NCBI GenBank assembly: GCA_031835245.2
Contig: JAVKOQ020000064.1
Coordinates: forward strand, 62,001 to 126,000
Direction: 5' to 3'
From: Balamuthia mandrillaris
Lineage: Eukaryota
DNA length: 64,000 bases
Part shown: piece after piece, positions 1-64,000 of the stretch
Position numbering within the stretch: the first letter of the stretch is position 1
Layout of the letters: each line of letters opens with the position of its first letter
Position numbers and translations under genes: made by a program
The notes under the pieces: model-generated
The model's input: the letters and a program-made list of their open reading frames with translations, nothing else
Database searches by the model: none
What the model was told of the DNA's origin: nothing

Positions 1-1455
1 GAGTTTGAGGCATTGGACGATGAGGAGCTTGCAGAATGCGAAGCAGAGTTTGACGAGCACGAACTCAACTTGGCATGCACGCTCAGCCCAAAGCTGAGGT
101 AGATAATATCGGTGACGACGGTGTAAAAGTTGCTGACGGTCTCCTCCAAGGGCTGGTCGAAGACGCTGTGGGGGGAGAGGACGTGCTCGTTGGCGGCCAC
201 GATGAACTCCAACGCAAAGTCTCCCAGGTTGGTGGCCAGGTTCCGGAGCTGCGAGGGAGCTTTCTTGACGTCCACTTTGGAGATAAGGCTCTCCCAAAGG
301 CTATCCGCAGCAAACGAAGAAGCTGAAGCAGAACCAGAGGAAGAAGGTGAAGAGGAAGAGGAGGAGGAGGAAGAACCGGTTGAGCCAGAAGAGGAGCCAA
401 GAAAGCTGCCAAGAGAGAAAGAGGTTTTGGCGCGGTTGGCCTGACGACGGGTCATCGTGGTGAGACGCCACTCGCTGAAGGTCTCCATGGCGCTGATACG
501 ATCCAGCTCCTCTTTGGTCTCTGCCTCGAGGGCGTCTCGCACCATGGTTATGCTTCCGCTGCCGCTGCCTCCTTCCCCAAAGACCGAATGTCTTTTGGTC
601 AACTGAGAACCAGTGGAGGAAGAAGAAGAGGAGGAGAAAGAAGCAGAACCCGAAAAGGTTGGTGAGGAGGAAGAAGGAGAAGGAGTGGAATCTTTTCTGG
701 AAATGTTCTGTTTGCGAGGAGAGGGTGTGTCGTTGACGCTGTTGTCGTTTGCTTGGCGAGGGCTGGTCGAGTCCACGCTCTGGCCAATGACGCTGAGCAT
801 GTTGTTGATCAGCTCTTCTTTCTCTTTCTTGCCATAGTTCCTTTTTAAAACATTGTTTGTCAACATTCAATGTCGGAATGCAAGATAACAACCGTTCTTT
901 GCAAGGAGGAAGTAAAGGGAAGAGCAAGAAGAAAAAGCAGAAGAAGAAGAAGAAGAAGAAGAAGAAGAAGAAGAAGAAGAAGAAGAAGAAGAAGAAGAAC
1001 AAGAAGAAGAAGAAGAAGAACAAGAAGAAGAACAAGAACAAGAACAAGAAGAAGAAGAAGAAAAAGAAGAATAACAAGAGCAAGAATGTAGAGAGATATA
1101 CCGGAAATCAGGATACTTCTCCTTTAACAACGCAGTGACTTGCTCCGCCGTAGGGTACTGCAGCACTCCTCCCTCCCGTCCTATCTCCATTCCACCGCCT
1201 CTGGCACTGCCTATGCCTATTCCGCTGTCCGACCTCCCGGCGGCAACGCCAATAGCACCGCCACTGCTGTTGCTCCTCAAATCGTCCATGCTGGAAAGGC
1301 TGCCGGAGGGCAGGGAGAAGCGGGTTCCGCTGATGCTTCGCGTGGGCAGTTTTGGAGGTTGGTCGCTCTTGCCGAGGCTTGATCTCCTTGGAATGTGGTC
1401 GCTTGCTGGAGAGGCAGAGGAAGAAGAAGAAGAGGAAGAAGAGGAGGAAGAAGAG

Positions 1456-1493
<38 letters not shown>

Positions 1494-2896
1494 AGAGGAA
1501 GAAGAACCGGTATTGCTTCTTTCTCTTTTTCCCCTTTTTTCTCCGGAGGAGGAGGAAGAGGATGAAGAACCGGAGGAAGAGTCGGAGGGAAGATTCAGCA
1601 CACCGAGACTCTTTCGACTGCTGGTGCGAAGGTTGGATGGGGCAAAGGAACTATTATTGCTACTGGAAGAGCGAGGAGAAGAGGTGGATGAAGAGGAGGA
1701 AGAGCTTTGTTGAAGGAGATGAGCTTGTATGGCCAGCACGCAATTCTTCAAACTTTCTTTTACATCTCTACATAGTAACTCGTGTTTGGTTAGAATTAAA
1801 AAAAAGGAGGAGGAAGAGAAGGAGGAGGGAGAGAAGCAGAAGAGGAATAAAACAAAACAATAGCACAAACCGGAGAGCCACATCCAGTTGCTCCTTTCCT
1901 CTGGCATCCCCATTCAATGCTGCTTTACCGGCAGTGATAACTTGCAGCGAGACCTCCTTCAGGCTGGCCTCCTCCGCATAGAGCTTCATAAACTTGGCTG
2001 TCTCCATTAACGATGCCAGCTTTTGGGCCATCAGCTTGGCCTCCGCCACAAAGTTGTTCTTGTCGCCAGTCACAAGAATGGCCTCCACATAACGCTTCAA
2101 ACAGATGTTGGTCTCTGCAGCGACGCGAATGGTGTTGGAGAGCAGCAGTTCTTGTTCATTTACGTTGGAGACACCCATTAACATGGAAGAGGAGGAGGAA
2201 GAAGAAGAGGAAGAGGAGGAAGAAGGAGAAGAGAAGGAAGAAGAGGAGCTGCTGTCTTTAATGGTTTCGGTTAAAGAAGAGGAGGAGAGGTCCTTGCTCC
2301 TTGATATTTCGGCCAACCGCTATTGTTTGTTGTTTCGTTGTCAGGAAGTTAGCTTGATTAAAAACAGCAAAAGAGAATGAACAACAAGTCCGTACATCCG
2401 CAGCATCTACAATGGCTTTGATGGAGGCAGCCACATCTTTACACTTGTTGTTGACATCTTGTTTGGTCACAAAGTCAAAAGGATTGCTGATTGCGTTCTT
2501 GGTGCTGCCAATTAGGGCCAACACTCCGGTGCTTAACTCTCGCGCTGCTTTGCTCAACATCTTCAAGTAAACCACTTTTTCCTTTAACGTGACGGCGCAG
2601 AGAATGAGGTATTTAAGCAAGAGAAAGGAGAAGAGAAAGTGAACAAGAACGGAAGAGAATAAAACCTGTTGTGCCGTTCTGGGAGCCTGACCAACAAGGT
2701 CTATTAGAGTGGAGGTCTCCTTAGCGGCCGCTCGTGCCGCCAGAATGACGGCCTGCTCTAGGTCCTCCTGATCGCCGGGGCTCTTGACGAGGTTGGCCAT
2801 GGCTTTGACCTGCCTGGCCACGTCGGTCACCGTCTCCTTGACGTTGACACAAAACATCTCCCACGAGGGCTTCGTTCTTGAGGGGAGAGTCGTCAT
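1..2896 (-). CDS. Multi-exon protein with talin/vinculin-like amphipathic helical bundles and Ser-rich linkers; 3' end runs off the window
   Basis: Spliced ORFs 2258-2896, 1768-2316 and 867-1913, plus an open frame reaching position 1. Ala/Leu/Val-rich helices (VTDVARQVKAMANLV, LSKAARELSTGVLALIGSTK, DVAASIKAIVDAA). GT-AG introns contain TTC repeats. Confidence 0.5.
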
Positions 2897-3737
2897 TTTT
2901 TCTTGTCAACTGCCTTTAACTTCCTTTTTATTAGATGTATGACATACCAACAGTTAAGAAAGAAGACGAACAAGCAGAACTAGAAGAGCCTGGGAAACTT
3001 AAATGGATGAAAGACAAGAAAGGAAAAGAGCAACTCGCTAAGAGTGGGTAAACCAACTTTCATACAAGTAACATACCTCTTTCTTAACCTTTTGTGTTAT
3101 ACCGACAACCTCCCTTGTGTTCGAAAGAATTGAGCACACTGTGATGTGCTCTGCTTTCAACCTGGTTTGTTCTGTTCGTCAGCAACAATTTCAAAAACTA
3201 CAGAGAAACAACGAACCAGTGAAGCCGTTGGCCGATCCCGGTTTTCCCTTTGGTTCTTTTCTTTCCTTTCCTCTTTCCTAGGTGTGCTCTAGCTTTCAGC
3301 TGCGAGACTTTTTTTGTTGTCTCTTCTTTGTGTCGCAGGGGAGTGAAGAGCGTTCTTTCTTTTTCTTTATGTATTCTCCCCCTCCTCCCCTCCTCCACCA
3401 CCGAAAAATATCAATTCCAGTCGACCGCCGCCCTTTTTTTTTCCAACCTTGTTGCTGATCCGTTCCGAAAGGCAACCAACGGGACTGTGCCACGTCATTC
3501 GTTCTGCGCCGAAACGACGCATCGCATATTTTCCTTTTATAGGTAACATAGATGTCATACTTTGCCTTTTATAGTAATTTTATGACATCAGATATCCTAA
3601 TTATAATTTTTGAGGAGTCAAATTTTCTGACTTGAAAATTTGTGAATGTTTGTTGAATAAATAAACAAAAAAAAAGAAACAAATGGAAAGTTGGCTTTAT
3701 GCCTTGTTCGTACCTGACAGGGTTAAAGTTTTTTGTT

Positions 3738-6203
3738 TTACGGAATAGGAAGGTATCCCTCTGTTATTTTATTGTCGTACTTGTCCCGCTTGTATTGTTC
3801 CCTGAGGAAGATCAATACAATAGCAAAGGTGGCCATTGAACCTGTTATCGCCCAGTTCTGTGAGAGAGAGAGAGCAGAGAGCAGAGAGCAGAGAGCAGAG
3901 AAGAATGTTAGCATAACAGACGATAAAATCAAGAAGGAGGAAGGAGGGAAGGAAGAAAGGATCACCATCACTTTGGGAGCAATGTAGTCCGCTGCATTAA
4001 AAAAGCAGGAAAATACAACGTTAAAAAAAAGATGAAAGAATTAAAGAAGGGTACAGGGAGAAAAAAATACCTGAGAAAATGGCTACTAGTGCTCCAAGGT
4101 TGTTCTGCATATCATCAAATAAAATATAAGAACGAGAAAAGCAGAAGAGCGAACCGAGATAAAAGCAGAAGGAAAAAAAATAAAGAAAAAACAAGGACAA
4201 GAAGGAAAGTAACTAAGAGAAGGAACGAAGAAACGGGAATGAACTTACGATGAGAGTAAGAATGCCACTTGAGGTTCCTTCTGGTACAGGATAAGTAATC
4301 TCAACCGCCATTTCATAGAAGAATGGCAGAGTCGAGTTGTAAAACAATCCAGTCAACAAAACGGACGTTGCTATCAGATAAAAGTTGTCCGAGAGCCAAT
4401 GCCAACGGTCATGTAAGTTCACCATTCCTGTAAACCTGGTTATGGAGAAAGGAGAGGTATTAGAGGAGCAAAAGCACAAGGAACACATGATTGAAAGCAA
4501 ACCAAGTCAAGGATAGAGCGGTGGCGGCCATCATGAGAATAAGAATGAGCTTGAAATGCCGTATGTGGTCTGCCAGCTTGCTTACCACCACCCCGCTGAC
4601 GATGCCAGCCAATGTTGTTATAGCTCCTAACCATGCCGCTTCATTCTAGTTTCAAAAAAGATGTAAGTAGAAAGAAAAAATTAGCAAACGAAAAAGCAGA
4701 AGGAAGGATGAGAGATTAAAGAACTAAAGAATTGAATAACAACCTGGCTGTAGCCTAAAGGACCTAACAGAGCAGACCATGAGTTATAAATACCGCCGCT
4801 GAGACCACCAACAAGAACCAACAACACGTAATTAGGATTGCAAAGAAGTTTCCACAAAGAACGCATGAGACTCATTTTCTTTCTTCCTTTTGTTATGACT
4901 TCGTTTGCTTTCTTGTTGTGCTTGTCCCCAGGAGAGAGGTTCACGTTTGCAACCTCTTCTTCTGTTTCTGTTGTGGAAGAGAATATAGTTGAAGAAGTGG
5001 ATGAAGAAGTGGTGGTGATAGAAGATGGAGAAGGCGGAGAAGGAGGCTGAGCAGGAAAGTAAATGAAGATGAGGAGAGCGACGAAAGCGGAGAGACCGGA
5101 TTGTACATAGACAAGAAGCAGAACGTCGGCAGAGTTCTTGACGAACAACCCCATCAAGAAACCCACTGTCGTTCCTAGAATGTTTGCCAAGCTGTATTTG
5201 TTTGAGTGCTCGGTTCAACAAGTAAAAAAAGAAAATACCAATAGAGAGCAGAGAAGCAAGAAAAGCGAGAAGAAAGAGAGAAGCAACAAGGAGAAATGTA
5301 ACAAAAGTAAGAAAAAACAAACCCTGAAATAGCAGTTGCAGTGGTACGTTGTCGCGGCGGAAACCACACCGCTGAAAGCTTTGGTGGAATGGCCATCACG
5401 ATAGGCCCTACCGCTGCGTTGAGAGCCTGTCCAATGATGACGAGAAAGAACGTGTCGGGACCTCTGGCTCCACAACGAATGGCCGCCCCTACCAGGTCTA
5501 CTGCTGCTCCTACCAGCACCTTTTCAAAAAAGAGGAAAAGGGCTTCAAGAATGAGAAATGAAGCATAGAGTGAAGAATAGAGAAACAAGAAGAAGGAAGA
5601 AGGAAGAAGAAGAAGAACAACAAGAAGAACAACAAGAAGAACAAGAAGAAGAAGAAGAAGAAGAAGAACAACAACAACAACAAGCAGAAGAACAAGCAGG
5701 ACAAGAAGAAGAACGAATAACAACATAAGAGAACAAGAAGAAAACAACAGGAACTGGAACAGGATCAAGAAGATGCGAAGCAGAGCGAAGAGTAGCATAC
5801 CATGGTCCGCAAACCACGAGGCCGGTCAGCTAACCACATCACCGGAAACAAAGTCGGCACGTACACTATAGCCCCAAGTCCCTATAATAAAATGACATAA
5901 AAGACAGTTACTAATTTTTTTTGAAAGGGATGAACCCCTAAAAAAAAATGATATCTTACGCACCAAAAGCAAGTTGATCATTTTGTTGTCGTGAAGATGG
6001 TACAAGTGTCGGGTCGGCACGGCGACGACGCTGTAGGTTATCCAGATGGCCGATTGTTGGATGCTGAGAAGGCTGAACACGAACAACACCCACCAACGCC
6101 GTTTGTACACCTTCCACTCTTCGTTTGGTCCCTCTGCTCCGTCTACGTTGGGGTTAAGGGCAGCCTTTTCGTCTTCATTCTTCTCTTCCGCTTCCTTCCC
6201 CAT
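3738..6203 (-). CDS. MFS transporter, FLVCR/SLC49 (DIRC2-like) family
   Basis: Family-typical segments KVYKRRWWVLFVFSLL..WITYS, GQALNAAVGPIVMAIPPKLSAVWFPPRQRTTATAI and FYEMAVEITYPVPEGTSSG. Multiple TM exons separated by GT-AG introns. Confidence 0.88.
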
Positions 6204-6355
6204 TTTTCTTTCTTCCTTCCATAATCAATACCCACGACGACATGAAAATTACCCCAAATCTTGAGTCAAGACGACATGAATTTTTTGATATTGTTTCCAT
6301 GTCGTCGCGGTGAGGTTACGAAAAAAAAAAAGAGAGATGGAGAAGCAGAGAGAGC

Positions 6356-6827
6356 ATGGAGACTCCCGAGGCAGGAACCACACGGGAGAAAACGGGGGAA
6401 GACCTATCAAGTTTCAAACATAAATAGTATGCTACATACTTCAAAAAGAGGGGAGGGGGGCTGAGATAATTTTGTTTTAAGCAGTGCATGACTCAATCTT
6501 TTGTTACTTTTTTTTTAAAGCACGTTGGAAGTGCCGTTGCTATCGGCAGAATATGCCACCATTGTTTGCAACACGCTGAAGGTGGACAAAGAACTGAAAG
6601 AGAGTATCGTGCATAGAGAACTTAGCACAGAGGACAATGTCCTGAAGATGTAAGTCTTCTTCTCTTTCTCGCTTGTGCACTTTCTCACGGTAAAAACAAA
6701 CAACAGCTCTTATGCGACAAAGGACATCCGAATGCTTCGCACGGTGGTTTCCTCCTCCTTTGACATGCTTCTTCTTTCGTTGGAGACGCTCCACGCGTTT
6801 GGCTCAACACCCGACCATTCCACATAA
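6356..6827 (+). CDS. PCC1: EKC/KEOPS complex subunit Pcc1/LAGE3 (3 exons: 6356-6426, 6521-6649, 6707-6827); absent from the ORF track
   Basis: Hand-spliced product METPEAG..KYTLEVPLLSAEYATIVCNTLKVDKELKESIVHRELSTEDNVLKISYATKDIRMLRTVVSSSFDMLLLSLETLHAF matches the Pcc1 pattern (L.VD.EL....V.R.L...N.L......D.R.LR..V.S). Both GT-AG introns preserve frame. Confidence 0.85.
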
Positions 6828-6951
6828 AAACAAACAACAACCAACATTTTTTTTTGTGTGCAGAGAATTCGTGACGACCCGAGTAATGGGTTGATGTGGC
6901 ACCAAAAAGAGAGAAAAAAGCGTAGCAGAAAAGAAAGAGAGGGAGAACGGC

Positions 6952-8166
6952 ATGCAAGTACCAGCGACACCCTTGTGGGTGGGCATGACAGCGGCCATGG
7001 TGTCAGAGGCGTTCTCGCATACCATCGTGGCACCCATCGAACGCATCAAGTTAGTGCAGCGGTTGCGCTGTGGTTGGGGAGAGGACATCAGCATGGCCTC
7101 GCTCTTCAAAGGGCATTCCGCAAAGCTTTGTTGCATTGGCGTGCACAATTTGGTGAAAGCCCACGTTAGCTACTTGTTAACACGGGTTTGTCTATCTTCT
7201 CTTCTTCTCTGCTTATTGTAGTTCTTTTACCTCTTCGTTCATCCTTCTTCGTTCTTCTTCTTCTTTCTTCGTTCTTTGTTGTTCTTCTTGTTTATTCTTC
7301 TTGTGGCAGCATCTCATTCGTTATTTTGTTCTTCTCGATTCCTCTTCCTGCCGCTACTAAGGGTTTTGCCATCTCTTACTCTCTTTCAAACAGTACACCA
7401 ACTTATCTGTCACCAGCAACCACTTTCTATCCTACCTGTCCGGCAAACTTGTCAGCTATCCCTTTGTGGTGCTTCAGGTGCGAATGGCATTACCCTCTGC
7501 CCCCGGCAACGAGGGCGTGTTTCAGGTGGCACAGCACATCGTGAAACAGGAAGGTTGGTCAGCTTTGTTTTGCGGGATAGGACCTTTCCTCTCGGTATGG
7601 TTTGTTTGGTCAGTGTGCAGTTCATTATTGTTTGACTTGGTTTTTTTTGACCCATTATAACACTCTCTCTCTCTCTTAAAGGCATCGTTGGTGTACTACG
7701 GAGGTTATCGGTGGATGTATGCAGCATTTCCTTCTTCCATTCCTTCGTCTCGGCCTTCCGCCACCTTCAACTCTATTGTAAAACGGAGCTTCATTGCTAT
7801 TATCGCTGCTCTCAGTACGAGATCCCTTTTGTTCTCCTTGTTTCCTCCGTTTCTCTCTCTCTCTCTCTCTCGTTATCGTTCTCTCTTCCTCTCACCCTCC
7901 CCCTTCATTTTTTCTTCCTTTCTCTTATTCTCTCTGCTACAGCCATTTATCCCATTGTCACCTTATCCCTGGAAATGGCCGCCCGCAACGTCTCCGCAGG
8001 AACCGCCATGCAAACCGTGTGCCAACGAGGGCTCAACGGCTCTCTCTACGCGGGTGCAGGTTTCCTGTTGCTACACACGCCCCTCCTGACATCGCTGGGC
8101 CATGTCTGCACGCAAGTCGTTATCCCCAGGCTTTCCATCATTCGGTTGAACTCCAACTGGGTGTAA
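6952..8166 (+). CDS. Mitochondrial carrier family (SLC25) protein, divergent
   Basis: Px[DE]xx[KR] motif APIERIKL. Second repeat SYPFVVLQVRM...IVKQEGWSALFCG. Third repeat IYPIVTLSLEM...GSLYAG. Four exons. Confidence 0.75.
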
Positions 8167-8401
8167 GAAGAAAACGAAAAACAAAAAGAAAGACGCCTAA
8201 ATTCCCTCATGTAACAATGTCAGTCTGTGAACATCGTTTCTCGCCTTTTATGCCTTTCTCTTCTGTTGAAGGTTCTAAGTGATTCTCTCGGGTTTCTCCA
8301 TGCCGTCATATCAGGGGTTTCCTCCTTGTGTAGTAGCAATCAGAACTACGGTGGTGCGTGGAGCTTCGTGGATGTGTGTGTTTACTTTTTGAAAGAAAGA
8401 A

Positions 8402-8625
8402 AAGAAGAGAAGAGAAGAGAAGAGAAGAGAAGAGAAGAGAAGAGAAGAGAAGAGAAGAGAAGAGAAGAGAAGAGAAGAGAAGAGAAGAGAAGAGAAGAGA
8501 AGAGAAGAGAAGAGAGAGAGAAGAGAAGAGAGAAGAGAAGAGAAGAGAAGAGAAGAGAAGAGAAGAGAAGAGAAGAGAAGAGAAGAGAAGAGAAGAGAAG
8601 AGAAGAGAAGAGAAGAGAAGAGAAG
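8402..8625. repeat. (AGAAG)n pentanucleotide microsatellite
   Basis: About 220 bp near-perfect array, directly visible. Confidence 0.95.
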
Positions 8626-9098
8626 AAAAAGAAAACGAGTAGCAGAAAAGTGGCAAGGCGCGCCTCAGTTGGCCACTGCAGCTTTCCCTCCTTTTTCGCG
8701 GTTGCCTTTTGTGTCGACATCATCACGTCGTCATGATTAAACTATTCCTATGAAATTTGGCGTCCCTTCGCCAATGTGCGCCATCCGGGCCAAATTTCAG
8801 GCTGCAATGTCGAAACAAAAAAACCCACCCATCAACAAAAAAAAAACGTAGCAGAAAATGGCGGAGGCGTGCTACGTTTTTCGTGCCATGACCACTATCA
8901 CCGCCACCACGACTTCAACAACAACAACAACGCGGACAAAAACCTGCTCTTTCCCAACGAGTAGCAGCGGCACCAAGCGAAACAGCAACTCAAAGGGGGG
9001 CGTCGCTGTCGAACAACGAGTCTGTTGCGGCTGTTGTGTCTCCTCTTCCTGCGCTTGGCTTGCCAAGAAGGCACGCGACCACTGCTAAGAGAAGAAGA

Positions 9099-9743
9099 AT
9101 GGAAGCGGCTTCCCCTCCGGAGGAGGAGGCTCGAGGCCAAGAGAACAGAGACTTGGAGAATACTTATGCTCTTATGGCTTCGCTACCCAGCCCTAGACTA
9201 GGAGACGAAGACGCGGATACGCACCCGCCCACTTCAGCATTTTCAACGACCCTTCCTCGTCTTCCTTTTGGCGACGCCCACGGTGCTTCCTCCTGGATGT
9301 CCGCAAGCCCAAGCGCTGAGGCCCAAGTTCCGCTGCAATACGCTTTGCAAATAACCACATCGCCGCGAGACGTAACCCCTCCGCTCATGGCCGCTTAGTC
9401 TCCCAGGTCCAGCAGGATGCAGGTTGCTGCGGTGGCCACGCAAACCGAAGGACAGCCCTACAAAAGGAAGAGGCCTTCACAGCAGGAACTTCATGCGCAA
9501 GAAATGGCTGCCCTAAGACGCGAACATCATGTCCAACTGCAGGCCCTCCATGATGAGTACAGCAGACTCACCGAGAAACATCGACACCAGATCGATAACC
9601 TCACCGAGAAACATCAACAGCAGATCGAATACGTTGTTGGTTGTCGATCAGCTGTCGATGTGCTGGACACCCACAAGGAACAAGCAACTCAACTGCGCAT
9701 ACAAGTCGCGCTGCTGCAACAGGAGAAAGAACTCAGGACTTGA
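9099..9743 (+). pseudogene. Hypothetical coiled-coil protein interrupted by one in-frame TAG (9396-9398)
   Basis: ORFs 9036-9398 and 9417-9743 share one frame, separated only by a TAG. Contains a KRKR NLS-like motif and a coiled coil with a duplicated LTEKHxxQI unit. Confidence 0.4.
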
Positions 9744-9980
9744 AGAGAGCTTCACACACAGCGCACCAGCACGAGTGTAAATAAAAAACACAAAGAAAGC
9801 GAGAACGAGAGCGTAAAGTAGAACTTCTAAGGTTTTTTTTCAAGGGTGTCAAAATGTAGTAACAAAGAATGTGGAAGGAGGGGAGAGGAGAGACAAGTGT
9901 TTTTGGTTTTACAGTTTCAGTGTTGTTTGGTAAAGAGGGGAGGAGGGAAAAAAATAGTTGTTACACGCAACTACCACACG

Positions 9981-10838
9981 CTAATTGAGGTGAGAGAACT
10001 GTTTGCCTTTGAGTGCGGCTGGGCGAGCACCAGCGGGGGCAGGGGCGCCAGCAGGGGCGCCCTCCCCAGACTTGGCTGCGGACAGCTTCTTGGCCCAATC
10101 CGCCGAGTCAAAGTGTTGTTTGCCCTGAAGAACAGAGGAAGGAAAAGGGAAGTGGAGTGAGCATTTTGGGGGGAGGGGGAGGGGGGGGGGTGGAGGAGAG
10201 TAGCAAGAGAGGTTCAAGAAGAAACAAGGAGAGCAAGAGAGGAGGGAAGACAGAAAAGGGAGAGAGGGGAGAACAGGAAGGAGGGGAGCGAGGAAAGAGA
10301 AGAGGAGGGGGAAAAGAGTGGGAGAGAAGAAGAGAGGGGTGAGACAAGGAAGAGAGATAGAAAGGAGAGAGGAGAAAAGAACGACAGCAGGAAGAGTGGG
10401 AGGTCGTAGAAAAAGAAGTGACACAAGGGTAGGAGGGTGGGAGACAAAGGGAAAGCAGAAAAACAAAACAAAAGGTACCTCAATACGCTTGTGAAGCATT
10501 TGGTTGATGTTCTTCTTTGGCAGCATGCCGTACTTTTCGTAGTACTCCTTCTCTTCGGGGGAGAGCTTGCTTACGTCCACCTTTTCATCAGATTAGATTC
10601 ATCAACAAAGGCATTTTTGACAGGAGATAAAGAACACATCAAAAAAAAAAAGAATTGAATAGAAAAGAAAAGAAAAGAAAGAAAAACAGGGAAAAATAAT
10701 AATAGATGAAAAGATAAGCAATAAGAAGGACACTGATGAACGGAAAAAAAACCTACACAAAGAAGAACAAAAAAAAACGCACAAATAAATCAAAAAAAAA
10801 AATCAATGAAGCATCGAGAGACGTACCGGTTGAGACAT
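9981..10838 (-). CDS. ENSA: Endosulfine/ARPP-19/Igo1 family PP2A-B55 inhibitor (3 exons, the first a 12-nt MSQP coding exon)
   Basis: Spliced product MSQPVDVSKLSPEEKEYYEKYGMLPKKN..RIEGKQHFDSADW contains the Greatwall site FDSADW and the KYGxLP motif. Confidence 0.88.
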
Positions 10839-11308
10839 GATGAGTGTGTGAATGAATGATTGGATGAATTGATCCTGCTACCTGCTACTTACTTTGCGGT
10901 AAAAATAATAATCTTGCAACAAAGCAAACTTTCGTCTCTCTCTCTCTCTCTTTTTTCTCTCGCAGTAACCAACAAATTGCAACAAAAAAATTTCACTCAA
11001 ACGAAAAATATTATTTTTTTCTCCGCTGGCTTCAGAAGTGCAGAATTCTCTCTGCCAACGAAATGTCCAAGAACTAGCCTTCTGCGGGATTTCTCGAAAC
11101 GAGACCTGTGTCCACCGGAATTCACCTCACTTTTGGGGGATTCAGCAAAGACGCTTTTTTTCCGCTATCCGATTCGCGTGGTAACGGGTTCAGGTAAGGA
11201 CTGGCCCGGAATAAAACTTCCGAATTTCGATGAGATTTTGAATATATTTTGATATCCCTTCCCGAAATTTTTCTTGGAATATTTTTTGTTTGTTCAACAA
11301 AAAGGAAG

Positions 11309-13940
11309 ATGCAAGAGCGAAGAGACGCTCTTTGGGAGCAACTGCAGGCCTTCGCGAAGGATCCTGCACGTCAGGAGCTTACTCTATCATCTTCTTTATC
11401 TTCAGGTTGCTTCTCTCCCTCTCGTTTCTTTTCCAAAAAAAAAAAAGAACTAATACTTGAAATAAAAAGAGGAACGAAGAAAAGCTCATCGTTTGGCGGC
11501 TGTGTTGGAGTTGGACCACGTGAGCACCGGCAAAGGCAGCGAACGCTCCCTCACCATTCGCAAACGAAAGAGCGAGCCGAGAAAACAAGACGTTGCCATT
11601 GTCATTGATGTCGACACAAATTCAGCAGGAGAGGAGGAAGAGTTCTCCAAACACACAAAGAAGAGAGCCAAGAGCTCTCATTCGAATGGAGAAGAAGAAG
11701 AAAGCAAAAGCGTCTCGAAAACGACAACAACCACCACAACCCTAAGAAGAAGAAGCGCAGAGTCGGTGGACGGAGGGACGACGGCATGGAGGCCAAAGAA
11801 GAAGAAAATGACAGAAGCGGAGAAGCAAGAGCAAATGAAGCAACTTTTCGGAAAGAAAGCCACAACGCGTCGCTCTGCTGCTTTTGACTTTTTGGAGGCA
11901 CGAACCTATGTAAAGCCTGCCAAAAAAGTGCCGCCCAACGTCAACTTCACCAAAGTGAGCTTCTCTTTCTCTGTGTGCTCTTTTCTCTTTCATTTTTGCT
12001 TTCTTCTGAATTCTCTCCTTTGTCTTCTTCTCATTCTCTATTCTGTCTTAATTGTATCCTCATCGCACATCTTTGAAGGAACAAATAGCATTGATGGATT
12101 TAGTGCTGAGAGACAAAAAGAATGTATTCTTTACTGGCAGGTTTGTCTATCTCTCTGCTTTCTCCTCTCCTCGCCGCTATTCTCTTATGCTTGGTCCTGT
12201 CTTATTTTTTTGTACACCATAGTGCAGGGACAGGTAAATCGACAATCATTAGGCAGCTGGTTTACCTGCTGCCTGCCGCGTCCACCTTTGTGACGGCCTC
12301 CACTGGCGTCGCTGCTGTCAATATAGGCGGCATCACTCTCCACCAATTCGCTGTTTGTTCCTTCTCTCTTCTTTTTCTTCTTCTTCTTCTTCTTCTTCTT
12401 CTTCTTCTTCTTCTTCTTCTTCTTTGTCTCGTTATTTTTTACCAAACCAAATTTGTATCTCTACAGGGAATTGGATTAGGCGAGGGAACAAAAGAAGAAC
12501 TGTTACAACGAGTTCTATCCAACTCGTTCTGCTGCGAATGGTGGCGGTGCGCCAGAGTGCTGATAATAGACGAAATATCAATGATTGATGCTCAACTTTT
12601 CGATGCTCTCAACTTCATCGCAAAAAACGTGAGAGAGAACGATCAACCGTTTGGTGGCATTCAACTAGTTTGTTGCGGCGACTTTTTTCAACTTCCTCCT
12701 ATTCGTCGTCGACACGAACGAACGAAGATAGAAAGTGGTAAGACAGAAGAAGGAGAAGAATATGAAAGAAGACAAGAAAGAGAAGAAGAGCAACAAGAAG
12801 CAAAGTTTTGTTTTGAAGCACAATCGTGGAAAAAATGTATTCAAATGGAGGTTGAGTTGACAGAAATCTTTCGGCAGAAAAAGGATCCACTCTTTCTCAA
12901 CATGCTCAACAACGAAATTCGTTTCGGCCGTTGCTCGGAAGAATGCCAACGACTGTTGATGAAAGCTTGCCATCGTCCTCTTCTTTCTTCTTCTTCCACC
13001 ACTTTTTCTTCTCCTTCAACTTCAAATACCAATCAACTCTCGATCGAACCGACGAGACTATTCTCGCTCAACAAGAACGTGAACGAGTTGAATGACAAGA
13101 TGTTGGCCACATTGCCTGGTAAAGGCAAATGCTTTGTTTGTCAGGACCACGGCAAAGAACCATTTGTACATACTTTGGACAAGACACCGGCTCCTCGCGA
13201 ACTAAAACTTAAGGTTCGTTCTTTGCTTCTTCCTAATCGTTTCTTTGTTTCTTTTCTCTCTCTCTCTCTCTCTCTCTCACCTTTCTTTGATGCTTCCTGT
13301 TTTGTGTTGCCAAAAAGATAGGAGCACAAGTAATGTTAGTAAAGAATTTGGATGTAAGGAGAGGTCTGGTAAACGGAACTCGCGGCGTGGTAATAGGATG
13401 GGATGACACGCGAAAGGGATATCCCCGTGTCCGGTTCTTGGATGGAGAGGAGATGACCATGGAACCTGTTAAATGGGTCTTGGAAGCCTCTGGAGAACCT
13501 CTGGCTGTTCGTTTCCCTCCTTCTCTTTTACTGATTCGGTGGCATTTGTTTGGCTAACAAAAACAAAAAAGGCACGACGACAAATCCCATTAAAGCTAGC
13601 GTGGGCAGTCAGCATCCACAAGAGCCAAGGCAGCACCCTCGACAGAGCTGAAGTCTCTCTGGCACGCGTGTTCGAGTACGGCCAAGCTTACGTTGCGCTC
13701 TCTCGGGTAGCCTCCTTGGACGCTCTCTCTTTGCTCAACTTTAGCCCCGGAGCGATTCGAGCCCATCCCAAAGCGCTTCAATGGCATCGCAAAACGTTTC
13801 CTTCTTCTTATTCCCCTTCTGCCTCTTCATCGTCTTCGCATTCTTCTCATGCCATGTTGGACAAAACGAAAACGCAAGAGGAAGAGGAAGACGAAGAACA
13901 AGAAGTTGAAGTTGTGGATTTGACTATGGCCTGCAAATGA
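11309..13940 (+). CDS. PIF1: Pif1-family SF1B 5'-3' DNA helicase with N-terminal R3H domain
   Basis: Motifs [87 protein letters not shown]-terminal [35 protein letters not shown] is R3H-like. Confidence 0.93.
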
Positions 13941-14089
13941 GAAGAAGCAAAATAACAAAGAAGGAAGAAGACGAAGAAGGAAGAAGCAAAGTAGGAGCAA
14001 GAAGACTGAAGAAAGAAGAAGGAAAACTTATTTATATTTGTACAAACTAATCAACAAAAATGATTTCAGAAAAAAAAAAGAAAAAAGAC

Positions 14090-16192
14090 TCAAAACAAAG
14101 CATTCCACTCCTCTCCAAACAGATGAACCGTATTGGCATCCATTTCGAGCTTCAGCTCTTCCATCTCCTTCTCCATGTCCATCGACAAATGCCAGCTTCT
14201 CTCCAGCTCTGCCAGCGCCTCTTCCGTCGTCATTGTGGGCGGGACGATGCCTTGATGTTGTTGTTGCTGCTGATCAAAGGATGAGGAGGAAGAAAGAAAG
14301 TTATCTTCGTTCTGTCCTGATGATGGGTCATCTGAAGAAGGAGGATGAAGAAAGACTTGTTCCATGGAAGCGGTTAGTGCTGCCTCGTTTAATCCATCTT
14401 CCAAAGATGAAGCAAACGAGGTGGGAGAAGACGAAGAAAGAGAGATTGGGGTGATGGTTGTCGTTGTCGCTGTTGCGAGAGGAGCAAGATGCGTAACAAG
14501 CGGAAGCGGAGAGGAGGCATTTCGACAGCGATGACGAATGCGTCGAGAAGCCAGTTGTCCGCTGCCTCTTCTTCTGGGTTTCTGCGGCGAATTGTGCACC
14601 AACGAGAGAGGATTCGTACGAATTTGGTGACGAGGAGAAACGGGCGGAGTCACAGAAGAGGTAAGTTCAGCAGGAGAACAAGAAGAAGGATGGGGTTGCA
14701 GATGAAGAAGATGATGGTGAGGATGAGGACAACTCATCTCAAGAGGTGGACGAGGAGAGTTAGGATGATAATTTGAATTCTGTTGTTGGTGTTGCTGCTG
14801 CTGTTGAGGAGGAGGAGGAGAAGGGCAGCAAGAAGAGAGAGGCGATGAATCCATGGTCATCATTCTCGGCGACGAAACGGGAGCGTAGGTGGTGTCATCG
14901 CAGCTTCTCCCGCGTGGGGTTGTTCCAGCAGGGGAAGAAGGAGAGAGAGGAGAGGAAGGAGAAAGAGGAGAACATGAACGTGATGGTGGATTGCAGCATG
15001 GATGGTGGTGATGATGATGACAAACAGGAGAAGAAGGGGAAGGAGAAGGTGGGGAATAGTGAAGAGGAAGAGAAGGATGATGAGGATGAGGATGATATAA
15101 AGGAGAATTGTGGTGGTGCTGGTGATGAAGAGGAAGGGGAGGGGTGGGACAAGGAGAATAAAAGTTGGCTTTGGCCTCTGATCCAAGAAGAGGAGACGAG
15201 GGGGTTGACGAAGACAGACTTGTTCCGCTCTCACCAACCTCTTCCATTGAATTTGTTACTGTCGTGGTCATTATATCTTGTTCCTCTTTTAGCTCTTTCT
15301 TTCTTCTCTTTTCATCCTCTCGTTCGTGTAGTTCTCCATCTCCTTGTTCGTCCTCTCCATCCTCCTCCTCTCTTCCGCTTTCTTGCTCCTCATCTTCATT
15401 CTCTTTCTTTGGCGAGTTGAATTGACTGTTGAAGAGAGCGTTCTGTTTGAGTTGCTTCACTTTGGCTCGTTTGTTCTGAAACCAGATTTGAACCTGCCGA
15501 GTGCTCAGCCCCAAGCGAAGCCCCAACGCATCTCGGACCTTGCGGTCGGGCAGAGGATCTTTGGCAAACTCCTCCTCTAACGCTTGGATCTGCTCGTCCG
15601 TCTTTCTTTGTCTTTGTCGCTTCAACGAAGAAGAAGGAGAGAAAGAAGGCGTTGAAGAAGCAGCGGAGGACGCCGAAGACAAAGAAGGAGAGAACGAATG
15701 AGAGCAAGAGGAAGGGAGGGAGGGGGAAGAGGAGGAGGAAGGAGAAGAAGGGGATGAAAGCGGAGAGGAGGAAGGAGAAGAGGTTAAAAAGTGATTCGGA
15801 GGAATGGGTAGAGTAGGAATGGTATAACTGCGAGGTCTTCTGCCAGCAGCTGTCGTGGCTGTTGATGGAGTTGAGGCCATCGGTTGGGCATTGTTCCTTT
15901 GCTCCATCAACATCATCATTGTCGGCGTGGTGATGTGAGCAGCAGTAGCTGCTGTTGCAGTTGGCGTCTGCTGGTGTGGTTGATGTGGCTGATGATGCTG
16001 TGCCACAGAGGGAGGAAGAGAGGGATGGTTCCACATTTGTCGTTCATTTTCGTCCTCTTCGGAGCAATCTCCAGAAAAATTGAAGCCTGTCATGAGCTCC
16101 TTATCCGGCTTCGGTTCAACAAAAGCTTGTTGATGTTGTTGCGGCTCATGAAGAGGATGATGATGAACGGTTGGGATGTTGAAATTGTTCAT
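14090..16192 (-). CDS. Homeodomain transcription factor (intronless, low-complexity flanks)
   Basis: KRQRQRKTDEQIQALEEEFAKDPLPDRKVRDALGLRLGLSTRQVQIWFQNKRAK carries the canonical WFQNxR helix 3. Confidence 0.92.
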   Translation of the reverse strand: MNNFNIPTVHHHPLHEPQQHQQAFVEPKPDKELMTGFNFSGDCSEEDENERQMWNHPSLPPSVAQHHQPHQPHQQTPTATAATAAHITTPTMMMLMEQRNNAQPMASTPSTATTAAGRRPRSYTIPTLPIPPNHFLTSSPSSSPLSSPSSPSSSSSPSLPSSCSHSFSPSLSSASSAASSTPSFSPSSSLKRQRQRKTDEQIQALEEEFAKDPLPDRKVRDALGLRLGLSTRQVQIWFQNKRAKVKQLKQNALFNSQFNSPKKENEDEEQESGREEEDGEDEQGDGELHEREDEKRRKKELKEEQDIMTTTVTNSMEEVGESGTSLSSSTPSSPLLGSEAKANFYSPCPTPPLPLHHQHHHNSPLYHPHPHHPSLPLHYSPPSPSPSSPVCHHHHHHPCCNPPSRSCSPLSPSSPLSPSSPAGTTPRGRSCDDTTYAPVSSPRMMTMDSSPLSSCCPSPPPPQQQQQHQQQNSNYHPNSPRPPLEMSCPHPHHHLLHLQPHPSSCSPAELTSSVTPPVSPRHQIRTNPLSLVHNSPQKPRRRGSGQLASRRIRHRCRNASSPLPLVTHLAPLATATTTTITPISLSSSSPTSFASSLEDGLNEAALTASMEQVFLHPPSSDDPSSGQNEDNFLSSSSSFDQQQQQHQGIVPPTMTTEEALAELERSWHLSMDMEKEMEELKLEMDANTVHLFGEEWNALF

Positions 16193-17580
16193 TCTTTTTG
16201 TTTGTTGATGAATGAGGTAATTATTTAGTCGTCTTCTCTCTTGGGCTTTGCCTTTCTTTGCTCGCTTTGGTGTTGTTGAAAGAAAACAAAGAAGAGAACG
16301 AACGAAAGAACGAAACCGAAAGAGGAACCTGAAAACAAAAAAATGAGTGCTCAACAAGAGAGAAAGTTATCTGCCTCTGTTTGTTTGTTTGGTTACAAAG
16401 AAAAGAAGAACGGGAAGTTAGGTTTATGCGTCTCTGGCAGACACAAAAGGGAGAGAGGGAGAGAAGGAGAAGAAGAAGAGCAGAAACGCCAACTCGATCG
16501 ACCAAACAAATAATATACACATTTTAAAAAATATATACCATACAAACACAAACGAACCAATTTTTTTTTGAAAAAAAAAGAGCTATGATTCAGGCTCTCT
16601 CGTTTTTTTTTTTCTATTTTTTTCTTTTGTGGTTGTTTTTTTTTTTCATAAAAAAAAATAGAAATAAATATAAAAATAAAAACAATTTTGAAAGCAGCAA
16701 AAAAAAAATTGTTTGTTTGGACATAAAGTGACACATGCGTTGTGACATGTTTGACCGCCCAACAAATAAATAAATAAATAAATAAATAAAAATAAAAATA
16801 AAATATTTTTTTTTGTTTTGATGAATGCCACTCTTGGTCTTCTCTCTCTTCTCTCTCTCTCTCTCTCGCTCTCTTGGCTTGTTGGATTTCAGATGTAATG
16901 TTTTTTTTTCGCTTTGAATGGAGCTCTCTGTCTCTCTGTCTCTCTCTTCCGGTCTTTTTTTAAATATTTGGTTTGGGAGAGGAAAAAACTCTTTCTCTCT
17001 ACTCTCTCTTGTGGTTCGCTTTCGCAACTCTGGTTCTTTTTTTCGTTTTCCTCTTCGCGATCGAGTAACTCTCGATCTATTTTAACCAAACAAAAAAAAA
17101 AAACAGCATACCTTGCGTGTGTGTATGTGTTAACACGCTACTAGCATCAGTGGAGGTCGAAAAAAAAAGAAGAAAAAGAGAGAGAGAGAGGAGGCGTTGA
17201 TGTCTCTCCTCTCTTCTTGTGCGCACAACAAGAAAGAAAAAAAATAGAGAGAGAAAGAGAGAAACGCTTTCTGACTTTCTCGTTCTTTTTTTGTTTTATC
17301 TGTTGTTGTGGTGCTGCACAAAAGGAGCAGAGGAGGAGCGATCCAAGCTCGGGTAATTCCGGTTTCGCGCAGTTGCCATGTATAGATAATTTAACCTGTG
17401 AATGTTTTCACCTAAAAAGGCAATTTCCTCGTGGAATTTTAAGGAGTTGTAATGCTCCTATTTGCTTGAACACCCACGTCGTCCCGAAAATAAGATTTCG
17501 GGTCGTCCTGGATAAACCATGTCGTCATGATATATCAACAAAAGAAGAAAAAAAGTAACGCAGAAAGAAAGAGAGAGAAG

Positions 17581-18079
17581 ATGAAGACATCAGCCGATAG
17601 GCCGCTGGCCACGTCCACCCACTGGGATTTTTTCTGTATAAAACACTCGCCCAACGAGAGGGAGTACGTCCTGCGCAATCAGAAGCACCCGTTTCCTTTG
17701 CTCGCCCGTTTTCTGTGGCTGTTGACCGCTTTGCAAGGCGTCCTGCTGCTCCTTGGTCGCTCCTCGTCTTCAGCATCATCGTCATCGTTGGGGTTTTGGT
17801 TGTTTGTGGTCACGTTGCTTCTCGCTCTTGCCAAAACCTATTTTCGGATAACTTCTGTTTCTGAGGGTACCCTCCTCCCTTTGCTTCTCCTTGCTTCTGT
17901 CTGTCTCATCTCTCTTCTCCGCTTCTCTTGTTCTGTCATTCTCTTTCTCCTCCTCTGCTCACTCTCTGTTCTCTCGTTCTCATTCTCATTCTCTTGCCGT
18001 CTCTTCTCTCTTCTCTCTTCTCTTCTCTCTTCTCTCTTCTCTCTCTCATTCTCTGATCTTCCTTCTCTGCTTCTCTCCT

Positions 18080-18111
<32 letters not shown>

Positions 18112-18595
18112 GCTCTCCTTTCTCTTCGCCCTTCTCACTTCTCCACTCACCTTCCACCACACAACAGAACGGCTTTTGGTGATGAGAGACTTGGGCGTGC
18201 AGCTCACCACAAAACTCTACAGCGGCGCGCAGAGCCGGCAGTTCATCGAGAAGGAGCTGCTGGAGAGCGTCTTCATCAACGAAGGGCTTGTCACCTACCA
18301 GATACTCTACTACCTGGCCTTGAAGCTCAAAGGACACAACCGGTTGGTCCTTCCTTTCCAGGTACCCTTCTGCTGCTTCCTTGTTGTTCTTTGCTTCGTG
18401 GTCCTAACGCAGGGAACGAACGTTAAGCATGCATGCCCAAGACTGAGGGTGCTGCTGCCGATTTATAAAGGCACCAGAGCTTTGCTGTATGGTGATGATG
18501 ATGAACGAGAGGAGGGCGACGAAAGAGGAAGAGAAAAAGAGGAAGAGAAAGAAGAAGAAGAAAAGAATCGAAACAGGAGGCATGTTGATACGTAA
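17581..18595 (+). CDS. PIGH: GPI-GlcNAc transferase subunit PIG-H/Gpi15
   Basis: Two N-terminal TM helices, then ERLLVMRDLGVQLTT...VFINEG...YYLAL...LVLPFQHACPRL...IYKG, typical of PIG-H. Three exons. Confidence 0.85.
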
Positions 18596-18635
18596 TAACA
18601 GTCGAGCGCTTTTGCAAATGGAGTGAGAAGAGGAA

Positions 18636-18682
<47 letters not shown>

Positions 18683-19062
18683 AGAAGTGGGCGGAGGAGA
18701 AGTGGCGTAAGTTACGCAAAGGTAAGAAGAGAGAACGAGAGAGCGAGAACAAGAGAACGAGAGAGAGAGTGAGATGGAGGGAAGAGAGAAGAGAGTTGGA
18801 GAATGAGCGTGCAAGAAGGTAACAGAAAGAGAGGGAGAGAGGAGAGGAGAGCAAGAGGGGAGAGAAGTGACGAAGAAAAAACACAGAGAGTGGCGAACGT
18901 GAACGTGAAATGGGAGGAGAGAGAGAGAGAGTTAACGATAAAAGCGTGAAGGGGAGGTTTTTAGTGGTAGTGGGGAACAAAAAAAATAACAAATCAAACA
19001 TTTAAAAGTCGAAAAAAAAAATGATCCGCCTTTTGTTTTATATGTGTAAAAAAAAAACCAAC

Positions 19063-19425
19063 TTAAAACTCGGTGCTCTTCAGCAGGTCCTCTGCTTGTT
19101 TGTTGGCTTTTAGAAATCCGAAAACATGCACGAAAAAAATGGGGGGAAAAGGGGCGAATCAGATTAGTTAAAAGTGCCAAGGGAAAGACATTAATTCCAT
19201 CAAACAAGAGAGAGAGAGAGCTGAGAGAGAGAGATGAGAGAGAAGAAACGTACGAATGCGCTTCAGAGGTTTGCCGTTCTCCCAGGCCTCGATTCTCATG
19301 CTGACGGCATCTCGGTCGATGGCCTTGGTCCTGTACTCCGGCTTTAGCACTCGGCGCGTCAGCACGGCGCAGAGGTTGGCGTAGCGGAGGTAGGACATGC
19401 CGGCTTGCTTCCAGGGGGTCGACAT
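19063..19425 (-). CDS. ATP15: Mitochondrial ATP synthase F1 subunit epsilon
   Basis: MSTPWKQAGMSYLRYANLCAVLTRRVLKPE..WENGKP is the epsilon signature. Second exon PNKQAEDLLKSTEF* follows a GT-AG intron. Confidence 0.92.
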
Positions 19426-19805
19426 TGTTTATTATTTCTTAGATGCTTCTTCTTCTTCTTCTTCCTCTCTGTGTGGTTTGATTTGCTTTTTTCGCTCCAA
19501 ATAAAAAAAAATTATTTCTTTGTTATTTATTTTTTTCTTTCGGTGTTCGATTTGATGTCGACAATTCGGTGAACAAAAGCACGTCATTTCCTGCTCGATT
19601 CTATTTAATGTCGACAAAACTGCACGTATCCTGGTCTATTTGTGAACAAAAACTGCTGGAGTAAAATTTGCTGCTCAATGACTGCACTGCGGTTGCTCCT
19701 TTTGTGCTGCCTCATAACTGTGGACCACAACTTCTGCTCTACTTGTCCACCAAACACAAAAATAAAAGAAAGAAAAGATCAGATTTTGATTTTGCCCAGC
19801 AAGCA

Positions 19806-20289
19806 ATGCAAGCTCCTTCTCCATCTCTTCCTCCTCGACCTGGTTCTTCCATGCTGCCTGGTGGTCCCGCAGGTCCACCAGGAGGTCCGGCCGGTGCCCC
19901 TCCGCCGATGGCCCTCCCTCCCTTCCACACCCAGTTCAGCGGCTACGCGGTGGAGTTCAGCCCCTTTGAGGACAACAAGCTGGCGGTGGCCACCTCCCAG
20001 CACTTTGGCATCGTCGGCAACGGGCGGCAGTACGTGCTGCAGGTGGACCCCAAGGGAGGGGGCCTGATGGAGCTCATCAGCTTCGCCACGCAGGACGGCG
20101 TCTACGACTGCTCCTGGAGCGAGGAGAACGAGCACCACCTCGTCTCTGGCAGCGGTGATGGCTCCATTAAGGTTTTTTGGCTTTCCTTCTTTCGTGCTTT
20201 GCTTTGCTTCTTTTCGTTTCACTCTCTCCTACATGGTTATATATTGTTGTGCTTGTTCTCTCCACTTGTTTCTTGTTCTCTGCCCTCTG

Positions 20290-20349
<60 letters not shown>

Positions 20350-20406
20350 CTTCTTATGCCACTCTCTTCTTCGCTTGTGTTTTAAGTGTCTTTAAAGTCC
20401 TTGGCT

Positions 20407-20443
<37 letters not shown>

Positions 20444-20862
20444 CGCTCTCTCTCTTCTTCCTCTCTCTCTCTCTCTCTCTCTCACGCTCTCACCTCTCTT
20501 TATTTCTTTGCTTCTTCTTTCTTCTTCTGGTTTCTTCTGACCCTACGAAAACCAAACATCAACAACACAGTTATGGAACGTAGCTGCCCCACCTGAACAG
20601 AACCCTCTTCGCAGCTACGAGGAACACACTCACGAGGTCTACAGCGTGGACTGGAACCTGGTCAGCAAGGATACCTTCATCTCTGGAGCCTGGGACGACA
20701 CCATCAAGCTGTGGTCGCCGGAGAGGCCCCAAAGCTTGTCCACCTGGAAGGAGCATCAATACTGCATCTACTCCACCATTTGGTCACCCACGTCGGCCAC
20801 GTTGTTCGCCTCTGCCTCGGGAGATGGCACCCTTAAACTTTGGGAGACTAATGGTTTGTATC

Positions 20863-20896
<34 letters not shown>

Positions 20897-21830
20897 CTCT
20901 TCTTTCTTGGTTTCGCTCATTACTATTGCTTTCTATAACAGAGCGGCAGTCGGTGCTAACGATACCAGCGCACGAAACGTTTGAGATATTGACCTGTGAT
21001 TGGAACAAATACGATGAGAACATCATTGTCACTGGTTCAGTGGACAAATGCATCAAAACTTGGGTAACATACTCTATCCTATCTTCTCGTTCTCTTTATT
21101 GCTTTTTTTTTTGTGCGTCTTCTTTCTCTCTTCTGGAAAAGTTCGTTAACTAAAGACTTTAAACAATACAACAAAACACAAAAACAGGACATCCGGAAGC
21201 CAATGCAACCACTTCACACATTAAAGGGACACACTTATGCCGTCCGGCGGGTCAAATGCTCTCCTCACTCAGAAACCACCATCGCTTCTGTTTCATAGTA
21301 CTTCTTCGTTCTATTCCTCTTCTACTTGTTCTTGTTCTTGTTCTTGTTCTTGTTCTTGTTCTTGTTCTTCTTGTTCTTCTTCTTCTTCTTGTTCTTGTTC
21401 TTCTTCTTCTTCTTCTTCTTCTTCTTCTTCTTCTTCTTGTTCTTCTTCTTCTTCTTCTTCTTCTTCTTCTTCTTCTTCTTCTTCTCGCGCTCCTGCTTCT
21501 TGTATCTTGTATTTTTTTTCTTCTTCGTCTAACAGTAACGCTTCATTTCTTCTCAAAAAGTGATATGTCGACGATCATCTGGGATTTAGCTCATCCGGAA
21601 GACCCAATGTTGGCTCGTTACGAACAACACTCAGAGTTTGTGGTTGGTGTAGATTGGAACATTTTTGTGGAAGGCCAACTCGCCACTTGTGCTTGGGACG
21701 AACGTACCTATTTTTCTCTCCCCATTTCTCTTTTTTTCTTCTTCTTCGCTGCTTCTTCTTTCTGCTTTCTTCCTTATCATTTGAGTTAACTTTGTTCGAA
21801 ATAGTGGTTTGCGTATTTCACCAAGGATAG
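19806..21830 (+). CDS. PEX7: Peroxisomal targeting signal 2 receptor (WD40)
   Basis: [81 protein letters not shown]. Confidence 0.95.
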
Positions 21831-22174
21831 GATAACGAAATAAAGAATTTAAAGCAATGGAATGAGTTCAGTAAGAAAAAACGTGTTTAGAAAACAACAA
21901 ATGGTCTCTCCCTCTCTCTCTCTCTCTCTCTCTCACTCTCACATTGCAGCCAGGGCCACCTCTCTGTACTCTCTCTTCTCCCTCTCCCTCTCCCTCTCCC
22001 TCTCCCCTGTCGTTTCTCTGTTTCTCTTTCTCTCCTATTCCTCTTTTTAAATATCACAAATTCCTTAAACTCTTTTTTACTGAACTTAAATACATTTCGA
22101 AGCGTTTTTCTTTTTAAAAAATGAATCTTCTTCATTTCTTTTTCTGCTCTGTTCTTTCTTCCTTTCTTTTCTAT

Positions 22175-23655
22175 TCATGCGCTTCGCAATAGCGCCGCCA
22201 ATCCCTGCTCCACCACTTCCACCACTTCCGTCACGCTCATCGCCTCCTCCGCTTCGTTCACCCTCCTCCTCAGCTCCTCCACTTCCTCCTCTCGCCTCCT
22301 CCTCTTCTCCTCGTCCATAAAAGCCGATGAAGAAGCGGATATCAACTTTCGACAACGCACCCGCGAGTACGGTCTTGGATAATCCCCATCCAACAGAAGC
22401 TCACATCCACTCCCATTCTTGAACGTCACCGTTAACAAGCTCTCTTCCTCCGACCACAAAAAGGCGGTGGAAGCATTCCTCTTTTTTGTTGCTGCAGCCA
22501 TCAACGTTTCTATTTCGTTCTTTCGTTTGAGAGCATTGTTCAAACGGCCTTTGAGTTCGGGAAGCACGGCCCGAAGATCTTCTATGAGGCGAACAGAGGA
22601 GATGATGTCAGAAATGTTGATGAGCGGCGGGAACAGCGAGATCGACTCGACATGGGTTGTTTCCTCTTTCAGCTTTACAACCAGTTGAAACGTAGCAGAA
22701 GAGGAGGAAGAAGTAGAGGAAGACGTGATTCCTTGCAAAATGCTTTTGAGATTGATGGAATGCGGAGATGTGGTAGCAGAAGAGGAAGAAGAGGACGCAG
22801 CGAGAAGAGGAGTGAGAAGGAGGTGCATGGTTTGGCCGTCAAAGCTTTCGAGGGTGACGCCGGAGAGGGTTGTGATGGTGGCCGCCACCTCTTCGTACCA
22901 GGTCAGCATGGTTTGGTAATTTTGCAGAGTCTCCTCTTCTTGTGTGTCTTTGCGTTCGGCTTCTAACTCTTCATACACTTTTTTTTCGTTTTACAAACAA
23001 AAAGAACGAGAAATAAGACAAAAGAGAAAAAAAGAACGAAGAAAAGCTAGAGACAGAATAACGAGACAGCAAGAAAGAAGAAGCAAGAAAGAGGAGTACA
23101 CATACGTTCAGCGAGTTCAGAAATGATAGCCGCTTCCTCGCTTTTGACTTGCGCAATGTTGTTTCGCACCCGGTTGAGCTCTCCCTTCACCGCAGCAAGA
23201 GCTTCCTCTGGTGTTTGGGACAATAAATAAATAAAGGAATAAGATTAAAACTAAAACAAAAGCAGCAAAGAACAAAAAAAAAAGGTACCTTCCACGCGAA
23301 GAGCTTCACGGGTATGAAGGAGAGCGTCCTCCTCGTCCTCGTTCTCCACCAACAGGGCTTGCACGTTTTCCAGCTCTAACAACGCCGTTTCTTGCTCCAA
23401 AAATTGGGCTTCCCTCTGACTAAACGTTTGCTAAAAACCACATCAAAAAAAAAAAGAGTTAGATGAAGAAAGAAAGAGAGAGAGAGAGAAGAAAAGAAAA
23501 GTCACATTTGTGAGCCGTAATTGTTCCTCGATGGTGTGACTCTGGGAGACCTGGCTCAAAGCCTCCATGAACCGGAACCTCTCCCCCTCCGCCATGGTCT
23601 CTGCCACCACCGCCCCATCGGCTGCTCGACTCACGCCACACACTGCTGCCGCCAT
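22175..23655 (-). CDS. Coiled-coil plus tandem RWD-like kinetochore protein, probable Zwint-1/Sos7/Kre28 orthologue
   Basis: N-terminal coiled-coil exons, then WYEEVAATITTLSGVTLESFDGQTMHLLL...VESISLFPPLINISDII...LLTVTFKNGSGCELLLDGDYP. From memory this resembles plant and basidiomycete Zwint/Sos7; xYP is an RWD hallmark. Confidence 0.55.
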
Positions 23656-23662
23656 CCCACTC

Positions 23663-23700
<38 letters not shown>

Positions 23701-24188
23701 TAACCGTTGCTATTATTATTCGTGTGCAGAGGGGTAACTTTGTACGGGTAAAAAATGGCGGGAAAGCACTTTCCGCAACGAACTGCTCCTCAAGCGGAAC
23801 CTCAACAACAACAAAGGACAACAAAAACTGCACAAGCGGAGGACAAGTTTCAATGACGTCATCCTATCCAACAAAAGGAAATTTTACAAAATGTTTTTTT
23901 ACAAAAGTTTAGTACCCACCCCTCAGGCGATCCTAAATTTAGGACAAAAGTAAAGAAAAGAGAAGAAAGGAAAGAGAAGCGTTACAGGAGCGGTGGCGAA
24001 TTATTGGAACCCGTTCCGCTGCAGGCAATAACCATTAATTAAAAGAACAGACGACGCAACGGTTTCCTCTCCTTCATTCACTCCTCGCACAACAAAAAGA
24101 AAAACTAACACACCATCCTCTTTCTTTCATCGCGATTAACCACCGAAGAAGAAAAAAAAAAGAGAATTATTTCTTGTGGATTTGGTGA

Positions 24189-30296
<6,108 letters not shown>

Positions 30297-30372
30297 AACA
30301 CTGTTTTTGGGTTTGTTGTTGTTTTTAGTTTTGTAAAGTACACCTTATTGTTGTTATTGTTTTCTTTTGTTG

Positions 30373-32295
30373 TTATTTATTCTTTTTGTTCTTGTTCTCT
30401 TCTTCTTTTTCGTTTCTGCTTTTACGGCGATGACGATGACGATGATGAGAAGACGAATGTCTTCTTCTATTCTGCTTCTTCTTCTTCGATGCGTTATTCT
30501 CTTTTGCTTCCGCTTCTTCTTCACGAGCTGCTTCCTCCTCAAAACGAGCCAAGTTTTGCCAGAGAAAATCTTCCTCCTCCATCAACTTTTGCACGCTGAT
30601 AGGGCTCAACCGACTCAACACATCAACGCTCCGATGACCTTGTTGCTGCTTGTGGTCTGCCTCTGTTTCTTTTTGTATTCTTCCTCTTTCTTTCTCTTCT
30701 TCTGTAATGTTGGGATGACCAGCAGAGAGTGGTTCTTTTCTGTTTTTGTTGCTGTCCTTCTTCTTCGGAACGACTTGGTATACTTTTCCGGTCCATTTCT
30801 TCTCTATTGTTCTCTTCGTTTTGCCCGATACGATCACTGCCAACTTCCTCTCCTCTTCGCTTTCTTCTTTTTCTTCTTCACTCTCTTCTTTCTCTTCCTC
30901 TTCATTTTGATGCTCTCCTTCTTCTTCCTCTTCCTCCTCGCTTTGTTTACAGTAATCTTCCTCTGAATCCGATGAGAATACAGCAACATTCTTTTCTGCT
31001 GTTTCTTCTTCCTCGTATTCATCTTCTTCGTCTTCTTCTCCTTCAGCTTCTTCTGAACTATTCCGCCGAGGAATAGTCCTTATCTTGACAGTCCCCATCA
31101 ACATTCTTTCTTCATCTTCTTCTTCGCCTTCTTCAGGCGAGTCCTCTTCCTCCTCTGAGGAAGATGTTGAAGCCGCAGAAGAAGAGCTTCCCTCTTCTTG
31201 CAGAGACTGCAGGAAGCGAAGGCGCTCCTCCAACACTCTCTGTCGTTCCAGTTCCTTTGCTTTTGCCTCCTCTCGTTTCACTTGTTCTCTCCGCGCTTGT
31301 TCTTCTTCTCTCTCGTTTTCTTCCTGTTCATCATGCTTAGAAGCAACGGTGCACTCTGCAACCGTTTCCTTTTCTGCTTTCTTCGTACCCTCTCTCGTTT
31401 CATCCGCTTTTTCTTCATTCTTTAGCTCTTCTTGTTCTTTGCTTTCGTTTTCGTTTTCTTCTTGTTCTTCCGCTTCTTTTAGTTCCTCTTGGCATGCTTC
31501 TTCATGTTGTGGAGATGGAGAGCGTATTCTATATTTGGCCAACAGCTCCTGTTCGGCCTCCCTCTCCCGCGCCGCTTTGCGCCACACCCCAACTTGTTCG
31601 CCAATCAACGCTCTGTAAAACGATTTGGGCGAAGAAGACACCACAACATCTATCATCGTTGTCGTTTCGTTCTCCTCCTCGTCTTCTTCTTTGGTTTCTC
31701 GTATTCTATATTTGTTGACCGCTTCTTCTTCTTCTTCTGGTTCTCCCCCTTCATCCTCCTCAGAGCGAGAACGATTGTTGCCGACCGAAGAAGAGCGCGG
31801 AGAAGGACCGGAGACAATGCGATACTTTCCCATCGCGTCCTCCTCCTCCTTTGCCTTCTCCTCCGCCTCTTTCTTCTTCGCGATGAGGTCTATGGAAGAC
31901 TTGGCTTTCGTTCTTGGTGGTGGCAATATGCCATAGCGTCGTAGGATCGGATCTTCGATCTCCTCTACTTCGTCGTTTTCGTTTTCTTCTTTCGTTATTC
32001 GATATTTCTCCATAAAGGATGTTGTGGTGGTGGTGGTGGTGGTGGAGGCTTCTCTTTCTCTGTCGGTGCTGTAGGTGTGGATGCCGCCAGCCTGCCATGA
32101 AGAAGGACAGGCTAGCAAATGCTGGCCTAGCGAAGGAGAGGAGACAAAAGCAGAGGCAGGCGAAGGAGATTTGATGCGATATCGGTCGTAGGCGGTTTCC
32201 TCCCCGTCATCGCGTCCGAACGGAGAAGTGAAGCTGGGTCGACGGAGCGGTGGTGGTTGCGTTTGAGGAGAAGACCCACTGGAAGAGGGCTGCAT
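30373..32295 (-). CDS. Hypothetical acidic low-complexity protein with dispersed [KR]YRI motifs
   Basis: Uninterrupted ORF of about 640 aa. Six copies: DRYRI, EKYRI, RRYGI, GKYRI, NKYRI, AKYRI. Confidence 0.65.
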   Translation of the reverse strand: MQPSSSGSSPQTQPPPLRRPSFTSPFGRDDGEETAYDRYRIKSPSPASAFVSSPSLGQHLLACPSSWQAGGIHTYSTDREREASTTTTTTTTSFMEKYRITKEENENDEVEEIEDPILRRYGILPPPRTKAKSSIDLIAKKKEAEEKAKEEEDAMGKYRIVSGPSPRSSSVGNNRSRSEEDEGGEPEEEEEAVNKYRIRETKEEDEEENETTTMIDVVVSSSPKSFYRALIGEQVGVWRKAAREREAEQELLAKYRIRSPSPQHEEACQEELKEAEEQEENENESKEQEELKNEEKADETREGTKKAEKETVAECTVASKHDEQEENEREEEQARREQVKREEAKAKELERQRVLEERLRFLQSLQEEGSSSSAASTSSSEEEEDSPEEGEEEDEERMLMGTVKIRTIPRRNSSEEAEGEEDEEDEYEEEETAEKNVAVFSSDSEEDYCKQSEEEEEEEGEHQNEEEEKEESEEEKEESEEERKLAVIVSGKTKRTIEKKWTGKVYQVVPKKKDSNKNRKEPLSAGHPNITEEEKERGRIQKETEADHKQQQGHRSVDVLSRLSPISVQKLMEEEDFLWQNLARFEEEAAREEEAEAKENNASKKKKQNRRRHSSSHHRHRHRRKSRNEKEEENKNKKNK

Positions 32296-32804
32296 TCGTT
32301 CTATCCTCTCCCCTTCCCGGAATAATTTGTTAACAGATCGCAAGTTGAAGAGTTTGAAAGGGTAGAAGCGGCAAAAAATAATAAAATAAAAATAATAATA
32401 AAATTAAAAAGGATCTTAGTAGGAAAAATAAAAATAGCGTGATCAGAATAACCGGAAAAAAAAAAACACAAAGAACTACTACGGAGGTGGAGGTGGGTAG
32501 GAGGAGGAAGCCGCAACACAACAGTTTCGTTTTTTCTTTCTTTTTATTTTTATTTTTTATTTTTTTCAACTTTAAAAAAAAAACGGATTTTAAACATAAA
32601 AAAGATGTGCAGCCCTACCCAGAATCGAACTGAGGGCACCAGAACCAAAACCTGGTATGTTACCAACTACACCATAGGGCTTGAGTTGATGGGTTGCTTT
32701 TAATTTTGGGTAACGAAGCCCATAAATGGTGATTACGAATTTTCGTTTGCTTCTCTCCTCGTGTCGTCCCAATGGTTTTTCTCTTCTGCTTGTCGCTGCT
32801 GCAA

Positions 32805-33836
32805 ATGAAGCCACAGAAGCAGGGTCGTTGCTTGGTGGAAGAGTGTTTGCCGGAGGAGCTCTTGTGCTACACCCTGAGGATGTTGCCCCGCAACACCGTG
32901 GCAGCAGCAGCCAGGGCCTGCCGACGATGGTACGCCTGCAGCCCCCCGCCCCAAAGGCACCTGTTCTCCTTCCGCTGGGCCTGCAGCTCGCTGTCTCTCT
33001 TCCGCTGGGCGCTCTCTCAGCTCCCGGCGTCCGAGCAAGCAGGAAGAGACGCAGCGTGGAAAGCGAGAGTTTGTAAGGAAGCTGCTGCTAACGGCTGCTT
33101 GGAGGTGTTGCAATGGGCGAGGCAAAACGGATGTCCTTGGGACGAAGGGACCTGCATGGTTGCTGCTGCTGGCGGCCATTTGGAGGTGCTGCAGTGGGCC
33201 AGGGCCAATGGATGCCCTTGGGACGCAACTACTGCTTCCGCGGCTGCTATTGAGGGGCACTTGGGAGTGCTGCAGTGGGCCAGAGCTAATGGGTGCCTTT
33301 GGGATGAATCGGCTTGCAACTTTGCTGCCGTGCGAGGTCATTTGGAGGTGCTTCGGTGGCTTCGAGCCAATGGCTGCCCATGGGACGAGGGGACCTGCTC
33401 GTTTGCAGCCAACGGGGGCCATTTGGCAGTGCTGCAATGGGCGAGGGAGAACGGGTGCGATTGGAATGAAGGGACGTGCGCCTCCGCTGCTGCCAGAGGC
33501 CATTTGGGGGTGCTGCAGTGGGCCAGAGCCAATGGCTGCCCTTGGGGGAAGGCCGTATGCTCAGCAGCCGCTGCTGATGGCCATTTGGAGGTGCTGCAAT
33601 GGGCCAGAAGCAATGGATGCCCTTGGAGTGAAGACACTTGTGAGTTGGCTGCGATATTTGGGCAGCTGGACACGTTGAAATGGGCGAGGGAGAATGGATG
33701 CCCATGGAACGAGACCGTGTGCCACGGGGCGGTGGAGCAAGGGCATTGGGACGTGTTTCGATGGGCGCGAGATCATGGTTGCCCTTGCTGGCCCGAGGAC
33801 GAGGAATTCTTTCGCCAGCTAACCAAAAATCAATGA
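32805..33836 (+). CDS. F-box-like plus ankyrin-like (GHLEVLQWARANGCPWD-type) repeat protein, intronless
   Basis: N-terminal LPEELLCYTLRML....AARACRRW (F-box pattern) followed by nine 27-aa repeats. Confidence 0.85.
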   Translation: MKPQKQGRCLVEECLPEELLCYTLRMLPRNTVAAAARACRRWYACSPPPQRHLFSFRWACSSLSLFRWALSQLPASEQAGRDAAWKARVCKEAAANGCLEVLQWARQNGCPWDEGTCMVAAAGGHLEVLQWARANGCPWDATTASAAAIEGHLGVLQWARANGCLWDESACNFAAVRGHLEVLRWLRANGCPWDEGTCSFAANGGHLAVLQWARENGCDWNEGTCASAAARGHLGVLQWARANGCPWGKAVCSAAAADGHLEVLQWARSNGCPWSEDTCELAAIFGQLDTLKWARENGCPWNETVCHGAVEQGHWDVFRWARDHGCPCWPEDEEFFRQLTKNQ

Positions 33837-34074
33837 CGCCACACTGATGCTCTCTTGTAAAGCTTCGGGACTTTCTTGTTTTTTTTTTCTCCGCTGCAAG
33901 CGCTCTTCTTCCTCCTCGTTTTCTTCTTGCCTTTTCCATCACTTTTTCTCTCCCTCTCTCAATTTATTCCTGGAAACTTTTAAAAAAATCTACAAAAAGT
34001 TCCCGCCATTTTTTCCCCGTCCAACATCGCCTTGTTTTTACAGTGCGAACACCGCGGAGTTCCCCCGAACAAAG

Positions 34075-35167
34075 ATGGAAGGCCTGATAGAGAGGACCAA
34101 AGAGTTTGTGCGGGCAGAGCTGGAGGGCAACGACGCCTCGCACGACTTTTACCACATTGAGCGCGTGTGGAAGCTGGCCAAAACGCTGGCGGAGCGGGAG
34201 GGCGTGGAAGCCGGCAGCACCTCCCTCTTGATCGTGGAGCTGGCTGCTCTGTTGCACGACATCAAAGATTGGAAGTACTCTGGCGAGTACGTTTCCAATC
34301 GCCCTTCCCTTACCTTCCCTTTTTTTTTTTGCTTATGCCTTTCTTTTTTTTTTCTCTTGCCAGTGAGAAAGCTGGAGTGGAGGCTGCTAAATCTTTCTTG
34401 CTTCAAGAAAACGTTGACGCCGTAAGTCTAATCCCTCGCTTTTGCCTTTTTCTTCTTTCTTTTATTTTTACACTGTGAACCATTTATCTTTCTGCTCTTT
34501 ACTTTTCTTTCTTGTCGCTTCTTTCTTTCTTGTCGTTTCTTTCTTGCCGTTTCTTTCTTTCTTTCTTTCTTTTCTCTCGCTTTCTCGTCGTTCTCTCTTT
34601 TTATGTAGGAAGTTGTGGATAAAGTGGCACAGGTGATAGATGGAGTGTCATTCAAAAATGAGCTGGGCAGACCTTTGGAAGCTGCCTCCATTCCCATCGA
34701 GCTTGCCATCGTACAGGACGCTGACCGCTTGGATGCTATCGGTGCCATTGGTATTATCGTTTTCTTCTTTTTTCCTCTGTGTATTCTTTCACCTACTTTC
34801 CTTGCTTTCTGACCCTTTCTTTTGTGTTGTTGAAACCCAAGGGATCTGCCGAACGTTTGCCTATGGTGCCTCTCGCGGCACTCCCTTCTACGATCCTGAC
34901 GTACCCCCTCGCAGCGGCGTTCTCACCAAAGAAGCGTACATGGCAACGGATCACTCTCAAGCCAGCACCAAGAACAATAACAACAATGATGAGAAGAAGA
35001 CTCGTTCCCTTCCCAAAACAACGACCATCAACCACTTTTATGAGAAGCTGCTCAAGTTGAAGGACATGATGAAAACGGAGAGCGGGAAACGTATTGCGGA
35101 GGGACGCCATCAATTCATGGAGCAGTTTTTGTCTCAGTTCTATTTGGAGCATGATGCTAAAGCCTAA
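34075..35167 (+). CDS. HD-domain metal-dependent phosphohydrolase (YpgQ/YedJ-like)
   Basis: [61 protein letters not shown]. Confidence 0.92.
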
Positions 35168-35632
35168 ACCAACCAACAAAGAATAAAGAATACAAAGAAA
35201 GAAAGAAAGACGAGGAGGAAAAGGAAACAACAAAACCCAATGGCAGGAATGAAGGTCGTTTGTTTTTTTTTTTTTCCAAGGGTTTCAAAGGAGACCGCAG
35301 ACAACATTGTACTCCCACCACATTCCTCTTTCCTCCTCGCGTCAGCCTCCAAAAGCGGCTGTGCACAAACATCACATTGCACCCAGTTGGGTTTATAAAC
35401 GCTTAAGGAATTGGGTAAGGCACACTCGCTGTAAGATGTCTCACTTGAAAGAAGACGCTTTGTTCGGGAAGACGTGCCTCCTCCATTCGCTGATTATCCA
35501 TGACGACGCGATGTCGGTTGTCGACAAGAAAACGCAATCCAGAATTCCAATCATTCTTTGCATTCCCTCCAAACGGGAAATTCAACAAAAAGATTGTAAC
35601 GAAAAAGAAACAAAGAAGAAGAGGCAGCAGCA

Positions 35633-38142
35633 ATGCACAGGAGGGCGTTCTTTTGCAGGCAGGCACTGGCTACTTGTACAGTCTCTCGTAGCGAGGGTGC
35701 CACATGTACATATCTGCGTTTGAGTGGTGGCGGCGCCCAAAGAAGGTACAGCAGCAATCCACTGCTGGGAGAAGGCACGGAGAACCCTGAAGCATTACCC
35801 ATTTGCATTGTTGGGGTTCCTCTGGTTTGGTTTCTTTTCTTTTTTTTTTTTTGCTCTCTTTTTCTTTCTCTCTTCTAACACATATTTTTTTTCTTCAAAC
35901 GAAAAAAACAAAAAATAAATAAATAAATAAATAGGATGAGAACAGCTCTTTCATGAGAGGTAATGCAGAGGCGCCACCCAAGATAAGGGAGAAGTTTCAC
36001 TGCCCCTCCAGCAACTGCTGGTCAGAGCTGGGCGTTGAAGTCAAGCCACCTCTCATTAGAGATGTTGGGGACTTGACACTTGGATCTGTTGATGGTAATG
36101 AACTTTGTTACTCAGCTTTTCTCTGGTCTTCTCTGTGTCATCTTCATCGTTCTCTTCATTGTTCTCTTCTCTTCATCGTTCTCTTCATCGTTCTCTTCAT
36201 CATTCTCTTCTCTTCTCTTCATCGTTCTCTTCTCTTCATCGTTCTCTTCATCGTTCTCTTCATCGTTCTCTTCTCTTCTCTTCATCGTTCTCTTCTCTTC
36301 TCTTCATCGTTCTCTTCATCGTTCTTCTCTTCTCTTCTCTTCTTCTCTTCTCTTCGTCGTTCTCTTCGTCGTTCTCTTCTCTTCGTCGTTCTCTTCGTCG
36401 TTCTCTTCTCTTCTCTTCTCTTCTCTTCATCGTTCTCTTCTCTTCTCTTCTCTTCATCGTTCTCTTCTCTTCTCTTCTCTTCTCTTCTCTTCTCTTCGTC
36501 GTTCTCTTCGTCGTTCTCTTCTCTTCTCTTCGTCGTTCTCTTCTCTTCTCTTCATCGTTCTCTTCTCTTCTCTTCTTCTTCTCTTCTCGTTCTCTTCTCT
36601 TCTCTTCTCGTTCTCTTCATCGTTCTCTTCTCTTCTCTTCATCGTTCTCTTCTCTTCTCTTCGTCGTTCTCTTCTCTTCGTCGTTCTCTTCTCTTCGTCG
36701 TTCTCTTCTCTTCTCTTCGTCGTTCTCTTCTCGTTCTCTTCGTCGTTCTCTTCGTCGTTCTCTTCGTCGTTCTCTTCTCTTCTCTTCGTCGTTCTCTTCG
36801 TCGTTCTCTTTCTTCTCTTCGTCGTTCTCTTCTCTTCTCTTCGTCGTTCTCTTCGTCGTTCTCTTCTCTTCTCTTCTCTTCTCTTCTCTTCTCTTCTCTT
36901 CTCTCTTCTCTTCTCTTCTCTTCTCTTCTCTTCTCTTCTCTTCTCTTCTCTTCTCTTCTCTTCGTCGTTCTCTTCGTCGTTCTCTTCTCTTCTCTTCTCT
37001 TCTCTTCTCTTCTCTTCTCTTCTCTTCTCTTCTTTCTCTTCTTCTTCTCTTCTCTTCTCTTTTCTTCTCTTCTCTTCTCTTCTTCTCTTCTCTTCTCTTC
37101 TCTTCTCTTCTCTTCTCTTCTCTTCTCTTCTCTTCTCTTCTCTTCTCTTCTCTTCTCTTCTCTTCTCTTCTCTTCTCTTCTCTTCTCTCACTTCTTTCGA
37201 TTACTTATCTTTATTTCAAACATGCAGAAGGAGCAATGAAAACAATTGAACACAGCGTGGCCCATCTATTAGTAAACGGCTCCCTTCCGTGCCCGTCATC
37301 TTCAACTTCTCTACCTTCTGCTAAGAGAAAAAGTGAAGTTGTTGATGAGGATGAAGGTGTTGACACGAAAGAAGCAAACCGTGACCCATCCATGTTTCAT
37401 AAAGTTGTTTCGTTGGGTGGAGATCACAGCATTTCTTTCCCTCTTGTGTCGGCCGTGTCCAAGAAGTACAACGGAAACCTTTCATTGTATGCTCTCTTCT
37501 CTCTCTTACAGTTCTCTCTATCTCTCTCATTCTCCTTCTTATTTTTTTTAACTCATGTTCATATTCGATAACGACGAAACAGAGTGTTAATAGATGCCCA
37601 CGCAGACATGTATGCCGACTTTGAGGGCAACTACTACTCCCACGCCTCTCCTTTCGCTCGCATCCTCGAAAGCGGTCTCGTTCGCAGGATGGTCTCCCTC
37701 GGAATGAGAACTCTGCCTCTTCATCACCGCCAACAAATGGAGCGTTATGGGGTGGAGTGCGTGGAAATGAAAGACTTTTACTCTTGGAAGAACAGGAGAG
37801 ACGAAGATAAGCTGAAGAAGCTGTTGAGCTTTGAGGAACCGATTTATCTGTCTGTTGATATTGATGGCATCGACCCTGCTTTTGCTCCTGGTTTGTTTCT
37901 TGTGTTGTGTGTTCATTTGGGTGGTTATACTTAAGCTTTTTTAAACAAAAGGAGTAAGCCATCAAGAGCCAGGAGGATTCTCTACTCGCGAGGTCATCGA
38001 CTTGATCCACCAGATCCAAGGCAACATCGTGGCCGCTGACATCGTGGAGTACAACCCGAAGCGAGATGTGGCCGGCGGAATGACGGGCATGCTCTGCGCC
38101 AAGCTGCTTCGAGAGATTGCTGGAAAGATGTCTCTGCAATGA
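35633..38142 (+). CDS. Ureohydrolase (agmatinase/plant-type arginase), with predicted mitochondrial presequence
   Basis: DENSSFMRG, LGGDHSIS, DAHADMY..SHASPFARI, SVDIDGIDPAFAPGVSHQEPGG, ADIVEYNP. Arg-rich N-terminus. Confidence 0.92.
36140..37188 (+). repeat. About 1.05 kb composite (TTCTC)n/(TTCTCTTC[A/G]TCG)n satellite inside a ureohydrolase intron
   Basis: Directly visible; lies between a GT donor near 36094 and an AG acceptor near 37227. Confidence 0.93.
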
Positions 38143-38155
38143 ACCCAGCGTCAGG

Positions 38156-38227
38156 TTTTTCTGCCGACACATTCGTTCCGTGTCGACACGCGATTTTTCT
38201 GCCGACACATTATTTCCGTGTCGACAC
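38156..38227. repeat. Two-copy 38-bp-period direct repeat containing the palindrome GTGTCGACAC
   Basis: TTTTTCTGCCGACACATT(cg/at)TTCCGTGTCGACAC at 38156-38189 and 38194-38227. Confidence 0.85.
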
Positions 38228-38460
38228 AAGGTAAGCTTACGTCACTTTTACCCGAAATGAAATCAGGCTAATTTTTATTTCCATTTAAAGATATTTTAGG
38301 TTTTTTTGCGCCTCTTCGCTCATTTGTTGTTATTTTCGTGTGTTGATTGAAACAACGGAAAGCAAAAAGGTTTTTCAGCTCCATTTTTCGTTTATTTCTG
38401 TTTGTTTGTTTGTGTGTACTTGAATCGGGAGTTTCCTTCCTCCACCACCACTATAGCAGG

Positions 38461-40887
38461 ATGTTCACAATGCATCCTGGTCTCGTGCTTGTGGTTTGCG
38501 TTTTCGGAGTCTTATGGCCAGCGGTTACTGTTGGCACGTCTATCTCTATTTCTCTCTCTCTCTCTCTCTATCTCTCTGTCTTCTTCTCTTTCGTTCTCTC
38601 TCGCTCTCGCTCTCGTTCTTTCCCTCTCCCACTCTCTTTTGTCTGCTGATGCCTGCACTTCACAAAGGCCGTTCCTCTCATGATGATTTTTTTCACCGGA
38701 TAAACAACTATGAGGTAATCTCCCCTATGTGGCGCAGCGGAACGAACGGAGAGGCTGTAGAGCCTCACCTTAGGAGCCAAGATCCTCCGAGGACTCTGCG
38801 TATGTCTGCTTCATTGTCTTGATTTTCGCTTTGTTTTCTTATTCTTGCTCTTCGTTTTCAAAACTTCACCTTTTTCTCACCATTTTGGTTCCTTGCAACA
38901 TACAGAACTTGGTTTCTCTGCTTTCGGCAAAAACTTTGACCTGAAGCTTCGAAAGAACCATGAACTCTTTGCTTCCAACTACAAGGAACTTCACATCGAT
39001 GCTGAAGGAAACATAATCCCTCGCGACGATGCAAGCCACAAAACTACAAACTGTTTCTTCAAAGGAAAAGTTGTGTCTTCCTACGAAGAAGGAGAGGAAA
39101 GTTGGGCTGTGATCAACGTTTGTGCAGGTGAATCGAAAAGGTTTGCTGCTTTTTCGTTCTTTGTTGTTCTTCTTTCCCTTTTATCTTCTGTTCTTCTTCT
39201 GCTTCTTCTGCTGCTCCTGATATATGTCATGAACAACAATGTATAACCGATCGAACACATCAGAGCAACAAGTGGTCTCATTTACGCCTTTGGCGAGGAG
39301 TTCAGTTTAGAACCTGCTCCACATTATCTTCGCCGAGAGGACTCTGCCGAAGAGGAAGCGAGCATCATTTTCAGAACATCCGACATTCGCGAAGATGAAG
39401 AAGACGCAACGAGAACCTGTGCAACGATGAAGATTCATCCTCCGATCAACTCGACCAAAGTGATGAAACGGAGAGAAAGAGAAGCACAACTGGAACTGCG
39501 AACCAGAGAACTGGTTCCTAAACAAAGGTTTTACTTTTCTGTAGTTCTCACCCATCGAAGCATTTGTCTCTCATCGTCGTTTTGTGTACTTTTTCAACCA
39601 GTTGCACTCGTTATGTTGCAATCGTTCTGGTGAACGACTATAGTCGTTACAACTCCAAAGGTTCCCAAACGGAGAGCCTTGGAGCAGAGATAATGAGTTA
39701 CGTGCGAACACGTTACAGCAGCAGTATTGTCACCTGGGACTGCAAGATTGAGGTTCGCTTTCTGTCCTGTTCCTTCTTCCATCCTCCCGCTTATGGCTTT
39801 CCTTCTAATCAAACAAAAAACACAGATTCGTTTGATCGGTCAAATAACCTACACAAGCGCGAACCCCTCTGGTCTTTCGTACCGCGCGTGTAACACCTAC
39901 GACGACTTTCTCACGGGTCTCGAAACCGGAGGAACCTGTTGCGGTAGCTCCGCCACTTGGCTGGCTGCCTGCGCGCAGTCCTACGTGGAATGCCTAGACG
40001 AGGATAACAGCGTCAATGTGGAGCAAACGGGGTGCTTCGACCATTACTCAAATTACTTGACTGCTGGAGATGGAAGGAGGAGAAGAATGGTGACGGTGAC
40101 GGACGTTGCGTCGAAGAGCTCTGGAGAGATAGACCCCATCGCTTTGTTGGACTCTGTTTCGGCCTACTTTTATGACTCGGACCGAAGAAGTGAGATTGGA
40201 AATTCGTTTGGGAATCTGTATGACAGTGTACAATTGGTGAGCTCGAAGGACTTTGCTGGAAGTACCAGTTACGTACCTTTTTAGCGCTGTTTTTCCTACT
40301 CAGCTGCTCTCTTTATTCAGTCTCTTTGTTCTTTCCTCTTTCTCACAACCGCATCTTTCTTCACATCAAAAGTCGGAATGGCGAAGCTGACCTCCATGTG
40401 TACCAAAAGCAGCGCAGCCATCGGGGACATTTTCGGTCGCACCAGCTTTGAGGCTCACGTGACAGTGGCCCACGAGCTGGGCCACACCTTTGGAATGAGT
40501 CACGACTCTGGCGCGGGATGCCCCGTAAGCATCAACTGCAACTCCGTGACCGATGATCCTCCATGCGGATGTCCTCCTTGTGGCTATGTGATGGCAGCAA
40601 CGGACGCTGGCCCAACAGCCACGCATTGGACGCAATGCAGCGTGGATGACATGAATGAATACCTTGACGAGGACTATGGGACAGGTTTCTATGGCACCTG
40701 CTTGAACTCAGATGTGAAGTATAATGATTGCGATGACTGGACCGAAGCGGGGACTCCCGAGTATACTCTTTGTGAGGACGAAGAGGACGGAGCGGCTGAA
40801 GATGGAGCAGATGAAGGAGATGGCGTGGACGGAGCGGATGGTGGTGGTGCTGAGAGGTTGATGGCTGATGTGATGCTTTGGGTGTAG
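38461..40887 (+). CDS. Secreted reprolysin/ADAM-type (M12B) zinc metalloprotease with propeptide
   Basis: Signal peptide MHPGLVLVVCVFGVLW. Propeptide FSAFGKNFDLKLRKNHELF..CFFKGKV. Catalytic HELGHTFGMSHD with Met-turn YVMAA. Confidence 0.9.
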
Positions 40888-41082
40888 AAACGAAACGTGC
40901 GGAGAGTTGTTTTGTTGGATACAAGCGCAAGAAATACGGTTCGTGGCAATTGCTGTCTCTGTTTTCTTTCATATCTCAACGCTTGCAACAACTCACAGAA
41001 GGGAATAGACGAAGAGGATGGGGATAGGAAGAAGGAGGAGGAGTTAAACTCCTTTCCTTTTTTTTTTTTTTGCTCTTCTAGT

Positions 41083-42081
41083 TCATGCCCGCTCTCCTCC
41101 TTGCTGGTGTGCTTTCAAGGCAGCCACATAAAGGTCCACCTCGGGTATCAAGCCCACATGCTTGGGCGTCCACCCCAGCACGTCCTCCAACTTTTTGGGA
41201 TGGGCAACACAAGTCATCTCGCAGTACAGGCCGACAAAGTCATCCCCTGGCTCCGCTTGATACTCTATCTCTCCTTTCCACCCTTCGGCCTTGGCGAAGG
41301 CCAAGAAGAGCTCCTCAAAGGTGGGGGCGCTGTGGTCAACCACGTTGAAGATCTGGCCTTTGGCCTTGTAGCTGTGCACTGCGGCCAGGACGTAGGCCCG
41401 GCAGAGGTCGTCCACATGGATCCAGCTCCATCGCTTGTTCTTGTTGCCTCGGATGACGAGTTTCTGGTCCTGGAGAGAAGAAGGAGGGCGGAACATGCTG
41501 GAGTAGCTGCCGCTGCGGCCGTAGAGGAAGCCCGGTCGCATCACTATCCCTCTTACTCTTTCCTCACCGATGACCCTTTGGTCAAAGGCAGCTCTCTTGG
41601 CATCCGCTTCGAACCTGCAAGGACTGTTCTCATCCAGGAGAGCCTCCGAGTGTCCGTACACCAAGAGGCCGGAGGTGTAAATGTAGGTCTTGGCGAACGC
41701 GGGAGGCTCGGAGGAGGCGACCACCGTCTCAAACAAGGTTTCGTTGAACTCTTCTCCGCCAACGCAGTCCACGATGATGGAACATTTTTGGATGGCGTCT
41801 TTGTAGATGTTTGCATCGCTCATGTCTCTTTTGTGTGAGCTTCAGTACCACTTGAAACAAGATAGAAACAGAAGAAGAAAGAAGAAAGAAGAAGAAAGAA
41901 GAAAGAGAGTGGCAGAGGCAACACACCCAATGACGGGAAGGATTTCGTCTTTGAGTAGGTCGTTGGTTTTCTGAGGGTTTCGCACGAGTCCATAGACACG
42001 GTAGCCCTCACGCCTGAAGGCCCTGGCCACCGCTCCGCCGATGAAGCCATTGGCGCCCGCTACGAACACGCTGGTGGACAT
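41083..42081 (-). CDS. NAD(P)-dependent epimerase/dehydratase-like atypical SDR
   Basis: VFVAGANGFIGGAVA (GxxGxxG), YIYTSG, MRPGFLYG, WSWIHVDDL. One intron. Confidence 0.9.
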
Positions 42082-42180
42082 TTTGCTTGTTGTTATTGCT
42101 GTAATGCTTGCTGTGTAATTTTGTATTTTTGTCCCAAAAAAATTCCTGGAAAAAAAGAATCTATTCTTTGCATTATTACC

Positions 42181-42350
42181 TTTTTTTCTTTTCATTTTTT
42201 TTCTTTTTTTTTATTTTTTTCATTTTTTTCATTTTTTTCATTTTTTTCATTTTTTTCATTTTTTTTTCATTTTTTAAATATTTTTATATTTTTTTATATT
42301 TTTTACATTTTTTTTAACATTTTTTTTCATTTTTTTTAACATTTTTTTTT
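42181..42350. repeat. AT-rich (TTTTTTTCA)n-type low-complexity array
   Basis: Directly visible intergenic T-rich units of about 9 bp. Confidence 0.8.
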
Positions 42351-42415
42351 CAACAAAACAAAAAAAAAGAAAGTCGTTTGATGTTAAAAAAAAAAAAACA
42401 AAAAGCAAAAAAGAA

Positions 42416-44122
42416 CTAGTTGGTGGCAAGGGAAGAGGCAGGAAGGGGCCGGTGGAGGCAGCTCTGGCTGCAACACAACAGCTCCCACCGCACTCCTCTT
42501 TCCTCGTCCCAATGCCTCCTCACCATCCTTTCCCTTCCTTCTCCTGCATTCATCTCCTCCTCTTCCTCTTCCTCCGCTTCTGCCTCCAAAAACAGGTGTT
42601 CACAAACATCACATCTCCTCTGCAACCTTTCCAGTCGTTCCTTCACCTCTTCCGGCAGCACCACCTCCATGATGACCTCCTCCACACTCCCTTCTCCTTC
42701 TTTTTCTATCCCTTCTTCTTTTGTTCCTTGCTGCTGGCTCGTGCTCCTTGCCATCGGCAGAGAAGAAGAAGAAGAAGAAGAAGAAGAAGAAGAAGAAGAA
42801 GAAGAACAAGAAGAAGAAGAAAGCCAAGCGAAGGACGAGGCTGGAACGGAGCTCAACAGGCCGGGCGGCAAAAGCTGGTTCCTCAGCACCGCCTCTCCGC
42901 TCAAATGCCACAGACTCTTCGCTGTGGCCTGGTTGCTCCTCATCGGCGATGATCGATTGGGTTTTGCTCTGGCCTTCTTCTGTTCCTCCTCTTCCATGTG
43001 CTTGGGACGTGGTTCTTGCTGGTGCTGAAAGGGTTGAAGGAAGAGCGCGCGCAAGGACGGAAGAAGGCGAACCATGGAGCAAGGCAATGCCGCCAAGGGG
43101 TTACCATCCAGTTCGAAACACCTGAGGGCGCTCAGCCGGCCGAACTCTCTCGGCAAGGAGGTCAGCTGGTTGTCGTTGAGGTGGCAGGCCCGTAGAGCGG
43201 AGAGCTGGGCAAACTCTCTCGGCAAGGAGACCAGCTTGTTGTTGGAGAGGTTGCAGTACCAAAGAGCGGAGAGCTGGCCAAACTCGCGTGGCAAGGCGGT
43301 CAGCTTGTTGCAGGAGAGGTCGCAGTCGGTAATACCAGCGAGCTGGCCAAGCTCTCTCGGCAAGGCGGTCAGCTCGTTGTTGGAGAGGTGGCACTCCGTG
43401 AGGGCGGTGAGCCGGCCAAACTCCCTCGGCAAGGCGGTCAGCTTGTTGTTGTTGAGCTCACAGTACCTGAGAGCGGAGAGCTGGCCAAACTCTTTCGGCA
43501 AGGAGGTCAGTCTGTTGTTGGAGAGGTTGCACTCCGTGAGAGCGGTGAGCTGGCCAAACTCTCTCGGCAGGAATGAAAGCTTGTTGTTGGAGAGGTTGCA
43601 CTCTGTGAGAGCGGAGAGCCGGCCAAACTCCCTTGGCAAGGCGCTCAGTTGGTTGTTGGAGAGGTTGCAGTGGGTGAGAGCGGTCAGCCGACCAAACTCG
43701 CTTGGCAAGGCGGTCAGCTCGTTGTTGTGGAGGTAGCAAGACCGTAGAGCGGCGAGCTGACCAAACTCCCTCGGTAAGGCGGTCAGCTCGTTGTTGCTGA
43801 GGTAGTAGAGGGTGAGAGCGGTGAGCTGACCACACTCCCTCGGCAAGGAGGTCAGTTCATTGTTGTGCAGGTCGCATTGCGTGAGAGCGGTGAGCTGACC
43901 GAACTCCCTCGGCAAGGAGGTCAGCTGGTTGTTGTGAAGGTAGCAAGACCTTAGAGCGGCCAGCCGGCCAAACTCCCTCGGCAAAGCGGTCAACCCTTTG
44001 AAGGAGAGGTCGCAGGCGGTGGAGTGCGCAAAGGGTCGGAGCAGGGAGGGAAGCGCTTCGCTATTTTCCCCCTCTTCATTCTTGTCCAGGGCCGGTGCTT
44101 CTCGTCCATGACTGTCCTCCAT
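42416..44122 (-). CDS. LRR protein paralog A (14 LRRs) with C-terminal BC-box-like and Cys-rich Zn motif (LRRC58/LRRC28-like layout)
   Basis: 23-aa repeats LxxCxLxxNxLxxLPREFGxLxA. Tail KSLWHLSGEAVLRN...LPEEVKERL..RCDVCEHLF...LCCSQSC. Intronless. Confidence 0.88.
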   Translation of the reverse strand: MEDSHGREAPALDKNEEGENSEALPSLLRPFAHSTACDLSFKGLTALPREFGRLAALRSCYLHNNQLTSLPREFGQLTALTQCDLHNNELTSLPRECGQLTALTLYYLSNNELTALPREFGQLAALRSCYLHNNELTALPSEFGRLTALTHCNLSNNQLSALPREFGRLSALTECNLSNNKLSFLPREFGQLTALTECNLSNNRLTSLPKEFGQLSALRYCELNNNKLTALPREFGRLTALTECHLSNNELTALPRELGQLAGITDCDLSCNKLTALPREFGQLSALWYCNLSNNKLVSLPREFAQLSALRACHLNDNQLTSLPREFGRLSALRCFELDGNPLAALPCSMVRLLPSLRALFLQPFQHQQEPRPKHMEEEEQKKARAKPNRSSPMRSNQATAKSLWHLSGEAVLRNQLLPPGLLSSVPASSFAWLSSSSCSSSSSSSSSSSSSSSLPMARSTSQQQGTKEEGIEKEGEGSVEEVIMEVVLPEEVKERLERLQRRCDVCEHLFLEAEAEEEEEEEMNAGEGRERMVRRHWDEERGVRWELLCCSQSCLHRPLPASSLATN

Positions 44123-44284
44123 TGCTCCTTCTGGGTACCAAATGTTTCTGGTGTGCACGTTCACCATTATTTGGTGTTATAATAATTAATATAAGACTTA
44201 TATTAATGAATTGAAAACTCTATCGTGCACCGGGTGCCTTCTTGTTCCTCGGTTCGTTCGTTCCACGCTTTCTTCCTCGCTCGC

Positions 44285-44359
44285 GTGTCTGGCCAACCAA
44301 GAGATGCAGTCGCTTTACTCTCCTCCATGAATCGTAGCATCTCTCGGTTGGCCAGACAC
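44285..44359 (-). other. 23-bp-stem inverted repeat (pre-miRNA-like hairpin)
   Basis: Arms 44285-44307 (GTGTCTGGCCAACCAAGAGATGC) and 44337-44359 (GCATCTCTCGGTTGGCCAGACAC). The single mismatch is G:U on the minus strand. Loop 29 nt. Confidence 0.7.
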
Positions 44360-44587
44360 TCTGCTGCATCTCCTCAGTTGCTGCTAGATGCTCTAACAAG
44401 AAAAGCGTTCCTGCCTGCCTGGAAGAGGGTAAAAGCAGAAGGGCAGAAAGAAGAACGGAATGTACCATTTCCAACCGAGAGAGAGAGAGAGAGAGAGAGA
44501 AGAGAAAACCTATTTTATTCAAAAGAATCTACTATTCTCTGCGCCAGTGCTGCTACTGTGACAACCACTTCTTGTGGGTGGGAATAA

Positions 44588-45886
44588 CTACTTGGTGGCA
44601 AGGGAACAGGCGGGAAGAGGCTGGCGGAAGCAGCTCTGGCTGCAACACAATAACTCCCACCACACTCCTCTGTTCTTATCCCAATACCTTCTCACCACTC
44701 CCCTTGCTTCCCCTCCGCCTTCTTTCTCTTCCTCCGCCGCTTCTGCCTCCAAAAACAGGTGTTCACAAACATCACATCTTCTTTGTAACCTTTCCAGTCG
44801 TTCCTTCACTTCTTCTGGCAGCACCACCGCCATGATGACCTCCTCTCCTTCTTCTTTCCGTTTTTCTTTTGTTCCTGCGTGCTGGTTTGTGCTCCTCTCT
44901 GTCTGCAGAGAAGAAGAAAGCCAAGTGAATGGCGGGCTTGGAACAGTGCTCAACAGGCCTGTGGGCAAAAGCTGGTTTCTCAACACTGCCTCTCCGCTCA
45001 AGTGCCACAAACTTTTCACTGTTGCCCGGTTGTTCCTCATCAGCGGAGCTTGGTCAGGCTTCTTCTTCTCCTCTTGCTTTTCAACATTCTCTTCACCATC
45101 TTCTGTGTGTTTGGGAGGTGCTTCTTGCTGGTGAAAGGGCTGAGGCGGGCGTGTGCGCAAGTACCGAAGAAGGCAAGCCATGGAGCAAGGCAGTGCTGCC
45201 AAGGGGTTACTATCCAGGGTGAAATTCTTGAGAGCGGACAGCCGACCAAACTCCCTCGGCAAGCATGAGAGTTTGTTGTGGTTGAGGTAGCACTCAGTGA
45301 GAGCAGAGAGCTGGCCGAACTCCCTCGGCAAGGCGCTCAGCTTGTTGTTGTGGAGGAAGCAGCATCTGAGCCTGCGGAGCTGGCCAAACTCCCTCGGCAA
45401 GGAGCTCAGCTTGTTGCCAGAGAGGTCGCAGATGGTGAGAGCGGTGAGTCGGCCAAACTCCCTCGGCAAGGACCTCAGCTTGTTGCCGGAGAGGTTGCAA
45501 GAGGTGAGAGCACGGAGCTGGCCAAACTCCCTCGGCAAGGAGGTCAGCCTGTTGTCGGAGAGGTCGCAATCAGTGAGAGCGGTGAGCTGGCCAAACTCTC
45601 TCGGCAAGGTGGTCAGCTCGTTGTTGTGGAGGTCGAAGTAAGTGAGGGCGGCGAGCCGACCAAACTCCCTCGGCAGGGCGGTCAGCTCGTTGTCGTTGAG
45701 CTCGCAGCAGGCAAGAGCGGTGAGCCGGCCAACGGCGCTGGGCAAGGAGGTCAAGCCATTGCAGGAGAGGTTGCAGGCGGTGGAGTGCGCAAAGGGTTGG
45801 AGCAGGGAGGGAAGTGCCGCTGCGTTGCTTGCACTGCTCTCTCCCTCCTCCTCCTCCTTGTCTCTCGGCGTGCTTTGTCCCTGCAT
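44588..45886 (-). CDS. LRR protein paralog B (9 LRRs), same N-cap and BC-box/Zn tail
   Basis: N-cap ALPSLLQPFAHSTACNLS, LPREFGQL repeats, SLWHLSGEAVLRN, RCDVCEHLF, LCCSQSC. Confidence 0.88.
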   Translation of the reverse strand: MQGQSTPRDKEEEEGESSASNAAALPSLLQPFAHSTACNLSCNGLTSLPSAVGRLTALACCELNDNELTALPREFGRLAALTYFDLHNNELTTLPREFGQLTALTDCDLSDNRLTSLPREFGQLRALTSCNLSGNKLRSLPREFGRLTALTICDLSGNKLSSLPREFGQLRRLRCCFLHNNKLSALPREFGQLSALTECYLNHNKLSCLPREFGRLSALKNFTLDSNPLAALPCSMACLLRYLRTRPPQPFHQQEAPPKHTEDGEENVEKQEEKKKPDQAPLMRNNRATVKSLWHLSGEAVLRNQLLPTGLLSTVPSPPFTWLSSSLQTERSTNQHAGTKEKRKEEGEEVIMAVVLPEEVKERLERLQRRCDVCEHLFLEAEAAEEEKEGGGEARGVVRRYWDKNRGVWWELLCCSQSCFRQPLPACSLATK

Positions 45887-46206
45887 TACCCAGCCGGCTT
45901 TCTTTTATGATTGTGGATTGGTGCGGTGGGAAACGAAGATCATATCCATAACAGATCAATGTCGACATGGTGAAATTCGACGAAATTATAGAAGGAAGGG
46001 AAACTTGGAAGAAAACTCAGCAAAAATTGAGGGATTCGAAGAACGAAGAAAACAAGAAAAAAGATTTATTTTTTTTTGCTGTCGGTTAAAAAAAAAAACG
46101 GCTTTTTGATTCAGCGAGGAAGGAAGGCCCCCTTAGAAAAGAAGTATTCCTGCTTGCTACATCAACACACACACACACTGTGAAAAAAAAAACTTTTACC
46201 AAAACG

Positions 46207-46626
46207 ATGAGTTTCTTGAGTTCGGTGGACAAGAGCCTGTTGCGGTTTTGTTTGGAGCACAGTGACGGCCCCAAGGAAGGGACTCCTTCCACCCTCGGGA
46301 ACCGACCCAAAGAGGTTCGTCTCCCCCTCTCTTTCTCTCTCTCCTTTTGTTCCCTCTCTGTTTTTTTTTTTTTCACACACCAAAGCAAAAAATAAAGGAT
46401 TATGAGTGGCTGAAAGAGGCGCTGAAAAGCGTGGAGACGGATGCGCAAAGGATGAAGCGCTGCGCGGAGACGCTGAGAAGGGAGGACGGGTCGGTGGAAG
46501 AGAAGAAGAACGCTTTGATGGAGATTCAATTCTTGGTGGAGGACATTGATAACGCCAACGGTACCTTATTGTTCCTCTGTTCTTTCTTTCTTGTCGTTTC
46601 TTTCTTGTCGTTTCCTTCTTGTCTTT

Positions 46627-46678
<52 letters not shown>

Positions 46679-46708
46679 GCTTGTCGTTTCTTGTCGTTTC
46701 TTGTCGTT

Positions 46709-46764
<56 letters not shown>

Positions 46765-46818
46765 GGCGTTTCTTTCTTCTTTCTTTCTTTCTTTCTTTCT
46801 TGGCGTTTCTTTTCTTCT

Positions 46819-46917
<99 letters not shown>

Positions 46918-48262
46918 TGTCGTTTCTTTCTTTCTTTCTTTCTTTCTTTCTTGTCGTTTCTTTCTTTCTTGTCGTTTCTTTGCTTTTTTTTTTCACAACA
47001 CTTTAGCTTATACTTCTTTCTTCACCACAGATCTGCACAAAGTGGATGGATTGGTTCCTGTCGTGGAACACATGTCACATCCCTCGGCAACCATTCGTGC
47101 GTGGAGCGCATGGGTGCTCTCCACCGTCGTCCAAAACAATCCCATCGCACAACAAGAAGCTCTCCGACATGACGCTTTGCCGAAAGCCATTTCTCTTCTT
47201 GCTTCTTCTTCTTCTGCTTCTTCTCCTTCTCCTTCTTCAGAACAACAAGACCAACAAGGCAACGCAGAAAGTGAAGTAGAGAAAAAACAACAAGAAAAGG
47301 AAGACGAAGTTCAACTGAAGATGAAAGCATTGAGTTTGATTTCTGCTCTCGTTCGTCACAACCCGATCGCAATGCGACAATTCGTGGAGGAGAGTAACGG
47401 AATCTCTTTGCTGGCAGACATCATTCGAGTCTACGCTCGAAACGATGCCGCTTCTTTCTACGACGGTGATGACATGGAAACTAAAACAGAAGAAAAAGAA
47501 GACGAAGAACAGACGAAGGAGACAAAGAAGGAGAGGAAGATAGCTTCAATTCGACAACAACACGGACTTTACACGAGAACGGCGTTCTTCTTGAAGCATC
47601 TCGCAGCAGCAGAGGAGCTGCGGCAGGAAACACAACAACGAGCAAAAGAGTTGGGCGTGGTTGCTGCCATGACAAGTTTGTTGCAACGTCATATCGCTCT
47701 CGTACTGAAGGAAGAAGAAGAAGAAGAAAGAAATAGAGAACAGCAGAAGAGAAAGGAAGAAGAGAAAGAAAAAGACAAAGACAAAAACCAAGAAGCAGAG
47801 GCAGAAGAGGAAGAATCCATTTGGTTGGAGATAAGAGAGAAAACAGCAGCAGCACTTGTGGAACTGCTGCGTGGTCATCCTCCTGCTATCTCTGAGTGTA
47901 CTGCCTCCCAACTTCCGAAGGTACGTTCTTACTCTTCGCTACGTCTCTCCATATGCTTTTTTTAAATAACTCTTTGCGTGAACTAACCTTTGACTTGCAC
48001 GCAACAGAGTTCTTTGCTGCGTCTGAAAGCAATCAGGAGCATGGCAGAGGAGCATCAAGACAAGTTTCAACAAGAGATGGATGAACTGAAGGAACTTTAC
48101 CGCGTTCTCATCACCCCTTCCACCTCTTCTTCTTCCTCCGTTTCTTCCTCTCAACCACAACAGGAGAGCGGACCGACCATTCGACAAGTCACTCACCAAC
48201 AATTGCAACAACAACAGCAACAGCAACCTCCTCTGCTGCTGCTCCAGCCCACACGGCCTTGA
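46207..48262 (+). CDS. FES1: Hsp70 nucleotide exchange factor Fes1/HspBP1
   Basis: SLLRFCLEHSD..EWLKEAL..DAQRMK..LVEDIDNANDLHKVDGL..AWVLSTVVQNNPIAQ..KALSLISALVRHN (ARM repeats). Confidence 0.9.
46585..46980 (+). repeat. (TTTC)n microsatellite with TTGTCG interruptions, in a FES1 intron
   Basis: Directly visible. Confidence 0.92.
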
Positions 48263-48339
48263 TGGATAAACTTCGAAGCAATGCTTTATCTGTCTGTCAA
48301 TAAAAGGTTACATTTATTTTTGTATCTTCTGTTGTTTTA

Positions 48340-48645
48340 CGCTCAGCACCACTTGTTGGTCTTGGAACAGTGCTCAACAGGCCGGGTGGTAAAAGCTGGT
48401 TCCTCAGCACCGCCTCCTCGCTCAAGTGCCACAGGCTCTTCACTTTTTTCCTGGTTCTTCCTCCTGAACGGTGCTTGCTTGTCACTCTGTGTTCTTTTCC
48501 TCCTCGTCGTCGTCATGCTCTTCAAGCCATTGCAGGGAGGTTGCAGACGGTGGCGTGTGCAAAGGGTTGGAGCAAGGAGGGAAGCGCTTCGCTTTTCTCT
48601 CTCCCTCGCCCTATTCCTTCTCCACCTCTTTCTTGTCCGTCCCAA
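48340..48645 (-). pseudogene. Relic of the LRR/BC-box family: N-cap joined almost directly to the BC-box, LRR array lost
   Basis: SEALPSLLQPFAHATVCNL, then a frameshift (CTCCCTGCAATGGCTTG versus paralog B CTCTCCTGCAATGGCTTG), then about 70 nt later VKSLWHLSEEAVLRNQLLPPGLLSTVP. Confidence 0.85.
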
Positions 48646-49386
48646 CCTCCTCTATCAAGAGAGCCAAACCCGCTATTAAAGTGTTGTGCTTCGTTTGTTG
48701 AATTGAACAAACAGCCTGCGATACCTTACACTGAAAGATTTAACAAAAGCATACAGCTAAGCAAGGTTGTTGTGGTTGCTGCCTTCCTTGTCTTGTTGTT
48801 CTTTCCTTACTTCCCTTCTGCGTTACCTATAATTGCCCTCTAAAGTTGTTTTACGTAAAACTCTCAGCAGCACCAGTGCTTGGGCTTGTTGGGTTATCAT
48901 GTCCTGTTTTTTCTCCAGCCATTGTTGATGCTGCTCATCGAGAGTCTTGAGCTGTTGTTGGTGCGTCTTGTGGAGTTGGGGGGTGGTACAGCCTGATGTT
49001 CTCCAGCAGGGCCTGAGTGCATAGGACGTCGTGTTGCCTTTGAAGTGTCAAAAACAATAAAGTGCCTCCTAACTCGTGCCGCTTCTGCCCGCTCGGACTG
49101 ACACTTGTTGTCTTTCGTTGCATCATTTCGAGAACTCCTCGGGGAACAGAAGACGCACAGAAAAACGAGATGGCGCTGCTAACGGGTGGTCGAGTGTTCA
49201 CTTTTGAGTGTTGCTGAGGAAAGTTAGCATACTTGCACAAAAGAGAATTCTTCTTAAGTACCTTTCGCTTCTCTCCTCTTGTCTCTGTCTCTCTTTTCTT
49301 ATTCTTTGACACATGTTGTTTGTAATGCATAAACTCATTTCTTGAAACTTCATAACTAGCACAAAAATGAACACATAACAAACATT

Positions 49387-50617
49387 TCATTCCTCCTTGG
49401 CCCATTCCTTGTGCAACCTTTGCACGATTTCCTCGGGCTCAAGTGCTATGAGCATGTTGCCTCTCTTCTGCCATACCATCTTCTTTGCCCAAGTGGTTTG
49501 TCCAAGGCGAACGCCAGGCCTGACCTCCACTTGAAGAAGATAGTACTTGTCGGTTGATGAAGGGGATATAAGCTCATGCCAGATATCGATAACCTCTGAG
49601 TCATCCGAAATCGGTGGCCAAAGGAATCGCAGTTCGCGTTGAATGATCAGTTTGACCTTGTCCAGTTCGTTGGAAGAAAGCTTGATCCCGTGGATTGTTT
49701 TGGTATCATGGATTCCGTACCAGATGCTTCCTCCTTTGCCTGTATTCAAAAATCCACATACATAGGCAGCCAAGCCCTTCATACTTGCTTTTTCAACAAG
49801 CACGTTGCTTACATGCTCGCAATTCCATTCTTGATCTGGTTTCACTCCTCCTTTAAATTCATTTCTATCGTCTTCGTCCTCCTCCATCTCCATTCCACGC
49901 AGGAACACACGTTGTGAAAGGCAACTTTTCAACGCGTTCCATGCATCCAGATCCTTTGTTGCCAAGCGCTCCAACATCGCTTTGGCGGCTTCATGCTTTG
50001 CGATGGCAATACTAGAGAAAGGTCCTTTTTCCTCCTTGAGGACACAGCCATTCTCGAGCTTCAAATGGCAGTAATAAACATAGCCCACCTGTTGGGTTTC
50101 AACTCGTTGGCTACCACTTTCAAAGTCATTCGCTTTGAAATTGATAGCACGTTCGTTAAAAAATAATAAAATATGCAAAACAAAAGTATAAAAATGAATA
50201 AAGCATACTTAGTTTTTTCTTTGCCAAGTAGTTGTGCAGGGCAGCAAAGGGGCTGGGTTGTAACGGCTGACTTGTCCTGGATGCCTTTGGAAGGTCTGCA
50301 AAGTCTTTCAGCCAAACGGATGCGAGGTGGGCTTGTACAACTTTCTTCTTGGTGAACCATTTGGCTGGCTCGACTTCACAGCGTTGCCCTTTGAATTCTA
50401 ACGAGCCGTAAAACAATTTCGTTTGTTTGTCTTGCTGAATAGTCCAACCAGGCAACTGATCTTTGGATGCTAGCTCGTTCAACAAACACAACGGTGTGGA
50501 GTCATAGGTGTGCTCTGACGCGCGCTCGTCCTCATCTATTGCATCGTTACCAACTGCTTCCGCTCTTCCATCTTCTTTGTGCTCTTGTTCCTTTTCTTTG
50601 TCTTTTCCGCCTTCCAT
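49387..50617 (-). CDS. Two dsRNA-binding-like domains fused to a Schlafen/AlbA_2 nuclease domain (intron 50133-50208)
   Basis: dsRBD-like segments TPLCLLNEL...FYGSLEF..FTKKKVVQAHLASVWL and SPFAALHNYL...YYCHLKL..FSSIAIAKHEAAKAMLERL. AlbA_2 motifs EDDRNEFK, YVCGFLNTGKGGSIWYGIHD..IHGI, LWPPI, LLQVEV. Confidence 0.8.
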
Positions 50618-50707
50618 GATGCACCGCCGGTCTTGTCAACACAACTGTTCAAACTAAAGGAGAGGTAAGGAAAAAAAAAGGAACAAGCGTGGGAAGAACG
50701 GAAAGAG

Positions 50708-50759
<52 letters not shown>

Positions 50760-50985
50760 CACCGCGTTGTCGAAAAGAAAATGAATGAGCAACAGCTTTA
50801 ATGGAGGAATGATGATTATTTTGGTCAATTGTTGAATGAAGGCGGTGTCCTGGACAATGGCAACGAGAGAGGAGAGGAGAACGCAGAGAGGGGGAGAGAG
50901 AGTGGGGGGTCTCCCAAAAAGGACAACACCTTGCCTTCTCTGCTATTTTAGCTGGTGGCAATTTCTGTCGACTGCTTCGCTTTAG

Positions 50986-51021
<36 letters not shown>

Positions 51022-51131
51022 AGGGAGGAGAAGAGAAGAGAAAAACAGGACGTCGTCGTCGTTTGTATAAAACTGCTTTTTTGTGGTGTTCGTGAAGCAA
51101 AAAAAAGGAACTTTGTTTCTTTGTTTTTTTG

Positions 51132-53338
51132 TTAGGCAACGTAGCTGTACATGTCCTTCTGCCCCTCGACGCGCTCCAAGTACTCCTTCTCGATGAGGAT
51201 GTCTATGCACTTCTTGATGACCTGCACGCGCGGCTTGAAGCGCGTCTGCAGCTGCGAGATCACCTCCGAGATGAGCGCGCTGTGCTGCAACCGCTTCCTC
51301 ATCTTCATGATACGCACGATGGCGGCCTGGATCTGCAGCTTGCGGTCCTCCTCGACGGCCTTGTGCGTCTCCTTGCTCTCCTCCTCGCGGGCCTGACGGA
51401 TGGGAATGTTGATGTTGACCTTTTGTCTCTTGCTGCGGAAGCCGACGTTGACCATGAAGGTGGACTCCTTTTCGATGGTGGGGTCCTCGTCCTTGTCGCC
51501 GCCGTCACCTCCTTTGTCGCTGCTCGACGAGGCTCCTGCTCCTGCCATCTTCAATACTTTTGTCTTGATAAGAGACTAAAGAGAGAGAGAGGGGAGAAAA
51601 GGTCAACAAGAGAAATGGAGTGAAAAAAAAAGGAGAAAAGAAAAGACAAAGCAATAACGTACAAGAAGAGTATTCTTGAGAGTGCTATCAGTGAGTTGCG
51701 TGGCGATCTGCAGCTCCTCCGTGGTCATCTTGTCGGTGCTGTTAAACTGCAGCAACACGCCCATCTGATAGGTGGATGTCACAAAGGTATAGCTCTTGCC
51801 ATAGCGCGACTTGAGCTCTCCCTTGCTTAGCTGATGCAACCAGTTTAGCTTCCTGCCCGAGTGCTGCGCCTGATAAAACTTGACAAAGAGCTGCTCGCAG
51901 ACCTCGAGATCCTTGGGGATGGTGAAGTTGGTGGAGGGAGGCTGCAGGGGCCAAGAGCCGGTGGCCAGCACGAGCACGTTAAAGTCCACGCCAACGTCCT
52001 GTCCGCTCTCCTCGAGGTGGTTCTTGAAGCGCTCGAGCAAGTCTCTGCTGACGGACATGTCAGTGAACATGCGCTGAAGCTTGGAGGTGTACTCATAGCC
52101 GCAAGCGGACTTGAGCTTGCCGATCATGGTGCCCTCCAGATCCTCCGAGGCAGAGGCCCCGTGGATGAGACGCTTGGCCAAGTTCTTGGAGTAGAACGTT
52201 TGGAAGACGTCCTTGTCCTCAATGTACTTGAAGACGGTCATCACGTCGTTGAGCAGCTGCTCCATGGCCTGTTCTTCCGGATTCTTGGCGCTCTTCTTGA
52301 GAAGGCCGTCGGTGAAGCGAGCCAGGAGCTCAGGAGACTTGCTGGCGGAGCGAGCAATCTTGCAGACTGCGTTCTCGTTGATGAAGCTGCGGCAGGCTTT
52401 GTCCAAGCTAGCCACAAAGCCAGAGTCGTTGCGGAAGGAACCTACAACGAGGGCGTTGTATTTTTTGTATACACCCAAGATAGTCTCCACGTATTGAGTG
52501 GGGTCGGTGATGGCTGTCTTGGCCACTTCCTGAATGGCCTGTTTGCCGACCTGAGTAACGTGTTTCTCGAAAGTGGTGCGCAAGGGCTCGAGGCCGCGAA
52601 CGATCCGAGATAACAACTTGTACATTCGCGTCAAGTCTGTATTTGGAGTGAAAAAATAAACGTGAGCAAGAGAAAGAGAAGGAAAGAGAAATGAAACAAA
52701 GAATGAACGCTAAACACAGAAACAAAGAATATGAAAATCAAACCATCAATCTTATCGTCGTTAAGCATGTTCTGGAAATCAGTTCGGAGAGTGTCAATGT
52801 GCTTCTCGATGAGCACTCGATCACAGGTGTTGATGAGCTCCGTCTCAGTGGAGGAATGCAAGTACTGCTGCACGCGCCTCTGTTCCTCCGCCAAACGGAG
52901 TTCCACCTTCTTCATGTACTCAGCCACGCTGTTGGTGGCAATGAATTGAGTGGACTCAGCGGTATAGTAGACTTCGGTGGCGTGGATAAAGTCATCCTCA
53001 AAGTGCTCCTTGTAGATCTCGAGGGTAGTCTCCTTTGGCTTCTCCTTGTTGAGGCCGAGGCGGACATAGCCGTTGACCACCACGCTGACGAGATGCGTGT
53101 TGATCTGTTCGCCGTTGCGTTCCTTCTCGACCAGCGCTAAGAGAGCGTTGGTCAGACGCGTTTTCTGTGGGTGGAAGAGGTGATCGCGCCAGATGACCAA
53201 AGAGAGCTATTTTTATGATTTTGTTGTGTAAGAAAGAGACGAGCACAGAAAACCAGAGCAGAGAAGAAACATACTGTATAGATATCGTAGACTTCCTTCT
53301 TACCGTCGTCAGCCTCTCGTTTGATCCAGTGACGATTC

Positions 53339-53369
<31 letters not shown>

Positions 53370-54047
53370 CAAGCGAGAAAAGCGAGAAAAGCGAGAGAGC
53401 AGAGAGCAGAGAGAGAGCAGAGAGAGAGCAGAGAGAATAATCCGTGTCAATGGTTCAGTGGCATAACAAAATAAAGAGGGATCAAAAGTTTTACCAAGTA
53501 ATCGAAAATGTGGGTAATGTACTTCATGGCCGTTGTGAACCTTTCCCATTCCTTGCTGTAATACATCAACAGAGCGTCATCCATCCGGTTTTCTGCTTCC
53601 TATTTATTGTGAAATAAACGTCAGTCTGCTGGAAAAGATGAGAGAGAACGAGGAGAAGCGCGAATGGCAAGAGAGAGGAGAGCAGAGTGCGGGGAGGGGG
53701 GAAGGAGAGCAAGGTAGCGAGAGGAGCAGAACAGGAGAACCGAGAGCAGCAAAGAGAAAGCCAGAAAAAGAACAAACCTTGCAGAGGTGCTTCATGTGCT
53801 TCTTGAGATAGTCGCTCAAGCGGTTGTAAAGCTCCTCTCCGACAAAGTTCGCGCCCGAGATGGTGCCTGCCTTCCTGCCAGGGGAAGGACGGGAGGTGGT
53901 ACAGTAGTTATAGACATGACTGTAGAGCTCCACCCAGCGTTTCCGCTCAAAGCCAGCGTTGAGGTTGGTGACCAACGACGTGATGCCGTTCTCGAGGTCG
54001 GGCCAAATGTCATCCAGAGATACCCGCTTTGACGCCACGTGAGCCAT
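51132..54047 (-). CDS. CUL1: Cullin-1
   Basis: [85 protein letters not shown] (neddylation site), [16 protein letters not shown]. Confidence 0.97.
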
Positions 54048-54947
54048 TTGTTCTGTGCGTGTGAACGAAGAAAAATAAAAACAGGTTTAAGGGTGAGAAG
54101 ATGGATGATGATTCAGCAAAGGAAGAAAAGAGAGAAAGATAAAAGTGAGGTTCTTTTTTTTTTACACTGAAAATAAGCAAAAAGGTAAAAATAAAGATAA
54201 AATAAATGTTTAAAACAGAACCAGACAATCCAATCCTTCACTTCATCGACCATTAAAAAAAAATACAATCCTAACCAGAAAAAAAAAAAGATAAAGCAGA
54301 AAAATCGTGTACCTTACTGATTTTTTTAAAAAAACAAACACACAATCACCAAAATGAAAAGAACGCAGTCGTCTTTTCAAGCTCTCCCCCCCCTTTTGAT
54401 TTTTCCTCTGTCTGCCCAACACAAACACACACAAAAACGCTTTTTTTTAAAAAAAAAATAAAGAGCAGTAGCAGCGCGGTAGCAGCTTCTCTCTTCCCCC
54501 AAGCTTCTCTCTTTACTTTTGTTCTTTTTCTCTCTCTGCGCTGCTTTCCTCCCCTTTCTTCAGCGCTCCCCCTTCACCGAAGGCAGAACTAAAATAAAAT
54601 AATTGTCAAAATGCTGATGGAGGGGTCACAGATCCATTTTTGGGATGATCGATCAGGAAACCGACGTAAATTAGGAAATTTGTAGATGATCTATGACGAA
54701 ATCATCCAATGGATAATCAAAGAGGGGGAAATTCACGAAAAACTCTCCTTTTCGCCGCCAAAATAACAACATGAAAGAAGTGAACGACGGAGACGTGACG
54801 GACGAAGCATCGCTGCGCGTCACTTCATCGCGGACACTGCCGTGCCTGCGCTTATTTGCTTGCTTGTGTCGTCGGCGTTCTGTTCCATTATGTTTTATTT
54901 ATTTTCTGATTCAGCTCTGTGACCAAACAAATAAATCTTAGAATACT

Positions 54948-55454
54948 TCAGGAGGAGGATGATATCTGATACCGAACTCTGGAGTAAGACAAGTAGATGG
55001 TGGGAGAGGAGGAGGAGGAGGAGGAGGGAGAGGGATCGTTCGGCAATTGGGCGCCGATCACCTCCTGCTCGCAGTCGGCGCAGGTGAGGTAGCGCAGGTG
55101 CTGCGCGTCCACGCTCTTGGTGAAGCCGATGTTCTCAAAGTCGAACATGTCCTTGACAGCCCAGAAGAAACGCTCTGGCACCTCTTTGCCATCTTTTTGC
55201 CTCATGTTTATCTGTATTGTTTGGAAAACAACAGTTCTTGTGGGTGAGTTCCACTTCTATTCAAAGAGAGAAAGAGAGAGAGAGAAACGAACTTCTTTTT
55301 CCACGATGGCAGCTTTCTTTGGCAAAAGGATCTGGCTGGAGCACAACCTGCACACCACAGGATGCGCGTTGGTCCTGTCCTCATTGAGATGCGTCGGGTC
55401 AAGGCCCCCTTCTCCTCCTTCCACAGGTTGGTCCGCGTCTCTCTTCTCTTCCAT
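54948..55454 (-). CDS. MSS4: Mss4/RABIF (Dss4) Rab chaperone/GEF
   Basis: VVCRLCSSQILLP, WAVKDMFDFENIGFTK, YLTCADCEQEVIG. One intron. Confidence 0.92.
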
Positions 55455-56019
55455 TTTTTCTTTTCGATAAAAACTTTCGATCGATCAGAAGTTTTGAGGA
55501 GTCAAAAGGAAACTTCCGAAAAAAATAAATTCGGGTATTTTCGAAATGTTTCCTCGAAATATATCCACCGATAGACCCCTCGAGTGGGGAACGTGATCTC
55601 ATTATTAACTTCCGAAGTTTCCCTTTCGGGGGCGCACCATTGGTTGAGAAATTCCGCCTGGCGTCGTTTGGGCCAACAAGAATAAAGTAAATGAAACGGC
55701 AGGAGTGGAGTTTTTGTTTTTGGTTTCTCTATTTTTTCTTTTGTTTTCTTAAACTTTGAAAAAAAAATTATAGTGTTTCTTTTTCTTGGTCGTTCAAACC
55801 GCTCTCTCGGCCCAGAAGAGCAGATAGTATTTATTGTGGCTGGGAAAGTAGGCCCTGAAGCAAAAGCAACACCTTCTTTTTGCACCTGGAAGAGGTAAGT
55901 TCGACTTGTATCACTCTCGCCGTCACTTCGTTATGTATACATTTTTTTTTTTGTGTCTGTTTCTCTTATGCCCTTTTTATGTTTCTTGAAACAAAAGGGG
56001 AAAAAGGAACACCAAGAAA

Positions 56020-57737
56020 ATGAGCAGTGTCAACTCCTCAATGCCCCGAGAAGTGAAGTGGGAGAAGAGGTTCCAAAAACTACTTGAGTACAAAAAGATT
56101 CACGGTCACACCTGCGTCTCCACGCTCGACCGAAAGAACCGCACTTTAGCCCGGTGGATCACTCACCAGAGGACCAGAAGAAAGAGAGGCTGTTGGAGGC
56201 CAGAAGAATCGATCGCCTTGACCAGATAGGCTTCGTTTGGGACATGAGAGCCAAAGGAGAAAACTGTGCCTACGCCCAGCCTCGCTCTTCTTCATCCAAA
56301 CAAAGGAGCACTGTCAACAAGAGGAAAAAGAACACCCGCGGATTGACCGAAGAGGAAGAAGAACTCGAGGAAGAGTTGAACCTGTCGGATGCCTCCAGTA
56401 CCGGCAAGGAGGACTGTGAAGACGATGAGGAATCACGACAACGAAGTCTTCCTCCCAAGCTTCGCAGAAAACGCAACTTTACCTCATGTTCTTCTCCCTC
56501 TCTTACTGCTTCGTCAGTATCAGCTCCATCACTTAGCCCAACGATAACGAGGAGAGTGAGACCCAGGAGGAACGTTCCTCGCAGAAGAATGATTGAAGAA
56601 ACCAGTCCTCGAGGTTGCGGATGCTCTCTCACGGATCCAGAAGATGACGACTTGAAGCGACGTCAACAAGTTATCTCCTACCGTCATTCATCGGAGGAAG
56701 AAGCGGCAGAAGGATCAGACTCAGAGTACGACCCCAACGAAGGAGATGGTTTCCTTCATCCTTCGTCCTCTGCTTCAAAAAAGAAGCCACAGAGCAATCG
56801 GATGATCGAAGACCTCAACAACTACAAGGACGAACCGCCTCCAAACCGAAACTCACGATCATCCTCTCAGCCAACGGATGTAAGCTCATCCTCTGAGGCC
56901 GAAAACAACGACCTTGACAAGAGCGATCTCCACTTTGCTCCTGGCTCTTGCTCCACTTCTTCCTCCACCGAATCTCTCTCTCCTTCCACGTTGTTCTCAG
57001 CCAGAAGTCGCAGTTACTCCAGCAGACGTCTCAACAAGCAGAAAGTGATGCACGTTCGAGTAAAAGCGAAACGTGTGAAAAGCAAGCTTCCCGATGACGT
57101 CGAAGAAGAAGGAGCGGCAAGGAAGAGAAGAAAGAAGAGGAGTAGAAAGAACAAGAGAAAGTCTACGGGAAGTAATAGCAGAAAGAGAAGCAGCCGCGGG
57201 AGCTGGGGCGTTGCGGTCAAGTTGGAGTGCGAATGGTCCACAGCTCCAGCAGTTTCCTCTGACACCGAAAACGACTTCGTTAATGACGACAAGTCTTCAT
57301 CAGATGCTTCTTCACAGATTGGTTCTTCTCCCAATGTTGCAGCCAACAAGTCCAGGAATTATATCAGCCACAAGAAGAACAAGAAGAACAAGAAGAAGAA
57401 AGACAGAAAGAAGCAGAAGAGGAGGAGGGCTACCATGGAAGAGGAAATGGTGGTTGCTCAGCCAACCAGAGAAGATATTGAGACCGTCATCGAAGCTCTG
57501 TTTGCTTTGCACGAGCAAATGCCAGCTTTAATCTCCTCCTCTTCTTCCACCACCACAACGATGAAAGCCACCAGGACAGCCTTCCTTTCTCCATCTTCTG
57601 CACCTCAAAGCTGCAACGAAGCTGAGATGGAGAGGAGATTCCATGAGCAAGAGGAGGATTGGCTGAAGACATCGGATGAGGAAGGACCCACCATGAGGAT
57701 GACGAAAGGAGACATGGCCCCACAGAAGACCAAGTGA
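56020..57737 (+). CDS. Helicase-associated (HA) domain protein with long disordered basic tail; frameshifted within the HA domain near 56170-56190
   Basis: Frame 1 reads WEKRFQKLLEYKKIHGHTCV...LARWITHQR and continues in the -1 frame as LLEARRIDRLDQIGFVWD, which completes the HA consensus. Confidence 0.72.
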
Positions 57738-57916
57738 AGACGGTGCCTTGCAGCACTTGTAGCAGAAGAGTGAAAAGTGAGAAAGTGCATATACGTCCTG
57801 AGCACATAGCATTTCTATTCTATTCATATTGTGTTAAAGTTTGTTGCTATTGTTGATAAATGTTTGAACAGAACAAAGGCTGTTGTTAACCAATGATAAA
57901 AACGACAAGCAAGAAC

Positions 57917-58124
57917 TTAGAAAGAAGGAACAAAGACGAGAGAAGTGGGTTGGAGTTGGCCAAAGGGAGCTTCGTTAGCGATTTTGCCCGTGGAGATGTC
58001 CACCGTGACCAAAGCAACTTGCACCGACTCACCGGTTCCCATTGTTGAAACATATTTGCCCGATGCTTCATCCTATTTACAATAATGAAAGAGAACGAAA
58101 GAAAGAAAGAAAGAAAGAAACGAC

Positions 58125-58196
<72 letters not shown>

Positions 58197-58202
58197 AACG
58201 AC

Positions 58203-58234
<32 letters not shown>

Positions 58235-58310
58235 AACGACAAGAAAGAAAGAAACGACAAGAAAGAAAGAAACGACAAGAAAGAAAGAAAGAAAGAAAGA
58301 AAGAAACGAC

Positions 58311-58346
<36 letters not shown>

Positions 58347-59327
58347 AACGACAAGAAAGAAAGAAAGAAACGACAAGAAAGAAAGAAAGAAAGAAAGAAA
58401 CGACAAGAAAGAAAGAAAGAAAGAAACGACAAGAAAGAAAGAAAGAAACGACAAGAAAGAAAGAAACGACAAGAAACGACAAGAAAGAAAGAGGAAAAAG
58501 AAGACAAAAATAGAAACAAGAAGAATACATGAACAAAGAACGAAGAATGAGAAAACAAAAGAATAGAGGATGAATGAGGAAAGAAGGATGCAACAAACCA
58601 AAGCGCCCATTCCAGCAACGGCAAACCTGAAGCGAGAGTCATGCCAATGACTAACGGGAGACACATCCCCCGTTTTGGCGTTGATGGTCCCAAAAGTGGT
58701 GTTGGAGTCACCTGGCGAGGAGGAATCCACCATCAACGCATAGAGCGTTCTGCTCTTCTGGCCAAACACCTTTTTTGAAGGTGTGAACAGAAGAGAGAGT
58801 TGAGCAACACAACGTTTAAACAGCACCAGAGGAGAAAGATAAAGGAGGCTGTCCTATGTACCATCGAAATGGGGAAGTAAGGAGCCTTGTAGGTATTTAT
58901 CTTCAAACTCCTGATGTCTATGGTTCCCACAAAGTACGTCTCGTCCGATGTGCCTTGCTTGGTGAACGGCGATACGTAAAGCCCGTTCAGAAAGTCGAGG
59001 GCGGAGGGAGTGCCGCCCATTCCTTGGGCGATGGGCAGCAACCCGGATGGAAGCTCCAGGAGGTCGGTGTAGCCGGAAGCGGTAGAAAAGAGAGACGAGG
59101 AGGAACCAGGAAGAACAGAACCGAAGAAAATGCCGGACCCCTCTTTGGAAGGAGCTGTGTTTGTGGAGTGAAAAAAGAAGAATGAGTTAGCGAAAGAAGG
59201 AGAAGATGAGGAGAAGCAGAGAAGAGAAAAGAGAACGAGAAGACGAGAAGAAGGAGAAAAGCAGAGAAGCAGAGATCAGAATAGAAGCAGAAAAGAGAGA
59301 GGAGAGAGAGAGAGAGAGAGAGAGCGA

Positions 59328-59370
<43 letters not shown>

Positions 59371-59946
59371 GAAGCAAGCAAAGAGAAAGAGAAGCAGCAA
59401 ACGAGAAGGGTAGAGCGAGATGAGAGAAGGAAAAAAAAAAGACAAACCATCTCTAAGGGCAGTGCCCAAAAGAAAGACTTTGCCGCTGCTTCGGTCAAAC
59501 TCAACGCTAAAGATGTAAGAGTGAGGAATGGGGTCCACCGACACGATCTTTGCCTGGGAAGTAGAGGTAGGCAACGCGATTCCGACCAACGACATCGTTT
59601 CGGAGGGGATGTTGTTGTTTCGTTTTTGTTGGTGAGACGAAGTCTGATTGATGAGACAGACGTAAAGGATGCGCTTGGCGGGGTCCAAGGTGGAGGGCAA
59701 GGAGAGCAGCTGGGAGCTGTCCGACAGGGAGAGGAGCTGCTTGCCGAAAGCCCCGGTGCGCTCGTCCAGCACGGAGAGCGCGAAGGGAGGGGAGAGCATG
59801 CCGGTGGTGGCCAGCAGCACGTTCGCCTCCCCGCCTCTGCCGCCCTCTCCCGACTCAAAATTGTCGCTGAGCGGCCTATACCCATTCTTTGCCCGAGCGG
59901 CAACGCAGAGCAGAAGAACGCTGAGAAAAAAGAAAGAGGTTCTCAT
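57917..59946 (-). CDS. Secreted hypothetical beta-rich (propeller-like) protein, about 4 exons
   Basis: Signal peptide MRTSFFFLSVLLLCVAARA. Blade-like units STLDPAKRILYV, SALDFLNGLYV, GTINAKTGDV, VTVDISTGKI. Last exon ends LVFVPSF*. Confidence 0.65.
58090..58490 (-). repeat. (GAAA)n microsatellite with CGACAA interruptions (the FES1-intron composite motif on the opposite strand)
   Basis: Directly visible; lies in an intron of the minus-strand gene. Confidence 0.92.
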
Positions 59947-60210
59947 GGTTTGTTTTGTTTCTTGAGTGCTATAACGAAAAAGAAAGAAACGACAAGAAAG
60001 AAAAGAGCGAAGGGAAAGAAAGAAAAGAAAAGAGCTTTGGGAATGGATGGAAAAAGAAAAAGAAGCGGAATTGTGCCGTGTCCGATTTCCCTTTTTTTGG
60101 AGGGAATGCGGCGATCGGTTCATTCATTACGAACCGACCAATGGAAAATCAAATCGAATGATCTGGATCTATTACCGACCAATCCGCAATCAGAAATCAG
60201 CGGAAAGGGA

Positions 60211-61554
60211 ATGGAAGAGGGCCTGCAGACAGCAGACATGGGAGAGAAGGAGGAAAGCTATAGCGAAGCGCTTCCCGCCCTGCTCCAACCCTTTGCGCAC
60301 TCCACCGCCTGCAACCTCTCCTTCAAACGCTTGACCGCCCTGCCGAGGGAGTTTGGCCGGCTTACCGCCCTCACCCGCTGCGACCTCTCCACCAACCTGC
60401 TGAGCTCCTTGCCGAGGGAGTTTGGCCAGCTCCGCGCTCTCATCCACTGCTATCTCTCCTTCAACGAGCTGAGCGCCTTGCCGAGGGAGTTTGGCCAGCT
60501 CGCCTCTCTCACCCGCTGCAACCTCTCCAACAACGAGCTGAGGTCCTTGCCGCGGGAGTTTGGCCAGCTCTCCGCTCTCACTGAGTGCAACCTCTCCCAC
60601 AACAGGCTGACCTCCTTGCCGAGGGAGTTTGGCCAGCTCTCCGTTCTCGCTTTGCTCGACCTCTCCTGCAACAAGCTGAGGTCCTTGCCGAGGGAGTTTG
60701 GCCAGCTCTCCGCTCTCACTGAGTGCAACCTCTCCTCCAACGAGCTGACCTGCTTGCCGAGGGAGTTTGGGGGGCTGAACGCCCTCAAGCGTTGCATCCT
60801 GTATGGTAACACCTTGGCAGCACTGCCTTGCTCCATGGTTTGCCTTTTTCCATCCTTGCGCACGCTCTTCCTTCAACCCTTTCAGCTGCAAGAACCGCTT
60901 TTCCAACAAACGGAAGAGTGTGAGGCAGAAGCTGAGCAAGAGCACAAGGAGGAGGCGGAGAAGCAGAAGAAGCAGAAAAGAGTGAAACCCAAGCAGTCAC
61001 CTCCCATGAGGAACAACCGGGCAACAGCCAAAAGTTTGTGGCACTTGAGCGGAGAGGCGGTGCTTAGGAACAAGCTTTTGCCACCCGGCCTCCTGGCCTC
61101 TGTTCCAGACCCGCCCTTCACTTGGCTTTCTTCTTGTTCTTCTTCTTCTTGTTCTTCTTCTTCTTGTTCTTGTTCTTCTTCTTCTTGTTCTTCTTCTTCT
61201 TCTTCTTCTTCTTCTTCTTCTTCTTCTTGTTCTTCTTCTTGTTCTTCTCAAGGAACAAAAGAAGAAGGGAAAGCAGAAGAAGGAGAAGGGAGCGTGGGGG
61301 AGGTCATCATGGCGGTGGTGCTGCCGGAAGAAGTGAAGGAACGACTGGAAAGGTTGCAAAGAAGATGTGATGTTTGTGAACACCTGTTTTTGGAGGCAGA
61401 AGCGACGGAGGAAGAGAAAGAAGGAGGAGGGGAAGCAAGGGAAGTGGTGAGAAGATATTGGGACGAGGAAAGAGAAGTGTGGTGGGAGCTGTTGTGTTGC
61501 AGCCAGAGCTGCCTCCTCCAGCCCCTTCCTGCCTCTTCCCTTGCCACCAAGTAA
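60211..61554 (+). CDS. LRR protein paralog C (8 LRRs), same N-cap and BC-box/Zn tail, inverted orientation
   Basis: SEALPALLQPFAHSTACNLS, LPREFGQL repeats, SLWHLSGEAVLRN, LPEEVKERL, RCDVCEHLF, LCCSQSC. Confidence 0.88.
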   Translation: MEEGLQTADMGEKEESYSEALPALLQPFAHSTACNLSFKRLTALPREFGRLTALTRCDLSTNLLSSLPREFGQLRALIHCYLSFNELSALPREFGQLASLTRCNLSNNELRSLPREFGQLSALTECNLSHNRLTSLPREFGQLSVLALLDLSCNKLRSLPREFGQLSALTECNLSSNELTCLPREFGGLNALKRCILYGNTLAALPCSMVCLFPSLRTLFLQPFQLQEPLFQQTEECEAEAEQEHKEEAEKQKKQKRVKPKQSPPMRNNRATAKSLWHLSGEAVLRNKLLPPGLLASVPDPPFTWLSSCSSSSCSSSSCSCSSSSCSSSSSSSSSSSSSCSSSCSSQGTKEEGKAEEGEGSVGEVIMAVVLPEEVKERLERLQRRCDVCEHLFLEAEATEEEKEGGGEAREVVRRYWDEEREVWWELLCCSQSCLLQPLPASSLATK

Positions 61555-61769
61555 ACCCTTTTTGTTATTTTTCAAAAAGAACAAACAATTGGAGAAACAG
61601 TCTCTCCAGAGCATTACAGCAAGCAGTTAGGCAACAAGATTCCTGTGCGTTGGAAGAGTTGAGATGTGCAGTGGAAAGGAAGCAACGAGTAGACGAAAAG
61701 ATGTATGTTGTCTGTCTATTTGTAAGAATACAAATGATAAAGAAGCACTTTACATATAAGAGTGGGAAT

Positions 61770-62419
61770 GGTTGACGTTCACTGGGTTGCAGTTGTCAAT
61801 TGGTTCCCATCGCCGTCATAGAAAACAAATTGTTGCATGCTCGTTGTCTCCTTTGGGAGATGTGATCGTTCATCAGCTGTTCAAGCCGTCACTGCAAAGC
61901 ATTTCCGTTAGCATCATCCTCATCAAGCAACCATACTTCTGGTGGCAAAACCACACGTACGTTGTTGCAGCAGTTGGTCCTTTCTTTTGGCTATCGATGA
62001 CACTGGCCGTTGTCCTCCAAATGCTGAACAACAAAGCCATAAACCTCAACGTTGCTTCGAATGGTTGCTCCCTGGAAGTCTGGCCGATGGCGACAGCCTG
62101 TAGCCCGATGTTGCCGTCCACAGTGAGCACAGAGTCGGGTAGGGCGGTTTTTCTGTTCAGTGGTCTTGCAAGCAAAAAGTTACAAACCGCAGTAGCTAAT
62201 TGTCTTGGTGAATCGGTAGGTTGTTATGATTGTTGTTCATCTTGGTGTGGTTCTTCGGATTGTTGTTGTGGTTGTTGTGGTTGTGGTTCCCCGAGTTGTT
62301 GTGGTGGTTGTGCTTCTTCAAGTGGTTGTAGTTGCTCCACCTCTGTAAAACTTCCTTCAGTCTTGTTGTTGATGGTGGTAATAATTAGTAAAAAGAATCC
62401 AAAGAGAAGGAGAAGAACA

Positions 62420-62467
<48 letters not shown>

Positions 62468-63260
62468 TACTTCACGCACCTCATAAGGACATTGTTGTTG
62501 TCTCTCATGACTGCATTCACACAGATGACAAAACTCAGGGCAGTCCTCCAAGATGTGGCGGTCTCCACAACTGCAGATCTCTGCACGAAAACAGCGGTCT
62601 TGGCGATGATAGCGCTTGCACCTTTGGCACCATGCTTGAGAACATTGACTACCGTGGTGTCTCTCCTTACAAATAGAGCAAGGGCCGAGTGGGCACTGGT
62701 CTCGTCTGTGACCACCGCTACATTGTGAGCATGGTCGTTGTGGACAGTGGTCGCGGCGATGGTTGTATTCGCCGCATAGGGAGCAAGGCTGCAAAGGGCA
62801 ACGCTCTGAGCGGTGAGGACCTTGACAATGGGAGCAAGGCCGCAAAGGGCAGTGCTGTGAGCGGTGACGGCCCTGACAATGGGAGCAAGGCCGCAAAGGG
62901 CAGTGCTGTGAGCGGTGACGGCCCTGACAACGGGAGCAAGGCCGTAGAGGGCAGTCCTCAGAACGGTGGCGTTCTTGGCAGCCATTGAAAAGGTTGAAAG
63001 GTGAGTAAGTAGCTGGAAACGATTTAAAAAATCAAAACCGTACCTTCGCAATGGTTACAGTGCTGTTGCGAAGGGCATCTCTCTGTCCTGTGTGTTTCTT
63101 CACAGTGACTGCAATGGAGGCATCGTAGTTGCGGGCATCGGTCAGGGCGGTGTCCCGCCTGCTGGCAATGAGGGCATGGTCGCTCAGGGCAAGCCGCTTG
63201 CAAATGGCCAGGGTTAAACCGTCGACAGTGCCGACAAATACGCATGGTGTTGGTCGCCAT
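61770..63260 (-). mobile_element. Decayed Helitron-like element fragment: tandem CCHC zinc knuckles plus N-terminal RepHel motif, truncated
   Basis: Minus-strand frame reads QCHR*PKERTNCCNNVRVVLPPE...Q*RLEQLM..RQRACNNLFSMTAMG, matching the Helitron CC..G.V.LP...R.YN..F..T.MG pattern. Stops at 61991-3, 61889-91 and 62224-6. About 14 Cx2Cx3-4Hx4C units lie upstream. Confidence 0.62.
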
Positions 63261-64000
63261 TGCTCAAGATTTTCCACTGTGTTGCGGCGGCGCTTCCTTT
63301 CGACAGCAAAGACGTTAAAAATCGTGACGACACGATTATTGTCGACATAAATAACCCTACGTGTTCGCCATGTTTGCCAGATCAGTGATACATTTTGATT
63401 TAAAAACTGGTGGATGCCAGATCGATGATACTTTTTGGCATTTTGTCTGCAAATAATCCAAAAATAAAAAGAAAGGAAAAACGAGAGAGAACAAGAAGGA
63501 AAGCTGCAAGAATTGTTTCTCATTCTTGCTTGTATTCTCCACCTACTTTTTTTGTCTTTTCTTGCGCTAACCTCACTCATTAACAGTTTTTTTTTTGCGG
63601 GGGCTCTTTTTTATTTTTTTGAAAAAGAGGAGAACAACGAACGATTGAACAAGAATGCTACTTACGGCTACGTCTTCCACTTCTGCAAAAACAAAACTTT
63701 TTTCTACAGTGTCTCTTTCTACTTCTTCTTCTTCTTCTTCGTCCTCAGAGAAAGAAGCGGAGGAAGAGGAAGTCAAGGATGTTGCTGTGGAAGTGGCCGT
63801 CGCCTCGGCTGCCACCGAAGTGCTGAAGAAACCCTTTCGACCGTTCACCAACCGTCTCTTTCGTGCTACCTCCTCTCCTCCCCCTCCTCTTCTTTCGTCT
63901 TCTTCTTCTTCTTCCTCTTCCTCTTATTCAAACGAACCACAACAAGCCCTTGAAACAACAGAAGACAAAGAAGAAGAGACAGAAAAATGCGAACCGAGTA

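Follow-up and report, generated by a model that had tools for sequence, protein, structure and literature searches.

Catalysis in SLFN11 and in bacterial Schlafens relies on the Ex4(E/D)xK motif (PMC13056530; PMC13462974). In the prokaryotic Schlafens pSlfn1-55, which include RorSlfn5 and EcoSlfn7, and in Cash, one Ex4(E/D)xK lobe is fused to a variable partner (PMC13056530; PMC13462974), and either a phage protein or cA4 serves as the trigger where this is known. None of the 55 prokaryotic Schlafen architectures tabulated in supplement file 21 of PMC13056530 carries the term dsRBD. Outside the SLFN cluster, eukaryotes have single-lobe Schlafen-like domains in SLFNL1, which is uncharacterised, and in PUCH of C. 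elegans (TOFU-1/TOFU-2/SLFL-3/4), a heterotrimer for piRNA processing, with no dsRBDs reported for either in the sections of these sources that were covered (PMC10567574; 10.1101/2024.01.12.575368). CXorf38 combines a predicted RNase of the HEPN fold, which is unrelated to Schlafen, with a dsRBD and was proposed to target dsRNA as part of defence (PMC3710099). In canonical dsRBDs the KKxAK motif at the start of helix 2 is the RNA-binding motif (10.1101/466763); dsRBDs without it, e.g. that of Drosha, do not bind RNA, and some dsRBDs serve protein contacts only (PMC5549741).

SLFN11, SLFN12, SLFN13 and SLFN14 have a two-lobe RNase core with a linker/helicase part. SAMD9 and SAMD9L belong to the metazoan STAND proteins and contain an AlbA_2 tRNase; SAMD9 is about 1,500 aa long, carries SAM, SIR2, NTPase, TPR and OB domains and is reported as activated by double-stranded nucleic acids. 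PKR (EIF2AK2) has two dsRBDs followed by a kinase as effector, and OAS-RNase L works through a second messenger. To our knowledge, little is known about the sensing of virus RNA in amoebae and other non-model eukaryotes beyond RNAi.

Here, a gene on the minus strand of a 64,000-nucleotide window of Balamuthia mandrillaris DNA (contig JAVKOQ020000064.1, positions 62,001 to 126,000) was analysed. An earlier note, made from the letters of the window, had read it as a fusion of two dsRBDs with a Schlafen nuclease in an amoeba.

Gene structure and transcript evidence

When 50617-50209 and 50132-49387 are joined on the minus strand, the result is one 384-aa ORF identical to the NCBI protein QOT17_008386 (P0001) of Balamuthia mandrillaris (Table 1). 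The proposal that a 76-nt intron at 50133-50208 is removed to give one protein was confirmed by two contigs from runs whose RNA nature is a guess only: a 1,268-nt contig of run X1, possibly tied to the assembly's own sample, which runs over the gene between 50786 and 49339 and lacks precisely these positions, and a contig of run X2, from a separate study, with the same joint. The intron was retained unspliced in a contig of run X4. None of the listed runs holding the gene was recorded as RNA, and in three true RNA runs, with 3-5% of each sampled, 30, 4 and 6 raw reads were found at the gene and 0 crossed the joint. In addition, an intron in the 5' UTR (50654-50762) had been overlooked in the earlier note.

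Table 1. Features of the dsRBD-dsRBD-Schlafen gene, with positions in the window
Feature	Position	Strand	Evidence
5' untranslated exon, to the contig's limit	50763..50786	-	X1 contig piece 50767-50786; boundary at 50763 inferred from GT donor
5' UTR intron, GT..AG, with (TC)n repeat	50654..50762	-	Gap between X1 contig pieces; ends inferred from sequence; joint absent from splice-joint table
Coding exon 1, residues 1-136: acidic N-tail, dsRBD1, linker, helix 1 of dsRBD2	50209..50617	-	ORF, database protein, X1 contig
dsRBD1, residues 38-104, K91-K92 of KKxAK kept (motif 50321-50350)	50306..50506	-	Family profiles, motif columns; likely the RNA-binding domain
dsRBD2, residues 121-196, intron-split; I178-A179 in place of KK (49984-50013)	49954..50257	-	Family profiles, motif columns; likely structural
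76-nt phase-1 GT..AG intron within dsRBD2	50133..50208	-	Absent from X1 and X2 contigs, still present in X4
Coding exon 2, residues 137-384 and stop	49387..50132	-	ORF, database protein, X1 contig
Single-lobe Schlafen/AlbA_2 RNase domain, residues about 212-384	49390..49908	-	Pfam PF04326 above cut-off; family profile matches SLFN11 at E 1.5e-9
Catalytic motif E223-x4-E228-x-K230	49852..49875	-	Invariant in 18/18 aligned members; motif as in PMC13056530
G276-x-x-D279, third acidic active-site position	49705..49716	-	Family conservation; aligned to G-V-D-D of SLFN11 by family profile
3' untranslated region, to the contig's limit	49339..49386	-	X1 contig end at 49339

The Schlafen/AlbA_2 nuclease domain

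The AlbA_2/Schlafen core with EDDRNEFK described before passed the Pfam check that had been suggested for it: PF04326 (SLFN_AlbA_2) matched P0001 with an E-value of 1.3e-9 and 39.1 bits at a curated cut-off of 25.3. E223-x4-E228-F-K230 and G276-x-x-D279 aligned in register to a profile built from 30 bacterial AlbA_2 domains, and the positions of G276 and D279 held G and D in all 16 family rows that reach the site (P0002, a second Balamuthia protein, excluded). The identification of the acidic residues with the SLFN catalytic set was upheld by this register of E223, E228, K230 and D279 and by their conservation in the family. One AlbA_2 lobe was present in P0001 and Pfam showed neither a helicase nor an NTPase. 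Overall, the catalytic set of the Balamuthia protein looks intact and the protein is predicted to cleave RNA.

A scattered eukaryotic family

Word-indexed searches returned just P0001 and P0002 and no match among longer proteins. The 'Balamuthia only' reading of these searches was overturned by an unfiltered HMMER search with a P0001/P0002 profile against 1.84 billion representatives, which produced 90 matches, namely P0001 and 89 others. AlbA_2 was found at E ≤0.05 in 86 of the 89 and a dsRBD-clan Pfam match in 6. Two relatives exceeded the Pfam cut-offs at the same positions as the Balamuthia domains, P0006 for Dicer_dimer and AlbA_2 and P0084 for these two and dsrm. The records of 30 of the 89 matches were looked up. 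An alignment of 18 rows (A2) was made from P0001, P0002 and 16 of the 89, chosen by eye for long N-termini and matches that extend into the N-terminal half. P0002 apart, its members were 19-27% identical to P0001, and five further short search matches covered domain 2. Named members among the 16 were BV898_06010 of the tardigrade Hypsibius exemplaris, Cvel_3006 of the alveolate Chromera velia and KAI8588143.1 of the chytrid Geranomyces variabilis; the UniRef label of the Hypsibius and Chromera proteins was AlbA-2 domain protein only.

These results support the Balamuthia protein as one member of a scattered eukaryotic dsRBD-dsRBD-Schlafen family, as judged by sequence comparison. The fusion that had been attributed to an amoeba is thus a real architecture but a wider one, with tardigrade, chytrid and alga members brought in by the unfiltered search. 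In an AlbA_2 tree built by a quick method from 122 of 126 rows (P0039, P0057, L008 and L015 were dropped as too short), the search matches were separate from 28 Bacillota domains, and the dsRBD-bearing rows lay in an open fork, so that a single origin of these rows is neither supported nor opposed. Full-text searches, including those for Amoebozoa and protists, listed no paper on a dsRBD-Schlafen/AlbA_2 architecture, in agreement with the earlier note, which knew of no characterised protein of this kind; existing reviews might mention it. In the text parts covered and four supplements of the SAMD9 evolution paper (PMC12680541) neither an amoeba nor dsrm was named. The eukaryotic family is apparently undescribed so far.

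Searches of other collections gave few leads. P0001 had no match in NCBIfam or PADLOC and chance-level rows only in PHROGs. Whole P0001 had no match in plasmids and phages, where a further search gave chance rows only, and P0001 had none in viral and metagenome contigs. Scans of viral contigs with P0043, P0030, P0051 and P0040 and of metagenomes with P0065 also returned none. Locus L001 was rejected, since it proved to be an octapeptide shared by chance, in front of a gene that is unrelated. For P0065, a dsRBD-Schlafen member, one confirmed relative was counted in the viral contig collection, with its locus not returned, and a viral carrier is a lead.

Several other AlbA_2 proteins were observed among the matches. 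An AlbA_2 protein of the amoebozoan Rhizamoeba saxonica (P0007, P0094) was among the top matches, in listed forms that are short and without a dsRBD match. A PemK/MazF-like RNase fused to AlbA_2, that is, a two-headed RNase, was present in P0036, P0063, P0069, P0070 and P0079, and P0003 (2,337 aa) had 22 tandem AlbA_2 matches, which may be real or an assembly artefact. Other AlbA_2 fusions, in P0045, P0061, P0075, P0015, P0089 and P0090, were with Tudor and Armadillo, NACHT, TPR, weak SEFIR and weak RRM.

The two N-terminal domains

The claim of two N-terminal dsRBDs stood through the profiles of the family and was weak from the Balamuthia protein alone. The Pfam check of PF00035 that had been suggested for P0001 came out below the cut-off, with dsrm on residues 155-193 in domain 2 at E 0.23 and 12.5 bits against 23 and no Pfam dsRBD match on domain 1. 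Single-sequence PDB searches with P0001 gave SLFN12 only (E 0.18), and exon 1 was without a match. Neither Balamuthia domain was picked up directly with a profile built from 30 bacterial RNase III dsRBDs, and pairwise comparison of the two domains of P0001 with each other showed no significant similarity. The ESM Atlas listed dsRBD-clan clusters for residues 36-200, with a best value of 0.83, as a graded lead only.

AlphaFold models had low confidence, with a pLDDT of 31 for P0001 (two-sequence input) and 47 for domain 1 alone, and are neutral on the fold. These models showed a dsRBD secondary-structure pattern in residues 41-104, and dsRBDs held the top Foldseek ranks, none at E ≤0.001. The first match of the whole model was ADAR2 dsRBM1-2 (E 0.026) and that of the domain 1 model was HYL1 dsRBD1 (E 0.21), neither significant alone; for domain 1, dsRBDs made up 15 of the 46 matches listed and 11 of the 11 with at least 20% identity. 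VIA-align on the same low-confidence models listed no dsRBD and nothing at Z ≥5, which is likewise neutral on the fold. A homodimer prediction scored 0.30 against a mark of 0.32, with controls that were not folded, and is neutral on a dimer.

A search of the PDB with the profile of alignment A2 returned 60 sequences at E ≤1, and 59 were dsRBD or Schlafen/SAMD9 proteins. The dsRBD matches included TARBP2 (3.5e-10 for three domains summed, best single domain E 0.018), Loquacious (1.1e-8), R2D2 (2.7e-5) and DCL4, while the nuclease matches were SLFN11 (1.5e-9), SLFN14 (7.9e-8), SLFN12 and SLFN13. Staufen1 (E 0.0012) and PKR (0.018) were matched over the two N-terminal domains together. Profiles made without the Balamuthia rows gave P0001 11.5 bits for domain 1 (best of 500 shuffles 6.7) and 23.6 for domain 2 (5.6), and hhalign of such profiles with bacterial RNase III dsRBDs gave 81% and 93%, respectively. 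In leave-one-out tests against 100 shuffles, domain 1 passed in 16 of 18 rows, with small margins in some (e.g. 11.3 against 9.2 for P0001), domain 2 passed in 17 of 18, and both passed in 14 of the 16 rows other than P0001 and P0002. The independence of these tests is incomplete, because a Balamuthia query had been used to find the members and A2 was the source of the blocks. Support was weaker for domain 1 than for domain 2 in the family-based tests. Taken through the family, the evidence supports the placement of both domains in the dsRBD superfamily as predicted from sequence.

The two domains differed in their motif columns. With P0002 excluded, dsRBD1 held K in 14 of 16 rows, K in 10, A in 12 and K/R in 9, and the first two motif columns of dsRBD2 held K/R in 4 and 5 of 17 rows. 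The dsRBD1 motif of P0001 is an imperfect KKVVQ, which keeps K91 and K92 and has Q in the place of the third lysine; a GPxH loop is absent and the domain carries almost no net charge, with 10 K/R and 9 D/E. In dsRBD2 the corresponding AKHEAA is without the two leading lysines of KKxAK, which had been missed before. The distance from dsRBD2 to E223 was 36-37 residues in 13 of 18 rows and that from dsRBD1 to dsRBD2 ranged from 34 to 62. Between P0001 and P0002, identity was 84% in dsRBD1 (56/67) and 91% in dsRBD2 and the nuclease, a small difference. dsRBD1, flexibly tethered, is likely the unit that binds RNA. dsRBD2 is likely structural and packs on the nuclease, because its KKxAK lysines are mostly lost and its distance to the nuclease is nearly fixed. 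The PKR-like pair of RNA-sensing dsRBDs that had been envisaged is therefore to be revised: the canonical basic motif is kept in dsRBD1 only, and dsRBD2 of P0001 has I178 and A179 in its place.

Copies in Balamuthia and genomic context

P0002 (QOT17_013954) is a second Balamuthia mandrillaris database protein, 86-89% identical to P0001, and is an allele or a paralogue; P0002-type variants were present in run X3 and in reads of run X7. Short contigs of run X4 (49871-49973 and 50047-50085) belonged to a third, more divergent copy outside the two database proteins, with seven changed codons listed, 4 of them synonymous and 3 with residue changes that differ from P0002. At least three related copies were thus present in the Balamuthia runs.

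The gene is flanked by a cullin gene and by what we take to be an HspBP1-like gene, for which Pfam gave a weak DUF only; no defence cluster was evident. Three paralogous, single-exon-looking LRR genes were observed in the window at 42416-44176 (-), 44588-45904 (-) and about 59191-61551 (+), with arrays of a 23-residue repeat (Pfam LRR) that vary in copy number and a common C-terminal tail bearing cysteines. A remnant at about 48358-48622, beside the Schlafen gene, had the start and the tail of these paralogues without the repeats. The LRR paralogues look like an expanding receptor-like family.

Putative function and rival explanations

The best reading of the protein, which we put at just short of an even chance, is a one-protein defence in which a predicted dsRNA-gated tRNase halts translation. 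dsRBD1, with its variable linker and the kept KKxAK lysines, would grip long dsRNA, and dsRBD2 would lie against the nuclease, where it would stand in for the N-lobe of mammalian Schlafens in a structural or dimerising role. Several copies could then line up on one duplex and bring their nuclease domains together, and the gathered domains would cut tRNA and stop translation in the infected cell. The oligomer and the tRNA-cutting step are borrowed by analogy from Cash, RorSlfn5 and SAMD9. A scattered distribution, fast divergence and multiple copies are typical of defence genes, and the distribution, the divergence and the at least three Balamuthia copies were counted for the defence reading, as was the invariance of E223, E228 and K230 in 18 of 18 rows even though the members are only 19-27% identical. 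Against it, Schlafen-like domains also process piRNA precursors (PMC10567574). A single basic dsRBD may be too weak a binder for PKR-like sensing, and the imperfect KKVVQ, the near-neutral dsRBD1 and the lack of an evident defence cluster, albeit with LRR paralogues nearby, also weigh against it.

Fusions of a dsRBD with an RNase usually hold their own substrate, as in RNase III, Dicer and Drosha. The dsRBDs of this family may accordingly be a tether, with an enzyme that cuts the hairpin or duplex RNA it has bound (viral RNA, transposon RNA or a small-RNA precursor) like RNase III or worm PUCH, and the general habit of dsRBD-RNase fusions to hold a substrate and not a trigger speaks for this, with HEPN-dsRBD proteins discussed in PMC3710099. 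The fixed spacing between dsRBD2 and the nuclease suits substrate positioning, the RNAi cofactors TARBP2, Loquacious and R2D2 led the dsRBD matches of the family profile, and the spliced contigs came from runs without known infection. However, PUCH requires three different Schlafen-like proteins (PMC10567574). The dsRBD next to the nuclease is also the one without RNA-binding lysines, and the characterised sensor-fused single-lobe Schlafens in the literature covered all cut tRNA, which leaves a substrate tether rather unlikely.

The dsRBD of DUS2 binds tRNA. An unlikely explanation is that the dsRBDs clamp tRNA or rRNA helices in the same way and replace the Schlafen N-lobe, with another switch (stress, phosphorylation or a partner) and a role in stress control or RNA turnover. 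With one Schlafen lobe only, something else may hold the tRNA, and DUS2 dsRBDs recurred in 7 of the listed Foldseek matches of dsRBD1 (including the DUS2-type 1whn), and DUS2 also gave the best PDB match of the family profile that covers dsRBD1 only (E 0.035); yet the DUS2 matches were not significant and domains of HYL1, DRB4 and ADAR2 were equal or better. Bacterial single-lobe Schlafens hold tRNA through oligomerisation without a clamp domain (PMC13462974), and a housekeeping enzyme is expected to show more even conservation. Finally, the dsRBD-fold domains may bind proteins only, or the Balamuthia copy may have lost RNA binding, so that a protein, for instance a viral one, would switch on the nuclease. 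Here dsRBD2 resembles the non-binding Drosha type, with its motif lysines absent (PMC5549741), several relatives scored best with Pfam Dicer_dimer, a protein-contact variant of the dsRBD, and RorSlfn5 has a phage protein as its trigger. The KKxAK lysines of dsRBD1, which are kept in very divergent members, are hard to explain without RNA binding and make this explanation improbable.

Summed over the readings, a putative defence role of some kind is more probable than not. The broader proposal is that amoebae, fungi, alveolates and a tardigrade share an ancient innate-immune module of eukaryotes that is so far undescribed. In it, a single small protein would sense viral dsRNA by a dsRBD and shut off translation through tRNA cleavage by the Schlafen domain, as a compact counterpart of PKR and OAS-RNase L in lineages that lack interferon; this is possible and is put forward tentatively.

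Comparison with known systems

The 384-aa protein is small enough for purification and offers clear sites for point mutants at K91/K92 and E223/E228, and safe homologues exist in a tardigrade, a chytrid and an alga that are kept in culture. Should the nuclease be gated by dsRNA, the Schlafen sensor-effector logic of bacteria and mammals would extend to a new eukaryotic branch; if the bound duplex itself is cut, the protein would be a new kind of structured-RNA nuclease.

The Balamuthia protein shares with the prokaryotic Schlafens one catalytic lobe fused to a partner, whereas the named members of its family are eukaryotic and their domains stood apart from the 28 Bacillota domains in the quick tree. 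SLFN11, SLFN12, SLFN13 and SLFN14 have the same catalytic set, and SLFN11 was the best nuclease match of the family profile; the Balamuthia protein differs by its one lobe, the absence of a helicase and the two dsRBDs in front. It also differs by these dsRBDs from SLFNL1 and PUCH, and by its nuclease fold from CXorf38. The comparison with PKR is a works-like one only: two dsRBDs precede an effector in both and the family profile aligned to PKR 32-160, but the C-terminal domain is AlbA_2, there is no eIF2-alpha kinase domain and dsRBD2 is without the basic motif. In contrast to OAS-RNase L, the Balamuthia protein has no second messenger. The AlbA_2 tRNase of SAMD9/SAMD9L was matched weakly by the family profile (SAMD9 domain, E 0.0056), and none of the additional SAMD9 domains was found in the Balamuthia protein by Pfam, with dsRBDs in their place. 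SAMD9 is a functional precedent for the Balamuthia dsRBD-Schlafen protein.
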